DNA of 64,000 nt. Origin: a phage. The DNA lies in the NCBI GenBank assembly GCA_030980935.1, contig GCA_030980935.1_3059.1; one strand, 5' to 3'. This document shows, piece by piece, positions 1 through 64,000 of the stretch. Position numbers and translations under genes: made by a program. The notes under the pieces are model-generated. The model made no database searches. It saw only the letters and a list, made by a program, of their open reading frames with translations, and was not told the origin of the DNA. Position 1 is the first letter of the stretch. The number at the start of each line of letters is the position of its first letter.

Positions 1-2380
1 CACCACATTCTCTTTTGCTGATGATATTATCATCACTCCTAAAAAGCTGAATGAAAGAACTGCTACAGAAACTCGCAGAGGTGTTGCAGAAATTGCTACT
101 CAGCAAGAAACAAACGCAGGAACAGATGATACAACCATCATTACTCCTAAAAAGCTTCAAGCTCGTCAAGGTTCTGAATCATTATCTGGTATTGTAACTT
201 TTGTATCTACTGCAGGTGCTACTCCAGCTTCTAGCCGTGAATTAAATGGTACGAATGTTTATAATAAAAACACTAATAATTTAGTTGTTTCGCCAAAAGC
301 TTTGGATCAGTATAAAGCTACTCCAACACAGCAAGGTGCAGTAATTTTAGCAGTTGAAAGTGAAGTAATTGCTGGTCAAAGTCAGGAAGGATGGACAAAT
401 GCTGTTGTAACGCCAGAAACGTTACATAAAAAGACATCAACTGATGGAAGAATTGGTTTAATTGAAATTGCTACGCAAAGTGAAGTTAATACAGGAACTG
501 ATTATACTCGTGCAGTCACTCCTAAAACTTTAAATGACCGTAGAGCAACTGAAAGTTTAAGTGGTATAGCTGAAATTGCTACACAAGTTGAATTCGACGC
601 AGGCGTCGACGATACTCGTATCTCTACACCATTAAAAATTAAAACCAGATTTAATAGTACTGATCGTACTTCTGTTGTTGCTCTATCTGGATTAGTTGAA
701 TCAGGAACTCTCTGGGACCATTATACCCTTAATATTCTTGAAGCAAATGAGACGCAACGTGGTACACTTCGTGTAGCTACACAAGTTGAAGCTGCTGCAG
801 GAACATTAGATAATGTTTTAATAACTCCTAAAAAGCTTTTAGGTACTAAATCTACCGAATCGCAAGAAGGTGTTATTAAAGTTGCAACTCAGTCTGAAAC
901 TGTGACTGGAACGTCAGCGAACACTGCTGTATCTCCAAAAAATTTAAAATGGATTGTGCAGAGTGAACCTACTTGGGCAGCTACTACTGCAATAAGAGGT
1001 TTTGTTAAAACTTCATCTGGTTCAATTACATTCGTTGGTAATGATACAGTCGGTTCTACCCAAGATTTAGAACTGTATGAGAAAAATAGCTATGCGGTAT
1101 CACCATATGAATTAAACCGTGTATTAGCAAATTATTTGCCATTAAAAGCAAAAGCTGCTGATACAAATTTATTGGATGGTCTAGATTCATCTCAGTTCAT
1201 TCGTAGGGATATCGCACAGACGGTTAATGGTTCACTAACCTTAACCCAACAAACGAATCTGAGTGCCCCTCTTGTATCATCTAGTACTGCTACGTTTGGT
1301 GGATCAGTTTCGGCAAATAGTACATTAACTATTTCTAATACTGGAACGGCAACTCGTCTGATTTTTGAGAAAGGACCTCAAACTGGAACTAACCCAGCAC
1401 AGACGATGACTATCAGAGTTTGGGGAAATCAGTTTGGTGGCGGATCAGATACAACGCGTTCTACTGTATTTGAAGTTGGTGATGAAACATCTAATCACTT
1501 TTATTCTCAACGTAATAAAGATGGGAATATAACGTTTAGCATTAATGGTACTGTGATGCCAATAAATGTTAACGCTTCAGGCACGTTAAATGCGAATGGC
1601 GTTGCAACATTCGGTCGTTCAGTTACAGCCAACGGTGAATTCATTAGCAAGTCTGCAAATGCTTTCAGAGCAATTAGTGGTGATTACGGATTCTTTATTC
1701 GCAATGATGCTGCTAATACCTATTTTATGCTCACTGCATCCGGTGATCAGACTGGCGGATTTAATGGATTACGTCCTTTGTCTATTAATAATGCATCTGG
1801 CCAAGTAACGATTGGTGAAAGCTTAATCATTGCCAAAGGTGCTACTATAAATTCTGATGGTTTAACTGTTAACTCGAGAATTCGTTCTCAAGGTACTAAA
1901 ACATCTGACTTATATACCCGTGCGCCAACATCTGATACTGTAGGATTCTGGTCAATTGATATTAACGATTCAGCCACTTATAACCAGTTCCCGGGTTATT
2001 TTAAAATGGTTGAAAAAACTAATGAAGTGACTGGACTTCCGTACTTAGAACGTGGCGAAGAAGTTAAATCTCCTGGTACACTGACACAGTTTGGTAACAC
2101 ACTTGATTCGCTTTACCAAGATTGGATTACTTATCCAACGACACCAGAAGCGCGTACCACTCGCTGGACACGTACATGGCAGAAAACCAAAAACTCTTGG
2201 TCAAGTTTTGTTCAGGTATTTGACGGAGGTAACCCTCCTCAACCATCTGATATCGGTGCTTTACCATCTGATAATGCTACAATGGGGAATCTTACTATTC
2301 GTGATTTCTTACGAATTGGTAATGTTCGCATTATTCCTGACCCAGTGAATAAAACTGTTAAATTTGAATGGGTTGAATAA
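1..2380 (+). CDS. 34: Long tail fibre proximal subunit gp34, C-terminal part only (5-prime end lies upstream of window)
   Basis: Reading frame open from window start (track ORF 302-2380 is an internal Met); repeated ..TPKKL..AEIATQ.. motifs; followed by 35-36-37-38-t as in T4. Confidence 0.85.
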   Translation, partial: TTFSFADDIIITPKKLNERTATETRRGVAEIATQQETNAGTDDTTIITPKKLQARQGSESLSGIVTFVSTAGATPASSRELNGTNVYNKNTNNLVVSPKALDQYKATPTQQGAVILAVESEVIAGQSQEGWTNAVVTPETLHKKTSTDGRIGLIEIATQSEVNTGTDYTRAVTPKTLNDRRATESLSGIAEIATQVEFDAGVDDTRISTPLKIKTRFNSTDRTSVVALSGLVESGTLWDHYTLNILEANETQRGTLRVATQVEAAAGTLDNVLITPKKLLGTKSTESQEGVIKVATQSETVTGTSANTAVSPKNLKWIVQSEPTWAATTAIRGFVKTSSGSITFVGNDTVGSTQDLELYEKNSYAVSPYELNRVLANYLPLKAKAADTNLLDGLDSSQFIRRDIAQTVNGSLTLTQQTNLSAPLVSSSTATFGGSVSANSTLTISNTGTATRLIFEKGPQTGTNPAQTMTIRVWGNQFGGGSDTTRSTVFEVGDETSNHFYSQRNKDGNITFSINGTVMPINVNASGTLNANGVATFGRSVTANGEFISKSANAFRAISGDYGFFIRNDAANTYFMLTASGDQTGGFNGLRPLSINNASGQVTIGESLIIAKGATINSDGLTVNSRIRSQGTKTSDLYTRAPTSDTVGFWSIDINDSATYNQFPGYFKMVEKTNEVTGLPYLERGEEVKSPGTLTQFGNTLDSLYQDWITYPTTPEARTTRWTRTWQKTKNSWSSFVQVFDGGNPPQPSDIGALPSDNATMGNLTIRDFLRIGNVRIIPDPVNKTVKFEWVE

Positions 2381-2388
2381 GAGGTATT

Positions 2389-3504
2389 ATGGAAAAATTT
2401 ATGGCAGAGTTTGGACAAGGATATGTCCAAACGCCATTTTTATCGGAAAGCAATTCAGTAAGATATAAAATAAGCATAGCGGGTTCTTGCCCGCTTTCTA
2501 CAGCAGGACCATACGTTAAATTTCAGGATAATCCTGTAGGAAGTCAAACATTTAGCGCAGGCCTTCATTTAAGAGTTTTTGACCCTTCCACCGGAGCGTT
2601 AGTTGATAGTAAATCATATGCTTTTTCGACTTCAAATGATACTACATCAGCTGCTTTTGCTAGCTTCATGAATTCTTTGACAAATAACAGAATTGTTGCT
2701 ATATTAACTAACGGAAAGGTTAATTTTCCTCCTGAAGTAGTATCTTGGTTAAGAACAGCAGGAACGTCTGCTTTTCCATCTGACTCTGTATTGTCAAGAT
2801 TCGACGTATCATATGCTGCTTTTTATACTTCTTCTAAAAGAGCTATTGCATTAGAGCATGTTAAACTGAGTAATAGAAAAAGCACAGATGATTATCAAAC
2901 TATTTTAGATGTTGTATTTGACAGTTTAGAAGACGTCGGAGCTACCGGGTTTCCAAGAAGAACGTATGAAAGCGTTGAGCAATTTATGTCAGCGGTTGGT
3001 GGAACTAATAACGAAATTGCAAGATTACCAACTTCAGCTGCTATAAGTAAACTCTCTGATTATAATTTAATTCCTGGTGACGTTCTTTATCTTAAAGCCC
3101 AGTTATATGCCGATGCTGATTTACTTGCGCTTGGAACTACAAATATATCTATCCGTTTTTATAATGCATCTAATGGATATATTTCCTCGACACAAGCTGA
3201 GTTTACTGGACAGGCTGGGTCTTGGGAATTAAAGGAAGACTATGTAGTTGTTCCAGAAAATGCAGTTGGATTTACGATATATGCACAGAGAACTGCTCAA
3301 GCGGGACAAGGCGGTATGCGAAATTTAAGCTTTTCTGAAGTATCAAGAAATGGCGGCATTTCAAAACCTGCTGAATTTGGCGTCAATGGTATTCGTGTTA
3401 ATTATATCTGTGAATCTGCTTCACCTCCGGATATAATGGTACTTCCTACGCAAGCATCGTCTAAAACTGGTAAAGTGTTTGGGCAAGAATTTAGAGAAGT
3501 ATAA
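2389..3504 (+). CDS. 35: Long tail fibre hinge connector gp35
   Basis: 371 aa (T4 gp35 about 372 aa); position between 34 and 36. Confidence 0.85.
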   Translation: MEKFMAEFGQGYVQTPFLSESNSVRYKISIAGSCPLSTAGPYVKFQDNPVGSQTFSAGLHLRVFDPSTGALVDSKSYAFSTSNDTTSAAFASFMNSLTNNRIVAILTNGKVNFPPEVVSWLRTAGTSAFPSDSVLSRFDVSYAAFYTSSKRAIALEHVKLSNRKSTDDYQTILDVVFDSLEDVGATGFPRRTYESVEQFMSAVGGTNNEIARLPTSAAISKLSDYNLIPGDVLYLKAQLYADADLLALGTTNISIRFYNASNGYISSTQAEFTGQAGSWELKEDYVVVPENAVGFTIYAQRTAQAGQGGMRNLSFSEVSRNGGISKPAEFGVNGIRVNYICESASPPDIMVLPTQASSKTGKVFGQEFREV

Positions 3505-3509
3505 ATTGA

Positions 3510-3534
3510 GGGAGCCTTCGGGTTCCCTTTTTCT
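3510..3534 (+). terminator. UUCG-tetraloop hairpin plus U-run after gene 35
   Basis: GGGAGCC-TTCG-GGTTCCC followed by TTTTT. Confidence 0.6.
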
Positions 3535-3535
3535 T

Positions 3536-3543
3536 TATAAATA
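3536..3543 (+). promoter_or_regulatory. Late promoter core TATAAATA upstream of gene 36
   Basis: Exact TATAAATA about 24 nt before gene 36 ATG. Confidence 0.7.
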
Positions 3544-3566
3544 CTATTAAAATAAAGGGGCATACA

Positions 3567-4232
3567 ATGGCTGATTTAAAAGTAGGTTCAACAACCGGAG
3601 GCTCTGTCATTTGGCATCAAGGAAATTTTCCATTGAATCCAGCCGGTGACGATGTACTCTATAAATCATTTAAAATATATTCAGAATATAATAAACCACA
3701 GGCAGCTGATAACGATTTCGTTTCTAAAGCTAATGGTGGTACTTATGCATCAAAGGTAACATTTAACGGCGGCGTCCAAGTCCCGTATGCTGTAAACAAC
3801 ACAAACCCATGCGGTATTTATCCAGGTAACGGTGATAATGCTACTTTTGCTGTAGCAAATATTGATATTGTTTCGTGGAATGGTATTGGTTTTAAATCAT
3901 CGCAAGGTTCAGCAGCCCGAACTGTTGTAATTAATGCACGTAATGGTGATATTAATACAAAAGGTGTTGTGTCTGCGGCAGGTCAAGTAAGAAGTGATGC
4001 AGCTGCTCCTATAGCAGCGAATGACCTTACTAGAAAGGACTATGTTGATGGAGCAATAAATACTGTTACAGCAAATGCAAACTCTAGAGTGTTACGATCT
4101 GGTGACACTATGACGGGAAACTTAACCGCACCAAACTTTTTCTCGCAGAATCCTGCATCTCAACCTTCACATGTTCCACGATTTGACCAAATCGTAATTA
4201 AGGATTCTGTTCAAGATTTCGGCTATTATTAA
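3567..4232 (+). CDS. 36: Long tail fibre distal connector gp36
   Basis: 221 aa as in T4; TATAAATA late promoter about 25 nt upstream. Confidence 0.85.
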
Positions 4233-4240
4233 GAGGACTT

Positions 4241-7200
4241 ATGGCTACTTTAAAACAAATACAATTTAAAAGAAGCAAAACCGCAGGTGCACGTCCTGCT
4301 GCTTCAGTATTAGCCGAAGGTGAATTGGCTATAAATTTAAAAGATAGAACAATTTTTACTAAAGACGATTCAGGAAATATCATTGACTTAAGCATTTCCG
4401 CTGGCGGTAATATTAGTGGAAATATCACTCAAACTGGCGATTATACACAGACTGGAAAATTTAATTTAATTGGTCCGCAAATTGTAGCAAGCGGTGGATA
4501 TATTGAGTTTAATTATCGTACTACTGGAAGTGGGGCTTGGTCCGGTCAACACACTGCAAAGGCTCCAATTTTTGTAGATTTAAGCTCAGCTACTTCCACA
4601 TCTGAATATAATCCTATAATTAAACAGCGCTTTAAAGATGGAACTTTTTCATTAGGTACTTTAGTTTCTGAAGGTTCGTTGAAGATTCATTATATCAATG
4701 AATCTGGCGATTCGAAATATTGGACGTTTCGACGTGACGGCGGATTTGTTGTTGACGGTGGAGGTTTAGCAGTATCAGGAGGTAGTATAACTACATCTGG
4801 AAATATTGCAGCTCTCGGAAATATTACTTCGCCTCAGATTAATACTAAAAATATTATTTTAGATACAAAAGCATTTGGACAATATGATTCACAGTCATTA
4901 GTTCAATATGTTTATCCTGGAACAGGTGAAGAAAATGGCATAAACTATCTTCGTAAAGTTCGAGCTAAATCAGGCGGAACTATTTACCATGAAATCGCTT
5001 CAGCTCAAACTGGTAAGAATGATGAAATTTCTTGGTGGACCGGAAATACACTTACTACTAAATTAATGGGTCTTCGTAATGATGGCGCAATGGTATTACG
5101 TCGTTCACTTGCTATTGGCACAATTACCACTGACGAAAATACTAACAACTATGGTTCTCCTACTCCAATGGGAGAAAGATATATTGCTTTGGGCGATGCT
5201 GCCACTGGTTTAAAATACATTAAGCAGGGCGTTTATGATTTAGTAGGTAATTGGAATTCTGTTGCGTCTATTACTCCTGATAGTTTCCGTAGTACTCGTA
5301 AAGCGATATTTGGACGTTCAGAAGACCAAGGTGGAACATGGATTATGCCTGGAACTAACGCTGCGCTTTTATCAGTTCAAACTCAAGCTGATGGAAACTC
5401 CGCTGGTGATGGTCAAACACACATTGGATATAATTCTGGCGGTAAAATGAACCACTATTTTCGTGGTACAGGTCAGATGAATATCAATACCCAACAGGGT
5501 ATGGAAATTAATCCAGGAGTGTTAAAATTAACCACTGGGGCAAATAATGTAATGTTATACGCGGACGGCGGTATTACATCTGTTAAGCAGCTTTCAATAT
5601 ACAATGGGGTGTATTTAGCAGCTAATAATTCTACTGCTGGGCTAACATTCGCTCCAACTACTACAATTGATGGCACTAAGCAAATTTTGTGGGAAGGCGG
5701 TACTCGTGCTGGTCAGAATAAAAGCTATGTAACTGTTAAAGCATGGGGTAATTCATTTAACGCATCTGGCGATCGTAATCGTGAAACGGTTTTTGAAGTA
5801 GCTGATGGACAAGGATATTATTTTTATTCACAGCGTGTGGCTCCAAGTGGCTCTGAAACTACTGGGCCTGTTGTAACCCAGTTCAATGGACAAGTTAATG
5901 CTAGAGGAAGTATTATTACTGACGGAAGTTTTAAAGTTAATGGATTAAGCACTTTAGTCGGTAATGTTACTATGTCTAATGGTTTGTTTGTCCAAGGTGG
6001 TTCTTCTATTACTGGACAGGTAAAAATTGGTGGAACGGCTGATGCATTAAGAATTTGGAATGCTGAATACGGTGCTATTTTCCGTCGTTCTGAAGATAAG
6101 TTTTATATTATTCCAACCCCACAGAATGCGGGTGAATCAGGCGGCATTTCTAATTTACGTCCGTTCTATATTACATTAAGTAATGGTAAAGTTTCCATGG
6201 ATCATGATGTAGATATCGGCGGCGGTAGATTTAAAGTAGAAGTGGCTGGAACTACTGCTAATCAACGCATAACAGTAAATATGGCATCAGATGCTATTAG
6301 AATAAATGCTCCAACACAAGAGTCTTCTAACTTCATTCAAGGACGTAAGGCTGATGTGCCTAAATGGTATTTGGGTATTGGCGATGGCGGCAACGTCGTT
6401 CGTATGCACAGCTACACATATTCACATGGTATTGCATTAAATTCTGATTCTGTCGATATTACTAAGCCTTTTAAAGTCGGAAATGCACAATTAGGAACTG
6501 ACGGTAATATTACCGGTGGTTCAGGAAACTTTGCTAATTTAAACAGTACAATTGAATCATTAAAAACCGATATTGTTTCAAGTTATCCTATTGGAGCTCC
6601 TATTCCATGGCCAACGGATACTCCTCCTGACGGTTACGCTATTATGGAAGGCCAGACTTTTGATAAGTCTGCATACCCAAAATTGGCTATGGCTTACCCA
6701 TCTGGCGTAATTCCAGATATGCGCGGGCAAACTATTAAAGGTAAACCAAGTGGTCGAGCTGTATTAAGCGCAGAAGCCGATGGTGTTAAGGCTCATAGCC
6801 ATAGTGCATCGGCTTCAAGTACTGACTTGGGTACTAAAACTACATCAAGCTTTGATTATGGTACTAAAACATCTTCAAGCTTTGATTATGGTACTAAGAC
6901 TAGTAACACCACAGGAAACCATAACCATACAGTGAGTGGTAATACTAGTTCCGCCGGTGCGCACCAACACAACGAAGGGACGTATTTTTCATCGTACGGA
7001 TACTTTATGAACGGATACAATACTCGCCAGTCATCGGGAGCTGCCATCGAAACATCCAATAGACAAGGCATAGCGTTTTATGGTAAAACCTCTAGTGCTG
7101 GTGCCCACACTCATAGTTGGTCAGGAACCACGAGTACTACAGGTAACCATGCTCATACTGTAGGTATAGGTGCTCATACCCATACTGTAGGTATAGGTGC

Positions 7201-7318
7201 TCATACCCACACGGTAGCAATTGGCTCACATGGTCATACTATCACTGTAAATAGTACAGGTAATACAGAAAACACGGTTAAAAACATTGCTTTTAACTAT
7301 ATCGTTCGTTTAGCATAA
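4241..7318 (+). CDS. 37: Long tail fibre distal subunit gp37 (receptor-binding)
   Basis: 1025 aa (T4 about 1026); C-terminal His-box repeats [16 protein letters not shown] and tandem GTKT.SSFDY repeats. Confidence 0.9.
6830..6889 (+). repeat. Tandem 30-bp coding repeat inside gene 37 (GTKT.SSFDY)
   Basis: ggtactaaaac..tcaagctttgattat occurs twice in tandem. Confidence 0.7.
7157..7209 (+). repeat. Tandem 27-bp coding repeat inside gene 37 (His-box HTVGIGAHT)
   Basis: actgtaggtataggtgctcataccca repeated in tandem. Confidence 0.7.
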
Positions 7319-7323
7319 GGAGA

Positions 7324-7337
7324 GGGGCTTCGGCCCC
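7324..7337 (+). other. UUCG hairpin between SD and AUG of gene 38
   Basis: GGGGC-TTCG-GCCCC between AAGGAG and the ATG at 7346. Confidence 0.6.
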
Positions 7338-7345
7338 TTCTAAAT

Positions 7346-7897
7346 ATGAAAATATATCATTATTATTTTGACACTAAAGAATTTTACAAAGAAGAAAATT
7401 ACAAACCGGTTAAAGGCCTCGGTCTTCCTGCTCATTCAACAATTAAAAAACCTTTAGAACCTAAAGAAGGATACGCAGTTGTATTTGATGAACGTACTCA
7501 AGATTGGATTTATGAAGAAGACCATCGCGGCAAACGAGCATGGACTTTTAATAAAGAAGAAATTTTTATAAGTGACATTGGAAGCCCGGTTGGTATAACC
7601 TTTGATGAGCCCGGCGAATTTGATATATGGACTGATGACGGTTGGAAAGAAGACGAAACATATAAACGCGTTTTAATTCGCAATAGAAAAATTGAAGAAT
7701 TATACAAAGAATTCCAAGTTTTAAATAATATGATTGAAGCTTCTGTCGCGAATAAAAAGGAAAAATTCTATTATAAAAACCTTAAGCGGTTCTTTGCTCT
7801 TTTAGAAAAGCATGAGCATTTAGGTGGTGAATTTCCTAAATGGCCTGAAAAAGAACAGAAGCCTTGGTATAAGCGTTTATTCAAGCATTACGTATAA
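7346..7897 (+). CDS. 38: Tail fibre assembly protein gp38 (T4-type, 183 aa)
   Basis: 183 aa, position after gene 37; SD separated from AUG by a UUCG hairpin. Confidence 0.8.
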   Translation: MKIYHYYFDTKEFYKEENYKPVKGLGLPAHSTIKKPLEPKEGYAVVFDERTQDWIYEEDHRGKRAWTFNKEEIFISDIGSPVGITFDEPGEFDIWTDDGWKEDETYKRVLIRNRKIEELYKEFQVLNNMIEASVANKKEKFYYKNLKRFFALLEKHEHLGGEFPKWPEKEQKPWYKRLFKHYV

Positions 7898-7900
7898 ATA
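7893..7900 (+). promoter_or_regulatory. Late promoter core TATAAATA upstream of holin t
   Basis: Exact TATAAATA about 18 nt before t ATG. Confidence 0.7.
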
Positions 7901-7917
7901 TCTTAAAAGGAGGGTCT

Positions 7918-8574
7918 ATGGCAGCACCTAGAATATCATTTTCGCCCTCTGATATTCTATTTGGTGTTCTAGATCGCTTGTTCAAAGATAACGCTACCGG
8001 GAAAGTTCTTGCTTCCCGGGTAGCTGTCGTAATTCTTTTATTTATGATGGCGATTGTTTGGTATAGGGGAGATAGTTTCTTTGAGTACTATAAGCAATCA
8101 AAGTATGAAACATACAGTGAAATTATTGAAAAGGAAAGAAATGCACGCTTTGAATCTGTCGCCCTGGAACAACTCCAGATAGTTCATATATCATCTGAGG
8201 CAGACTTTAGTGCGGTGTATTCTTTCCGCCCTAAAAACTTAAACTATTTTGTTGATATTATAGCATACGAAGGAAAATTACCTTCAACAATAAGTGAAAA
8301 ATCACTTGGAGGATATCCTGTTGATAAAACTATGGATGAATATGCAGTCCATTTAAATGGACGTCATTATTATTCCAACTCAAAATTTGCTTTTTTACCA
8401 ACTAAAAAGCCTACTCCCGAAATAAACTACATGTACAGTTGTCCATATTTTAATTTGGACAATATCTATGCTGGAACGATAACCATGTACTGGTATAGAA
8501 ATGATCATATAAGTAATGACCGCCTTGAATCAATATGTGCTCAGGCGGCCAGAATATTAGGAAGGGCTAAATAA
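7918..8574 (+). CDS. t: Holin T
   Basis: 218 aa, N-terminal TM segment, TATAAATA late promoter at 7893-7900, strong SD AAGGAGGG. Confidence 0.85.
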   Translation: MAAPRISFSPSDILFGVLDRLFKDNATGKVLASRVAVVILLFMMAIVWYRGDSFFEYYKQSKYETYSEIIEKERNARFESVALEQLQIVHISSEADFSAVYSFRPKNLNYFVDIIAYEGKLPSTISEKSLGGYPVDKTMDEYAVHLNGRHYYSNSKFAFLPTKKPTPEINYMYSCPYFNLDNIYAGTITMYWYRNDHISNDRLESICAQAARILGRAK

Positions 8575-8847
8575 TTATTTGTTCGTATACATCTCTAGAT
8601 ATCGATATACACCCTCAAAACCCTCGTTGAATTCGTCGATGAGGGTTTTCTTATCTTCTTGAGTTAATTCAGAAACAATTTTACGGAATGAATTCTGATT
8701 TAACTTTCTACCTTCATGCGTTACTCCAATCTCATTCAGAAATGCAATAAAATTAGCACGATTCTCAACAATATCTTCTCTGGAAAATTTAATCAAAATA
8801 GACGCAACAGTAATAATTTCACGAACTGTATCAATGTTTTTATTCAT
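8575..8847 (-). CDS. asiA: Anti-sigma70 protein AsiA
   Basis: 90 aa; sequence recognised as T4 AsiA (MNKNIDTVREIITVASILIKFSRED...). Confidence 0.95.
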   Translation of the reverse strand: MNKNIDTVREIITVASILIKFSREDIVENRANFIAFLNEIGVTHEGRKLNQNSFRKIVSELTQEDKKTLIDEFNEGFEGVYRYLEMYTNK

Positions 8848-8859
8848 TAACTATACCAC

Positions 8860-9012
8860 TCAATTAGTTGACTTTGTTATAATATCATCAGACGCTTGAT
8901 TTGTAAACTGGTCTGTGGTATTTTCTTCAAAAATTTTTTCTACGAATTCCTTGAACGACTTACGTTCCTGAGCTACATTATGCTCGATTACCTTTTCAAG
9001 ATTATGACTCAT
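8860..9012 (-). CDS. Small hypothetical protein (50 aa) between asiA and arn
   Basis: ORF below track length cutoff; ATG overlaps arn stop by 1 nt (translational coupling). Confidence 0.4.
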   Translation of the reverse strand: MSHNLEKVIEHNVAQERKSFKEFVEKIFEENTTDQFTNQASDDIITKSTN

Positions 9013-9287
9013 TCGAAATAATCTTCAATTTCGTAATCATGGACGTAAATCATTATAGTTTTTAATACATCATCAATACTTTTTCCTGGAGCTGGAATTA
9101 CGTAAAAATATCCTGCTTTTGAGAGGTCTTTATAAGTTCCAACCAAGAAATCATTATTCTCGAGATGTAGTTCTTCAACTAATTCATTAACAATTGAGTG
9201 GTATAAATTTGGTAGAAACTTATATAGCTTTTCTAGAATATCAATTTTGATTGTGTATTGAACCACGGACTGAGAATCAATAATCAT
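9009..9287 (-). CDS. arn: Anti-restriction nuclease Arn (McrBC inhibitor)
   Basis: 92 aa, acidic, position asiA-arn-motA as in T4. Confidence 0.75.
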   Translation of the reverse strand: MIIDSQSVVQYTIKIDILEKLYKFLPNLYHSIVNELVEELHLENNDFLVGTYKDLSKAGYFYVIPAPGKSIDDVLKTIMIYVHDYEIEDYFE

Positions 9288-9370
9288 AGACCTTCCCCTT
9301 ATGTTTCTGTTTGCGATTAGATTCTTTAAACGCTTTCTTCTTATCTTTATGAAGAGAAGCTTTATTAAAA

Positions 9371-9589
9371 TTATGTTTTGCGACTAAATTGTTCATAGTG
9401 CTGAATTACCTCTCTTAAACATTTGCATGTGAATGAAAACTTTTTAGCTACACCACATTCAAATATATGTTCTCTTAAATCGCGTGTATCGGTATATCCC
9501 ATCTCAACAATAAAATGCCGTATTAGATTTTTATCTTTATCATTGAGAGAATTAAAATAATCAGATTTTGAATTAATTTCCCTGGCCAA
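9371..9589 (-). CDS. Hypothetical early protein (arn.x-like)
   Basis: 72 aa ORF in arn-motA cluster, same strand as neighbours. Confidence 0.5.
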   Translation of the reverse strand: MAREINSKSDYFNSLNDKDKNLIRHFIVEMGYTDTRDLREHIFECGVAKKFSFTCKCLREVIQHYEQFSRKT

Positions 9590-9869
9590 ATTGAATCACC
9601 TTCAGTTGACGTTTTAATTCTTTTATCATTTCTTCGTTCATCGCAATATAAAGATCGCGTAAAGCAGGTTTTAGCATTCCATTTACTGGAGAACTAAATG
9701 GACATACATAATCTTTTCCTACAAGCTTTTTGGTGAATTCCATATCGCAGAACTTAAATCCCGGCTCATTGGTATAAATTCCCCAATTAGTTGACATCAT
9801 TTTATTAGCATATTCCAGTGCCTGGATTTGATTCATAATTCCATCAATTTGAAACTTTTTAATATTCAT
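9573..9869 (-). CDS. Hypothetical early protein
   Basis: 98 aa ORF, tightly packed in arn-motA cluster. Confidence 0.5.
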   Translation of the reverse strand: MNIKKFQIDGIMNQIQALEYANKMMSTNWGIYTNEPGFKFCDMEFTKKLVGKDYVCPFSSPVNGMLKPALRDLYIAMNEEMIKELKRQLKVIQFGQGN

Positions 9870-10330
9870 TAGTAAAGGTCCTCAGAGTAAAGTTCTTTTT
9901 CACTACCACCACGTTCAATACGTACTTGTCCAGCGTAAGTTGCAATAATCATTGCTTCTTCACGTGTCCAATAATTACTGTATTGGTCAATAAACCCTTG
10001 GTCATCATCACAAACTTGTTGAGTAACTAATTGAGGTTTAACTACATCTAAAACTTCTGCCATATCTTTAGAATAATGACGAGCACCTGGAATAACAAGA
10101 GTTCGTCCATCTTTTAATTTAAAACGGTTGGCTGCGCAAACAATTCGTCGTTGATACTTTTGATTTTCGTCCCAATATGCAGTCTGCCAACAGAGTTCAG
10201 GAACTTCTTTCAGAATATCTTCTTCTGTGCATTTATAACCATGTGCTTTAAATTTTTCAACAAGACTTTCTGGAGTTTCACGAGATAAAGGAACATTCAG
10301 CATTTTTAAACGATTAATAAATGGGTTCAT
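9869..10330 (-). CDS. Hypothetical early protein
   Basis: 153 aa ORF; stop/start overlap with neighbours. Confidence 0.55.
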
Positions 10331-10656
10331 TTAAACCATCCTTTAATACGCTGCCACAAAGTTTTCTGTTGAGCTTTGTTAACACCAATTGAGCGAATAA
10401 CTGGTTGAGATTCCTGGAATTCTTTATAATCAGCAAGGTAAATTTCGTAAGCTGCATCCGTAAATGAACTTATCGCCGCCATAAAATTATTGCGAATACC
10501 TGCTGGAGCATCTTTACTTTCACGAATAATCATGTATTTACCAGTCTTAATCTTTACGATAGTTCCAAGATAAGCTCCATGGTACCAGATGTCCCACCCC
10601 TCTTGAGTGGGTTCTGCACAACGACGAAGTTCATTAACAATTTCTAACTTGTTCAT
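10327..10656 (-). CDS. Hypothetical early protein (motA.1-like)
   Basis: 109 aa ORF immediately downstream of motA. Confidence 0.55.
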
Positions 10657-10666
10657 TATTTATTCC

Positions 10667-11302
10667 TCACAGTTCAGATGCTACGGTGATTACTGCTTCA
10701 ATGTTTTCTTCCGAGCGTTTAATGTCAAGATACACATTACCGTTTTTAGCGATTTTACATGACATTCCGATATCAGTAAATTTCTGAATATGATGTTCCA
10801 TCATTTTGTATCCAAAAATTCGCATATTTCCATTGTTGTTAATTTCAAAATTGCGAATTCCGTGAGTGCGTTTTTCTAAAATAGCGAGATAGTTACTGCG
10901 ATAAGTTTCAACCTTTTTAAGAACAAATCCATTTTCATCTAAAAGTTTTAACATGAGGTCTTTATCTTCTTCCATATCAGAAGTAATTTCGCGAGCTTTA
11001 CGAGTTGCTCGTTTTTTCAGCAGTTCAGGAGCGTTTTCCTGTGCGTATAAAGTTGCTGCATTTGAAATAATATCCTGGGCTTCACCTGTAATGATTAATC
11101 CATCACCAGATTTCTCCACCAGGCCTTTTTTAATCAATACCCCAATATTACTATTAACTACTGCGTTACCTAAATCTGGATGCACCTCACGAACTTCTGC
11201 AGCTGTAATGAAATCTTTCTTAGCAATAGTAATTAAAATCGCAGCAGTTTTTTCATTCAGAACATCGTTAGAAGCTTTGATGATGTAAGTTACTTTAGAC
11301 AT
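10667..11302 (-). CDS. motA: Middle-promoter transcription activator MotA
   Basis: 211 aa as T4 MotA; position between arn cluster and gene 52. Confidence 0.9.
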   Translation of the reverse strand: MSKVTYIIKASNDVLNEKTAAILITIAKKDFITAAEVREVHPDLGNAVVNSNIGVLIKKGLVEKSGDGLIITGEAQDIISNAATLYAQENAPELLKKRATRKAREITSDMEEDKDLMLKLLDENGFVLKKVETYRSNYLAILEKRTHGIRNFEINNNGNMRIFGYKMMEHHIQKFTDIGMSCKIAKNGNVYLDIKRSEENIEAVITVASEL

Positions 11303-11400
11303 TTTCTAATCTCCGTAATTCTGTATCAGTAGTTGATAGTTGTATAGTACCACAGTATGCTTTGGTTGTAAACCGTTTTGTGAAAAAATTTTAAAATAAA
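11303..11400 (-). promoter_or_regulatory. Early promoter cassette upstream of motA
   Basis: Conserved block gtagttgatagttgtatagtacca plus GTTTAC -35-like element. Confidence 0.5.
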
Positions 11401-11422
11401 AAGGGAGAGCCGAGGCTCTCCC
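11385..11422 (-). terminator. Intrinsic terminator
   Basis: GGGAGAGC-CUCG-GCUCUCCC stem-loop followed by U-rich tract on minus strand. Confidence 0.6.
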
Positions 11423-11427
11423 TAAAA

Positions 11428-11577
11428 TTACTGCATGACTGTGATAACTGTCATGATAACACGTTGAATTCCGAACGCAAGAAGACCTCCTGCTACGGCT
11501 GGAACGACACCTAAACCCGCCAGTAAAATGCTACCAGATACTAATGCAGCGCTTGTAATACCAATGAATGGACTCAT
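11428..11577 (-). CDS. Small hydrophobic protein (49 aa)
   Basis: MSPFIGITSAALVSGSILLAGLGVV...; ATG overlaps gp52 stop; followed by hairpin plus U-run terminator. Confidence 0.45.
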   Translation of the reverse strand: MSPFIGITSAALVSGSILLAGLGVVPAVAGGLLAFGIQRVIMTVITVMQ

Positions 11578-12902
11578 TTGATTTCCTCTAAATCTTTAGT
11601 GTATTCAGTAACTACATCAGTAGTTTTCCAATATTCGTTTTCTTCTTTTTTGGCTTTAGCTTCTTCAGCAAGTTTCTTCGCTTCATCGGAAGTCATATGA
11701 AAAATATTCATTCCAACTAATTTATCAACATAAGAAGAATACATATCGATTTTCGAAAGTTCTTCGGTCAGTTCTTTACGAGTTTTACCCTGTACAACAA
11801 TTACACCTGAAATTACTTTCTTAATGAAATGTGCCTTGGCAAAGGCTAAACGAAAAGCTGATTCAGTTTCTTTAATTTTGTTATCAATTCGTTTTTGAAC
11901 ATAAGTTTTACGAACTTCAACAAAGTCTTTAATTAAATCAACTACGTTATCGTAAACTTGTAGTTTTCCTTTCTCATTAATAACCGTAATATTCTGAGAA
12001 CGACGCTCAATCAACCCGAAGTCTTTCATAATTTTTGCATGGCGTTCTTCTTCGTTATCGCTCAAAGAATATTCTTTACGGAATTTAACTTTAAAGCCGA
12101 AGCCGTGCTCACCACAAGCATCATCCCATGTAATGAAGCCTTTATCTTCAAGTGGGTCTAAGATTTTACTCACATAAGTTTCACGATCATACTTATACGG
12201 AATCTCAGTGATATGCATTTGAGTTCGTGAAGTAAACTTATATGTTCCACGAATTTCATATTGCCCATCAATTTCAACGACTTCACCACGAAATTCTGGG
12301 AATTCTACCTTCGGTTTAGTTACTTTCTTTCCTTGAAGAGCTTGTAATACAGCTTTCTTAACAGAAGAAACGCTATGAGGAAGAATGTAAGTTGCATAAC
12401 CAGTTGCAATACCGGAAACGCCATTAAGAAGAACAGTAGGAATAATAGGCAAATAGAAAGCAGGCGGAATGTGTTCTTTATCTTGATGTACCGGAGCATA
12501 CTCAGTATCTTTATATACGTTATAGAAATTTTTACTTACACGAGCAAAAATATAACGACTTGCCGCTGCTTTTTGAACGGTACGAGAACCGAAGTTTCCT
12601 TGACCATCTAACAGAGGAAAGTTATTATTCCAAGTGTTAGCCATCAAAGCACCTGCGTCTTGTGCAGAGTTTTCACCATGATGATATCCAAGGTCAGCTA
12701 CACCACCTGCAATAGAAGCAAGTTTGTGAAACTTATCTTTATTTCCTCGTGCCAAATCAAGAGCTCGAGCAATAACAAATCGTTGAACTGGCTTAAATCC
12801 ATCAATCATATTTGGAATGGCACGATTTTCAACCGTGTACATAGCATAAGCCAATGCTTCATTATCAATGATACTTTTTAAATCGCGATTATTCAGTTGC
12901 AT
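11574..12902 (-). CDS. 52: DNA topoisomerase II medium subunit gp52
   Basis: 442 aa as T4 gp52; topoisomerase A-subunit-like sequence. Confidence 0.9.
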   Translation of the reverse strand: MQLNNRDLKSIIDNEALAYAMYTVENRAIPNMIDGFKPVQRFVIARALDLARGNKDKFHKLASIAGGVADLGYHHGENSAQDAGALMANTWNNNFPLLDGQGNFGSRTVQKAAASRYIFARVSKNFYNVYKDTEYAPVHQDKEHIPPAFYLPIIPTVLLNGVSGIATGYATYILPHSVSSVKKAVLQALQGKKVTKPKVEFPEFRGEVVEIDGQYEIRGTYKFTSRTQMHITEIPYKYDRETYVSKILDPLEDKGFITWDDACGEHGFGFKVKFRKEYSLSDNEEERHAKIMKDFGLIERRSQNITVINEKGKLQVYDNVVDLIKDFVEVRKTYVQKRIDNKIKETESAFRLAFAKAHFIKKVISGVIVVQGKTRKELTEELSKIDMYSSYVDKLVGMNIFHMTSDEAKKLAEEAKAKKEENEYWKTTDVVTEYTKDLEEIK

Positions 12903-12906
12903 AAAT

Positions 12907-13047
12907 TTACCATACTAGTGAATGTAGTGCCATAATAACATCAGAAATGAAAAGCACGACTTGAATTAATCCGAACATTACTCCATAATATAGTGCTACC
13001 AATAAAGTAGCAAGGGCTAGTGAATAGCCCAAGATTTTCTTAATCAT
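12907..13047 (-). CDS. Small membrane protein (46 aa, 52.1-like)
   Basis: MIKKILGYSLALATLLVALYYGV...; hydrophobic; below track cutoff. Confidence 0.4.
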   Translation of the reverse strand: MIKKILGYSLALATLLVALYYGVMFGLIQVVLFISDVIMALHSLVW

Positions 13048-13198
13048 TAGTAGATAACAACACAAATGTTAAATATGCACACATACCCTGGGCTAAAGCT
13101 TGTGAAAACACACTGCTAGCATCGATACAGATAGTTAAAACACATGCTACTATCCAACAAATAAATGAAATAACTCCTAATAATTTTGCGATATTCAT
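13040..13198 (-). CDS. ac: Small membrane protein, acriflavine-resistance Ac-like (52 aa)
   Basis: MNIAKLLGVISFICWIVACVL...; size and position (52-ac-stp-ndd) match T4 ac. Confidence 0.5.
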   Translation of the reverse strand: MNIAKLLGVISFICWIVACVLTICIDASSVFSQALAQGMCAYLTFVLLSTND

Positions 13199-13205
13199 AT
13201 TTTCC

Positions 13206-13286
13206 TCACTGGCGTCCGAAGACGCCTTTAGTTTTAAGATTATTACGATAGAACTGCATCACGTGTTCGTTGTGGAAATTACTCAT
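13206..13286 (-). CDS. stp: Stp peptide (26 aa), activator of host PrrC anticodon nuclease
   Basis: Translates to [26 protein letters not shown], recognised as T4 Stp; ATG overlaps ndd stop; internal UUCG hairpin. Confidence 0.85.
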
Positions 13287-13744
13287 TAATATGCCTGCAA
13301 AACGAATTTAAAGTTATCAGCCAACATACGGTTCATTTCTTCAAGTGTTTGATACTCAGAATGATGATTACGAGTAAACGCTAAAGCTAACTGTCCTTTT
13401 CCAAATCCCGTCGTCAGAGGTTTCATCTTAGAAGCAGGCAGATAAAATACTGTGTATGGAACATTGTTATTTGCAATAGTACGTGCAAGCTGAGACCGAC
13501 GTTGACGAATATGACTTAGAACTGCGCTGAATCCTTGCTTAGAACGCTGATTACCTACATAAAATCGTGCTGACACACATGGATTACTAAATGGACGACC
13601 ATCTAATTTACTTACTAAAAAGTAAAATCCAGGTTTAGATAAAATATCTTTATGCGGAGTTCCCAAAAACCACTCACCACCCTTGATTGTACCAATAACA
13701 GTAGCGCCTGCGTTGTTCAGATCAGTAACAGTCATGTATTTCAT
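13286..13744 (-). CDS. ndd: Nucleoid disruption protein Ndd
   Basis: Track ORF 13286-13798 trimmed to the Met giving 151 aa ([18 protein letters not shown]...) with SD GAGGA upstream. Confidence 0.85.
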
Positions 13745-13802
13745 ATTAATTTCCTCTAAATTATTTTCTACTCCAAGGCCGCATGAATACGCGGCCATTA
13801 AA

Positions 13803-14018
13803 TTAATCGTCGCAGTCGACGCTCAATTCCCAAAACTCTTCTACTGTATAAGTTTCAGTATCATTTTCAATACAGAAACGTTCATTACTATTATTTGCTA
13901 AAGTAGCATTAACTGTCGGTTTCTCGCTAGTGCTCTTAAGAGGTGAAATACGAATTAACTGATCACCGTTATCTAAACAGAAAATTTCACCAACTTTTAC
14001 ATCTTTAAAACTTTTCAT
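13803..14018 (-). CDS. Hypothetical protein (ndd.1-like)
   Basis: 71 aa ORF in ndd-denB hyperplastic cluster. Confidence 0.5.
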
Positions 14019-14133
14019 AATTCACCTCAAGGAGTATAAAATCCAAATGCAGTTGTTGACCATCCCATCCAATATGGGAAATTTGCACCAATGTAAAACA
14101 TGAGAATATAAAACCAAATGTTTAGTAAATTCA

Positions 14134-14352
14134 TCATTTTACACCATTCCAAATTGTTTCAACTACGGATTTTAAACCATTTTGATGAATATCCATTCCG
14201 ACTACCGCCATCAAATAGATTCCAACTACAACTGAACCTAAGGCAAAAATCAGCATAAAAATGAATAAAGCCGGAAAAATATTATCGAAAAACCATTCAA
14301 TAAATGTAAAAGCACTGCGTTTACGCTTCATATTTTCCTCACATAAATCCAA
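14134..14352 (-). CDS. Small membrane protein
   Basis: 72 aa, hydrophobic core FPALFIFMLIFALGSVVVGIYLMAVV. Confidence 0.5.
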   Translation of the reverse strand: MDLCEENMKRKRSAFTFIEWFFDNIFPALFIFMLIFALGSVVVGIYLMAVVGMDIHQNGLKSVVETIWNGVK

Positions 14353-14452
14353 AGTAAACGTTTAATACATCAATCATTAAAACGATTGGGAATATACTCA
14401 AAACTACTAGTATTATAACTACATTCCATATAGCTTTAACAATCTTTTTCAT
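14339..14452 (-). CDS. Small membrane peptide (about 37 aa)
   Basis: Track ORF 14339-14587 runs through a promoter cassette; likely true start is ATG with SD GGAGG giving MKKIVKAIWNVVIILVV... Confidence 0.4.
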   Translation of the reverse strand: MKKIVKAIWNVVIILVVLSIFPIVLMIDVLNVYFGFM

Positions 14453-14695
14453 TTTCTGTTCCTCCGTAGTTGATAGGGTAATAGTACCACGGAAGAACAG
14501 TCTTGTAAACAACTTTTTTAAAAATATTCGTAATAAATGTGAATACCAACTACTACCGCTGAAACCTGTGCAACCCACCACGCGCAAGCAATAAGTACAG
14601 AATTCAAAATTTTCATAATAACCTCATTACAAAAGTAAATGTTAAACAAATTAATGGAATACTAATTAACCAAACGAAACACCACCATAGTGAAC

Positions 14696-14968
14696 TCATA
14701 ACTCAATCTCAGCGATTTTCATTTCATTACTATTAATAGCCGCTTTAAGACTATCTGAAAGAATTACATCCCAGTGGTCATTCATATGACCATTAATTAA
14801 GCGTGTAATTTCTTCGGGAGTTGAAAAATAAGGCGTATCAGACTCCCAATGCGATAATCCTAAGCGAGTATAAATCATACCTTCATCATCGCTAGAATAT
14901 TCAACTGACACAAACTCATCAGTTATTTTATGTTTAGCGTAATAAAATTTAAATTTCATTTTACTCAA
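14696..14968 (-). CDS. Hypothetical protein
   Basis: 90 aa ORF, coupled to upstream ORF. Confidence 0.5.
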   Translation of the reverse strand: MSKMKFKFYYAKHKITDEFVSVEYSSDDEGMIYTRLGLSHWESDTPYFSTPEEITRLINGHMNDHWDVILSDSLKAAINSNEMKIAEIEL

Positions 14969-15171
14969 TAATCCGCTAAAAGATCGACGATTGCATCACG
15001 AAGACACTTATTCGCAATACGTTTAAGGGCAATTTCAGTTTCTGGAGCATTTTGAATAATCATCGAATTCAACTCAGCCTCAGCAAACTGAAGTTCTTTA
15101 ACTAGTTCAGCTTTATATTTCCCTTGCCCTTTCTTAGCCTTTGTCCGTTTTAATTCAGCTGTAGTAAACAT
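14965..15171 (-). CDS. Hypothetical protein (68 aa)
   Basis: Track N-terminus MENKM is a TTG artefact; true start is the ATG in conserved GGAGAATAAAATG. Confidence 0.5.
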   Translation of the reverse strand: MFTTAELKRTKAKKGQGKYKAELVKELQFAEAELNSMIIQNAPETEIALKRIANKCLRDAIVDLLADY

Positions 15172-15250
15172 TTTATTCTCCAAATCCGTATTAGTTGATA
15201 GTTGTATAGTACCACAGTCCTTGTGGTATGTAAACTGTTTTATGAAATTT
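15172..15250 (-). promoter_or_regulatory. Early promoter cassette (PeSL-like)
   Basis: Near-identical to the 11303, 23146 and 43358 copies; ends in GGAGAATAAAATG. Confidence 0.5.
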
Positions 15251-15252
15251 TT

Positions 15253-15810
15253 TTAAATAGAAAGATACCATCCATTGTAGTTGCTTTTTCTTACAACCTT
15301 ACGAAGGTCTTCTCTGTCACCGATGAACTTCGGAGTGTACTGGATGACACCTGGGTGAATTTCTTTAGTGTTGAATATAATTATACAGTCAGCGACCTGA
15401 TGATTCAGAATGGGCCCTAGATTTATTCCAGAACCATATGGATACTCTCCGCTGCATCCTGTTGTTACCGAAATCCAACGTGAGTCAGTTTGATGTGTCT
15501 TAACTTCTACACGAAGCCCACAGTATTTTGGATGCGCCAATACATCCCATGCGTATGTATACGGGTCATTAACATCCTCTTGGCCTTTATTAACATACCC
15601 GCTTAGCCAATCTGCTACAAAAAACTCTGCGTACACAGCGATACGGCATCTTTCGATAACTTCTGCCTTATCCTGGTTCGGATTTTGTTTTAAAGAGTAT
15701 CTTGCTGTATCAGCAATTTTGACCTTCATTTCACTAGTCAAGTCACTGTTCGATAGAGTAAATGTCGGAATCTGAAATAGTCTCTGTAAACCCGGATTCG
15801 TTTTCTGCAT
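15253..15810 (-). CDS. denB: Endonuclease IV DenB
   Basis: 185 aa as T4 DenB; position upstream of rIIB. Confidence 0.85.
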   Translation of the reverse strand: MQKTNPGLQRLFQIPTFTLSNSDLTSEMKVKIADTARYSLKQNPNQDKAEVIERCRIAVYAEFFVADWLSGYVNKGQEDVNDPYTYAWDVLAHPKYCGLRVEVKTHQTDSRWISVTTGCSGEYPYGSGINLGPILNHQVADCIIIFNTKEIHPGVIQYTPKFIGDREDLRKVVRKSNYNGWYLSI

Positions 15811-15875
15811 TAAACTTTCCTTTTACGTCGGAATCACTGATATTCATATAAATCATAATTTCTCTTAAAACAAAA

Positions 15876-15887
15876 GGGCCGAAGCCC
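15876..15887 (-). other. UUCG-tetraloop hairpin
   Basis: GGGC-CGAA-GCCC on plus strand (UUCG loop on minus-strand RNA). Confidence 0.5.
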
Positions 15888-15893
15888 CTTATT

Positions 15894-16088
15894 TTATTTG
15901 AATTGTGCAATTCTTTTCTCTAAACATTCAGCATAAGATTTCATTGAGATAAACTGCGAAAGTAGCAGTTCTTGCTCAACTGCACTAACTGTTAGAAACT
16001 TTGCGCTTTCTAAAAATTTGCTCAGTGCATTAATTTTGAGCATTAATTGATCGTATTCTTCTTTTACTCGTGCTTGATAACCTAACAT
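15894..16088 (-). CDS. Hypothetical protein (denB.1-like)
   Basis: 64 aa ORF flanked by UUCG hairpins. Confidence 0.5.
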   Translation of the reverse strand: MLGYQARVKEEYDQLMLKINALSKFLESAKFLTVSAVEQELLLSQFISMKSYAECLEKRIAQFK

Positions 16089-16108
16089 AATTTTCCTTAA
16101 TATGATAA

Positions 16109-16120
16109 GGGCCGAAGCCC
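16109..16120 (-). other. UUCG-tetraloop hairpin
   Basis: GGGC-CGAA-GCCC downstream of rIIB. Confidence 0.5.
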
Positions 16121-17059
16121 TTATTTAAATTGTTCAGTAACGTCTTCAACTACTTCGTATTGGCAGGTACGCATTTTAGCATCGTTGTAATCAATCGGAA
16201 TTGATACTACATCACGTGGATGTACTTTAACTTTTACAACTCGGCTGGTTGAACTGCCAAAGTGACGAATATAAGATTTAGAACACACATGCAGACCACG
16301 AGAACAAGTTTGTGTATCATCGTCATTCACACGAGTACGCGGCATTTTAACTACTTTACCAGGACTGTTATCAAAGGTGTTTGAGTGACAGTCAAAGTAG
16401 TTGTCACGAACTACTTTCCAAGCATAGAAGTAACCATCTTCTGTAATTTCAATATCGTTTGCTACCAAGAAATCAAAGAGTCGAGATACCGCTTTCTGGC
16501 TTGGGTTTTCCAGCAGATTTTCCAAGAACGGAAAATAAAATTCAAAGTTTTCACCTTTTTCCATCGAATCGAGAATACGATCAACTAAACCAGACCGTAA
16601 TTCGATATTTTGATAGAACAAGCTTCCGCCTTCAATTCGAACATCGCCGGAAATATATTTTTCAACAGCGCGACGAACATTAATTTTTTGCGCAGCTTCT
16701 TCCAGCTTATCCGCTACAAGCAGATTAAGAATTTCCTGGAAGTTTGAATGAGTATTAGGAGTTGCGTTATAAGTTACACCGTCAACAGTAATTGAAATGA
16801 ATTTTTTAGATGCATTCCAAATAATGTCAGATTTAGCAACTGGAGCAATAACTGCATCGCTATTAACTTTAACTGTAATATCACCGCTAATAGTAACTTT
16901 AGGGCGTTTAGCTTCTTCAGCATTTTTCAAAACACGACGGATTGTGTCAACCGATACATCCTTCCAATAAGCTAATTCCTGCTGAGTGTAATTACCACTT
17001 GAATACAGTTTAACAATTTCAGCTTGTTCGTTTTTGGTCAGGCATTTAATATTGTACAT
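16121..17059 (-). CDS. rIIB: rIIB membrane-associated protein
   Basis: 312 aa as T4 rIIB; adjacent to rIIA. Confidence 0.9.
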   Translation of the reverse strand: MYNIKCLTKNEQAEIVKLYSSGNYTQQELAYWKDVSVDTIRRVLKNAEEAKRPKVTISGDITVKVNSDAVIAPVAKSDIIWNASKKFISITVDGVTYNATPNTHSNFQEILNLLVADKLEEAAQKINVRRAVEKYISGDVRIEGGSLFYQNIELRSGLVDRILDSMEKGENFEFYFPFLENLLENPSQKAVSRLFDFLVANDIEITEDGYFYAWKVVRDNYFDCHSNTFDNSPGKVVKMPRTRVNDDDTQTCSRGLHVCSKSYIRHFGSSTSRVVKVKVHPRDVVSIPIDYNDAKMRTCQYEVVEDVTEQFK

Positions 17060-17070
17060 AATTTTCCTTA

Positions 17071-19248
17071 TTAGGCCGCAAGGGCCTTCATAGTTTTAGC
17101 GATTTGAGAAACTTCATCATCACTTAAAGAGTTGCGATAACCGATGAAGTCGGAAACAATACGGAATTTCTTGGTAAACTCAGCAACCATTTTATCACTA
17201 TTTTTTGAAGCATTATTTGACAATACATCAAAAAGATTAGTTACTGTCCAGATGTCATGACCGATGGTACCTTTTCCACCGTTGAAATATATGCCCTGTA
17301 ATGAACTAACCATATTACCAAGGCGAGTATATTCTTCAGAAACTTCATCTACACTGAAGTACTTCATCATAAAATCTAGTTCAGGATACTTAATAATTTT
17401 ATCAATATATCGTTTAGCTGAACTTGAATAACCTACATACTTATCATAATCTACAGCATCAAAAGCATCTACATATAAATCACGCAGAGTTTCAAAAATA
17501 CATTGGCACTGACCGAGTTCTTTTACCTTTTTCTGTAAAAGCGGACGAATAACATAAAATTCATTAATGCCAATAAGATTAGCCATACGAATCAAAATAT
17601 TCATAGATGGATGACAAAGTGATGTAGTACCATCCATAGAGAAAATATCAGAACGATGCATATACGCTACATAACCAGTAATTTCATCTGCTTCTGACGT
17701 AAGTGTAAATAATTCCTCTTTTTCCCAACGCCCATCTTTAATTTCAAACTTAAATGCTGTAGCAGCTTTAGGACGAGGAGCTTTACTTTTAACTACCTTT
17801 GGAATATAGCTTTTAACTAAAGCTTCAATTTCTGACAAATAATGAATGTTAACTTCATCACTTTCAAACATTGCCATAATATCAGGAAGCAAATCAATCT
17901 GCGATTCTACTTCTGGATTAATAAACAGAAGGCGTTCGTTGTGATGAATATTCAAAGTGTTATTAAATTCACTATCATCTAACGCATGTGCTAATCCACG
18001 GACAATATTAACACGATTTTTAATATTATCAATAACGATATTAATTTTTGTTGTATTAATACCAAACAGACGATAACTTGATGCAACGGCTGAAGTTTCA
18101 TGGCTTTGCTTAATGCGTTTCAGTCGAGGGTCAAGATTTACTTCATACACAACTCCTGCATTGCATAACTTACTGTCAGGTTCAAACATGCTCTGCATTT
18201 TCTTATATGACAGATTTTTAGTCGTGAATTTGACTGAATTACTAATCATATAATCTCGAGCAGAATACCCCATCTTCATCAATTCACGATATGTGTGACG
18301 AGGAGATGTAGATTCTTTAAATCGTTTTACATCTTCATTAAATGCTTTCTCACTAAGCTCTTTAACTCGTTCAATAATATTTTTACGAGTGCGATCATCT
18401 AATGAAAGAGCTTCACGTGATGGAGCAATATCAAGTGAACCCATTGGAAATTTAATGTAATTCACTTCATTGCGAATGCTTAGCCAGTTACGGTCTCTAA
18501 TAACACCATCGATAGGATAAACAATACCGCCATAGATAGCATATAATCCACCACGATCTGGCCAATATCTTTCTGGATTTACGCCATAATAATCATCAAA
18601 ATCCGGAAAATAATCAATTTCGCGGTCAAGACCATTAATGATAGCCAAATCTTTGAATGGTCGCATGATATAAGAAACTTCATAAGCAAAGTTTCTAAAG
18701 TCTTTTTCTTCAACTGGAACTACGATTTCAATACCAGTTTTATCATTTGGACCCATTTCTTTTACGAATGTAGGTTTAATTTGTGGACCATCGCCATCCA
18801 TGTAAGCTACATAACCACGAATTTCACCTTTATGATACGAAGTAATACTAAACGTATCAGTATAACTAAACGGAGATTTAGAACCTAAACCAAATCCGCC
18901 AATAAAGTCATTAGATTCAGCCTTAGATGAACTGAAGTATGAATTATACAAACCAGGAGAATTATCATCACCCTGAATATCAAAATCACTCATACCCGGA
19001 CCAAAATCTCGGCAAACAAATCGTGGATCTAAACGTCCAGGAACTTGAATGATAAATTTTTCAGGATTTCCATTGAGAGCATGGGCATCAATCATGTTGG
19101 TAATCAATTCACGAACAACTGCGCGAATCTTATTTGTATACAAATCAGATGACAGAATTTTAAATACTTTAGGATTTGCTGCGATGCTAAATGCTTTTGA
19201 TTTAGAACCATTGCCAAGAATTGTTTCTTTTTCAGTGGTGATAATCAT
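17071..19248 (-). CDS. rIIA: rIIA protein
   Basis: 725 aa as T4 rIIA; GHKL-ATPase-like N-terminus. Confidence 0.9.
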
Positions 19249-19258
19249 AATTTCCTCA

Positions 19259-19462
19259 TTAATTCATATTACGCTTAATAACTTCAGCAACTTCTAGTAG
19301 TTCATCTTTAGTTGCAGTGTCGGATTGAATTTTATCTCTAATATCTTTAAAGCGGTTTTTAAATTCTTCGGCTTCTCCCATATCGAAAAAGCGTTGAATG
19401 ATTCTATATTCTCGATGAACTGCTTTATCAAAAAGTTCTAAATTTACTCTATATGATTTCAT
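19259..19462 (-). CDS. rIIA.1-like small protein
   Basis: 67 aa ORF directly upstream of rIIA; early promoter upstream. Confidence 0.6.
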
Positions 19463-19516
19463 TTCAATATCCTCATTTGCCCAATTAATTATACCACATC
19501 CTTGTGGTAAAGTAAA
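19463..19516 (-). promoter_or_regulatory. Early promoter upstream of rIIA.1/rIIA
   Basis: Minus strand TTTAC...TATAAT. Confidence 0.45.
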
Positions 19517-21337
19517 TTACTGGCTCATCCATTCTTTACGAAGGTCAGCATTATCTCCCATGAGCATTTCAAAAAGCTCTTTCCAGTTCTCAGGAAGTTT
19601 AACAACATCATATACTGGATTTTGAATCATCTCACGATATTCAGATTTTTCCAAAGAGCCAAGTCCTTTAATATAACGGATGCTATGTTTAGGTAGAGCA
19701 TCTTTGGCACTCTCATATTCAGCGACTGTATAAAACCATTCTTGTTTTTTACCGACCTGAGCGATGATTACAGGAGTTTTGACAAAGCGAATTCGTCCTT
19801 GCTCAAACAGTTCTGGCCAATTACTAAAAAATCCGAGCAGAGAAGGATAAATGCTTCCTAGACCATCATGGTCAGCATCAGTCATAATAGCAATATTATG
19901 ATAATTCAAGTTTTCAGCTTTTTCACCGAGAACTAATCCAGTGATTGCGCAAATATCAAATAGTTCTTTGTTTTTAAGCATATCTGCATAAGACATACCC
20001 CAACTGTTGAGAACTTTACCACGCAATGGATAACCACCATGAAGTTCTTTATCACGAACATCAATAAGATATCCGATAGCAGAATCACCCTCAGTCAAGA
20101 AAAGAGTAGTATCAGCATCTTTACCACAAAGATTCGCTTTAATATGTTTATGAACCTTAGCTTTAGAAGCCTTTTTAGCTGCTTTAGTTTCTGCTGCTTT
20201 TTCTGCCGCTAATTTACGAGCCAAGGCAGCTTCAATAATTGGCATTAAAATTGCTTCATTGTTTAAAATAGCGCGTGAAATCTTTTTAGCATCAAGTTGA
20301 ATATGACTACGAATTTCACCAAATGGAGAAGTCAAACGCTCTTTAGTTTGAGAATCAAATCGCATGTTTTTCATATCACGAACAAACATAACGATAGTCA
20401 AACATTCTTTAACACGTGCTTTAGTTACATCAATTTTGAACTTACGTTTGATTTGTGGAATAAGGTCTTCACAAATATCATCCATAACACAGTCAATGTG
20501 ATGGCCACCATTCTTAGTATGAATATTATTGACGTACGTCAACTGACGAAAACCATCCGGTGAACGACCAACCGCAATAGAACAATTTTCTTGTTCTTGA
20601 ACGATAGCATGTTCATCATACTGTCGTGCGTATTTCTTAAAATTGCCCTGAACCTTTTTACCATTAAAGGTAAATTGAATATCAGGATAAACAACAGCAA
20701 GTGTCTGGAGACGATCTAGTGTAATGTCAAGATAAACTTGGGACAGCTCATTAGTTTCAAATGACATAAAATCTGGAATGAAAGTAACACGAGTTCCTTT
20801 CCATTTTCCAGGAATAGTTTCCCAGGATTTATTTTCCATGCCATTTGAACAACGAACTACAATATTATTTTGACCATCGCCAGTTTCACCGACAAACATC
20901 ACAGAAAAAATGTTAGTTAAACTAGAACCAACACCATTCATACCACCGGTGACACGTTCTTTATCATCACCAAAGTTACCACCCGCTTTTGGAATAGTCC
21001 AAGCAGCAACTGGACCAGGAATTTCTTCACCGGTAGGTGTTTTAACCATCGCTTGTGGAATACCGCGACCGTTATCTTCAACTGTTACCTGATTATTTTT
21101 AATGGTAACATTAATTTTATTCGCGAATTTAAACTTAGTACGAATACCTTCATCGACTGAGTTATCGATAATTTCATCAATAAGCTTAACAAGACCAGGT
21201 ACATACTGAACACTTTCCCATTTACCAAACAGAAAGCGCTCATGCATTTCATTAGCAGAAGAGCCAATGTACATGCCACTACGCTTTTTGATATGTTCAA
21301 TATCGCTCAGAATTTTAATTTCATTCTTAATCATCAC
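19517..21337 (-). CDS. 39: DNA topoisomerase II large subunit gp39, unsplit form (gene 39 plus gene 60 equivalent)
   Basis: 606 aa with GyrB-like ATPase N-terminus and Toprim C-terminus in one ORF; likely start is second Met (21334). Confidence 0.9.
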   Translation of the reverse strand: MMIKNEIKILSDIEHIKKRSGMYIGSSANEMHERFLFGKWESVQYVPGLVKLIDEIIDNSVDEGIRTKFKFANKINVTIKNNQVTVEDNGRGIPQAMVKTPTGEEIPGPVAAWTIPKAGGNFGDDKERVTGGMNGVGSSLTNIFSVMFVGETGDGQNNIVVRCSNGMENKSWETIPGKWKGTRVTFIPDFMSFETNELSQVYLDITLDRLQTLAVVYPDIQFTFNGKKVQGNFKKYARQYDEHAIVQEQENCSIAVGRSPDGFRQLTYVNNIHTKNGGHHIDCVMDDICEDLIPQIKRKFKIDVTKARVKECLTIVMFVRDMKNMRFDSQTKERLTSPFGEIRSHIQLDAKKISRAILNNEAILMPIIEAALARKLAAEKAAETKAAKKASKAKVHKHIKANLCGKDADTTLFLTEGDSAIGYLIDVRDKELHGGYPLRGKVLNSWGMSYADMLKNKELFDICAITGLVLGEKAENLNYHNIAIMTDADHDGLGSIYPSLLGFFSNWPELFEQGRIRFVKTPVIIAQVGKKQEWFYTVAEYESAKDALPKHSIRYIKGLGSLEKSEYREMIQNPVYDVVKLPENWKELFEMLMGDNADLRKEWMSQ

Positions 21338-21387
21338 TTATCCTCGTTTGGTTTCGGGAATATTATACTCCGGTAATCATAAAGCTA

Positions 21388-21403
21388 AAGGCCCGAAGGC
21401 CTT
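21388..21403 (-). other. UUCG-tetraloop hairpin
   Basis: AAGGCC-CGAA-GGCCTT followed by T-run. Confidence 0.5.
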
Positions 21404-21676
21404 TTATTTAAAACGAATAGTTGAATCCTTAAAGAACAGCCCAGAACATACTGTTCCTTCTACTTTCTGCCCGGTAGGTCCAATAGCACGAAATCCAGTA
21501 TGCTGGAAATCATTTTCAGAGCAACCGAACCAATTATATCCAGTGATTTCAATATTAGTAAAACCACTTGAAGACAAAACTTTGGTTGCATTATCAGCAT
21601 CAGTACATCCTACTAAAGATACTGCTAATACTAATGCCGCGATAGAACGATTAACATATTTCATAATTTCACTCAA
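21404..21676 (-). CDS. Putative lipoprotein
   Basis: Signal peptide with lipobox LVGC; about 60-aa mature part with 3 Cys. Confidence 0.5.
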   Translation of the reverse strand: MSEIMKYVNRSIAALVLAVSLVGCTDADNATKVLSSSGFTNIEITGYNWFGCSENDFQHTGFRAIGPTGQKVEGTVCSGLFFKDSTIRFK

Positions 21677-22040
21677 ATTTAATGGCTTGAAGGAGACTAA
21701 TAATTCTCAAGCGACTTCTTTCATCTTTAACTGTAAAAGAAAGAGGGTCACCAGATTTCATAGTGATAGTGCATTCAAAATCAAAATCTTCTGTGACTTC
21801 TTCAAAGAAGTCAAATTCTTCATCATAAATTAGAACATTACTCTGAAAACTGTGAAGAATTTTTCCATCATTTCCGGATGCTGTACTAATCATTGTAACA
21901 TTATGACCTTTCATATCTTCAACGATAAATTCGCTTGTAGATATTACAGCATTAATAGAACCATTCCTATAAATAGCAGACATTAGATATTTCTTTTCTT
22001 CGCCTTTGCGAATACGATACTTCTTACCGATTTTAAACAT
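21669..22040 (-). CDS. Hypothetical protein
   Basis: 123 aa ORF, acidic C-terminal half. Confidence 0.5.
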   Translation of the reverse strand: MFKIGKKYRIRKGEEKKYLMSAIYRNGSINAVISTSEFIVEDMKGHNVTMISTASGNDGKILHSFQSNVLIYDEEFDFFEEVTEDFDFECTITMKSGDPLSFTVKDERSRLRIISLLQAIKFE

Positions 22041-22042
22041 AA

Positions 22043-22219
22043 TTATCCTTTAAGTAAGTCGTAAAATCCGCCATTCACATGCTTAGGAGCAGAAGGCCGA
22101 CGAGTAGACAAACGATGACATTTAGGGCAAACATCATTTTCTCGTTCAGAAATCTTTTTAATTTTTTCATATTCATGCCCGCAGTCTTCAGATTGGCATT
22201 TATAATCATACATTGGCAT
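22043..22219 (-). CDS. FmdB-type zinc-ribbon protein (58 aa)
   Basis: MPMYDYKCQSEDCGHEYEK...CPKCH, CxxC...CxxC signature; below track cutoff. Confidence 0.5.
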   Translation of the reverse strand: MPMYDYKCQSEDCGHEYEKIKKISERENDVCPKCHRLSTRRPSAPKHVNGGFYDLLKG

Positions 22220-22221
22220 AA

Positions 22222-22647
22222 TTATTCCTTAAAATGAGCTTTCAGCATCTGATACAAAGACCATGCCTGTTCATTATTTTCAATAGTAACTTTCATGACC
22301 GGGAATTCTGTGAAATCTTCTATTTGTTCTTGCTCTTTCTCTTCCTGCTCTTGCTCTTCAACTGCCTGATATGGATTTTCCACTTCATCAAAGAACCCAG
22401 CTTCGTTAGTAGAAAGCCAAATAAAGTTTTCGTCAAGGATATCACCATGTGTTGCATATCCAACTGTGCCAGTAGATGTCACAATTTTAGTAGGACGACC
22501 AAGATGGTCAACATCTAAAATTTTAAAAGGATGCATACCTAAACGGCGTGCATAGATTCCGTTATCAGTATGATCTTTAATAAAATTTTCTTGAGCTTGT
22601 TTATTTTTAAATTGATACCATTTATTAACTTCAAATCTAATAGCCAT
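22222..22647 (-). CDS. Hypothetical protein, goF-like by size and position
   Basis: 141 aa (T4 GoF is 141 aa as recalled); acidic [12 protein letters not shown] tract. Confidence 0.5.
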
Positions 22648-22862
22648 TAATAAATTTCCTTCCAGTAAGTTGTACCGTCTTCAGTGATTTCACGGAATAC
22701 ACCATAAATCGGTTGTTTATCACCAACCTTTTCATACACATAAACCGAAGTCAAGTGAGTAAACTTGATGGTGTGTTCCTTTTGAACTACTACCAAATCT
22801 GGATCGAATAATACATCTTCAAATTCGTCATTAGTGCAATTCTGAACAATTTTACGTTTCAT
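22647..22862 (-). CDS. Hypothetical protein, cef-like by size and position
   Basis: 71 aa ORF upstream of the motB cluster. Confidence 0.45.
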
Positions 22863-22875
22863 TACAATTTCCTCA

Positions 22876-23145
22876 TTAATTAAACATTGGAGCGATACGT
22901 TTCAGAAGAGTAGCAGCACCTTTAGCGAATTTTACATCATGAAAAACAGTTTCTTCTTCTGTAACAACTCGAACTTTAATATTTTCACAATCCCAATTTT
23001 TACGAACAATCTTCAAAAGCTGCAGTAAATCTTTACATTCAGCAATATCGATAACACATCCACGAGAATCTTCCATTATCGCACGATAACCGTAAGCCAT
23101 ACCATAATCGTTAAAAGATTGCTCGATGATAATTAAGTTTTCCAT
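22876..23145 (-). CDS. Hypothetical protein (89 aa)
   Basis: Track start MENKM is a TTG artefact; true ATG in GGAGAATAAAATG downstream of promoter cassette. Confidence 0.5.
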   Translation of the reverse strand: MENLIIIEQSFNDYGMAYGYRAIMEDSRGCVIDIAECKDLLQLLKIVRKNWDCENIKVRVVTEEETVFHDVKFAKGAATLLKRIAPMFN

Positions 23146-23240
23146 TTTATTCTCCAAGTTGTTTTCTGTATCAGTAGTTGATATTGATATAGTACCATAA
23201 TCAACTACTGATGTATATAGTTTTATGAAAAAAATTTAAA
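23146..23240 (-). promoter_or_regulatory. Early promoter cassette (PeSL-like)
   Basis: Repeat copy; ends in GGAGAATAAAATG. Confidence 0.5.
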
Positions 23241-23242
23241 CT

Positions 23243-23734
23243 TTATGCATAGCGAGCTTTGCTGTAGTGTTTAATCCAACTTTCAGGAATGACTTTGTAT
23301 GTTCCTAAAAATACCGTGTTGTACAGCTTAACACCGTCTTCTACCCACTGATCGGTAATGTATGCGCACATAGCACGAGTACGGTTAACAACCCCTTCCT
23401 CACCTTCAGTAAATTCAAACTCATAAGGAGCAACGAACTTAATAGCTTGACCGAGTTTCCACTTAAAGTCTACGCCTACATGCGAAGTATCAATCGTTTC
23501 AATTCCTTTAGCAGGAACAGCTTTTAAAAACGCAGACTCAAGAAATTTCGCACGAACATAGCCAAACTGGGGTTTAGACTTTCCATCTTTAGGAATGATA
23601 CGCACTTTTACTTCAGAATCTTCATCTTTAACACCGTGTTTAAGCTGAATGCTTACAACTTCAACCAATTTTCCTGCTGCTTTAGAACGGGATTTATCAG
23701 ATACACGAGCTAATTCACCAATATTAATAATCAT
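23243..23734 (-). CDS. motB: MotB-like protein
   Basis: 163 aa (T4 MotB about 162), position before dexA. Confidence 0.55.
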   Translation of the reverse strand: MIINIGELARVSDKSRSKAAGKLVEVVSIQLKHGVKDEDSEVKVRIIPKDGKSKPQFGYVRAKFLESAFLKAVPAKGIETIDTSHVGVDFKWKLGQAIKFVAPYEFEFTEGEEGVVNRTRAMCAYITDQWVEDGVKLYNTVFLGTYKVIPESWIKHYSKARYA

Positions 23735-23807
23735 AGTTATCTCTCACTTGTTAAAAAGATTTTATACTCCACGGGACCATTATACTCTGGTCCCAAGAGT
23801 TTGTAAA

Positions 23808-24245
23808 CTAGCTTACACGAACATTAATCACTGCGCTGCGAGGAACTACAGAGTACTCTCCAGCATGAACTACGTTCAGAAGTTCAACACCATCTTCAAT
23901 CCACTGATCAGTCACCCATCCACCCACAGGATTCGCGAATGGACGACGAATATAAACTGCCTTACACAGTAGATCAGTTGGATCTTCAGGTTTTTCAATT
24001 TCTGTCAATAGACTAAAATCTTTTTCATAAATAATAAGCGATGACACCATTCCATAATAGTTTCTAATTTCAATATACATCATGCCGATAAGAATTCCGC
24101 TATTAACACTAATAACAGTAAAAGGATATCCGCCAGTTAAAGCAAGAAGTTCACAAAACTTATTATGAGATGTATTAGACAGTACCGGAAAATTCTTAAT
24201 TTCATCAAATTTTTTCAATTGATAAACAGCATTATTTTTAATCAT
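23808..24245 (-). CDS. MotB paralogue (motB.1-like)
   Basis: C-terminus TDQWIEDGVELLNVVHAGEYSVVPRS parallels MotB ITDQWVEDGVKLYNTVFLGTYKVIPES. Confidence 0.5.
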   Translation of the reverse strand: MIKNNAVYQLKKFDEIKNFPVLSNTSHNKFCELLALTGGYPFTVISVNSGILIGMMYIEIRNYYGMVSSLIIYEKDFSLLTEIEKPEDPTDLLCKAVYIRRPFANPVGGWVTDQWIEDGVELLNVVHAGEYSVVPRSAVINVRVS

Positions 24246-24255
24246 AATTTTCTCT

Positions 24256-24768
24256 TTAATCTAAGGTAATAAAGCCTTTTAATTCGGCATGCGATTTGCG
24301 GAACATTACTTGATGTCCGCCAATGATAACTTGGTCATCTGGCACTTCATAAATCGCAATGTACATTCCACGTTCTTTTAAGTCTTCACGCTCTTCTCGA
24401 GTGAACCATCTCATCATATCATATTCACTAGCGAAAGCAAAATGATATAATGCAATAAACCACAATGGAATATAATTTTCAATTCGTGAATAATCTTTAT
24501 TCCATTTAGTTTTAATAACATCATTAGCATTTTCAACTAATAACTTATCATCGTGTGGAATAGGAATACTTTCATGGCTTTCATAATTATCGCTATGATG
24601 ATGAAATGACGATGAATTAATACCGCAAAATTTTAGCCAAGTTCGAGTTTTCATAGAATCAAATCCACGATAAGGAGTTGATTGAACGCATAACTCTTGC
24701 CTAATTTTGACTATACCACTATCATCATTTAATGCGCTAAACGATGATTCAACACGATAAATTTTCAT
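24256..24768 (-). CDS. Hypothetical protein (motB.2-like)
   Basis: Track ORF 24256-24807 trimmed to MKIYRVESS with SD GAGGA; the longer version runs through the promoter -10. Confidence 0.5.
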   Translation of the reverse strand: MKIYRVESSFSALNDDSGIVKIRQELCVQSTPYRGFDSMKTRTWLKFCGINSSSFHHHSDNYESHESIPIPHDDKLLVENANDVIKTKWNKDYSRIENYIPLWFIALYHFAFASEYDMMRWFTREEREDLKERGMYIAIYEVPDDQVIIGGHQVMFRKSHAELKGFITLD

Positions 24769-24831
24769 TTTATTATCCTCAGTAGCTATGGTGTTATAAT
24801 ACCACAACTAACCGAGGAAGTAAACAACTTT

Positions 24832-25515
24832 TTATCGTTTTGTTGGAAGAGACAGAGGATCGCAATCTTCCTCTGACGGAGCATCTTCAAGACCCATAGC
24901 GTATCGCAAAGCATACTTCATCATCAGGATGTCTTTCGCACAGTCATGAATAGAATCATGTGCAACGAATCCATCTAAAGTTCCCTTTGGAAGAGGACAC
25001 GTGGTCATATCACGAACAAGCAGAAGTGCTTCAATTCTGGTACGAATATCACGCTGATTCCAGAATTTACATGGTTCTAACTTAAATGTATCAAGCTCAT
25101 TCTCGGAAACGCCATTAAGACGTTGAATATCGCGAATGAGATCGACTAAAATTGGAAAATCAAACGACATTCCACGGCACCAGCCTTGAGATTTCCAAGG
25201 ATCGATATTATGTGCATTGATGTAATCGTTGAATTTTGCAATACCATCAATGGTGCTTACATCTTCATCGGATGGTGCAATATTTTTTCGAGCTTCAGGA
25301 GACTGATTTTTCCACCATTCGATAGTGCTTTTAGTAAAAAGACGATGTCCTTTTTGGCTTTTTAAATCAAATTTGATTTTAATGCCACGTGAAACTAGTT
25401 CATCGAATGATTCAACTACTTCTGGGTTAGGGTCAAAAGCAATTACAGCCAAATCAATAACAGCTGCTTTTTCACCACTTCCCATTGTTTCAAAATCTAT
25501 AATAAAATCAAACAT
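24832..25515 (-). CDS. dexA: Exonuclease A DexA
   Basis: 227 aa as T4 DexA; DEDDh-type 3-prime to 5-prime exonuclease motifs (DFETMG...H..D). Confidence 0.85.
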   Translation of the reverse strand: MFDFIIDFETMGSGEKAAVIDLAVIAFDPNPEVVESFDELVSRGIKIKFDLKSQKGHRLFTKSTIEWWKNQSPEARKNIAPSDEDVSTIDGIAKFNDYINAHNIDPWKSQGWCRGMSFDFPILVDLIRDIQRLNGVSENELDTFKLEPCKFWNQRDIRTRIEALLLVRDMTTCPLPKGTLDGFVAHDSIHDCAKDILMMKYALRYAMGLEDAPSEEDCDPLSLPTKR

Positions 25516-25790
25516 TAAACTTTCCTCGCTAAATCGCGAATTTGGCCTACAGTATAGTCTTGAATATAAACTTTATTAATAGGCTCATCAATAAATTTTG
25601 CCATAGATTCAATGTCTTTTTGTATCTCTTCAAGACTGTATACTATCTTTGAAGCTTTTTCGCGAATAGTAACATTATCAGGTCCTGGATTTTCTTGAAT
25701 GACAGCTTTAACATTTGTCATAAGAGATTTAAACTGATGCAAACTTAATTCAATCATTAATAACCGCCTTATAAAGATGGCTAATTTCAC
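25515..25790 (-). CDS. Hypothetical protein (dexA.1-like)
   Basis: 91 aa ORF. Confidence 0.45.
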   Translation of the reverse strand: MKLAIFIRRLLMIELSLHQFKSLMTNVKAVIQENPGPDNVTIREKASKIVYSLEEIQKDIESMAKFIDEPINKVYIQDYTVGQIRDLARKV

Positions 25791-26010
25791 CTAAAACATA
25801 ATCACTGATTGTGACAGTTTTCACTTCACCACAAAAGAATTCTAACGCAATCAAATCTCGTTCAATTTCTTCTAATTGAAGCATTAACTTGCCAGATTCA
25901 ATTTTTACATTTCTACGATTTTTACTATAAGCTATTTCATAAATTTCGCTCACTTTATCTTGAAGCAGATAAAACTGGTCTTTAGTTATTTCCACGAATA
26001 GCTTCCTCAA
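25750..26010 (-). CDS. Hypothetical protein (dexA.2-like)
   Basis: 86 aa ORF; start may be internal. Confidence 0.45.
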   Translation of the reverse strand: MRKLFVEITKDQFYLLQDKVSEIYEIAYSKNRRNVKIESGKLMLQLEEIERDLIALEFFCGEVKTVTISDYVLGEISHLYKAVIND

Positions 26011-26242
26011 ATTTAATTAGTAATTTACAGACACTTTCATCTAGTGTAATTACCGTATCTGTATTACTGTGATATGATTGTTTTTCAATTCGTTTAATTG
26101 CTAATATAGTATCACTTATAAGATAAAGCTTATGAAGGAGCTCAGCTCCTGTTACCATAACATCGAGATTATCTTGCTTATTAGTATGCTTCCTTATACC
26201 ATCTATTAGACGATTTAAATATTTTGAATTGATGTTAATCAT
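25982..26242 (-). CDS. Hypothetical protein
   Basis: 86 aa ORF immediately downstream of dda. Confidence 0.45.
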   Translation of the reverse strand: MININSKYLNRLIDGIRKHTNKQDNLDVMVTGAELLHKLYLISDTILAIKRIEKQSYHSNTDTVITLDESVCKLLIKFEEAIRGNN

Positions 26243-26248
26243 ATAGCC

Positions 26249-27568
26249 TCACACATAAAACACATCATAACGACCACGGGTAACACCAACATAAAGAAGT
26301 TGTTGAGCCAATTCAGCATCTGCATAATGAATACAAGGCGTATAAATGAAAGCACGGTCTACAGACATACCCTGAGCTTTATGGAATGTTGATGCAGGAA
26401 GTGCTTTCACTTTACTAAACTGTGATTTAGCATCCCAAAAATCACTCCACGGAGCTTTTCCGCCTTTGTTCCAATTTTTATAAGTTTCTGCAGTTTTACC
26501 TAAAAATAGGTTAAACTTATATAGCTCTTCATCAGATGAAATTATTTTAATCTTTTCACGATAATATTCATCATCGCCGTAAGTTTCTACTGTTAAATCC
26601 CAATGACGAATTAAGTATTCTCCAGGAACACCACGGGCTTTAACAAACGTTGATGTATACTCTGCTTCTATAATACGAACTAATTGTCCGTTATTAAAAA
26701 TAATTTCTGACACAGGCTTTCCATCAATTTTATATGTTTTAATTAATGGTTCCTGCATTACAATAATTTCACCAACAATAAAATCTTTATCAGTTTCAAA
26801 AATCTTTTTACGAATAATGCTATTTAACTTGTCAACAGATTTATTCGTAAATGCCATTACGCGATTTTCAAACAAATCATCTAATGATTTTACGATTGAA
26901 AAATAATTTACCATAAAATCGCGTAAAGCGGTATCACCAGTAAATCCACGTACTCCATGCCCGTCAACAACTTTATCATAAATCCACTTACCGTTGCGAA
27001 CATCAGTAGCTACATCAATAATAGGAGCATTACTACGTTTAACTTCAGTGAGTTCACACTGATAAAAATCTTTGTGTGTAAAGAATGGACTGATATAAGC
27101 AGTATTTTCTCCTGGATCAACAGGTCTAATTTGCTTATTATCACCTATTCCAATTATAGTACACCAAGGTGGAATAGTTGAAAGCAGAATTTTAAATAGC
27201 TTTCTATCATACATTGACACTTCGTCGCAGATTAATACCCTGCATTTAGCTAAATCTGGTACTTCTTTTTGTTCAAAAAGAACGTTTTCTTCATACGTAA
27301 CTGGGTTAATTTTAAGAATACTGTGAATAGTACTCGCTTCTTTCCCCGACAGTTTTGAAAGAATCTTTTTAGCTGCATGTGTAGGAGCTGCCAAAATGAT
27401 ACCAGTTTCGCCTGTTGATATTAAAGCTTCAATGATGAACTTAGTAAGAGTAGTCTTACCAGTACCAGCAGGTCCATTAATAGTTACATGATGTTTCTTT
27501 TCTTTAATAGCCCTCATAACGATGTTAAAGGCATTTTTCTGGCCTTCTGTCAAATCATCAAATGTCAT
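26249..27568 (-). CDS. dda: DNA helicase Dda (SF1)
   Basis: 439 aa as T4 Dda; Walker A GPAGTGKT. Confidence 0.9.
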   Translation of the reverse strand: MTFDDLTEGQKNAFNIVMRAIKEKKHHVTINGPAGTGKTTLTKFIIEALISTGETGIILAAPTHAAKKILSKLSGKEASTIHSILKINPVTYEENVLFEQKEVPDLAKCRVLICDEVSMYDRKLFKILLSTIPPWCTIIGIGDNKQIRPVDPGENTAYISPFFTHKDFYQCELTEVKRSNAPIIDVATDVRNGKWIYDKVVDGHGVRGFTGDTALRDFMVNYFSIVKSLDDLFENRVMAFTNKSVDKLNSIIRKKIFETDKDFIVGEIIVMQEPLIKTYKIDGKPVSEIIFNNGQLVRIIEAEYTSTFVKARGVPGEYLIRHWDLTVETYGDDEYYREKIKIISSDEELYKFNLFLGKTAETYKNWNKGGKAPWSDFWDAKSQFSKVKALPASTFHKAQGMSVDRAFIYTPCIHYADAELAQQLLYVGVTRGRYDVFYV

Positions 27569-27876
27569 CGGAAAGTCCCTGCAATTGGAATACTAACAAT
27601 ACGCCCAGTATCTAGAATTCGTTGATATAATCTTTGTGTATCTACATCAGGCTTAACATGTTTAACTTCTATTTTATTAAACCAAAACTTGCGTGGAGTC
27701 TCAACTAGTCTTGGAATTCCCATACCTAAAGCTAGTTTATATTGGTCTTTGAGAGTAGTAAAAACTCTATCAGCAATCTCTCTTTCAAAAAACACAGCAG
27801 GACGATGTTCATCAAGCGGAACTGGCGCCGTAAATCCGTCTTTGTCTCGGTAAACTATCGCATATACATAAACCAT
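27565..27876 (-). CDS. dda.1-like protein
   Basis: 103 aa ORF coupled to dda. Confidence 0.55.
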   Translation of the reverse strand: MVYVYAIVYRDKDGFTAPVPLDEHRPAVFFEREIADRVFTTLKDQYKLALGMGIPRLVETPRKFWFNKIEVKHVKPDVDTQRLYQRILDTGRIVSIPIAGTFR

Positions 27877-27877
27877 A

Positions 27878-28624
27878 TTATCCTCGGATAAGTTTAAAAA
27901 TTGAACAATTCAGCGGATATCCTCTTTTCAGTTTAAGTTTATCAATAAAAGACAAGTTTTGATACCGCTCTACACCTTGAATAATTTTATCACACATATC
28001 ATATTGCATTTCTGCTTCTGACAACTTTTTCACAGTTTTCCAATCCGAGCCTTTAAGAAGAACGTTCAATTTAACAACTTCAGCGCCTTCTGCTATACGA
28101 GAACCATCAATACGAGCTTTAAGTGCTATAATTCTTAGCTTAATGTCAGAGGTCTGTTTTGATTTAGAAAGCTGAGAAATGTGTTCAATTCGATTTTCAC
28201 GCTTTTTCTGTATAGCTTTAATTTGATTATAAGTCTTTTTGATTTTAGCCCATTTCTTTTCATCTAAATTTAGTTTATGAACTTTTTTCGCAGATGAACG
28301 ACCAATTCGCAAAGCAAACAAATCACGTTTTTCAATTAACTCCTCTAAAGTATAATCAGAACGAAATGTATTATACTTTTTCTTTACTGCAATAACATTC
28401 CCTTTAATGTATCCAACGTTATTATCAAAACGTTCTAATGATAATTTCTCTCCTTCAATACGATTATCAAAAGGTTCTCCCGAGTAAGCGCAAACTTTTT
28501 GGTCTAAAATGTTCTTAATGTAATTGAAGTCTAAGTTAAAATCTTTAGAACGTCTTTTTGCAGATGCCTGAGTATGCTCTAAACGACGTTTAATTTTACG
28601 AATTTGATTATTAGACAGTTTCAT
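27878..28624 (-). CDS. srd: Srd-like protein (sigma-factor decoy)
   Basis: 248 aa, position dda.1-srd-modA. Confidence 0.65.
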   Translation of the reverse strand: MKLSNNQIRKIKRRLEHTQASAKRRSKDFNLDFNYIKNILDQKVCAYSGEPFDNRIEGEKLSLERFDNNVGYIKGNVIAVKKKYNTFRSDYTLEELIEKRDLFALRIGRSSAKKVHKLNLDEKKWAKIKKTYNQIKAIQKKRENRIEHISQLSKSKQTSDIKLRIIALKARIDGSRIAEGAEVVKLNVLLKGSDWKTVKKLSEAEMQYDMCDKIIQGVERYQNLSFIDKLKLKRGYPLNCSIFKLIRG

Positions 28625-28747
28625 ATTTTTCTCACATCTTACGGACGGTTAACTACTTATACTATAACATTTTTACCTTAACTTGTAAACAACTTTATGT
28701 AAAAATGCTTTAAAAATTTCATGGTATAATGAATCTAAGTCCTTCCA

Positions 28748-29350
28748 TTATAGATTAAATCCTTCAAAATCAAGAGTATAGATAGTGTATGTTGAATACT
28801 TTTTATACTCATATCTATCTGCAATTCTAAATACACTTCCAGCTGGTATCATTACTTCTTGTTCATCTGAAACTAATTCCATATTACGATAACGATGGCT
28901 ATCCGGAAACTTAAAGTTTGGATTGTATTCTTTACAGCGTAGAGCTTTTATAGCATACTCCTGGAAATTGAATACCATAGGAGCTTTGAATTCAAAAATA
29001 ACCTGTGTGTTATACTCTAAACCGGAAGCAAAATGTAGAGCTATATTTTTATCATATGAAGCTGATACGACTTTATCAAATGTAATAATATCAATTCCTT
29101 GATTTAACACCTGCTTAGTCTCGACTGGAACACCTCTCCAAAGAGGTTTATCGTTTGGAACCAAACGAGATTTGATTATTTCATTTAACCAAGTATGGTC
29201 ATCTGGCTTATTGGTAATACAATGAATTAAAAGTTCAATTTCAGATAAATTAAACCCTTCAGAAAGCAATTCTTCACGAATAGAAGCACGCACCGATGCA
29301 TCCATTGATTTTATTTTAAAATCTTTTAGTTGCATTATTGAGTATTTCAT
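28748..29350 (-). CDS. modA: ADP-ribosyltransferase ModA
   Basis: 200 aa as T4 ModA; paralogue of adjacent modB. Confidence 0.75.
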   Translation of the reverse strand: MKYSIMQLKDFKIKSMDASVRASIREELLSEGFNLSEIELLIHCITNKPDDHTWLNEIIKSRLVPNDKPLWRGVPVETKQVLNQGIDIITFDKVVSASYDKNIALHFASGLEYNTQVIFEFKAPMVFNFQEYAIKALRCKEYNPNFKFPDSHRYRNMELVSDEQEVMIPAGSVFRIADRYEYKKYSTYTIYTLDFEGFNL

Positions 29351-29970
29351 TCAACTACCTCAATATCATAAACTTTAAATGTTCCAAATGAATCGTGTAA
29401 TTTTTCTTTTGAAATAGAAGTTATTTTATACTTTCCAATTGGAATCATCCATTCTTGTTCATGCACAATCATCATTAAGTTATCAGTACGCTCTGAATCT
29501 AATCCATCAGTATCTTCATATGTATACTTAAACTCAGTATTAGGAGAAGAAAGTATAATATCGCTGATATGGTCAGAATAATTAAAAGCTTTATCAGTTT
29601 TTAAACGAAGTATTGTTTCAGTGAAATATTCAGCATAAGAAAAAGAACACGCTGTGTGTAAACTAGTAGTAAATGAATCTACCCTGTTCGTTGAAAACAC
29701 TTCTCCAACCTGTAAATCTTTAATAAGTTCTTTTGTCGATTTTGATATACCACGATATAATTGATAAGGCGATTTAGTTAAATGCTTTTTAATGATTTTA
29801 TTCAACTGTCTGTGAAGAGCTTCATTCTTTTTGGCTTCCATACATTGCCAAAGAACAGACTGCTCGAAGTCAGTAAATTTTTCACAGACTTTTTTATACA
29901 TATCATATTGAAAATCAACGCTTTCAGCTTTTATAGATAACTGTTCAACATCTGCAGGATTAATAATCAT
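29347..29970 (-). CDS. modB: ADP-ribosyltransferase ModB
   Basis: 207 aa as T4 ModB. Confidence 0.75.
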   Translation of the reverse strand: MIINPADVEQLSIKAESVDFQYDMYKKVCEKFTDFEQSVLWQCMEAKKNEALHRQLNKIIKKHLTKSPYQLYRGISKSTKELIKDLQVGEVFSTNRVDSFTTSLHTACSFSYAEYFTETILRLKTDKAFNYSDHISDIILSSPNTEFKYTYEDTDGLDSERTDNLMMIVHEQEWMIPIGKYKITSISKEKLHDSFGTFKVYDIEVVE

Positions 29971-30037
29971 GATAGCCTCCGTATACTTCAGAAGCTATCA
30001 TATCATCGTTAGAAAGGAAAGTAAACAACTTTTTGAA

Positions 30038-30220
30038 TTATTTTGCCCAGGGAGCCCAAGGCGGAGGGTCAAGATGGTATGAAGCTAGTTCTTCTAGAAG
30101 AGCATCTGGGGCTTCAATTCCATAATTCTGTAATACTATACGGTACTCTTTCTTATAATCACTAGAATCATTCTGGATATTCGTAGAATGATTATCTTCT
30201 AACATCTCAAATAAATCCAT
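30038..30220 (-). CDS. Hypothetical protein (modA.2-like)
   Basis: 60 aa ORF. Confidence 0.45.
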   Translation of the reverse strand: MDLFEMLEDNHSTNIQNDSSDYKKEYRIVLQNYGIEAPDALLEELASYHLDPPPWAPWAK

Positions 30221-30228
30221 ATTAATTC

Positions 30229-30699
30229 CTAGCGATAAAAACCAAATTGACGATTAGCTTCAATAATCTTTCTTTCTTCTTCGGACATTCTCCAGCGTAG
30301 TCCAACATCAAAATGAGCCCAGACCATCCTAACAAATGCATTTATATCTTTAATATCTTCAATAATGAATGTTTTACTTTTAGAAGGTTGACTCGCTAAT
30401 TTAACTTTATCGTCTTCAAACATGTCAAAAAGACCATATTCATGAGCTCTTTTATAGCCTTTAATAGTTAAAGCTTCAGAAGAAGAAAATGGTGAATCTG
30501 TATTCTGCAAAATATCTTCAGTATGCTTTATAATTAGAATAACATTTTCTGGATATTTTCTTTCTTTTATATCTTTAATTAAAATATCCGGATTTTCTGC
30601 TAAAGGAATAATTAACGAGCATTTTTTATCAAGTGTATTTACTGATTTACCTTCTTTAGACATAAATTCTATTGAATATAATTTTGCTACTTCAATCAT
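30229..30699 (-). CDS. Hypothetical protein
   Basis: 156 aa ORF. Confidence 0.5.
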
Positions 30700-30856
30700 G
30701 TGATTTCCTTTTGCCTACTAATGGACCGTCAGGAATTTTGTTTTCCTGAATGTATTTCTCATTTTCTTCCATCATTTTACTACCGATTTTAAGAAGCAAA
30801 TCCATTGCTTCATTTGCTTTAGCCTTTGCCTCTTCTAACGTCATATCTTTGGTCAT
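30692..30856 (-). CDS. Small hypothetical protein (54 aa)
   Basis: [25 protein letters not shown]...; ATG overlaps upstream stop; below cutoff. Confidence 0.4.
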
Positions 30857-31056
30857 GATTTATCACCATAGATGTCTCTCATCAATTTAAGCGCTGAGCG
30901 TTCTAATTTCTTTTCTTTCTCAGCACTAATCATTGATTTCATCCATTCTTCTGACTCGTTCTGTATTTCTTTATTTGCCTGTTCAACCCAACCATCATCA
31001 ATATACATTGAGTTTGGTCTATTGAACCATTCAAGCATTTTCTTCAGAACTTTCAT
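30853..31056 (-). CDS. Hypothetical protein
   Basis: 67 aa ORF. Confidence 0.45.
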
Positions 31057-31528
31057 TTGTTTTACCTAAAACAATAGTAGGAGCATCGTCAAATTCATGA
31101 ATTTTTAGCAATTTTGGATTTAAATTATTCCATACATAATAAATAAAGTATGATAAAGCATCTTCACTCGCAATTATAAATTTATTTCCTTCATTTATTT
31201 TCCAGTCATATACTGAATCGTACGAATAAAAAGATAAAGGATTACCATTATATTGTTCTGCGCTAACATTAATGTATTCGGATTTAGTAAATGCTTCAAT
31301 TGCTCTAAACGGACTATTTGGCACAGTTTCAATAATTCCGATCTTTTTAAGTTTTATTTCAACATCTTCTGGAACTGGCATTGAAACGAAATTTTCTACG
31401 AGATACATAGGGTTACAATAACCCTTATCAATCACTACGGCTACAGTAATTGGAACATCTTTAGCAAACGACATGCTATTACTGCTAATATACATTTCAA
31501 ACAAAATTGCTTCCATAATTTTCCTCAA
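31031..31528 (-). CDS. Hypothetical protein
   Basis: 165 aa ORF. Confidence 0.5.
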
Positions 31529-31866
31529 TCACAAGATGTAGATGAACAGCTAGAATCACAAGAACTTCCGCATGAATCACCTGCCCATACATGAACAGGG
31601 ACATTTGTATCATATGAATCAGAACTAGACTGTGTATTCTGTGTGTTAGATGATGTAGTAGGTACTGACCAGCGCCAAGGATTTTTATAATATTCTTGGG
31701 CTTCTTCATAAGTCATAGTGACTGCTTCTACTGTTCCATCTCCCATATAAACATACTCAACTACAGTTAAAGGAAGGTAGTCATTTGAAATAGGAACTAC
31801 ACCTTCTCCAGGAGTCGTAGAGAAAAAATCTGTAAAGAAACTTTTAAACCAATTAAAGATAAACAT
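31525..31866 (-). CDS. Hypothetical protein with Ser/Cys-rich C-terminal tail
   Basis: 113 aa; hydrophobic N-terminus, tail [18 protein letters not shown]. Confidence 0.5.
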
Positions 31867-32072
31867 TACAAAAAGCCTCTCTTAAATTCGACTTGCTTCT
31901 CGCCATAATCATATCGAATCTCTGCATTAAATTCGACAGAACCATCTGCGTACATCATAAATGAATGCACAACAACTTCTGTAGACCATGGTTGTAGTTC
32001 ATATTTCTTCATTACATGCCGTGAAATGATAATATCTAAATCTTCATTTGGTTTAATCCAACGATTTAACAT
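31866..32072 (-). CDS. Hypothetical protein
   Basis: 68 aa; early promoter GTTTAC...TATAAT upstream. Confidence 0.5.
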   Translation of the reverse strand: MLNRWIKPNEDLDIIISRHVMKKYELQPWSTEVVVHSFMMYADGSVEFNAEIRYDYGEKQVEFKRGFL

Positions 32073-32140
32073 AGTGCTCTCCTCTATAAGATAATTCTAT
32101 TATACCATACTCATTTTGGAAAGTAAACCATTTAAATGAA
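32073..32140 (-). promoter_or_regulatory. Early promoter
   Basis: Minus strand GTTTAC...TATAAT upstream of ORF 31866-32072. Confidence 0.45.
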
Positions 32141-32144
32141 AAAA

Positions 32145-32162
32145 GGACTCCCGAAGGAGTCC
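32145..32162 (-). other. UUCG-tetraloop hairpin downstream of soc
   Basis: GGACTCC-CGAA-GGAGTCC. Confidence 0.5.
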
Positions 32163-32168
32163 TTGAAT

Positions 32169-32414
32169 TTATTCACCAGTTACTTTCCACAAATCTTCAT
32201 TTGCAGAAATCCATTCAGTACGTTGATTTTCTTCATATACTGTAGAATATGCTGCTTTTTCTGAAGGGAATGTCTGATAATGAGCACCAGAAATTTTGTG
32301 AACGTCAGAATAAAGAGGGAAAGCTACAGAAATTTCCTTTCCTTCAATTTTCTTATTTCCATCTAATTTCTGCTCAAATGTTTTGATATTAACATAACCG
32401 CGAGTACTAGCCAT
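32169..32414 (-). CDS. soc: Small outer capsid protein Soc
   Basis: 81 aa; sequence recognised as T4 Soc; late promoter TATAAATA upstream. Confidence 0.9.
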   Translation of the reverse strand: MASTRGYVNIKTFEQKLDGNKKIEGKEISVAFPLYSDVHKISGAHYQTFPSEKAAYSTVYEENQRTEWISANEDLWKVTGE

Positions 32415-32443
32415 GTAATTCTCCTTTTATTTAAATTACATGA

Positions 32444-32451
32444 TTATTTAT
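32444..32451 (-). promoter_or_regulatory. Late promoter core TATAAATA upstream of soc
   Basis: Reverse complement TATTTATA on plus strand about 30 nt upstream of soc start. Confidence 0.6.
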
Positions 32452-32497
32452 AATAAATTCTCGCGGCTTTTAAGTCGTCGTTTATTTAAACGAGCTA

Positions 32498-33016
32498 TTA
32501 ATAGCCTCGATCTTGACGAGCGAAGTTTTCGGCATTTTTCAGATAATAAAGTTTAAAGATTTCTTCAGCTGACATTCCAAGAGCAATGAATTTATTCATG
32601 AAAAAGTGAAATTGGTCAATTAGTTCAAATTTAATTTCAAGTTGATCTTCAGGAGATAAATCTTGAATTTTCTTGGATTGCATTTCAGAATAACGTTTCT
32701 TCCAAGGTTTCCATACAGCAGAAGCTTCTTTTTCACCATTACTCATACCACCAAGAGAAGTATATAGCTCGCGAGTTTCATCTGCGATATAATCGTCTTG
32801 GTTTCGCAACCAAGCAAGAACTTCTCCTGCAGTTTCAAGTGAATCAGGATGACGATTTGTTTCTGGTTTATCATTAGCCAAACGAATCTGTAAATGCCGC
32901 TGCATGTCAAGCATAACCTGCAATGGGTCAATACTGTGCATAATATACTCAGCATATGCACGATTTGCTTTATCAACACCTTCGATCAAATGAGCACATT
33001 CATTAAAGTGAGCCAT
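32498..33016 (-). CDS. 56: dCTPase/dUTPase gp56
   Basis: Track ORF trimmed to MAHFNECAHL (171 aa as T4 gp56), SD AAGGA upstream. Confidence 0.85.
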   Translation of the reverse strand: MAHFNECAHLIEGVDKANRAYAEYIMHSIDPLQVMLDMQRHLQIRLANDKPETNRHPDSLETAGEVLAWLRNQDDYIADETRELYTSLGGMSNGEKEASAVWKPWKKRYSEMQSKKIQDLSPEDQLEIKFELIDQFHFFMNKFIALGMSAEEIFKLYYLKNAENFARQDRGY

Positions 33017-33076
33017 TATTTTTCCTTTCAATTCATTAATAAGTTAAATAATTATATCATTTGAGTATGTAAGCAA

Positions 33077-34416
<1,340 letters not shown>

Positions 34417-34440
34417 TATATCATCCTCAGCAATTTATTT

Positions 34441-34476
34441 TATAATACCATAACAAGCTGAGAAAGTAAACAAATT
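34441..34476 (-). promoter_or_regulatory. Early-type promoter for the 186-aa nuclease-like gene
   Basis: Minus strand GTTTAC, 18-nt spacer, TATTATA; followed by SD GAGGA. Confidence 0.45.
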
Positions 34477-34506
34477 TATGATAAATATTAATTTAAAGGA
34501 GGACAT

Positions 34507-34707
34507 ATGGTACAAAAATTAATGGCACTTGTTAATGCCATAAAAGGTAATAAAAAACGTATAGCTTTTACTATTTCTGCTATGGTAGGAATTTTACTCT
34601 GGAACTTTATTCTATCACCTATTGCAATTGCACATGGTATTAATATTCCAGTGGTTACTCTTGATACATTTGTAGATTTAGCATTTGCTTTAGTTGGGTT
34701 GATTTAA
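34507..34707 (+). CDS. Small hydrophobic peptide (66 aa), plus strand
   Basis: Strong SD AAAGGAGG 4 nt before ATG; Ala/Gly/Val/Ile/Leu-rich, 1-2 predicted TM segments; only plus-strand ORF candidate in the minus-strand block. Confidence 0.4.
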   Translation: MVQKLMALVNAIKGNKKRIAFTISAMVGILLWNFILSPIAIAHGINIPVVTLDTFVDLAFALVGLI

Positions 34708-35732
34708 ATCTTGGCATATTTAGATAGCCGCATTTTAGCCATCAACCCCTGTGCAATATTATTTTTCATATATTCCATAATTTGTTCAGGGGTTGCACCT
34801 TCCTTTCTAATCATATCATTAACATCTTTTGATTTCCAGGGAGATTTATCCCAAAACATAACCCTTTCTCCTGCATCAACTAATTTAGTCATTCGCTTAA
34901 TAGTGTCAGGATGACGAGGTTCATTATCTAAAACCCACACACGTCTATCTTTAAATGGAACAACTTCTAGGTCTAATTGACCACCCGTAATAGCTATACC
35001 ATTTTCAATAAAAAGTGAATCTATAGGTCCTTCTAGAACATATACATCACCATCTTTAACTCGTTCGACTCCATAGATTTTTGTTGCTTCAGGATAAGCT
35101 TTGATGGTGATATATTTTTGGGGAGCATCTTTCTTTAATGCACGTCCTTGAAAAGACTCAGCTTTTCCATTAGCATTATAAATTGGAATAACAAGACGAG
35201 GCTCAGGTATTTCCTTTTTATATGTTCCTGGTGCTATGCTATTAACTAATTTAGGCCATTCGGTTGTAAACCAAAGATATTTCCATTTATCCTTTGGAAT
35301 ACAGCGAGCTTTTACATATTTTATAATTGGATGGTCTTCCGCCAATTTATCTAATCTAATGCATGACGGAAGAGATTTAATTATTTTCTTCTCAGGTTGT
35401 TTAGGAAGTTCTTTAGGTTTTTCTACTGGACGACTTTTACCTTTTTCTTTTCTTATTTCAAAGATATACTCACGATATAAATCGGGTTCAAACTCCTTTA
35501 AATATATTCCGATTGGTGCATGATAGTTACAGTTATAACAATGAATATTTCCTTCATTATTATCACCATAATACCATCCACGAGCTTTATTCTGGTCGGT
35601 TTTTGAATCTCCACAAACTGGACATCTAAACCGCAATTTAAAAGTTGAACTATTATTTACTTGTGTGAATTTAGGTAGATGAGCTAATGCACGGTATGCA
35701 AACTCATTATCAATCCAAGGTATTGATGACAT
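34704..35732 (-). CDS. 61: DNA primase gp61
   Basis: 342 aa as T4 gp61; N-terminal zinc ribbon CPVCGDS...CYNCNYH. Confidence 0.9.
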   Translation of the reverse strand: MSSIPWIDNEFAYRALAHLPKFTQVNNSSTFKLRFRCPVCGDSKTDQNKARGWYYGDNNEGNIHCYNCNYHAPIGIYLKEFEPDLYREYIFEIRKEKGKSRPVEKPKELPKQPEKKIIKSLPSCIRLDKLAEDHPIIKYVKARCIPKDKWKYLWFTTEWPKLVNSIAPGTYKKEIPEPRLVIPIYNANGKAESFQGRALKKDAPQKYITIKAYPEATKIYGVERVKDGDVYVLEGPIDSLFIENGIAITGGQLDLEVVPFKDRRVWVLDNEPRHPDTIKRMTKLVDAGERVMFWDKSPWKSKDVNDMIRKEGATPEQIMEYMKNNIAQGLMAKMRLSKYAKI

Positions 35733-35734
35733 TT

Positions 35735-35899
35735 TTACTCTTCTTTTTCTTTAGATTCCTCTTTCTTCTTTTTAGGAATCTGTTCAGGACCTTTATTTAC
35801 TACAGCACCTGACGTTGTTCCAGTAGAGATATTTTCAGGATTACCACCTGAATCTCCAGCGACCATATCTTCTTTAATAAATTCTTTATATGTTTTCAT
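35735..35899 (-). CDS. Small hypothetical protein (54 aa, 61.1-like)
   Basis: MKTYKEFIKEDMVAGDSGG...KKKKEESKEKEE; below cutoff; start lies inside a 47-bp direct repeat. Confidence 0.45.
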   Translation of the reverse strand: MKTYKEFIKEDMVAGDSGGNPENISTGTTSGAVVNKGPEQIPKKKKEESKEKEE

Positions 35900-35943
35900 A
35901 TTAACCTCTATTCATAAAAGCATTAAAAATTTGGTCATCAATA
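35897..35943. repeat. 47-bp direct repeat, copy A
   Basis: catattaacctctattcataaaagcattaaaaatttggtcatcaatag; 3 mismatches to copy B. Confidence 0.8.
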
Positions 35944-36257
35944 GATGGCGCAGTAATATTTTCTGCATCATTTAGCAAATCATTAATTTCATCAGATAGC
36001 ATAACACATGTACCTTTATTTCCTGTAATTGTTACTGCACAATTACGAACGTTTTCTTTATCAAATTTTAGGTTAATATTTTCGTAGTGAAAATCCTTTA
36101 ATGCCGAATATATCTTTAAAATGAAATTGTCTTTTACTACAATAAACCCAACCTCACTATTAAAACGCGGTTCATGGAAACTGTAATAAACCTTTTCATC
36201 TATAAAATCGTATGAAATTTTTTCCATTTTTAAATATGAAAATTCAGAACTATACAT
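35901..36257 (-). CDS. Hypothetical protein, truncated paralogue of the next gene
   Basis: 118 aa; shares VKDN core and C-terminus SIDDQIFNAFMNRG with downstream 196-aa ORF; flanked by 47-bp direct repeats. Confidence 0.55.
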   Translation of the reverse strand: MYSSEFSYLKMEKISYDFIDEKVYYSFHEPRFNSEVGFIVVKDNFILKIYSALKDFHYENINLKFDKENVRNCAVTITGNKGTCVMLSDEINDLLNDAENITAPSIDDQIFNAFMNRG

Positions 36258-36301
36258 ATTAACCTTTATTCATAAAAGCATTAAAAATTTGATCGTCAAT
36301 A
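36255..36301. repeat. 47-bp direct repeat, copy B
   Basis: catattaacctttattcataaaagcattaaaaatttgatcgtcaatag; 358 bp from copy A. Confidence 0.8.
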
Positions 36302-36849
36302 GAAACTTTTACAATTTTGTGATCGATACCAAAATACACAGAAGCAATATTATTAATATTATTTTCAGTGAAATCTAAATCAACATCAATATCTTTTTGA
36401 CTAACGCTCAAAGGATAATTAATACGAATAATTCGATTATCTTTAACAAAGATTCCACCGACATACTCTGTGCTGCGTTTAAAGTTTACACGTTTCCTAA
36501 ATGAAAAATATTCAGGTTCTTTATGGGCTCGACTCATAGGGCTTAAAGTATATTCCGAATATGAAATATCAAATCCTACACCTTCAATATGAGCCAAAGT
36601 GTCATGATTAAACCAATTATAATCGTATGCCAAATCCATTAAATTGTAATATGTGAAAGGCACCGGATTAACATCATATGTTGTACCTTTAAAATCTGCC
36701 CAGGCAACGATTTCGTTATCTTTAACAATTACAAAAATTGTGCCAATAAGATATCCACGGTTATTTTCATCAGGCGTTATATTATAACATTGTGCATCAG
36801 GAAATTTACCGTATTTAAACGGTGGATTTTTGTGCATATAATAAATCAT
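36259..36849 (-). CDS. Hypothetical protein (61.2-like) with internal repeat
   Basis: 196 aa; motif I(F/V)V(I)VKDN occurs twice; C-terminus SIDDQIFNAFMNKG. Confidence 0.55.
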   Translation of the reverse strand: MIYYMHKNPPFKYGKFPDAQCYNITPDENNRGYLIGTIFVIVKDNEIVAWADFKGTTYDVNPVPFTYYNLMDLAYDYNWFNHDTLAHIEGVGFDISYSEYTLSPMSRAHKEPEYFSFRKRVNFKRSTEYVGGIFVKDNRIIRINYPLSVSQKDIDVDLDFTENNINNIASVYFGIDHKIVKVSIDDQIFNAFMNKG

Positions 36850-36850
36850 A

Positions 36851-37144
36851 TTATTCGCCTGTGATTTCGGTTACGATATTTTTGTTATTAAAGTTTTTAT
36901 CGCAGTACAGAACATAATTATACTGCATTACACCACCAGACTTAAGTTGTTTTTGCACTTCAGCTTTCATTTCAGGACGATCGCGCTCAACGATATTCAT
37001 AATATCCGCTTCAATTTGAGTTTCAACTTCAGTCTGATCTGCAGTCATAGACCATTCACACAAATCTTTATCATATCCTGCCATAGCAGGCTGAGCAGCA
37101 CAAGAAGCCAAAGTAAAAATTGTAGCAAAAATAAATTTTTTCAT
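36851..37144 (-). CDS. Secreted small protein (61.3-like)
   Basis: 97 aa; signal peptide MKKFIFATIFTLASCAAQPAMA. Confidence 0.55.
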   Translation of the reverse strand: MKKFIFATIFTLASCAAQPAMAGYDKDLCEWSMTADQTEVETQIEADIMNIVERDRPEMKAEVQKQLKSGGVMQYNYVLYCDKNFNNKNIVTEITGE

Positions 37145-37204
37145 GATAATCTCCTCAGTAGTTTATGTTTATATAGTATCTCAATTTCCAACAAAAGTAA
37201 ACAG

Positions 37205-37462
37205 CTATTTTAAAACTTCTGCGTAATCACATGTTACAAACTGTTTCTCTAGCTTAACGATTTTACGAAAATACCTTTTATACTGACGAATCTGCCTCTT
37301 CGTAGGACGTACAGCAAACTTAATAAATTCCACTCGACCAAATGGAGGACTTTCTTCTGCTGGAATATCTAACACCAATTCCCACGTATCTGCAATAAGT
37401 GCTTTGAATTGAGTATTTTTCCTGACGTTATACGGAGTAGGTTTAAATAAAACAATATGCAT
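37205..37462 (-). CDS. Hypothetical protein at gene 61.4 position (possibly TifA-like)
   Basis: Track ORF trimmed to MHIVLFKPTPY (85 aa) with SD GAGGA; directly downstream of dmd. Confidence 0.5.
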   Translation of the reverse strand: MHIVLFKPTPYNVRKNTQFKALIADTWELVLDIPAEESPPFGRVEFIKFAVRPTKRQIRQYKRYFRKIVKLEKQFVTCDYAEVLK

Positions 37463-37463
37463 A

Positions 37464-37646
37464 TTATCCTCGGCAATCCACTTCGCACACTTTCTTGTCA
37501 TCAATGAAAGCTTCAACTAATGCTTTATTAACTTCAGCATATTGAGTAGTAGCCCATTGAACGTCATCTTTCATCATTGTGATTTCTTTAGTAAACATGC
37601 TTTCATTCTTAAACCACCCCATAAAAACTACCTTTACCAATTCCAT
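37464..37646 (-). CDS. dmd: Dmd antitoxin (inhibitor of RnlA/LsoA)
   Basis: 60 aa; sequence recognised as T4 Dmd (MELVKVVFMGWFKNESMFTKEI...). Confidence 0.9.
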   Translation of the reverse strand: MELVKVVFMGWFKNESMFTKEITMMKDDVQWATTQYAEVNKALVEAFIDDKKVCEVDCRG

Positions 37647-37649
37647 AAC

Positions 37650-37704
37650 AATCTCCTCATTTAACCAACAAGACTACTATACCATAGTCTTGTCAGCTTG
37701 TAAA
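37650..37704 (-). promoter_or_regulatory. Early promoter upstream of dmd
   Basis: Minus strand GTTTAC...TATAGT. Confidence 0.45.
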
Positions 37705-39132
37705 CTAAAATTTTAATTCATTTGCCAAAGCATCTAACTGTGCTCGAGTGGATTCATTTCTTTGATAGCGATTCTGTTCAGCCTGAATCTGTTGTGAACC
37801 TGCTACTTCACTCACTTCAGTTGGAGTAGAATCTTGTTCAATTTCTACCCATTTCTGATTTCCCTTTTGAACACCCATCAAAAACTTATTCCACTTATTC
37901 TTATCGCCATATCGTGATTTGATTTGCTTAATGAGTTGTTGTTCAGCAGCTGCTAGCTCCTCGGTTTCAATGACCGCAAGCATAAAATCAGCTGTTGCTG
38001 GAAGACCAGCAGATTCTGCGATATCACTCATGTTAACATCGGAAGAGTCCCAAGCTTGTTTACCAACCTGTGCTGCAGTCCAAAGAACAGTTTCGGTTTC
38101 AACAGCAAGAGCACGCAATTCCTCTGCAATAGCTTTAACAGTTGTGTAACTATTTTCTGAGTAAACTCTGATGCGGCAAGATTTACAAATACCTAGATAG
38201 TCGACAATAATGATTGTTGGAACAAAATTCTTTTTGAGCTTCAATTCATTCAAGAGAGACCTGAATGTGTTAGCATCTGCCCCACCAGTAGGGTACTGTT
38301 TAACAATTAAACGACCGAGAGTAGATTTCTCACGCCATTTTTCCATTTTTCCTTTATACTCAGCGTAAGAAATATGCCCATCATCAATGTCATCAAGAGA
38401 AACATCGAGCATATTAGCGTCAATACGTTTAGCACAGACTTCTTCTGCCATTTCCATGGAGATATAAAGAACGTTATGTCCAAGCTGTAAATAATCTGCT
38501 GCTAATGAACACAATCCTAATGATTTACCAACGTTAACGCCAGCCATTAAAACGTTCAGTGTTCCAGTTTCAGCTCCGCCTTTAGTAATTTTGTTTAGAA
38601 TTCTGAGTTTAAATGGAACCTTACGAGCTTTATTCATATAAGATAGCCAACGTGCTTCGTAGTCATCCATCCAATCATGACCAACGTAACTATCAAATGA
38701 AATTGATAATGCTTGGCGCATGATGTCAGGAATAGCACCAACATCCGGCATTTTCTTATTTCGTTTTTCCGGAGGAAGCTCAGCATTAGTTTGAATTTCG
38801 ATTATTTTAGACGTAGCATTAAACATCGCCCTTTGCTGAACATATTTTTCTGTTTCTTTTATTAACCAACTGTGGTCTTCCGGAGAATCAGCTAGTTTTG
38901 AAATAAGTGTTTTTACACCAGAATATTCTGTTTCCGTAAATGAACTATTTTCTAATGCAACATTTAACGCATTAATAGATGGAACGCTATGATACTCATT
39001 GACATGAGATTTAATTAATTTGAATGTATTTTTAGCTGGACCACTTTCAAAATATTCTGAATCCATATATGGCCAAACTTTTGAAAAATAAGCTTGATCA
39101 AATATGAGATGAGAAAGAATAATTTCTACCAC
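37705..39132 (-). CDS. 41: Replicative DNA helicase gp41 (DnaB-like)
   Basis: 475 aa as T4 gp41; Walker A GVNVGKS. Confidence 0.9.
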   Translation of the reverse strand: MVEIILSHLIFDQAYFSKVWPYMDSEYFESGPAKNTFKLIKSHVNEYHSVPSINALNVALENSSFTETEYSGVKTLISKLADSPEDHSWLIKETEKYVQQRAMFNATSKIIEIQTNAELPPEKRNKKMPDVGAIPDIMRQALSISFDSYVGHDWMDDYEARWLSYMNKARKVPFKLRILNKITKGGAETGTLNVLMAGVNVGKSLGLCSLAADYLQLGHNVLYISMEMAEEVCAKRIDANMLDVSLDDIDDGHISYAEYKGKMEKWREKSTLGRLIVKQYPTGGADANTFRSLLNELKLKKNFVPTIIIVDYLGICKSCRIRVYSENSYTTVKAIAEELRALAVETETVLWTAAQVGKQAWDSSDVNMSDIAESAGLPATADFMLAVIETEELAAAEQQLIKQIKSRYGDKNKWNKFLMGVQKGNQKWVEIEQDSTPTEVSEVAGSQQIQAEQNRYQRNESTRAQLDALANELKF

Positions 39133-39141
39133 ACTTACTCC

Positions 39142-39504
39142 TTAAAAGAATTTAAACTTTTTCTTTGACCTTTTATTAAATGCATCTTGTAGTTGCATTG
39201 TAATACATTTTTCTACATGAGGAGCTAACTCAGCTTTTCTTTCTTGGTCAAGAACAGCAAAGTCCATTACGACTTTTCCATTAACCCAATCTAATTTTGT
39301 CACATACACAATGTGTGTAGAACCATCTTCTAGTTTAATGACAATCTCCTGGATAACATTTTCCATGGCAGATTTAATTATCTTAAGAGACTCATTAAAA
39401 AGACGTTCTTTTCTTTCTTCTTCCCCCTCCGAAGAGGGGGATTCATCGATAATTTCTAGATCTAAATCTAAATCATCTTTATTCATTAAATTCTTCCATA
39501 TCAC
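39142..39504 (-). CDS. 40: gp40-like head assembly protein
   Basis: 120 aa, position between 41 and uvsX; internal CCCCUC-UUCG-GAGGGG hairpin. Confidence 0.55.
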   Translation of the reverse strand: MIWKNLMNKDDLDLDLEIIDESPSSEGEEERKERLFNESLKIIKSAMENVIQEIVIKLEDGSTHIVYVTKLDWVNGKVVMDFAVLDQERKAELAPHVEKCITMQLQDAFNKRSKKKFKFF

Positions 39505-40660
39505 TTAACTGCTCGAGGTCAGTTTCTAAATCAGCAGCTGATTTACTTTTACTTTCTGGAGATTTAAATTTTTCAACCTTTGAGTTAATCAATTCATCAA
39601 CTTCAGCTTCAACAATTTCATTACTATCAATAGCACCTAACTGATAAGCACGTTTAATAGCATCTCGGAATGGTTGATGCTTAAATAAAGGACCCCAGAA
39701 TGTAGTGCAGTTGGTATCTTTTGCACGCCAAGATTTTTCTTCGCGAATCATCTCGCCGGTTTCTTCATCAAGAAATTCACGAGCATACCAACCATTTTTA
39801 GGTTTTACCACGAATCCTAATTCTAGAGCCATATCTAACAATCCAGAATAAGGATCGATACCGCCGTCAAATTTAACATCAATAAAGAATTTACTTTTTT
39901 CTTTAACGGTACGAGATTTTTCTACATTTAGAACAAATTGATACCCTTGAAGATCAGAACCATCTTTAATTTGACGTTTACCGATAATGAATACAGTATC
40001 AGCCGAATACATTACGCCTGTACCACCTGTCATCACGGTTTTACTAAACATTTCAATTGTTTCAATTGTATGGTTAACCGCAACACATGGAATATTTTTA
40101 ATGCTAAAATAAGGAGTAACAATACGGAATAATGACTTCAGTGATTTAGCACGAGTCATATCTGCCACAGATTTTTCATTCAAGGCGTCTTCCGTTTCTT
40201 TCTTAGAAGCCATATTACCGATTGAGTCGATGAATACAATAACTTTTTCACCGCGCTCAATAGCTTCAAGCTGATTCACCATATCAATTTTCAGCTGTTC
40301 AACTGACTGGATTGGCGTATGAATTACTCGTTCCGGGTCAACTCCCATGGATCGCAAATAAGCTGGAGTAATACCAAATTCGCTATCATAGAATAGACAA
40401 ACCGCGTCAGGATATTTGTTCAAATATGCCGCAACCATAGTCAAAGACATATTTGATTTAAAGTGTTTAGAAGGCCCTGCGAAAATAGTTAAACCAGACT
40501 GCATGCCGCCATCAATCGCACCAGAAATAGCAATATTAAGCATTGGGATTTTTGTACGGATTACATCCTTTTCATTAAAGAATTTAGATGTAGTCAGTTC
40601 AGCAGTCATTTTAGAAGTGGAAGCTTTAATCAAACGGGATTTTAAATCTGCAATAGACAT
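39479..40660 (-). CDS. uvsX: Recombinase UvsX (RecA-like)
   Basis: 393 aa; RecA fold motifs, Walker A GPSKHFKS. Confidence 0.9.
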   Translation of the reverse strand: MSIADLKSRLIKASTSKMTAELTTSKFFNEKDVIRTKIPMLNIAISGAIDGGMQSGLTIFAGPSKHFKSNMSLTMVAAYLNKYPDAVCLFYDSEFGITPAYLRSMGVDPERVIHTPIQSVEQLKIDMVNQLEAIERGEKVIVFIDSIGNMASKKETEDALNEKSVADMTRAKSLKSLFRIVTPYFSIKNIPCVAVNHTIETIEMFSKTVMTGGTGVMYSADTVFIIGKRQIKDGSDLQGYQFVLNVEKSRTVKEKSKFFIDVKFDGGIDPYSGLLDMALELGFVVKPKNGWYAREFLDEETGEMIREEKSWRAKDTNCTTFWGPLFKHQPFRDAIKRAYQLGAIDSNEIVEAEVDELINSKVEKFKSPESKSKSAADLETDLEQLSDMEEFNE

Positions 40661-40737
40661 TCATTTTTTCCATAGGCATCATTATATTTTCCTCACTGGT
40701 TAAAGATAGAGTAATTATAACACAATAAATTTAGGCA

Positions 40738-41586
40738 TTAATCAACTGCTATTGGATGAATAGCATTAAACTTATGAAATGCTTCTGATTTTTCTTTACG
40801 CGAAACACACATGCGAAGAACCTTTAATGGCTCGTCTTCTTCACCCAACGATTTTCGTTTTTCAATATTCGATGTTTTCCAACGAGCTTGCTCTGGAAAC
40901 TCTCTATTGATCTGCTCAAGCGCTCTATTATGTTTAGAATTACTACGAATTGAACTGCACCCGCCAGGAGCTTGTGCTTTTCCAGATACAACCAGATATT
41001 TGAACAAGGCCAAATGCGGATAACCTTGATTAATTAAATTGAGAAATGCATACATATCTTCGCACAAATCAATTTTTCCATACCCAATTTGTTCTGTCGT
41101 AAGTTTTCCAAGGTCATACCATGTATTCGTGAATCCATATGAATTTTCACGATAATTACCCCAAGATGAAGTAATTTTAAAAATTGGTAGGCGAGCATGA
41201 CCATGATAATACCCGCAATCCATGGCATCTTCGACGTATTGAATCAATTCATAGAACTGTTCATGAGTCAATTGATTGACTTTATCTACACATCGGCGAT
41301 CATCTCTTTTTCGCATTGAACTCATACGAATAGTAGTATCATCGTCAATCATCCAGATTCGTTGACCTGCATACATATCAGTAATTGCTTTACGAGTACC
41401 GGCAATTCCGTTTACATCATCAGGAATAGTTATAATTTTAGCTCTAGACCCATAAGCATCATAATAAGCTTTTTCTTCGTGTTCACGCACTACAATATGG
41501 GGTTCATAATCAGTCGGAAACATATCAAGGGCAGAAACTGCCCCAACACGCTGATAGCTTGGAATTACGAATTGAATCATTTCCAC
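40738..41586 (-). CDS. GT-A-type glycosyltransferase at the beta-gt locus (not T4 beta-gt; possibly T2/T6-type beta-alpha-gt)
   Basis: 282 aa; DxD motif IWMIDDDTTIR; occupies the slot between uvsX and gene 42. Confidence 0.55.
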   Translation of the reverse strand: MEMIQFVIPSYQRVGAVSALDMFPTDYEPHIVVREHEEKAYYDAYGSRAKIITIPDDVNGIAGTRKAITDMYAGQRIWMIDDDTTIRMSSMRKRDDRRCVDKVNQLTHEQFYELIQYVEDAMDCGYYHGHARLPIFKITSSWGNYRENSYGFTNTWYDLGKLTTEQIGYGKIDLCEDMYAFLNLINQGYPHLALFKYLVVSGKAQAPGGCSSIRSNSKHNRALEQINREFPEQARWKTSNIEKRKSLGEEDEPLKVLRMCVSRKEKSEAFHKFNAIHPIAVD

Positions 41587-42317
41587 TCACCGTTATAGTC
41601 TTTTTTCACAATATGAGTTTCGCCAGTATTCCACCAATGATCAACCAAGTAAAAATGACGAGAATATACATGAAGACTTCCAACATTCCATATAATAGAA
41701 CCTGCTTTATACTGACGAGTTGAATCGCCTGCATTCAAATCAGATACTAATTTATCTAGTACGTATTTTTGCCATGCGTAATCATTACGGAATCCGAAGA
41801 CCACGTCATTTGAGCGCATGCTTACTACTGCATTGACTTTCTTATCACGAATCAGGTACTGTACTGTATTAGTACACATGAAATCTGACATACCGTCTTT
41901 ATTGTAATCAAATTGCATGGATGGACGAGTATAAATCATGATACCACGTCGAGAATCAGGATTTTGACCAAGTTCAGCTAAACACATATCATACTGGGCA
42001 TAGTTATCTTCTGACCAAATAGCCCAACCATAATTCGAGTTAATTTCGCCTTTAGAAGATGCTACCTGCTGCCAAATCTTTGGTGTTTCACCTGGAATAT
42101 CTTTAACAAACAGACTTTGAGACTTGTACCATTCAAGTTCACGCTGAATGTATTCATCATTAAGAGCACCAAAAATAAAAGGTTCATCTGCTACAAATGA
42201 TGCGCCAATAATTTCAATAGTTTTAACACCGGTTTTATCAACTACGAAATCTTTTTCTTTTAATGCAAGCCCCAAATGAAGACGGATTTCTTCAACTGTC
42301 ATAGAGTCACTAATCAT
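41577..42317 (-). CDS. 42: dCMP hydroxymethylase gp42
   Basis: 246 aa as T4 gp42; thymidylate-synthase-like fold. Confidence 0.9.
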   Translation of the reverse strand: MISDSMTVEEIRLHLGLALKEKDFVVDKTGVKTIEIIGASFVADEPFIFGALNDEYIQRELEWYKSQSLFVKDIPGETPKIWQQVASSKGEINSNYGWAIWSEDNYAQYDMCLAELGQNPDSRRGIMIYTRPSMQFDYNKDGMSDFMCTNTVQYLIRDKKVNAVVSMRSNDVVFGFRNDYAWQKYVLDKLVSDLNAGDSTRQYKAGSIIWNVGSLHVYSRHFYLVDHWWNTGETHIVKKDYNGEWK

Positions 42318-42470
42318 TTAAACCTCAATTGATACATTCATATTTAAATTGTAACAGTAATAAACCCCAACCTAAAATAATAGTTGGAATCATAAGAGGA
42401 ACCGTTACACTATAGTATATACTTATTATAATCATCAAGATTAAAAGCAACACTGTTATAATTTTGCTTT

Positions 42471-42722
42471 TCATTCCTTCTCTCTGATGATAATTACCTG
42501 ATTTGGCTGTGCAGACTTTTTAGTTTCACCCGCAATTGACCAAATAAATGTAATAAACCAACCAATAATTGACCAGTTAAACAGTAAAGATGTGAAAAAG
42601 ATTCCTACTGTCGATTTTGACCCACGCATCAAGGCGATAAACCATGGAAGCATGTATATAATAATAGCCAACACACCTGAAACTAAAACCATAAAAATTG
42701 AACCTGCTACTAAAGTTTCCAT
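42471..42722 (-). CDS. imm: Superinfection immunity protein Imm
   Basis: 83 aa, two TM segments, position 42-imm-43. Confidence 0.8.
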   Translation of the reverse strand: METLVAGSIFMVLVSGVLAIIIYMLPWFIALMRGSKSTVGIFFTSLLFNWSIIGWFITFIWSIAGETKKSAQPNQVIIIREKE

Positions 42723-42729
42723 GTTTTCC

Positions 42730-43110
42730 TCACTTAGTCAAATTTTTTACGCATGAATTATAAGAATTCACTACATACTCCATCGGAGCATTTTTACCAG
42801 TACGCCATTGGTAATTATTGGCCCAATTAGCCCAAAGCTCGGCGCAGTAGTTTTCAATTTTTTCTTCGCGTGTAATTACATCCGAATTACGATATGCTTG
42901 AGCAGATTCATCTGGACGAATAGCTTCGTCAAAATTCGCCTGCATTTGTTCGACTGTTTGCTTTGGAGCTTCTTTATAACACTTGACATTAGGATTATAA
43001 AATTTGCTTGAACAGTTTACAATTTTTCCTGCATCAGACTGATTTACTACCGGTCCTTGAGCTACACAACCAGTAAGACCTAATGCAATAACCAAAATAG
43101 CGATTTTCAT
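42730..43110 (-). CDS. Putative lipoprotein (imm.1-like)
   Basis: 126 aa; signal peptide with lipobox LTGC. Confidence 0.55.
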   Translation of the reverse strand: MKIAILVIALGLTGCVAQGPVVNQSDAGKIVNCSSKFYNPNVKCYKEAPKQTVEQMQANFDEAIRPDESAQAYRNSDVITREEKIENYCAELWANWANNYQWRTGKNAPMEYVVNSYNSCVKNLTK

Positions 43111-43120
43111 AATAATTTCC

Positions 43121-43357
43121 TCAAATGCAAGTAGTAATTACTCCAGTAGTGCTTATGCAGGTATTACCCATTTGCACACCTAAAGATCCATTTGTATTCA
43201 CATGAAGATTATCATCAATTTTAACTGATATTTTACCATTAGTGTGAATAACGGTGCTAGATTTAATCACAGGTTGAGTATCATTTTCAACACTAACAAA
43301 TGGAACTGCTACTAATGCAACTAAACAAACTGCTAAGCATCCCATAACAATTTTCAT
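43121..43357 (-). CDS. Small secreted protein (78 aa)
   Basis: True start MKIVMGCLAVCLVALVAVPF after TTG artefact; signal peptide; own promoter cassette. Confidence 0.5.
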   Translation of the reverse strand: MKIVMGCLAVCLVALVAVPFVSVENDTQPVIKSSTVIHTNGKISVKIDDNLHVNTNGSLGVQMGNTCISTTGVITTCI

Positions 43358-43440
43358 TTTATTCTCCAAATCTGTATCAGTAGTTGATAGTTGTATAGTA
43401 CCATGGAAGAACAGTCTTGTAAACAGTTTTGTGAAAATTT
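43358..43440 (-). promoter_or_regulatory. Early promoter cassette (PeSL-like)
   Basis: Repeat copy with GTTTAC -35 and TACTAT -10-like elements; ends in GGAGAATAAAATG. Confidence 0.5.
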
Positions 43441-43511
43441 TTTAGGGAATTCTAAAGATCCAGAATCATCTGTTTTTCATAAGTATAGATTTATATTACT
43501 TGTATGAAAAA

Positions 43512-43527
43512 GGGACCCGGAGGTCCC
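43512..43527 (-). other. Stem-loop downstream of gene 43
   Basis: GGGACC-CGGA-GGTCCC. Confidence 0.5.
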
Positions 43528-43540
43528 TAGATTTATTCTA

Positions 43541-46237
43541 TCAGCCAAACAGGAAGTCTAACGAAGCTTTTTCTTCATAGTCCATACCAGCCGATTCACA
43601 CATGCCCGCAAGCGGTTTAACAAACGATTTTTGGAACAAAGTTGAGTAGTCAATCCAAGACAGTACGTCAGAACGAATTTCTTTTGGAAGTTCTGTACCC
43701 GACGGCCAAGCAATGCACTTGTCACCAAATGGATTTCCTTCACGCAATGGAAGAACCATTACTTTATTTCCATCCAAAATTGGAGCTACACCCAGACCAC
43801 TAACAGCTCGACGATAAGTTAGCACCCCACGAATATGGAACGGGCATTTAAATCCTGGCCAACCTTTATCATCATATTTCGCTATATCGTTCGCAGTTTT
43901 TACTTCAGCAATAACTTTATAGTCAAGTTGACGATATTCTTTCTCGAAGTTTTTGTAATATTCTTGGACAGACTCTTCACCTTCCTGAAGAATACGACGA
44001 ATACTTTCTTCGAGAGCTTCTTGAACCGCTTTAGGCGTTGAACTTTGCTGAGTTTCCATACCCATGATTTTTAGATGCGGTTCAGCAAATCGCTTATCTT
44101 CCATATCATAAACGTTCAGAGCATAACGCTTTTTCGCTTTCCAAAATCCACCGACACCCTTTGAACCAAGCGGAGGGCAAGAAATAGCTTCACGGTCCAT
44201 ATGCATCAGATGCTCGCGGTTATTCATATAATCACATAACTCACGATATGCAACATCAATCATAGGTTCCATCTTTTTCTTACCGAACTGATTCATGAAT
44301 TCAACTAAATCGTTCTGCTCTTTGAATCGGTCAAGACCAACTTTTTCAATAACTTTATCTACACAAACATATACCGAATCAGTATCACCTGCTGCAATGA
44401 AATCTTCGCCATTAGTTCCGCATACTTTATTCAGATATTCATTAATTTTACGAGCAATCCACTGAATACCAACTTGGCCGAAAATTGTGATAGCAGTAGC
44501 ATTTCGCAAATCATAGTAACGGAAATGAATATTACCAAGAGCACCATAAAGACTGTTAATAAGAATTTTACGGTTCAGCTGATTTGTGTTAGCAAGTGTA
44601 GCCGCTTTTTCACATTCTTCAATCAAACTATTGAGAACAGATTCAGTATAATTCGATAGTTCATTTAAGAAATCATCACTGAACTTAACATATCGTTCAA
44701 CTTCAGGTTTAGTTGAACAAGACCCTGCGCCTTTCATAATAATCTTTTTAATAGCTTCGGCATTCATTTCTTCAGCGAACATTTTCTTTTTCCAATCTTT
44801 ACGCTGGAAAAATACTTTAGCGATTTCCTTTGGAATGATACCTTCTTGATGCTTATCGTACATCCATCCATTCGGAGAACAAGAATATTCATCACTCGGT
44901 TTAGGAGCTGTTCCTGCGATATATTCATGAATTGGATGAACTTTAAACTGACCACGAATAGTCTCAGGACTAATGTTAACCTGACGAATAATGCTCGGAT
45001 ACAGAGACGTCAAGTCAAAACTCATAATATATCGACGAGCAATTGGTTTAGGTTCAAACACAAATGCACCCGGAAAACTCTGTTTAACATGCGAACCTTG
45101 TTGAGGAATAACCTTGTGTTCACCTTTCAATGAGTTAAAAATAATAGCATCCCAGGTTTTAATAGGACTCATTACACCAGAAAAAGGCATTTTAGCGTAA
45201 TAAGACATACTTAAAACTAGATCGATAAACCCGCGAATTTTATCAATTGCTTGAACTGATTCTACGTCAATGATGTTATAACTAATGTATCGTTGATGAT
45301 TAGTCTCACGAAGTTTATTAATAGGACCGTCGTATGGTAATTTACCTTTTTTGGTTTCATGCTGAGCAACTGATTCCAAAGAGAATGACGGCAAATTAGT
45401 AAATGCGAATTTCTTATACAAATCTAAATAATCAAGAATAGATACGCCATCAATAGAATAAATTTCTTTGCTACCGTACATATTTTGGATAAGTTTAGAT
45501 TTTACTCGACCGATTGGAGAGAAGCGTTTCATACTACGTTCACCGAGAACCATTTTAACGCGATTCATGATATACGGAACGTCAAATCCCTCAATATTCC
45601 AACCAGTAAAAATAGCAGGTCGTTTCTGTTCCCAGAGATTGATATATTCCATGAGCATATCACGCTCATTATCGAATGGCATATAAATTACTCGGTCAAG
45701 AATTTCTTGAGGAACTTCATCACCACCTTCACAGTCAAGCTTAGCAGCTAACTTTGCATCCCATTTTGATACTGAACCATACATTGAATTCAAAAGGTCG
45801 AAAACATAAAAACGATCATCAATTGAATCATAATGAGTGATAGCATCAATTTCATATTCAGCTTTCATTGGGTCAGGAAATTTATCACCAGTAACCTCAA
45901 TGTCACAGTTAGCTACACGAACAAATTTTCGGTCATAAACAATTTCTGAACCGTATGTATCACTGATATAAGCGAGTTTAAAATCGTTCATACCGAGAGC
46001 TTCGAGACCGATGTCTTCCATTCGTTTCATCCAATCTCGAGCATCTTTCATTGATGGAAATTTTTGAGGAGCGCAGTTTTTACCATAGATGTCTTTGTAT
46101 TTTGACTCTTCCTTACAATGCCTAAACATAGTCGGAAGATATTCTACTTCACGAGTACGTTCCTTTCCGTTTTCATCAATGTAACGTTCAACAATGTTAT
46201 TTCCAACTGTTTCGATAGAGATATAAAATTCTTTCAT
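43541..46237 (-). CDS. 43: DNA polymerase gp43 (family B)
   Basis: 898 aa as T4 gp43; exo motifs and polymerase motifs (YGDTDS). Confidence 0.95.
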   Translation of the reverse strand: MKEFYISIETVGNNIVERYIDENGKERTREVEYLPTMFRHCKEESKYKDIYGKNCAPQKFPSMKDARDWMKRMEDIGLEALGMNDFKLAYISDTYGSEIVYDRKFVRVANCDIEVTGDKFPDPMKAEYEIDAITHYDSIDDRFYVFDLLNSMYGSVSKWDAKLAAKLDCEGGDEVPQEILDRVIYMPFDNERDMLMEYINLWEQKRPAIFTGWNIEGFDVPYIMNRVKMVLGERSMKRFSPIGRVKSKLIQNMYGSKEIYSIDGVSILDYLDLYKKFAFTNLPSFSLESVAQHETKKGKLPYDGPINKLRETNHQRYISYNIIDVESVQAIDKIRGFIDLVLSMSYYAKMPFSGVMSPIKTWDAIIFNSLKGEHKVIPQQGSHVKQSFPGAFVFEPKPIARRYIMSFDLTSLYPSIIRQVNISPETIRGQFKVHPIHEYIAGTAPKPSDEYSCSPNGWMYDKHQEGIIPKEIAKVFFQRKDWKKKMFAEEMNAEAIKKIIMKGAGSCSTKPEVERYVKFSDDFLNELSNYTESVLNSLIEECEKAATLANTNQLNRKILINSLYGALGNIHFRYYDLRNATAITIFGQVGIQWIARKINEYLNKVCGTNGEDFIAAGDTDSVYVCVDKVIEKVGLDRFKEQNDLVEFMNQFGKKKMEPMIDVAYRELCDYMNNREHLMHMDREAISCPPLGSKGVGGFWKAKKRYALNVYDMEDKRFAEPHLKIMGMETQQSSTPKAVQEALEESIRRILQEGEESVQEYYKNFEKEYRQLDYKVIAEVKTANDIAKYDDKGWPGFKCPFHIRGVLTYRRAVSGLGVAPILDGNKVMVLPLREGNPFGDKCIAWPSGTELPKEIRSDVLSWIDYSTLFQKSFVKPLAGMCESAGMDYEEKASLDFLFG

Positions 46238-46297
46238 AGATATTCCTTAGTTTATAGCCCGAGTTATTAGGCTCTTGATATATTATACTCCAAATAA

Positions 46298-46311
46298 GGG
46301 GCCGAAGCCCC
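46298..46311 (-). other. UUCG-tetraloop hairpin downstream of regA
   Basis: GGGGC-CGAA-GCCCC. Confidence 0.5.
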
Positions 46312-46315
46312 TTGC

Positions 46316-46684
46316 TTAATTACCAATCGTATATTTAGGAACGAGTTTCCATTCATGTTTTTGTTTAAAAGAAATAACTCGGAAGTTATTAGTTAAATCT
46401 TTCATAAAAGTTCTTTGACCAGGAACGATTTCAATCAGTCCCCAATCTTCTAACAGCCATGCAATCGAATCACGACGAACTTCATCTTCTTCTGTCATTT
46501 CAACTTGACGGCCATCCATACGAAGCATTTCTTTAAAATGAACAATATAGTATAGTCCTTTTTTCTGAAGAATATGACAGGACTGATACAGAACTTTATC
46601 TTTATTATTAGCAATTCCCATACGAGTCAAAGTTTCTTTTACTTTCAGAAAATCTTCAGGTTTTTTAAGAGTAATTTCAATCAT
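46316..46684 (-). CDS. regA: Translational repressor RegA
   Basis: 122 aa as T4 RegA. Confidence 0.9.
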   Translation of the reverse strand: MIEITLKKPEDFLKVKETLTRMGIANNKDKVLYQSCHILQKKGLYYIVHFKEMLRMDGRQVEMTEEDEVRRDSIAWLLEDWGLIEIVPGQRTFMKDLTNNFRVISFKQKHEWKLVPKYTIGN

Positions 46685-46685
46685 T

Positions 46686-47249
46686 TTACCATTCCAATGC
46701 TAGTTTTTTGAGTTGTTTCTGTTCTTTTACGTTCTTAGTCACTTCTTTCAAAAAATCATCCGTGACTAATCCTTTAAGTTCTTTTAATACTAAAGGCAGT
46801 TTTCCATTTTTAGTAAGAATTGATTTATAGTTAATTGCATCATTTGTATTAACTTGATACCGCTTAGCAAGTAACTTAATAATCAATACTTCGGTGGAAT
46901 CTTCAACTAGTTTTGCCCATTTACCATATCTTTTACCACGAGGAACTGCAGCCATTAGATAATTAAAATGAGCTTCATCGCTTAAACCTGATCCAATTAA
47001 ATTCATAGCATATACAGCTGGCATGCACTCCGGAAATTGTGATAATGCATTTTCAACCATGAATTTTGAATAATCTTTTTGAGCAATAGAGCATTTAGTT
47101 TTATTATTAATAGCTCCAATTATTTCAAAAAACTCATTTTCAGCTTTTTCTTTAAAAGAATCAGCAGCAGATTGGACAGCTGTCCAATCTTTTGAATACC
47201 AAGCAACTTGATGCTCGTTTAATTGAATATCATCTTCAAATAAGCTCAT
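46686..47249 (-). CDS. 62: Clamp loader small subunit gp62
   Basis: Track GTG start trimmed to ATG (MSLFEDDIQ, 187 aa as T4). Confidence 0.85.
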
Positions 47250-47250
47250 A

Positions 47251-48210
47251 TCACTTCCACTGCATTTCACATGCTAACTGAATGAAAAGATAAGCTAGAT
47301 GCAATTCAGTATTAGCTGCAATACCATGATACTGATTATTTTCGCCGACAATTTCGTACATACGAATAATACTTTGTGGAGTTACACGTGAATAGATTTC
47401 TTCGGCAAGTTTACCCACGAACCACGAATAATCGGCTGCGTATTTTGGTGCTAAAGCTCTGAGTTGTTTAACATCTTTATTTTTGAGAGACTCAAGAACA
47501 TCATCAATAGCACCACGATCGTTAGTAACCAGTGATAAAATACCAGCATCCAAAACACCTTTAGATGAATAACTATCGAGCTCGCCAATAGTTTTACGAA
47601 AATCAGGAAAATTCTTTTTAACCAAAGCTGCTACAACTTTCATATCAGCTATAGCAATTCCTTCATGCTTACAGATTTCAGTCAACCGACGAATCATCTG
47701 CTTCATCATTTCAATTTTATCTTCATCGGTCGGTTGACCGAATGTGATAACTCGACAGCGTGACTGAAGCGGTTTAATAATACCATCAATATTGTTAGCA
47801 GTAATAATAATACTACAGTTTGAACTATAAGCTTCCATAAAGGAACGAAGATGTCGCTGAGATTCTGCTAAACCTGAACGGTCAAATTCATCAATAACAA
47901 TTACCTTTTGACGACCATCAAATGAAGCGGCGCTGGCAAAATTAGTCAAAGGACCACGAACGAAATCAATTTTACAATCTGATCCATTCACAAACATCAT
48001 ATCAGCATTTACATCATGACACAATGCTTTTGCTACAGTTGTTTTACCTGTTCCTGGAGAAGGAGAATGAAGAATAATATGTGGAATCTTACCTTTACTT
48101 GTAATAGATTTAAAGGTTTCTTTATCAAAGGCGGGAAGAATACATTCATCGATAGTAGATGGACGATATTTCTGTTCAAGAATGTGTTCTTTTTCATTTA
48201 CGGTAATCAT
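47251..48210 (-). CDS. 44: Clamp loader ATPase gp44
   Basis: Track TTG start trimmed to ATG (MITVNEKE, 319 aa); Walker A SPGTGKTT. Confidence 0.9.
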
Positions 48211-48245
48211 AATTTCCTCATTCAAGTTTTAGTGTAAATTATAAA

Positions 48246-48257
48246 GGGCCGAAGCCC
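48246..48257 (-). other. UUCG-tetraloop hairpin downstream of gene 45
   Basis: GGGC-CGAA-GCCC. Confidence 0.5.
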
Positions 48258-48261
48258 TCTA

Positions 48262-48948
48262 TTAAAAATCGTGGGTAGAATCAGCTTCAAGAGCTACTAC
48301 ATAATTCGCGTGTTCACCTTCAAATTTAGCAGCACCCTGTTTACCTTTTGCCCAAAGCAGAAGTTTGTAATTTCCTGGTTGCATTTTCATATTTGCCATA
48401 TTGATAATGAAATTAAATGTATTTTCACCATCATAATCACCAAGAGTCAAAGAATATTTAACGCGGGTCAAAGCAGAATCTTCTACTTTATTAAAACCGT
48501 TAATTACGATTTTACCTTCTTTTACCGTGATAGCAATTGTATCAATTTGCAGACCACGAGATACACGCAACAGTTGTTGAAGGTCTTCAGCTTTAATTTC
48601 AGTAACAACAGATGCTACCGGGAATGGAATTGGTTTATTAGGAGCAACTACTGTACTCGGATCGGCTGCTGGCCAAAAAATTGTTGAGCGGGCATCAGCA
48701 ATTTTAATATTTCCATCTTCTGACTGGGAAATTTCTGCATCATCATTAACTAGAGACAGAATACCGAGAAAACCGTTCAAATCGTAAATTGCTACATCAA
48801 AATCAATAACGTCAGAAATATTTGCTTCCGCATAAGTTGTACCATTAACCGCACGAGTCATAATAAATTGACCGGATTTAAGCATAATACCGGAGTTAAT
48901 AGTAGCGAAATTTTTAAGCAGAGCAGTAGTATCTTTAGACAGTTTCAT
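48262..48948 (-). CDS. 45: Sliding clamp gp45
   Basis: 228 aa as T4 gp45. Confidence 0.9.
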   Translation of the reverse strand: MKLSKDTTALLKNFATINSGIMLKSGQFIMTRAVNGTTYAEANISDVIDFDVAIYDLNGFLGILSLVNDDAEISQSEDGNIKIADARSTIFWPAADPSTVVAPNKPIPFPVASVVTEIKAEDLQQLLRVSRGLQIDTIAITVKEGKIVINGFNKVEDSALTRVKYSLTLGDYDGENTFNFIINMANMKMQPGNYKLLLWAKGKQGAAKFEGEHANYVVALEADSTHDF

Positions 48949-48974
48949 GTAATTTCCTTCAATTCAAATGAGAT

Positions 48975-49005
48975 TTAATTTTATAACTAATTTAATAAAG
49001 CAATT
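48975..49005 (-). promoter_or_regulatory. Possible MotA-dependent middle promoter upstream of gene 45
   Basis: Minus strand reads ttGCTTTAtt then TATAAAAT; spacing slightly short of canonical. Confidence 0.3.
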
Positions 49006-49393
49006 AACGATTAAAATCAGCTGCGATTGTTTCGGCAACAATTTGAGCAGCAACAATTAGACGTTCATCTGCATTACCACAATAATCATCTTCAAGGCGT
49101 TCACCACATGAAGTCATAATAAATTTAGCACCGGCGTTTAGGGATTCTGCAGTATGTTTGCGCATTAGTTCAATCCATTTATTACTTACTTCACGATCGA
49201 TAGCTTCATAATACGCATGACGAGCAGGTGCAGATTTAATTTTGTTCTGAATAACTTCCATTGCGTTATCAGAAAGAGACAAAACCCATGCGCGACGAAT
49301 TTTATTTTGGTTTTGCGGATTTGAGTCAGAACGCACGTGTTTTGGCTGAATATCTTTTACATCAACAGTATAATTCACAGTAATTTTAGTCAT
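49004..49393 (-). CDS. rpbA: RNA polymerase-binding protein RpbA
   Basis: 129 aa, position 45-rpbA-46. Confidence 0.7.
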
Positions 49394-49402
49394 AATACAC
49401 CT

Positions 49403-49591
49403 TTAGTCATAATAATCAGTAACAGTCCAAGCTTCATTTCTATTGGACATTATTTTTGTATATTCTGCTTTAAATGCATTCCTAAGCATAGATTCAGTAA
49501 CTATATGCTCTTCATTAGAAAAATTATTTCTCAGAATATATCGTTTTATTTCAGGAAAAGTTAATAGATGCTGTCCAGTTGAATATTCCAT
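49403..49591 (-). CDS. 45.2-like small protein
   Basis: 62 aa ORF. Confidence 0.55.
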   Translation of the reverse strand: MEYSTGQHLLTFPEIKRYILRNNFSNEEHIVTESMLRNAFKAEYTKIMSNRNEAWTVTDYYD

Positions 49592-49646
49592 GTTTTTCCT
49601 CCATAGAGATTATACTCTAATAAATTAAAGCATAATCTCTTATAAA

Positions 49647-51329
49647 TTAAACTATTACAGTAAATCGACCAACTTTCTTCATTTGAAGATGCTGACCATA
49701 TGCTTGTGGGTCATGGTCTCTATGCGAAATAACAAAAACATTAGTATTTTTTAAACTATCTAAAATAGTTGAAATAGCTTTTACACCTTCAACGTCGGTC
49801 GCTGAATCAAAAACTTCATCAAGAATTAGTGTGTTTATTTTAACACCTGAAACTTTTTCAGCAATATCACGCCAAGTAAATAAAAGAGCAATATCAATTC
49901 GCGCTTTTTCACCTTGACTGAATGAAGCATAACTAAAATCTTCGCGACCACGGGATTTAATTGTCTCATTAAATTCTTCATCTAATGTAAACACATAATC
50001 CGCTTCCATTATTTTAAGATAATGGTTAATCTGCTTATTAAATAATGGAATGTACTTTTTAATAATAGCACCTTTAATACCAGAATCTTTGAGCATATCA
50101 GTCAAAATTCCTCGGTGGTATTTTTCCATTACTAAATTAGTTTTTGTCTTAACAATTTTATCAAGTTCTTCTTGAAGCAGTGCTATTTCATCAGCATGGT
50201 CAATAAACTCAGAAGATGCTTTTTCTATAGCTGCTTTAACTTTTTTAGCTTTATCTACCGTCGTGATTAGAGATTGCTTTTTATTGCGAATATCATTTGC
50301 CAACGACTGCTGAGTTTTAATATTATCTCGGTATTCATCAACAAGAACCTTTAAATTATCACGGTGTGTTGAAAGCTGTTCAAACGAATGCGTACATTCA
50401 GAAACTTTATCTTTAATTTTAGAAACAACTTTATCACCGGAACTTAATTGCGACAAACAGGTTGGACATAATCCACCTTCGTGATACATATTAATGACTT
50501 TATTGTACGAGTCAATTTTTGATTTAATTAAAACTGCTTCTTGACCGATTTTATTAAATGCATCAGTCGGGTCTTCGTCTAAAACAATATTAACTAATCT
50601 TTCATTAGCTTCTTCTATTTTCGATTTTAGCGTTCTAGCTTCTTTTGCCAAATCATCATACATATTTTGCAGACGAGTAAGATTGTCACCCGTTAATTTT
50701 TTCTGGCGTTCAACGTTATCATTATATATTTTAATTTGTTGGATAATACTATCTTTTTTAACATCAAGCACTTGGTTCTGCGAATTTAATTCGCGTATTA
50801 GTGCTTTATTAAGCTTATCCATTTCAGCTAATGTTCCTACCTCAAGCAGGTCTTCCACAAGCTTTCTTCGCGCAGGGGTCGACAAACCCATGAAAGGGGT
50901 ATACCCTGCTGTACCAAGGACAACAATCTGCTTGAAACTGGCATATGACATTCCGATAAGCTGTTCAAATTCTGCTTGGAAATCTTTACTGCTGGCAGAT
51001 TCATTAAGACGTGTACCGTTAACGGTGATTTCGAAAACGTTTGGTTTTTGTCCTCTTTTGATATAGTACTTTTTCTCATCATATTCCATCCACAGTTCAA
51101 CTAAAAGTTCTTTCTTATTTGTGCTGTTTATTAATTGACCTTTCTTTACATCACGAAATGGCTTGCCAAAAAGCCCAAATGTGATGGCTTCTAACATAGT
51201 AGACTTACCACCGCCATTTCGTCCAGTAATAAGAGTTTTTTGAACCCTATCTAATTGAATGTCAATAGGATTTCCACCTACTGACATTATATTTTGATAC
51301 CTAACTCGGTTTAGTTTAAAATTCTTCAC
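49647..51329 (-). CDS. 46: Recombination nuclease subunit gp46 (Rad50/SbcC-like)
   Basis: 560 aa; Walker A GRNGGGKS, coiled-coil middle, signature and Walker B at C-terminus. Confidence 0.9.
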   Translation of the reverse strand: MKNFKLNRVRYQNIMSVGGNPIDIQLDRVQKTLITGRNGGGKSTMLEAITFGLFGKPFRDVKKGQLINSTNKKELLVELWMEYDEKKYYIKRGQKPNVFEITVNGTRLNESASSKDFQAEFEQLIGMSYASFKQIVVLGTAGYTPFMGLSTPARRKLVEDLLEVGTLAEMDKLNKALIRELNSQNQVLDVKKDSIIQQIKIYNDNVERQKKLTGDNLTRLQNMYDDLAKEARTLKSKIEEANERLVNIVLDEDPTDAFNKIGQEAVLIKSKIDSYNKVINMYHEGGLCPTCLSQLSSGDKVVSKIKDKVSECTHSFEQLSTHRDNLKVLVDEYRDNIKTQQSLANDIRNKKQSLITTVDKAKKVKAAIEKASSEFIDHADEIALLQEELDKIVKTKTNLVMEKYHRGILTDMLKDSGIKGAIIKKYIPLFNKQINHYLKIMEADYVFTLDEEFNETIKSRGREDFSYASFSQGEKARIDIALLFTWRDIAEKVSGVKINTLILDEVFDSATDVEGVKAISTILDSLKNTNVFVISHRDHDPQAYGQHLQMKKVGRFTVIV

Positions 51330-51589
51330 AAAAGATTCCTTTTAATGTATCTTTTAGACCATTCTATCATATCATCATAATCTAAAAAGTATTCATCAAA
51401 TTCAGCCATGCAAACAACGCCTTGTGCTGCTTTTGATGTGATATAAATTATTCCAACATATCTAGAATCTTCTTCGGTATAATCAATGTTTGCTATGAAT
51501 TCATCATTAATGTCAAATGTCGAAAACTTCACAGTATGCATCCTTAATACAAGATACAGCCATATCTCGTAATGATTTAGGTGTGTCAT
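51326..51589 (-). CDS. 46.1-like protein
   Basis: 87 aa ORF. Confidence 0.45.
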   Translation of the reverse strand: MTHLNHYEIWLYLVLRMHTVKFSTFDINDEFIANIDYTEEDSRYVGIIYITSKAAQGVVCMAEFDEYFLDYDDMIEWSKRYIKRNLL

Positions 51590-51776
51590 TATCTAAAATG
51601 TTGAAGTTAAAAGATACAGCCCAGTCAGTGCAGACTGTAACCTTTTTAATACAATTATCTTCAACCTCTAACGGTTCAAACCAATATTCAATAATTTCTT
51701 TATGACCAATATCATCTTTTACTTCGCATTCAAAATGCTGACTCATCATAACATTTTTAAATTCATCAAAAGTCAT
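51513..51776 (-). CDS. 46.2-like protein
   Basis: 87 aa ORF coupled to gp47. Confidence 0.5.
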   Translation of the reverse strand: MTFDEFKNVMMSQHFECEVKDDIGHKEIIEYWFEPLEVEDNCIKKVTVCTDWAVSFNFNILDNDTPKSLRDMAVSCIKDAYCEVFDI

Positions 51777-52792
51777 TGTGTTGCCTCTACATATAGCTGA
51801 TTCGCATATTGAATAAGTGCTTCACGGTCAGAATCAGTGATGTCTGGAATTGCATTAATGTATTCTTCCATTAACGTCTGAAGAGATTGAACTTCAACTT
51901 CTTCACTGTCATCTGACTCGACAGAGTTATCAATTTTTGACACAACTCGTAATGAATGCACAACTTTTTCTAGTTCAGATTCGAACTTCGTCAGATTTTT
52001 GTCTACTTCAGTTACTATAACACGTACTGATAAATTTGTAAAATCTTTATAGTCAATTTTTCCTTTAAATGGATAATGAATTCTACGATGCCAGGTAGTA
52101 TTGTTTGGAATAAATTCCATTCGTTCTGTTTCTGTATCAAACATCCAGAACCCACGAGGGTCATTCTCGTCACCTGCAGTTAGTGTCCATGGTGTCCCAA
52201 TATATCTGACGTTAGCAGCCTCAGAGATAGTATGGAAGTGACCAGACCACACCTCTTTATAAGTCTTAAGGAAATCAGGTTCAAGACCATGAGATTTCAT
52301 TCCTTTATAAAAATAAAATCCATTCAGCTCCCAGTGACCAACACAAAAAGAAGCAGATGAAGTTTTGATGTGTTCAAGAATTTCACCAGTATTTTCTTCA
52401 CACATCCAAGGAATTAAATCAATTAAACATCCGTCAAAATCTACTGTAGTAGGCTTATCATATACTTTAACATTAGGATATTTAGCCAAAAGCTCAGTAG
52501 AGGCATTTGGAGTTAAAGTATTTTTAAAGTGCATATCATGGTTTCCTACAACAGTATGTAGGGTAATACCAGCATCATCAAGCATTTGAACTATTTCACG
52601 AGCAAACTCCATAGTTTTATGCGTGATTGCTTTTCGCACATCAAAAATATCGCCGTATTGAATCCAGGTAGTAATTCCATTTTTCTTAGAATATTCTATT
52701 GCTTGTTTAATTCCATCCAACTGAATGGATTGAACCCACTCATCATCGGCTTTAACGCCTAAATGCCAATCACCTAAATTTAAAATTTTCAT
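51773..52792 (-). CDS. 47: Recombination nuclease subunit gp47 (Mre11/SbcD-like)
   Basis: 339 aa; phosphoesterase motifs (GDWH, GNHD). Confidence 0.9.
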   Translation of the reverse strand: MKILNLGDWHLGVKADDEWVQSIQLDGIKQAIEYSKKNGITTWIQYGDIFDVRKAITHKTMEFAREIVQMLDDAGITLHTVVGNHDMHFKNTLTPNASTELLAKYPNVKVYDKPTTVDFDGCLIDLIPWMCEENTGEILEHIKTSSASFCVGHWELNGFYFYKGMKSHGLEPDFLKTYKEVWSGHFHTISEAANVRYIGTPWTLTAGDENDPRGFWMFDTETERMEFIPNNTTWHRRIHYPFKGKIDYKDFTNLSVRVIVTEVDKNLTKFESELEKVVHSLRVVSKIDNSVESDDSEEVEVQSLQTLMEEYINAIPDITDSDREALIQYANQLYVEATQ

Positions 52793-52929
52793 ATATCAAG
52801 AACCGTCATTGAAATGCAAAATAAAATTATTGAAATAAATCCATCTGGAGTGCTAAAGAACCCAATCCAACATGCTCTAGCGAATAGATAAAATGCGAGA
52901 AAAAGTATCACATATCCAAGAAATATCAT
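52789..52929 (-). CDS. Small membrane protein (46 aa)
   Basis: MIFLGYVILFLAFYLFARACWIGFF...; stop overlaps gp47 ATG; below cutoff. Confidence 0.4.
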   Translation of the reverse strand: MIFLGYVILFLAFYLFARACWIGFFSTPDGFISIILFCISMTVLDI

Positions 52930-52955
52930 TATATCAAACTCCGTATAAAGCTAAA

Positions 52956-52967
52956 GGGCCGAAGCCC
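52956..52967 (-). other. UUCG-tetraloop hairpin downstream of a-gt
   Basis: GGGC-CGAA-GCCC followed by T-run. Confidence 0.5.
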
Positions 52968-52968
52968 T

Positions 52969-54171
52969 TTATTTTGTAATAATGTCAAACTGTTCTTTAA
53001 AGCAGAAGCTTGAATCTTGGTGCTGATACAAAAATTCATATGCTTTTTCTCGCTCACGGTCATAAAGAGCTCGGTCAGATGACAGTTCTTTAATACGTTC
53101 AAATGTTGATTCCATGTCATTTTCATCAAACCAAACGATACCGCTATCATGCGAAATTAGCGGAGTATTATCAACACGGAATTTTAAATTTTCGCCAGTA
53201 GATTTCCAAAATACCGGAATTGTTCCACATGCACCAAGCTCGAGATGAGTATATTCTAAAGAACGTTGTAGATATTTTTTATCCAACTTACTCAACTGAT
53301 AACCAAAACCGGATTTACTCATACGTTCAAGCATTTCGCTATTTACATAACGGTCAAGAATTTGCGTTGGCAAATTAGGAGCAATTTTAATTTGGTCTAC
53401 TTGATGAAGACGATAATACTCGTATGGAATTCCTTTTTCTTTAATAGGAATGAACGCTGGAGAACGTTCCAGACCTTCCATAATAGTACTTAGTCCTGCA
53501 GGTTTAAGATGTTTTTCGTGAAAATCAAACATCTGATAAAAACCTTTCCATGTAGTCGTACGACCAATCCAACGGTTGATATTCATGTTAATTTCAGAAA
53601 CATCTTTCCAGTAGGTTGATCGAACCTTCGCAATATCCATAGGAGGCTGAAAGTTATATACGGTCGGTGCTTCTTCAATATCATCAAACAGAGAAACTGT
53701 TTCTGGATACCATTCTTTCATCAAAACTTTATTAAAATCGCCATTATCAGAATGACTAAAAATAACATCAGCTCGACGAACAGTTTCTTCTAATCCCAAA
53801 TTTCGACGCAAAGAAAGAGAAGAATGGTCATGCTGATAAACTACAACACGAACAGAAGGTTTAATGTTATCAATAATTTTTTTATAGTTATTAATAGTGT
53901 CTTCTTCAACCGAAGTAGCAGGAACTGAATTGATAATTAGAATATCACAATCATTTACCAGCTTAAGTGTTTTATCGTATTCTTTTGCCAATAAAACCGG
54001 AATTGAAAATGATTTATAATCATGCGCGCAATTACGAGTAAATGATTTATCTTTAGCATAAACCAAAGTCACTTCATGACCATTTTTAATAAACCAATCA
54101 CGTTGCTCAAGAGAAAATTTAGTTACACCGCAACCTTCAAGACCTCGAGCCATAAAAATGCATACTTTCAT
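52969..54171 (-). CDS. a-gt: Alpha-glucosyltransferase (hmC DNA glucosylation)
   Basis: 400 aa; recognised as near-identical to T4 alpha-gt. Confidence 0.9.
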   Translation of the reverse strand: MKVCIFMARGLEGCGVTKFSLEQRDWFIKNGHEVTLVYAKDKSFTRNCAHDYKSFSIPVLLAKEYDKTLKLVNDCDILIINSVPATSVEEDTINNYKKIIDNIKPSVRVVVYQHDHSSLSLRRNLGLEETVRRADVIFSHSDNGDFNKVLMKEWYPETVSLFDDIEEAPTVYNFQPPMDIAKVRSTYWKDVSEINMNINRWIGRTTTWKGFYQMFDFHEKHLKPAGLSTIMEGLERSPAFIPIKEKGIPYEYYRLHQVDQIKIAPNLPTQILDRYVNSEMLERMSKSGFGYQLSKLDKKYLQRSLEYTHLELGACGTIPVFWKSTGENLKFRVDNTPLISHDSGIVWFDENDMESTFERIKELSSDRALYDREREKAYEFLYQHQDSSFCFKEQFDIITK

Positions 54172-54237
54172 TTAATATCCTCATTGTTTTGGTTTATTTT
54201 ACCAAAAATTTGTAAAGCAATATAGGAGCCGAAGCTC

Positions 54238-54411
54238 CTATCCGCATAATACACCATACAGAGGCTCATTAGAGCTTCTAAATTTAATACGCTTATATGT
54301 TATAGTTCCTTCTGCTTTAGCTTTATCATGAGATTCTTTAAAGCGTCTCATCATTTCTACTTTAGAGGAACGAATTTTATTATAATCTATTTCACAAGTC
54401 TGGGCGTTCAT
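54238..54411 (-). CDS. Small hypothetical protein (57 aa)
   Basis: Below cutoff ORF followed by GGAGC-CGAA-GCTCC hairpin. Confidence 0.35.
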   Translation of the reverse strand: MNAQTCEIDYNKIRSSKVEMMRRFKESHDKAKAEGTITYKRIKFRSSNEPLYGVLCG

Positions 54412-54414
54412 CTT

Positions 54415-54621
54415 TCATAACTGCCACCATTTTTTGACTTGATAGGAATCAACCCACACTTTCATATTAGGGTCTGCTCTTACAATAGGAGGATTAACTT
54501 CTTTAATTGAACTATCGTGGTATTCTTTTTCAGAAATTTTCACGCAAAGATGACCATTCAAAGATTCAGTAAATCCTGCATTAATTTTAAGACGCTTGAA
54601 TTTTACGCGTGTAAGCATCAA
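54415..54621 (-). CDS. Hypothetical protein
   Basis: 68 aa ORF. Confidence 0.45.
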   Translation of the reverse strand: MMLTRVKFKRLKINAGFTESLNGHLCVKISEKEYHDSSIKEVNPPIVRADPNMKVWVDSYQVKKWWQL

Positions 54622-54904
54622 TCATATCCTCAATCTGCGATCTAGTAGTCTTCCAAAGAATACTAATGAGTTCATCGTTATATGGCTGTTTTAGAATATC
54701 CCGACTTTTCTTGATAGCATATTCGTATTGAGCAAAATTATTGTTTTCAGCTGCAGTCTGAGCGTGTTTATAAAGACGGTTCAGTTCGCGTTTATTTTTA
54801 GACAATAACTTATTTGCTTTTCTTTCTGCTTCAAGACGGTTCTTTTCTTCAATAGAAGAAATAAGCTTTTCCACTTCATCATTAATTTCGGGTTTATCAG
54901 TCAT
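54587..54904 (-). CDS. Hypothetical protein
   Basis: 105 aa ORF, helical/charged. Confidence 0.5.
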   Translation of the reverse strand: MTDKPEINDEVEKLISSIEEKNRLEAERKANKLLSKNKRELNRLYKHAQTAAENNNFAQYEYAIKKSRDILKQPYNDELISILWKTTRSQIEDMIDAYTRKIQAS

Positions 54905-54905
54905 A

Positions 54906-55124
54906 TTATTTCTCTAATATAAAATAAAAATCATCATCTGTTAAATGATACCGATAGTTTAATTCTACACCATTAGATTTAAAAGCGGTATCATACGGAT
55001 TTTCTGGATCAATATCAATGTCAAGAGCTAAAACTTCCCTGAGATACATTTTAAGTAAATAGGGAATAGCTTCAACTTCAGGTATTTCTTCCAAGAATCC
55101 GGAGAGGTTAATCGTTAGCCTCAT
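54906..55124 (-). CDS. Hypothetical protein
   Basis: 72 aa ORF downstream of gene 55. Confidence 0.5.
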
Positions 55125-55665
55125 ATAAAAAATCCAAACTAGGAGAATCGTCTACAACACTTTTCTTTTCAGCCCCCGGTGTTCTATAGGTTGATTCTTC
55201 GTAATGCGTCATTTTATCGTAGATGTCTTGAATAAAAGTTTCATCTACTAACGCAACCATATCGTCGTCACGACTGTCATAGACATTGTGAACGAAGTAA
55301 CTGTATTTCTTTGCAACTTCCTTACGTTCTTTTTTAATACGCTGGACGAATGCATTAAAACAAGCTTGAGTTATATACGCATGTGGGTTTTTATATTTCG
55401 TTTCATCAAAATTATGAAGCCCCTTAATAGAAGCTTCTATACCATCTGCAATCATTTCTTGTTTCCAAGACTGGGTGTATCCTGAAAAGTTGAAACGTTT
55501 AGATAAGCCTTCTGCAATAAGCATAATGGCTAATCCGATAGTATCATTCTGACGAACTACTTTATTTGGGTCTTTATTATTTGCTAATTCTGTTTTCCAA
55601 TCAATAATAGCTTGTAAAAGCTCTTTATTGTTTACGTAATTATATTTAGGCTTAGTTTCTGACAT
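55108..55665 (-). CDS. 55: Late-transcription sigma factor gp55
   Basis: Track GTG start trimmed to ATG ([10 protein letters not shown], 185 aa as T4 gp55) with SD AAGAGGTG. Confidence 0.9.
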
Positions 55666-55743
55666 TTTCACCTCTTAGCTCAATTCATAGATCTATTATA
55701 TCATAATATTTGAAGATCTATCTTAAAGCATAGAGGATATCAG

Positions 55744-56013
55744 TTATCTAAGTAAACAGTATGCTTGGAACACTTTTTCCATCATCTTTTTAAATTCATG
55801 AATATCTATATAATGACTAGTTAAATCAGCATGATATAAAAAGTCTAAAAACTTTTCATGTGTGCTAGCATATTCGCTTTCATTTAATTCAGAAACATGG
55901 CTTTCCCAATATCCAACACCAGTTTTATTTGGGAAAAATGAAATTTTCATGTATTGGTCAACATAGAAAATTCCATAATTTTCAATAGTAATAGAAATAT
56001 TAATAAATTTCAT
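55744..56013 (-). CDS. Hypothetical protein
   Basis: 89 aa ORF. Confidence 0.45.
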   Translation of the reverse strand: MKFINISITIENYGIFYVDQYMKISFFPNKTGVGYWESHVSELNESEYASTHEKFLDFLYHADLTSHYIDIHEFKKMMEKVFQAYCLLR

Positions 56014-56231
56014 ACATTCATCAACTTAGCCGCTTCGAGAGCTGCATCTAGTGAATCAAACTGGTCAACGTATTCAATCAATTCGCCATAATTAGCGTAT
56101 AACCACCATTGGCTAAATTCATACTCAAGGATGAATCCATTTCCTTCAATTTGAGTTAAACCAATGCCATTTGTATTTACTTCATATCCGGCAAGACGTA
56201 AATCGTTAATAAGAGCTTCGTTCATATTCAT
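56010..56231 (-). CDS. Hypothetical protein
   Basis: 73 aa ORF. Confidence 0.45.
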   Translation of the reverse strand: MNMNEALINDLRLAGYEVNTNGIGLTQIEGNGFILEYEFSQWWLYANYGELIEYVDQFDSLDAALEAAKLMNV

Positions 56232-56554
56232 ACCTTAGCAATTTTCAGGTCAGCAAATTTTTTCTTGCGTTGATTTTTCATACGACGAATAGTTTTATCG
56301 GAAATTTCATGTTTTTGATAAGCTTTAGATTCTACACCAAAAGCTTTAACATCAAATTCTGACAAGATATATTGAACCAACAATTCACGGACAGTATTTC
56401 GTCCAATCTTCTGATCATTCTGTTTCATCGTCTGATGAAGCTCTTTTTCCCATTTATCCAAAATTTGAGGAGTTACAATATCGCCTTTTTCTAGCAGAGA
56501 AACTACTTTATCATATGCATAAGAATTGATGGCGTTTTTAATTTGAATAGTCAT
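56228..56554 (-). CDS. Hypothetical protein
   Basis: 108 aa ORF, basic C-terminus. Confidence 0.5.
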   Translation of the reverse strand: MTIQIKNAINSYAYDKVVSLLEKGDIVTPQILDKWEKELHQTMKQNDQKIGRNTVRELLVQYILSEFDVKAFGVESKAYQKHEISDKTIRRMKNQRKKKFADLKIAKV

Positions 56555-56594
56555 ACATTATCCTCAATTGCGTTAAAATTTTATTATCCAAAAA

Positions 56595-56606
56595 GGGCCG
56601 AAGCCC
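56595..56606 (-). other. UUCG-tetraloop hairpin
   Basis: GGGC-CGAA-GCCC. Confidence 0.5.
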
Positions 56607-56807
56607 TTAGCTAAACTGTTTGGCACCCTTCCAGCCTTCGTACATCATTGCGGCTGATATTAATATTGCTCCTGAGCAACTTGAATATTTGTGATTCCAA
56701 AACCAGTTTAGAAAAACTTCGTCATCAATACCTTGGGCTATCATATTTTCAAAGAACTGACGACGAGCTTCGGCAATTCGCTGCGATAATTTAGATTCAG
56801 GATTCAT
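56607..56807 (-). CDS. Hypothetical protein
   Basis: 66 aa ORF with UUCG hairpin downstream. Confidence 0.45.
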   Translation of the reverse strand: MNPESKLSQRIAEARRQFFENMIAQGIDDEVFLNWFWNHKYSSCSGAILISAAMMYEGWKGAKQFS

Positions 56808-56939
56808 TTAAATTTCCCAATTACCATTTTCATCAATGAATTTAATCCAGTCATTTACTGACCACTTAGTTGTATCGCCTTTTGGAGTAACATTTAAAGT
56901 ATATAGCCCTTGCTTAAAAAGCATTCGTTTGATATTCAT
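56808..56939 (-). CDS. Small hypothetical protein
   Basis: Track ORF 56808-57023 overlaps upstream gene; probable internal start MNIKRMLFKQG. Confidence 0.35.
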   Translation of the reverse strand: MNIKRMLFKQGLYTLNVTPKGDTTKWSVNDWIKFIDENGNWEI

Positions 56940-56946
56940 AATTTCC

Positions 56947-57285
56947 TCAGCTGTAACGATAACACTCGTTTGATTTACGTTTAGCAACTCGTTGAGAAGT
57001 ATTATAATCAAAATCATCGTCAATGTAAACTGATTTTTTCAACTTTCTTACTTCACCACGTAATTGGCGATTTAGCTCATCTTTAACTTCTGAATCAATA
57101 CCTTTCATTCTACGCCATTTATCTGAGCGAAAAATGTTTTCAACCATATCTTTATGACTTACCCCATCAGGAGCTTTACGCTTTCCGAAATAGTCATAAT
57201 CACGAACTTTCAAGTCTTTACGACGATACGTTTTACCCATGGAGTTTAATTTCCTTAGCAACTGAACTAAATACAGCACGATCAC
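56947..57285 (-). CDS. Hypothetical protein
   Basis: 112 aa ORF, basic. Confidence 0.5.
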   Translation of the reverse strand: MIVLYLVQLLRKLNSMGKTYRRKDLKVRDYDYFGKRKAPDGVSHKDMVENIFRSDKWRRMKGIDSEVKDELNRQLRGEVRKLKKSVYIDDDFDYNTSQRVAKRKSNECYRYS

Positions 57286-57415
57286 AAATCATGTGTTTAT
57301 GTAACTTGAGTATAATATAGCAAACTTCAAAACTATTTACATGAGTAACACGAACAGCATTACCATTAATGAGATAATACTGTCCCTTTTTAATTTCTTT
57401 ATCAACCACAACCAT
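57233..57415 (-). CDS. Hypothetical protein
   Basis: 60 aa ORF downstream of an early promoter cassette. Confidence 0.45.
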   Translation of the reverse strand: MVVVDKEIKKGQYYLINGNAVRVTHVNSFEVCYIILKLHKHMICDRAVFSSVAKEIKLHG

Positions 57416-57573
57416 ATCAATTCCTCAAAGGTAATTCATGTGTTAATAATACCACAGTTTGAGCTCGTTGTAAACAACTTTGTGAAAATTATTTTAGGGA
57501 ATGATAAGAAGGGAACGATAGCTTAGAATGGTAATATACAGAATGTAAGAAAGAAAGGCCCAGAGGGCCCGTC

Positions 57574-57882
57574 TCAGTCTTCTATGATATCTCTATCATA
57601 TCCAAGTGAAATGAGAGTTTCTTTGAAGTGTTTAATGTTCTTTTGTCTAGAATCATTAATGAAAATGACTGGATAACGAATGTTAAGAGATGTGAATCCA
57701 GCGCGTTTAGCAAGAGATACAATCAGCGGACGATCATACTCAATCTTACCATTATTTGTAAGAACTTTATAGAAAGTAAAAGGAGCATTGAGCTCCTTTA
57801 GAAGTTTTGTAACTGATTGACATCCAGGACAACGACCTACTTCATCTGGAATTCCATAGACTTCAATCTTGTTTTGTTTCAC
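57574..57882 (-). CDS. nrdH: Glutaredoxin-like protein NrdH
   Basis: 102 aa; CPGC redox motif. Confidence 0.8.
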   Translation of the reverse strand: MKQNKIEVYGIPDEVGRCPGCQSVTKLLKELNAPFTFYKVLTNNGKIEYDRPLIVSLAKRAGFTSLNIRYPVIFINDSRQKNIKHFKETLISLGYDRDIIED

Positions 57883-57884
57883 AA

Positions 57885-58097
57885 CTATTCCTTACTAAGA
57901 GCAGCATTCAGCTTGTTAGTAATTTTATCTAGACGCTTATTGAACTCGCTAGAAGATAAGCCCTTTTCTGGAGAAATCAAACTAATCACGAAAAATATAG
58001 CAATAAAAGGAATAAGGAAAATAGCTCCAACTGCCATAAACAGAAAGAATGTTACAGTTGTAAGAAAATCAGCTAAACCTTTACGAAATTTATACAT
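57885..58097 (-). CDS. Small membrane protein
   Basis: 70 aa, two hydrophobic segments. Confidence 0.5.
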   Translation of the reverse strand: MYKFRKGLADFLTTVTFFLFMAVGAIFLIPFIAIFFVISLISPEKGLSSSEFNKRLDKITNKLNAALSKE

Positions 58098-58212
58098 ATT
58101 TTACCCTTAATTGATTAACCAAGCATTGATAAGCACTAAACTATATTGCGAATAAAATTCTGGACCAAAATGAAAAATCATATCATTTATAGTATCCATA
58201 ATGTAATTCAAT

Positions 58213-58683
58213 TTAATCATGTGTCCACACCCCATCGGTATTTGACCAAAGTCGCTGATTATCTGATCCTCGCCACAGCTTTTTGGTCGGAAGATTTTTC
58301 TCATACTTCCCATCAATAATAACATCAACATATTTAAGCATTTCTAGTTGTTTAATATCTTCAAACTTATATCCTGTCCACAACCAAATGCTTTTACTGG
58401 GATAAAGATTTTTTACTGTTTGAACGATGCAATGAATAACATCTCGGTTATCAGGATAGAGAGGGTCTCCTCCAGTTATAGTTAATCCTTCTATATAATC
58501 ATTATTCAAACATTCAATTAATTGTTCTAGTGTTTCACCAGTGAATGGAATACCATTTCTAGCATTCCATGTTGATTTATTATAACACCCTTCACATTTA
58601 TGCAAACAACCTGTAACGAAAAGAACGACCCTGCAACCAGGGCCATTCACAAAATCGCAAGGATAAAATCTATCATAATTCAT
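58213..58683 (-). CDS. nrdG: Anaerobic ribonucleotide reductase activating protein NrdG
   Basis: 156 aa; radical-SAM cysteine cluster CLHKCEGCYN. Confidence 0.9.
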   Translation of the reverse strand: MNYDRFYPCDFVNGPGCRVVLFVTGCLHKCEGCYNKSTWNARNGIPFTGETLEQLIECLNNDYIEGLTITGGDPLYPDNRDVIHCIVQTVKNLYPSKSIWLWTGYKFEDIKQLEMLKYVDVIIDGKYEKNLPTKKLWRGSDNQRLWSNTDGVWTHD

Positions 58684-60497
58684 TGGTGTTTAACCCTATG
58701 CATGATTTCTTTATTTTTACCGAGATTAAATCCGCGTTCGTTCGGATTTCCCAAATAACCACAAGTTCTTCTTATTGTGTTCATCTTTTTAGGATCAGTT
58801 TCTCCACAAATAGAACAAACAAACCCGTTTTCAGTAGGAGTCATTTCATGGGTACTTCCACACGTAAAACATTTATCTACTGGCATGTTAACACCAAAAT
58901 AATCTAAATGTTGTGCAGCATAATCCCATACAGCCTCAAGACCTTTTAGGTTATTTTTCATATCAGGAAGTTCAACATAAGAAATGTGACCGCCTGTCGC
59001 AATGAAATGATATGGGGCTTCGCGAGAAATCTTTTCAAACGGAGTAATATTTTCTTCTACTGAAACGTGGAAACTGTTAGTGTACCAGCCTTTATCAGTA
59101 ACATCCTTTACACTTCCATATTTCTCAGTATCAAGTTTACAGAAGCGATAACAAAGGTTTTCAGCAGGTGTAGAATACAAGCTAAAAGCAAAACCAGTTC
59201 TTTCAGTCCACTGCTTAAGACGAGCATTCATTTTAGTTAAAATTTCCTGTCCAATATCACGACCGACAAGAATATTCAATTCGTGAATACCAATGTATCC
59301 TAGGGACACTGAACTTCTACCGTTTTTAAATAACTCAATTATGTCATCATCAGGTTTAAGACGAACCCCGAATGCACCTTCTTGGTAAAGAATAGGAGCA
59401 ACAGTAGCTTTAACTCCTTTTAAGGAACTAATTCTACACATCAATGCTTCAAAACATAAATCCATTCGCTCATTGAACAATTCAGTAAATTTCTGTTCAT
59501 TGAACTGTGTTCCAATATAAGAATCTAACGCAATACGAGGAAGATTCAGTGTTACAACACCGAGATTATTACGTCCATCAAGAATTTCATTGCCAGTCGA
59601 ATCTTTCCATATGCTCAAGAAACTACGACAACCCATTGGAGAAACAGGAACAGATGAACCAGTGATAACTTTATTGTTCTTAGCTGAAATAATATCAGGA
59701 TACATTCTTTTGCTTGCGCACTCTAGAGCAAGCTGTTTAATATCATAGTTCGGATCGTCTTTATAAAGATTAACACCTTCTTCAACGAACATAACAAGCT
59801 TAGGGAAAATAGGAGTTATCCCATCACGACCGAGACCTTTAATACGATTTTTCAGAATTGCTTTCTGAATCATTCGTTCAGTCCAGTCAGTTCCTGTACC
59901 AAATGTAATTGTTACAAAAGGTGTTTGTCCGTTTGAACTAAAGAGAGTATTTACTTCATATTCATAAGCTTGGAATGCATCGTATACATCTTTTTCTGTT
60001 TTAGATTGAGCATAATTCAACGCATCAGCGATTTGCCATTTTTCTGCATCCTCAATATGTTTTGCATAGGTGCGTTTAACATAAGGAGAAAGTACTTTAT
60101 CTACATTAGCAAAAGTCGTTCCGCCGTATTGATGGGAAGCAACCTGTGCAGTAATTTGTGCCATAATTGCAGTAGCAACACCGATTGATTTAGGAGTTTC
60201 AATCTGTGCATTACCGAGCTTAAATCCGTTCTCAAGCATTCCTTTTAAATCTACTAAACAGCAATTAGTAAATGGAAGAGCAGGGGAATAATCAATATCA
60301 TGGAAATGAATAATTCCGCTTTCATGCGCTTTCATAATAAAAGACGGGACCATATTTTTGGCAATGTGTTTAGACACAATACCAGCCATAAGGTCCCGTT
60401 GAGTTGGAAAAACACGAGAATCTTTATTAGCATTCTCGTTCAAAAGGTCTTTATTAGTTTTATGAATCAATCCTTCAATTTCTTTTTCAATTGTCAT
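58680..60497 (-). CDS. nrdD: Anaerobic ribonucleoside-triphosphate reductase NrdD (uninterrupted)
   Basis: 605 aa continuous ORF; C-terminal glycyl-radical region; no intron. Confidence 0.9.
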   Translation of the reverse strand: MTIEKEIEGLIHKTNKDLLNENANKDSRVFPTQRDLMAGIVSKHIAKNMVPSFIMKAHESGIIHFHDIDYSPALPFTNCCLVDLKGMLENGFKLGNAQIETPKSIGVATAIMAQITAQVASHQYGGTTFANVDKVLSPYVKRTYAKHIEDAEKWQIADALNYAQSKTEKDVYDAFQAYEYEVNTLFSSNGQTPFVTITFGTGTDWTERMIQKAILKNRIKGLGRDGITPIFPKLVMFVEEGVNLYKDDPNYDIKQLALECASKRMYPDIISAKNNKVITGSSVPVSPMGCRSFLSIWKDSTGNEILDGRNNLGVVTLNLPRIALDSYIGTQFNEQKFTELFNERMDLCFEALMCRISSLKGVKATVAPILYQEGAFGVRLKPDDDIIELFKNGRSSVSLGYIGIHELNILVGRDIGQEILTKMNARLKQWTERTGFAFSLYSTPAENLCYRFCKLDTEKYGSVKDVTDKGWYTNSFHVSVEENITPFEKISREAPYHFIATGGHISYVELPDMKNNLKGLEAVWDYAAQHLDYFGVNMPVDKCFTCGSTHEMTPTENGFVCSICGETDPKKMNTIRRTCGYLGNPNERGFNLGKNKEIMHRVKHQ

Positions 60498-60967
60498 TTT
60501 AAACTCTTTCTAAGCTGCTTCTTAAATGAAGCTATTAATTGTGTTTTAGTGTCAGATTCATTATATTCAAATCCTCTTTGAAGCATCTCAGCCATCATTT
60601 CCTCTTTTCCTAAACGAGAAAATTCCTTTGATTTATCTCCAACGAAGTTAGGGTGAATATTATTTTGGGTGTAATCGGATTTTAAATAAGTAAGTAAATT
60701 TTCTAACCATTCAAGATAATCAACACCTTGTCCCTTTAAGCCAGAACGATTAAATTTATGCTTCATTTGACCTTCCGCAGCATTGCAGAGATTACAGAGC
60801 AATCCACGTACCTTTCCTGCTTTTGGTCCATTTAATTCATGGTCATGGTCAAGGTGATTAGCTTGAACATCAGGATTTAGTTCTCGTTGGCAAATTAAGC
60901 ATTTACCGTTTTGTGCATCATAAAATTTCTGTTTTTCTTCTTTGTATAATTTGCCAGTCAATAACAT
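60494..60967 (-). CDS. 49: Endonuclease VII gp49 (Holliday junction resolvase)
   Basis: 157 aa as T4 endo VII; zinc-binding cysteines and H-N-H-like core. Confidence 0.9.
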   Translation of the reverse strand: MLLTGKLYKEEKQKFYDAQNGKCLICQRELNPDVQANHLDHDHELNGPKAGKVRGLLCNLCNAAEGQMKHKFNRSGLKGQGVDYLEWLENLLTYLKSDYTQNNIHPNFVGDKSKEFSRLGKEEMMAEMLQRGFEYNESDTKTQLIASFKKQLRKSLK

Positions 60968-61009
60968 AATAAAACCCTTACCTTAAATAGATAAGGGTAT
61001 TTATTATTT

Positions 61010-61186
61010 TCAAGTATTGTAAAACATTTGATTCAATCGCTTATATTGTCGAATCATCTTTTTAGTAGGACGAGAATAAGTTCCTATACAAGTGGTCATA
61101 TTAGGGTCAGTAGGACTTCCTTTAATAAAAAGTTTCCAAACCTTACCACCATTTAACTTTTCAGTATAAATTAATTCGGTTTTCAT
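61010..61186 (-). CDS. Small hypothetical protein (58 aa)
   Basis: Below cutoff; ATG overlaps upstream stop. Confidence 0.35.
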   Translation of the reverse strand: MKTELIYTEKLNGGKVWKLFIKGSPTDPNMTTCIGTYSRPTKKMIRQYKRLNQMFYNT

Positions 61187-61650
61187 TAAAACGCTCGGTC
61201 AGAAAAAGAAATTTGAGTTTCAAGCCATTCAATATATTCTGCCGCGGCTTGCATTAAATTTCCTTCGTAATCATCAATATCTTTTTTCAACGCCGATTTA
61301 GATAATGCATATGAAATGCGTTCACCCTGAAATCCAGCTTTAGGTTTATGAAGAACTTGATCAATTCGTTCTACAACTTCTTCAATTTCGCCATTTTCTG
61401 CGGATTCAGTATTCCACAAGCACCAATACGTAATTGGCTTATCGTAGATGTTAATAATCTTTCCATCAGAAAGTTCAATTTCAATAATTCCAGTATCAGG
61501 TTCTATATCATCTTCGCATTCTTTTGCAAGTTCACGAACTTTAAAGACAGTACCTGCACTAAGTTCCGGCCAGTAATTACACAGCCCTTTATCAGCACGA
61601 TTAATTCTAAACCACTTATCTACTGCAATCATACCCCATCTCCATATCAA
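61186..61650 (-). CDS. Hypothetical protein
   Basis: 154 aa ORF in the 49-nrdC cluster. Confidence 0.5.
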   Translation of the reverse strand: MIWRWGMIAVDKWFRINRADKGLCNYWPELSAGTVFKVRELAKECEDDIEPDTGIIEIELSDGKIINIYDKPITYWCLWNTESAENGEIEEVVERIDQVLHKPKAGFQGERISYALSKSALKKDIDDYEGNLMQAAAEYIEWLETQISFSDRAF

Positions 61651-61755
61651 TTAAGTCATTTATCGTCGGTTCATTATATACTGTTTCTTCATCAGTGTAA
61701 ACCGGTTCTTCCGGCTCTGGCTCTACTGTTTCCCATCTAGCCGCCCACCAAGGTT

Positions 61756-62076
61756 TTATAGCGTAATCCATTCTCGTACTGTCTGAGTTACTACACGTTC
61801 ACGGGGCTCGACTAGTTCAACAGTCGGAACTGCATAATACCAGTCAGAATGGTAAGAACCTGAGCGAGATTCATTTACAGACACATGAACGTTATGTTTT
61901 TGACTAAAATAAACACACTGACGATATTGGCATTTACCATCTTGCACCCAGTCTTCTATTTCGATAGGTTTAAGATAATCGGAAAAATCGAAATCATAGT
62001 TTTCCGAAAATGCATCATGGTCTTCAATGATTTCGCTCAGAACTGCATCAACATCTAATTTATTTTCAATAGTCAT
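61756..62076 (-). CDS. Hypothetical protein
   Basis: 106 aa ORF, acidic. Confidence 0.5.
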   Translation of the reverse strand: MTIENKLDVDAVLSEIIEDHDAFSENYDFDFSDYLKPIEIEDWVQDGKCQYRQCVYFSQKHNVHVSVNESRSGSYHSDWYYAVPTVELVEPRERVVTQTVREWITL

Positions 62077-62086
62077 TTTTCACCAA

Positions 62087-62257
62087 TTAATTTCGCAATT
62101 TATTAAGTTCTTCATCATCAATCCAGGATTCTAGTCCTGATGGCAGGTCACATTCAATTTCCCAAAGAAGTTCTTCAATTTTCTGAAGACGATCTAGTTC
62201 TTCGGCTGGAATAGTAACCATTGACGGAGTTCTTGATACACTAATATCGTAAATCAT
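62087..62257 (-). CDS. Small hypothetical protein
   Basis: Track ORF 62087-62296 trimmed to internal Met to avoid overlap with upstream gene. Confidence 0.4.
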   Translation of the reverse strand: MIYDISVSRTPSMVTIPAEELDRLQKIEELLWEIECDLPSGLESWIDDEELNKLRN

Positions 62258-62259
62258 AT

Positions 62260-62475
62260 TTACCCCAGTTTGACCATGCAATCGCCATATTTCCATTTAG
62301 AAATAGACTTTTCACCGTTAGAATAATAAACTTCGAGTTTAGCACGATTATTTTTAATTTGAATAACCTTTGCTGTCATCAAAGTTCCATACCCGTAATA
62401 AACTGTAACCTCATCACCTACATATACCGCGCTTCCGCGGTAGTCATGGATATAATCAGTTCCTTCGAGCATCAT
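62260..62475 (-). CDS. Hypothetical protein
   Basis: 71 aa ORF coupled to nrdC. Confidence 0.5.
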   Translation of the reverse strand: MMLEGTDYIHDYRGSAVYVGDEVTVYYGYGTLMTAKVIQIKNNRAKLEVYYSNGEKSISKWKYGDCMVKLG

Positions 62476-62735
62476 TTAAAGTATTCCCGCAATTGGTCAA
62501 ATCCACCAATATGACTTCCATCAGGAGCAAATACTTGTGGCATTGTCAAACCAATTTGAGTATCACGACCTAGTTTCGTCAGAAGCTCAGCGATTTTCTC
62601 ATCATCAAAAACACCTTTTTCCGGCATAATGTTGATAAATTCAAATGGCTGTTTATTCACAGTCAAGAGACGTTTTGCATTATCGCAATACACACATTTA
62701 TGGATGTTGCTATCATAACCATATACTTTAAACAT
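62472..62735 (-). CDS. nrdC: Thioredoxin/glutaredoxin NrdC
   Basis: 87 aa; CVYC redox motif. Confidence 0.85.
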   Translation of the reverse strand: MFKVYGYDSNIHKCVYCDNAKRLLTVNKQPFEFINIMPEKGVFDDEKIAELLTKLGRDTQIGLTMPQVFAPDGSHIGGFDQLREYFK

Positions 62736-62736
62736 A

Positions 62737-62979
62737 TTATTCCTTAATTCCTAGTACTTGTTTAAAAGTCTCGTCGTAATCAAGACTTTGACCTGTTTGT
62801 TCTTTATGTTTGTATATAATATCACTTACTTCTGATAGCATATTTTTATATGAACGAGTTAAAGCAGATTTAAGCACGCTATATCTATCAGGAAATTTAC
62901 CGTGTTCATTATAATACGCTATTGCTAATTCACGGACTGCCTTTTCAGCAGTCTCCATATATTCTTTACGCTTTGTCAT
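62737..62979 (-). CDS. Hypothetical protein (about 80 aa)
   Basis: Track ORF 62737-63114 trimmed to [13 protein letters not shown], which abuts the stop of the upstream gene. Confidence 0.45.
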
Positions 62980-62980
62980 T

Positions 62981-63370
62981 TTAATCCAAAATATTATTAG
63001 GCATTGGTTGAACACTCGCAAGTTCTTTAAAGAACTCAGTAGAGTCAGGTAATTTAACCATTTCCGGAGCATGCTTACTAAATTTATGTTTGCAATGACG
63101 GCATTTATATTCAAGTTCCGGTTTACGCCAGTTAATCAATTGAACTTGTTCAGTACCGCATTCAGGACAATTAGGAACGTTTTTAGAAGCCCTTTCGCGA
63201 CGTTCAACCATAACCATAATAGCATCCCAGGCTGGAGGTTTAAAATCTAAATCATCACAACCATGAATCTTTCCGCGCATTTCCAGATCGTCTTCTTCAC
63301 CAGCCATAATAATTTTAATTAGACTGGAATTACTTGAAGCTGCAATATCTTCTAATAGACGCTTTTTCAT
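62981..63370 (-). CDS. Zinc-ribbon protein
   Basis: 129 aa; CPECG...CRHCKH motif. Confidence 0.5.
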
Positions 63371-63963
63371 TTCAATACCTCAATAGCATTACGTAAACCA
63401 TTTGCTTTTGCATTAAGAGCTTTTAACAATTTAGTGTGTTCGGCAATCTGAGCTTCAACTTCAACTAGTCGAGATTTGAGGTATTCACGTTCTTCGCTCA
63501 AGTTATCAATCTTTTCTACTTTAGGCTCTTTTACAACTGTCTTATATGTATTAGGGTTCTTCAGTTTAATTAAAATGCGTGAACTGTATAACATTGAACC
63601 ATTATCTTCGGTTTCGTCATACATTTCTACTACGTCCATGATTTTTAACATCATGCGGAGTTTATAAGATAACGAACGAATAGTTTTGTTGTGCTTATTA
63701 ATTTCTCTAGAGTTCATGGTGCCGAGATTACGTGAGTAATAATAAGGAACCTGGATATTAATTAATACTGATGAACCACCTGGCTTGTGTGTTACTTCAT
63801 CAGCAATAACCCAATCCTTAACATGAACTGTATTTGTACGGTCATCGCCCGCGGTAAATAGTTTGCGAGCATGCTTAAAAAGCATATTCACTTGGTCATT
63901 GAATTGACAAGCAAATTTATCAGCAAATTTAGTTTCAGGAATGGTAGATAACCAATCAGCCAA
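63367..63963 (-). CDS. Hypothetical protein with C-terminal coiled coil
   Basis: 198 aa ORF. Confidence 0.5.
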   Translation of the reverse strand: MADWLSTIPETKFADKFACQFNDQVNMLFKHARKLFTAGDDRTNTVHVKDWVIADEVTHKPGGSSVLINIQVPYYYSRNLGTMNSREINKHNKTIRSLSYKLRMMLKIMDVVEMYDETEDNGSMLYSSRILIKLKNPNTYKTVVKEPKVEKIDNLSEEREYLKSRLVEVEAQIAEHTKLLKALNAKANGLRNAIEVLK

Positions 63964-64000
63964 ATGGGTCTTTTTAACATCGTTAACAATAGTAAATTCA

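Follow-up and report, generated by a model that had tools for sequence, protein, structure and literature searches.

A small, optional early gene with a predicted envelope-exported product between gene 43 and imm.1 of T4-type phages

What is the small open reading frame that separates gene 43 from imm.1 in a relative of T4, and does it take part in the superinfection immunity specified by the genes next to it? The question arose from a first-pass annotation of a 64,000-nucleotide stretch of phage DNA (GenBank assembly GCA_030980935.1, contig GCA_030980935.1_3059.1; hereafter the window), in which a 78-amino-acid ORF was noticed at this place. Its position has been confirmed: the coding sequence, here called ORF78 (43121..43357, minus strand; 78 codons plus TGA), runs from the ATG at 43357 to the TGA stop at 43121-43123, between the end of gene 43 at 43541 and the start of imm.1 at 43110, and the protein begins with MKIVMGCLAVCLVALVAVPF. 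The mechanical list of reading frames offered an 82-residue version extended to a TTG codon; this start is unlikely, because the TTG lies inside the Shine-Dalgarno (SD) sequence, overlapping its GGAG 10 nt before the ATG, and the longer form was rejected.

As judged from sequence comparison, ORF78 is a genuine gene, far beyond a chance reading frame. Its residues 1-78 match the profile of PHROG 4189 over positions 1-71 of 71 (E=4.3e-30), and the family, which falls into 14 protein clusters at 90% identity, is present, mostly intact, in 326 phage records. The length variants among natural alleles (78, 80 and 85 aa) result from indels of 21 and 6 nt, all of them in frame, and between allele clades dN/dS amounts to 0.30-0.41 (about 0.35), which is significantly below 1 (Fisher p about 0.01-0.001). 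At the same time, this ratio is several-fold higher than in the neighbouring genes, and much higher than that of imm.1, and dS between alleles reaches 0.3-0.56 against 0.05-0.24 for the adjacent imm.1. Some natural alleles carry Tyr in place of Cys67, and in one the predicted strand region contains two frameshifts that compensate each other. These damaged alleles, the high dN/dS and the absence of the gene from about a third of the genus fit a weakly constrained function. No paralogue was detected in the window by tblastn. An RNA element instead of a gene was also considered and rejected, Rfam having returned only a sub-threshold chance match.

The signals around the gene are those of an early transcription unit. 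Upstream of ORF78, the terminator scan located a Rho-independent hairpin, AGGGACC-TCCG-GGTCCCT followed by TTTTT (43511..43528, minus strand), that ends gene 43 transcription; its RNA fold has a free energy of -14.5 kcal/mol (z=-2.6), and it is conserved in T4, RB51 and CT01. The promoter scan placed a T4-type early promoter at 43395..43423 (minus strand), with a (G)TTTACA -35 element, a 17-nt spacer and a TG-extended -10 element TACTAT, and with an A/T-rich tract upstream that reaches about 43445. Both the terminator and the early promoter were marked by independent annotators in sister phages, the terminator in ASO78A and fPS-65. The promoter fits the consensus TTTACW-N17-TAYWAT reported for the PeSL (promoter-early stem-loop) promoters of PST/T4 (PMC4122927). 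It is followed by a conserved leader with an SD sequence (43358..43394, minus strand; recognised by blastn self-search and alignment), the 5'UTR being about 31 nt long, and the promoter/leader/SD cassette recurs in the window at four or more sites, among them one upstream of motA (about 11350) and others in front of ORFs at about 14500, 15200 and 23180, identity extending over as many as 33 nt. The first-pass annotation had credited the ORF with its own conserved early promoter cassette; the repeated early cassette is indeed there, but it does not belong to ORF78 alone, and in the alignment the same promoter sequence precedes imm.1 of T4, which is driven directly by the same promoter, leader and SD.

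At the other end of the gene, the ORF78 stop codon overlaps the GAGG SD of imm.1 in the junction motif TGAGGAAATTATT (43111..43123, minus strand). Only 10 nt separate this stop from the imm.1 start, with neither a second promoter nor a stem-loop between them, and the 11-mer GAGGAAATTAT taken from the junction is also the ribosome-binding site of gene 44. Insertion of ORF78 switches the translation signal of imm.1 from the RegB-type GGAG to the gene-44-type GAGGAAAUUAU.

The SD of ORF78 is at the same time a predicted RegB site: GGAGAATAAAA (43357..43367, minus strand) is an exact match to the strong cleavage consensus GG*AGRAYARAA (Uzan and Miller 2010, PMC3014915), and a brief burst of expression is therefore predicted. 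This consensus occurs three times in the window, where 0.45 occurrences would be expected, and each time within a copy of the ORF78-type cassette. A possible RegA operator, AAAATTGTTATG, covers codons 2-5 of ORF78 (43343..43354, minus strand) and agrees exactly with the opening 12 nt of the SELEX consensus for RegA, aaAAUUGUUAUGUAA. RegA operators are unstructured, rich in A and U, and contain an AUG within the ribosome-binding region. AAAAUUGUUAUG, at +4 to +15 of ORF78, accounts for 12 of the 15 consensus positions, with its AUG as codon 5 and not as the start codon, and this codon specifies Tyr in many alleles. The window holds no second exact copy of AAAATTGTTATG; with one mismatch allowed, five occurrences were found against 2.3 expected, which is not an enrichment, and the operator is to be taken as a possible one and a lead only.

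Comparison of the 43-imm interval across T4-like phages, suggested as a check in the first-pass annotation, distinguished three states of the slot between gene 43 and imm.1 among 519 phage records. ORF78 occupies it in 326 of them (teqdroes, AR1 and a BASEL Tequatrovirus are examples of carriers), an unrelated 83-aa ORF (as in T2 and RB51) in 31, and the slot is empty, as in T4 and T6, in 146, so that the three states cover 503 of the 519. These are counts of INPHARED records with GenBank/RefSeq duplicates included, not of distinct phages, and this source was used because a scan of IMG/VR with Imm.1 gave only 5 loci. About two thirds of the sequenced close relatives of T4 carry ORF78, and the remaining third or so of the genus, including T4, T2 and T6, is without it.

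The expectation that T4 has no gene between 43 and imm.1 proved correct: the interval is 183 bp long there and 430 bp long in the window, and when the two are aligned they differ by a clean indel the size of a gene, about 248 bp. T4 and the window are alike through the terminator, promoter, leader and SD up to the 8-bp repeat ATGAAAAT, from which T4 runs on into imm.1; the empty slot is thus a fusion at this repeat, which is located at both start codons. Most simply, the T4-type state would be a secondary loss via ATGAAAAT, a gain in the other phages being the alternative. In CT01 a scar is left in which ORF78 is truncated and the leader is present twice. The RB51/T2-type ORF is unrelated in sequence and has no hydrophobic segment, and it shares with ORF78 the 3' junction into imm.1. 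This occupant (RB51ncORF048c and its T2-type counterpart, PHROG 18567) resembles ORF78 in filling the same slot, with the junction GAGGAAATTATT-ATG of imm.1, and in being optional, uncharacterised and found in another slot in Dhakavirus; unlike ORF78, it has a breakpoint that falls within the leader instead of at the start codon.

Homologues of ORF78 with 52-60% identity were found in Dhakavirus and in metagenomes, the Dhakavirus protein matching PHROG 4189 with E=1.2e-10. In Dhakavirus, imm directly follows gene 43 and the homologue lies elsewhere, upstream of e.1/e, directly behind an early-type promoter and with the same SD and 3' junction as ORF78 among different neighbour genes; the junction there reads TGAGGAAAATATT and precedes a gene other than imm.1. 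That downstream gene (PHROG 1843), sought in connection with the origin of the cassette, is absent from the 64-kb window. Conversely, an imm.1-like gene stands beside imm in Mosigvirus, Gelderlandvirus and Jiaodavirus, and no member of the ORF78 family accompanies it.

Such arrangements are familiar from the PeSL-plus-ORFan cassettes that T4-type phages carry (Arbiol et al. 2010, PMC2839356; Comeau et al. 2014, PMC4122927), whose PeSL-mediated shuffling was shown experimentally in RB49/phi1 (PMC2839356). As in those cassettes, a terminator stem-loop and a strong early promoter stand just ahead of a small ORF that varies between lineages, further copies of the cassette occur in the genome, the ORF is present, absent or replaced between close relatives, and its family occupies different slots in different genera; the gene 43 terminator hairpin supplies the stem-loop of a PeSL-like element. 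In the published cassettes the ORF stands between two PeSLs, recombination between these excises it, and mini-circles arise in infected cells. ORF78 differs in having a single PeSL-like element, upstream only, its downstream boundary being a 13-nt SD junction; about 80 nt lie between its stem-loop and the promoter; and the end-points of the T4-type deletion are at the 8-bp repeat of the start codons, outside the PeSLs. The 43-imm.1 interval is a known kind of gene-shuffling hot spot, and ORF78 is therefore a routine accessory gene, early, mobile and uncharacterised, and does not represent a novel type of system.

The ORF78 product is very probably exported to the envelope or anchored in it. 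A positive n-region (Met-Lys) is followed by 19-21 uncharged, mostly hydrophobic residues, and the resulting export/anchor segment, IVMGCLAVCLVALVAVPFVSV at residues 3-23 (43289..43351, minus strand), has a summed insertion free energy of -1.5 kcal/mol over 19 residues on the Hessa scale, while AF2 predicts a helix at residues 4-16. The stretch LVALAAVPF within this segment is invariant in Tequatrovirus and Dhakavirus, and in natural alleles 7-residue in-frame duplications extend the hydrophobic run to 26-33 residues. A cleavable Sec signal peptide typically has a hydrophobic stretch of only about 7-15 residues, then a polar c-region in which positions -3 and -1 are small. What the first-pass annotation had called a clear signal peptide holds as a hydrophobic export segment, but "clear" was an overstatement: the AXA-like A14-L15-A16/A17 of most alleles lies within the hydrophobic run, in the window allele it is degraded to A-L-V-A, and after Pro19 no allele offers a good -3/-1 pair (PFVSV or PFIDI). 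The possibility that the window allele encodes a lipoprotein was rejected on comparison with the lipobox [LVI][ASTVI][GAS]C, as VMGC comes too early in the protein, ending at residue 7, and LAVC has Val at -1; Pfam LPAM_1 gave no match. A LAAC lipobox arises only in the +7 duplication alleles, and because of these alleles one UniRef cluster of the family bears the name "Lipoprotein".

The rest of the protein (residues 24-78; 43124..43288, minus strand) consists of a variable linker (24-33) and a predicted strand-rich domain ending in Cys67-x9-Cys77. The Cys-containing exported part that had been noted is thus substantiated by two conserved cysteines, Cys67 (codon 43157-43159) and Cys77 (codon 43127-43129); this C-terminal pair is kept in the Tequatrovirus and Dhakavirus clades, and the Cys residues of the hydrophobic segment are Ser in Dhakavirus. 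Six short strands are predicted by AF2, with pLDDT of 69-75 for residues 41-70 and 69 for residues 71-78; overall confidence is low in both AF2 models (mean pLDDT 52 and 61; shallow alignment).

Searches with Pfam, PADLOC, PDB, phmmer and Foldseek yielded no function for ORF78 from homology or fold. Pfam returned no match at E<=1, while the neighbouring genes strongly match PF14373 and PF17578, and ORF78 matched neither the PF14373 nor the DUF5481 family profile. PADLOC gave a noise match only (E=0.013), and neither the single sequence nor the profile brought up a relative when the PDB sequences were searched. An exhaustive phmmer search of 1.84 billion representatives with the 58-aa exported part found only two true relatives; a further candidate, P0016, was discarded as a repeat-protein artefact that scored over 9 short stretches. 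Foldseek comparison of the models with BFVD and PDB retrieved only family members or noise (E>0.1). A TNGxhxVxh spacing together with a weak adenovirus-fibre match (E=0.6) hinted at a triple beta-spiral. This fibre-shaft-like internal repeat was rejected: compared with shuffled sequences its self-repeat score was not significant (p=0.04 in the window allele, 0.22 and 0.26 in the two homologues), and the adenovirus-fibre match was lost in the profile search. In the literature, no paper mentions the ORF78 family, PHROG 4189 or RB51ncORF048c.

Downstream of ORF78 and probably co-transcribed with it is imm.1 (42730..43110, minus strand), which, as the first-pass annotation had it, encodes a lipoprotein, with the lipobox LTG/C and membership in DUF5481 (PF17578); the terminator scan found no terminator between the two genes. 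The same predicted operon includes imm (42471..42722, minus strand), coding for the superinfection immunity protein (PF14373), which differs from T4 Imm by one residue. The imm stop is overlapped by 42.1, a 49-aa hydrophobic ORF (42325..42474, minus strand; PHROG 3610) that is also found in the T4 RefSeq genome, though unannotated there. Imm and Imm.1 are identical or 1-2 residues apart whether the slot holds ORF78, the other ORF or nothing, and no co-variation of these proteins with the presence of ORF78 was seen. The functional tie to imm and imm.1 that the first-pass annotation had suggested was not sustained, these proteins being unchanged by the state of the slot and the Dhakavirus homologue being unlinked to imm; the link of ORF78 to superinfection immunity is weak.

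The gene, its cassette and its slot states having been observed, the explanation that we favour, with somewhat better than even confidence in it as a whole, is that ORF78 is an optional early accessory gene in a shuffling slot whose product would work as a stand-alone envelope factor. A genuine optional early accessory gene of Tequatrovirus and of some Dhakavirus (PHROG 4189), it travels as a small expression unit composed of the early promoter, the leader with its GGAG SD, the ORF and the GAGGAAA(A/T)TATT SD for the next gene, and in the window this unit fills a slot, a hot spot of recombination, that is bounded by the gene 43 terminator/early promoter on one side and by imm.1 on the other. 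Host RNA polymerase would transcribe it right after infection as the first cistron of an ORF78-imm.1-imm-42.1 mRNA, and RegB would cut in its SD and stop translation within minutes, possibly with the help of RegA. The hydrophobic segment would enter the inner membrane in an N-in/C-out orientation, where it may stay as an anchor or be cut near ALA/A, leaving in the periplasm a strand-rich domain of about 55 residues with a Cys67-Cys77 disulfide as a staple. There, its most probable role would be in phage-phage competition (exclusion of rivals) or against envelope-associated host functions, and it would not form part of the Imm/Imm.1 system. A role at the envelope is a plausible hypothesis; participation in superinfection exclusion or in evasion of envelope defences, as first proposed, is possible in view of the location and timing of the product, not of its neighbourhood.

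A more specific version, which we put forward tentatively and regard as rather unlikely, makes ORF78 a third, hitherto unnoticed factor by which T-even phages exclude superinfecting phages or compete with other phages: a strand-rich mini-domain, tethered to the inner membrane and stapled by a disulfide, that would be made in a RegB-limited burst and would bind a periplasm-exposed tail-tip, tape-measure or host entry component used by rivals. By analogy only, being short, early and predicted to be exported to the envelope, ORF78 can be compared with T5 Llp, a short early envelope-exported protein that shields the infected cell from other phages (PMC9586334), and with Cor-type proteins; unlike these lipoproteins, which block an outer-membrane receptor, the ORF78 allele of the window has no valid lipobox, and it shares no similarity with them.

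Patchiness among near-identical genomes, deep allelic divergence, relaxed dN/dS, movement between slots and genera and immediate-early expression signals are all features expected of arms-race accessory genes, and they would suit an early counter-defence factor directed against a membrane-embedded or periplasm-sensing anti-phage system of the host or of a prophage, or against the exclusion protein of a rival prophage. We consider this reading unlikely, however: ORF78 resembles no known anti-defence or defence protein in Pfam or PADLOC, the record summaries show no distribution specific to any host, and its location would fit other envelope roles equally.

Exclusion dependent on Imm has been described in T4, whose Imm and Sp are expressed immediate-early, and ORF78, with its matching signals, is the predicted first cistron of an operon in which imm.1, imm and 42.1 all code for envelope proteins. 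It might accordingly be regarded as an added part of the Imm/Imm.1 machinery that blocks, with its operon partners, DNA entry by a superinfecting phage. Like T4 Imm (PF14373) and Spackle, ORF78 is small and, by prediction, immediate-early and envelope-acting, and here it shares a predicted operon with imm. It has no sequence or fold similarity to either of them, however, and its predicted strand-rich structure contrasts with the two membrane helices of Imm and with the helical, periplasmic Spackle. The inner membrane, where Imm acts on the incoming tape measure protein (preprint 10.64898/2026.03.06.709160), is also the compartment predicted for ORF78. Nevertheless, a partnership with Imm appears quite unlikely, as Imm and Imm.1 do not co-vary with ORF78, T4 Imm functions without it and T6 also lacks it, the slot can hold an unrelated ORF devoid of a hydrophobic segment, the Dhakavirus homologues are unlinked to imm, and the imm.1-imm pair of other genera does without the family.

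ORF78 could also be an essentially dispensable ORFan, carried along as a hitch-hiker by a mobile promoter cassette and now having hardly any function or none. The third of the genus without it (T4, T2 and T6 among them), the damaged alleles (Cys67Tyr, the double frameshift, the CT01 scar), a dN/dS several-fold above that of the neighbours, and a tiny, lineage-restricted family with two further clusters among the 1.84 billion representatives agree with this proposal, but dN/dS is significantly below 1, the gene is intact in most of the 326 records, and the frame, the Cys pair and LVALAAVPF are kept across two genera at 52-60% identity, which makes it very unlikely.

In T4 RI, an N-terminal hydrophobic segment takes a small C-terminal domain to the periplasm, an architecture that ORF78, with its N-terminal hydrophobic segment and small predicted periplasmic domain, resembles in outline, and the Dhakavirus homologue of the other slot occupant, the 83-aa ORF, adjoins rI and rI.-1; even so, a membrane-tethered periplasmic modulator of lysis timing or lysis inhibition, acting on holin/antiholin as RI does, is hardly credible, as ORF78 has neither sequence nor fold similarity to RI, RIII or T, its segment is much more hydrophobic than a signal-anchor-release domain, and it is never found near lysis genes, the rI neighbour being a different protein.

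If ORF78, taken as the accessory gene that we favour, has no phenotype, it is merely one more T4-type ORFan. Since T4 serves as the reference for the genus, genes missing from T4 usually keep the label "hypothetical protein" in the hundreds of isolates obtained for therapy or from the environment, and ORF78 represents the majority state of the 43-imm.1 slot, with predicted envelope export and early-burst signals; it is therefore a candidate, well defined and inexpensive to study, for effects on superinfection, on the outcome of co-infection or on host range in phage cocktails. The 43-imm.1 locus also provides a tidy natural case of cassette shuffling, with three states, a scar and the same ORF and SD junctions in another genus. 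If ORF78 were indeed a third exclusion factor, its allele diversity and patchy distribution would reflect phage-phage arms races within Tequatrovirus.

The interval between gene 43 and imm.1 in this phage contains a 78-aa ORF, ORF78, for which the coordinates, length and N-terminal sequence of the first-pass annotation proved to be entirely correct. On the minus strand, gene 43 (43541-46237) is followed by ORF78 (78 codons, ATG at 43357, TGA at 43121-43123), imm.1 (42730-43110; DUF5481, lipobox LTGC), imm (42471-42722; PF14373), the hydrophobic 49-aa 42.1 (42325-42474, overlapping the imm stop) and gene 42. A terminator hairpin (43511-43528; -14.5 kcal/mol, z=-2.6) and an early-type promoter (TTTACA-N17-TACTAT with an upstream TG, 43395-43423) lie between gene 43 and ORF78, and both were also marked by the annotators of two sister phages. 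The window derives from a Tequatrovirus (T4-like) genome, and its 42-43 region is 99.4% identical to that of phages teqdroes and NBEco003.

Several features of the neighborhood deserve separate mention. The 42.1 gene is conserved, and its T4 counterpart (4228-4377 of the T4 locus L001) lies in a 153-bp stretch without annotation in the T4 RefSeq record, where imm.1 is named “iduronate sulfatase,” a name that DUF5481 and the lipobox do not support. A sigma-70-like match (TTGTAA-N17-TATAAT, 10/12; 42994-43022, minus strand) within the 5′ part of imm.1 may act as an internal imm promoter or have arisen by chance in AT-rich DNA. Downstream of gene 42, the window encodes a 282-aa beta-glucosyl-HMC-alpha-glucosyltransferase of the T2/T6/RB51 type (40738-41586, minus strand), whose listed GTG start overlaps the gene 42 end; T4 carries beta-glucosyltransferase at this position instead.

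The gene 43-imm.1 interval measures 183 bp in the T4 RefSeq record against 430 bp in the window. The two sequences are near-identical across the terminator, promoter, leader and Shine-Dalgarno (SD) sequence up to ATGAAAAT, after which T4 enters imm.1, and the window enters ORF78 and reaches the imm.1 start (ATGAAAAT once more) some 248 bp farther on. Interval lengths and alignment thus bear out the earlier view that ORF78 has no counterpart in T4. The claim that the promoter cassette is ORF78's own has to be abandoned, because the alignment identifies its promoter, leader and SD as those driving imm.1-imm in T4. In the window, ORF78 is the first cistron behind these elements, and imm.1 has a different SD, GAGG, overlapping the ORF78 stop (TGAGGAAATTATT-ATG). 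The same promoter/leader/SD unit recurs, with up to 33 identical nucleotides between copies, on the minus strand at 11279-11399, 14416-14536, 15141-15261 and 23124-23244; the copy at ~11350 precedes motA (start 11302), and those at ~14500, ~15200 and ~23180 precede small ORFs of 68, 37 and 89 aa. The ORF78 promoter fits the PST/T4 consensus TTTACW-N17-TAYWAT for promoter-early stem-loop (PeSL) cassettes (PMC4122927).

ORF78 is a true gene. Its product matches the function-unassigned family PHROG 4189 (E=4e-30), tblastn detected it in 326 phage records, and 14 clusters at 90% identity were found in a 5.8-billion-protein index. Exhaustive phmmer searching of 1.84 billion representatives added two clusters, 52-58% identical to the exported part, which trace to the Dhakavirus phages dhabil, dhaeg and CLB_P2 and to wastewater contigs. 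A match to a 1124-aa repeat protein (P0016; E=4e-10 against a 58-aa query) was rejected as an artefact, its score being the sum of nine short Thr/Gly/Ser-rich repeat matches. Between the two main Tequatrovirus allele clades, the dN/dS of the exported part was 0.30-0.41, calculated from 10-16 synonymous and 16-21 non-synonymous differences (Fisher's test against neutrality, p about 0.01-0.001), and all length variants (+21 nt duplications in the hydrophobic segment, a +6 nt insertion) are in frame. Constraint on imm.1 is tighter (dN/dS 0.02-0.19). Across the same genome pairs, the synonymous distance is two- to six-fold greater for ORF78 than for imm.1; therefore, the ORF78 alleles predate the sequences on either side or were swapped through recombination. 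Some natural alleles (among homologues P0003, P0006 and P0010) carry Tyr in place of Cys67, and that of P0010 has a compensated double frameshift rewriting residues 48-57; such alleles may be decaying copies or sequencing errors.

Among 519 phage records with the region (records were counted, GenBank/RefSeq duplicates included), three states of the slot together account for 503. ORF78 occupies it in 326 records (e.g., the window, teqdroes and AR1), an unrelated 83-aa ORF (RB51ncORF048c, PHROG 18567; at least 95% identity) in 31, including T2, RB27, RB51 and RB68, and the empty, T4-type direct junction is found in 146, including T4, T6, RB3, RB7, RB14, RB33 and RB55; a separate check showed that the RB32 slot is also without a gene. 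The 83-aa ORF (2182-2433 of the RB51 locus L004, the counterpart of window 43121-43357) has no hydrophobic segment and no sequence relationship to ORF78. Its Dhakavirus homologue, of 57% identity, lies just downstream of rI and rI.-1 in IME08 (L019).

The 3′ junction GAGGAAATTATT-ATG is common to the RB51-type and ORF78-type cassettes, and the Dhakavirus ORF78 homologues have the same SD, GGAGAATAAA-ATG, and nearly the same 3′ junction, TGAGGAAAATATT-ATG, with a different gene behind it; the junctions thus move as part of the cassette. The empty slot of T4 would most simply be explained by an undated deletion between the two ATGAAAAT start sequences. Direct evidence for recombination via cassette repeats is provided by a scar in Shigella phage CT01 (L012, OK018184.1, 309-1146, corresponding to window 43110-43400), where, behind the promoter, imm.1 codons 1-32 run into the middle part of ORF78 (~residues 31-64), and a second -10 region with leader and SD then precedes a complete imm.1; two overlapping, artificial CDSs (101 and 179 aa) are annotated at this scar in the record. 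Cassette recombination, including excised mini-circles, has been seen experimentally in RB49/phi1 (PMC2839356). The mode of movement of ORF78 is this published mechanism, although a second PeSL downstream of the ORF, one defining feature of PeSL cassettes, is absent behind ORF78.

The cassette also carries candidate signals for the phage early-mRNA regulators RegB and RegA. The ORF78 SD with its 3′ context, GGAGAATAAAA (43357-43367), agrees at every position with GG*AGRAYARAA, the consensus for strong RegB cleavage sites in intergenic regions (Uzan and Miller 2010, PMC3014915). The window contains three such matches against 0.45 expected, all within copies of one cassette, among them two of the four copies elsewhere, which share this exact SD, GGAGAATAAAA; the SD of the Dhakavirus homologues is identical. 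Codons 2-5 of ORF78, AAAAUUGUUAUG / AAAATTGTTATG (43343-43354, minus strand), are identical to nucleotides 1-12 of the RegA SELEX consensus, which is matched exactly in no T4 message (Uzan and Miller 2010, PMC3014915). This candidate RegA site is only a lead, because its AUG is codon 5, a position occupied by Tyr in many alleles. The imm.1 SD in the window, GAGGAAAUUAU, shares its 11-mer with the ribosome-binding site of gene 44. This 11-mer, GAGGAAATTAT, occurs four times in the window against 0.15 expected (43112-43122, 48209-48219, 19247-19257 and 56938-56948, minus strand), each time as a ribosome-binding site; the gene 44 copy is the classical RegA operator. The imm.1 copy is found only in phages with an occupied slot. 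The cassette therefore switches the imm.1 signal from the RegB-type GGAG of T4 to a gene-44-type site, and the slot state may alter the regulation of imm.1 translation. From sequence and established knowledge, ORF78 itself would be transcribed immediate-early and synthesized in a brief burst.

The predicted protein begins with Met-Lys and 19-21 uncharged, largely hydrophobic residues, IVMGCLAVCLVALVAVPFVSV, with a summed insertion free energy of ~-1.5 kcal/mol over 19 residues (Hessa scale). Both AF2 models (mean pLDDT 52, and 61 with the cross-genus alignment) place a helix at 4-16 and six short strands at 34-77, joined by a linker of low confidence (17-32); in the second, 10-residue block means were 69-75 at residues 41-70 and 69 at 71-78. 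LVALAAVPF is invariant across Tequatrovirus and Dhakavirus, and the C-terminal motif GN(T/V)C(I/V)STTG-x4-C is conserved across both genera; two Cys within the hydrophobic segment are replaced by Ser in Dhakavirus. In the strand-rich tail, predicted to be exported, the conserved Cys67-x9-Cys77 pair would fit a disulfide formed in the periplasm. The putative cleavage site is an AXA-like A14-L15-A16|A17 in most alleles (ALVA in the window allele), and there is no good site past Pro19. Natural 7-residue duplications (CLVALA(A/V), an in-frame 21-nt tandem in L009, L011, L018, P0005, P0011 and P0012) stretch the hydrophobic run to 26-33 residues, which favors a retained anchor, or at least great length tolerance; another allele (L013) has a 6-nt “ID” insertion. 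A lipoprotein reading of the window allele was rejected, as it has no valid lipobox; one cluster is labelled “Lipoprotein” in the database because duplication alleles create the lipobox-like LAAC. Homology and fold searches found no function-bearing homologue or fold.

ORF78 had earlier been tentatively linked to superinfection exclusion through imm and imm.1, but no specific tie emerged: Imm and Imm.1 are near-constant, T4 lacks ORF78, and the Dhakavirus homologue lies elsewhere. The window, RB51 and RB32 share one Imm sequence, a single residue away from that of T4, and Imm.1 is 1-2 residues off the window copy in the compared phages regardless of slot content. Binding of Imm to the tape measure protein was reported in T4, a phage without ORF78 (preprint 10.64898/2026.03.06.709160). 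In Dhakavirus, imm directly follows gene 43, and the ORF78 homologue, with its own early-type promoter, is flanked by a DUF7277/DUF7275 gene and a gene of PHROG 1843; genes for a membrane protein, nudix e.1 and lysozyme e follow downstream. The order is dmd-imm.1-imm-sp in Mosigvirus, 43-(lipoprotein or 147-aa protein)-imm in Gelderlandvirus and Jiaodavirus, and 43-imm in Gaprivervirus; no PHROG 4189 member was found at the imm loci of the first three genera. Mosigvirus PhAPEC2 (L025, 1171-2206) has contiguous imm.1, imm and spackle (dmd-imm.1-imm-sp-61.2), a compact cluster of exclusion genes separate from gene 43. The imm.1-imm pair is the conserved one and ORF78 a Tequatrovirus-specific lodger upstream; the pairing also in Gelderlandvirus and Jiaodavirus suggests that the true partner of Imm in function is Imm.1.

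We infer that ORF78 acts at the envelope as an arms-race accessory gene, because its product is predicted to be exported to the interface of inner membrane and periplasm under immediate-early, probably transient, expression, because it is patchy among near-identical genomes, with deep allelic divergence and moderate constraint, and because it moves between slots and genera; predicted export, timing, patchiness, divergence and mobility are hallmarks of such genes. Our best guess, a tentative one, is a stand-alone factor of phage-phage competition or exclusion. Second comes counter-defence directed at a host or prophage function associated with the envelope, which seems rather unlikely; a nearly functionless hitch-hiker is more doubtful still, and a lysis-timing modulator very improbable. 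Support is good for the structural, genetic and cassette parts of this account, and the functional part is what we infer. ORF78 has already been deposited hundreds of times as “hypothetical protein,” within a PHROG, and its architecture is nothing unprecedented among T4-type early ORFans. Its interest is moderate: easily testable, it represents the majority state of the slot in the genus, yet is invisible in the reference phage T4.
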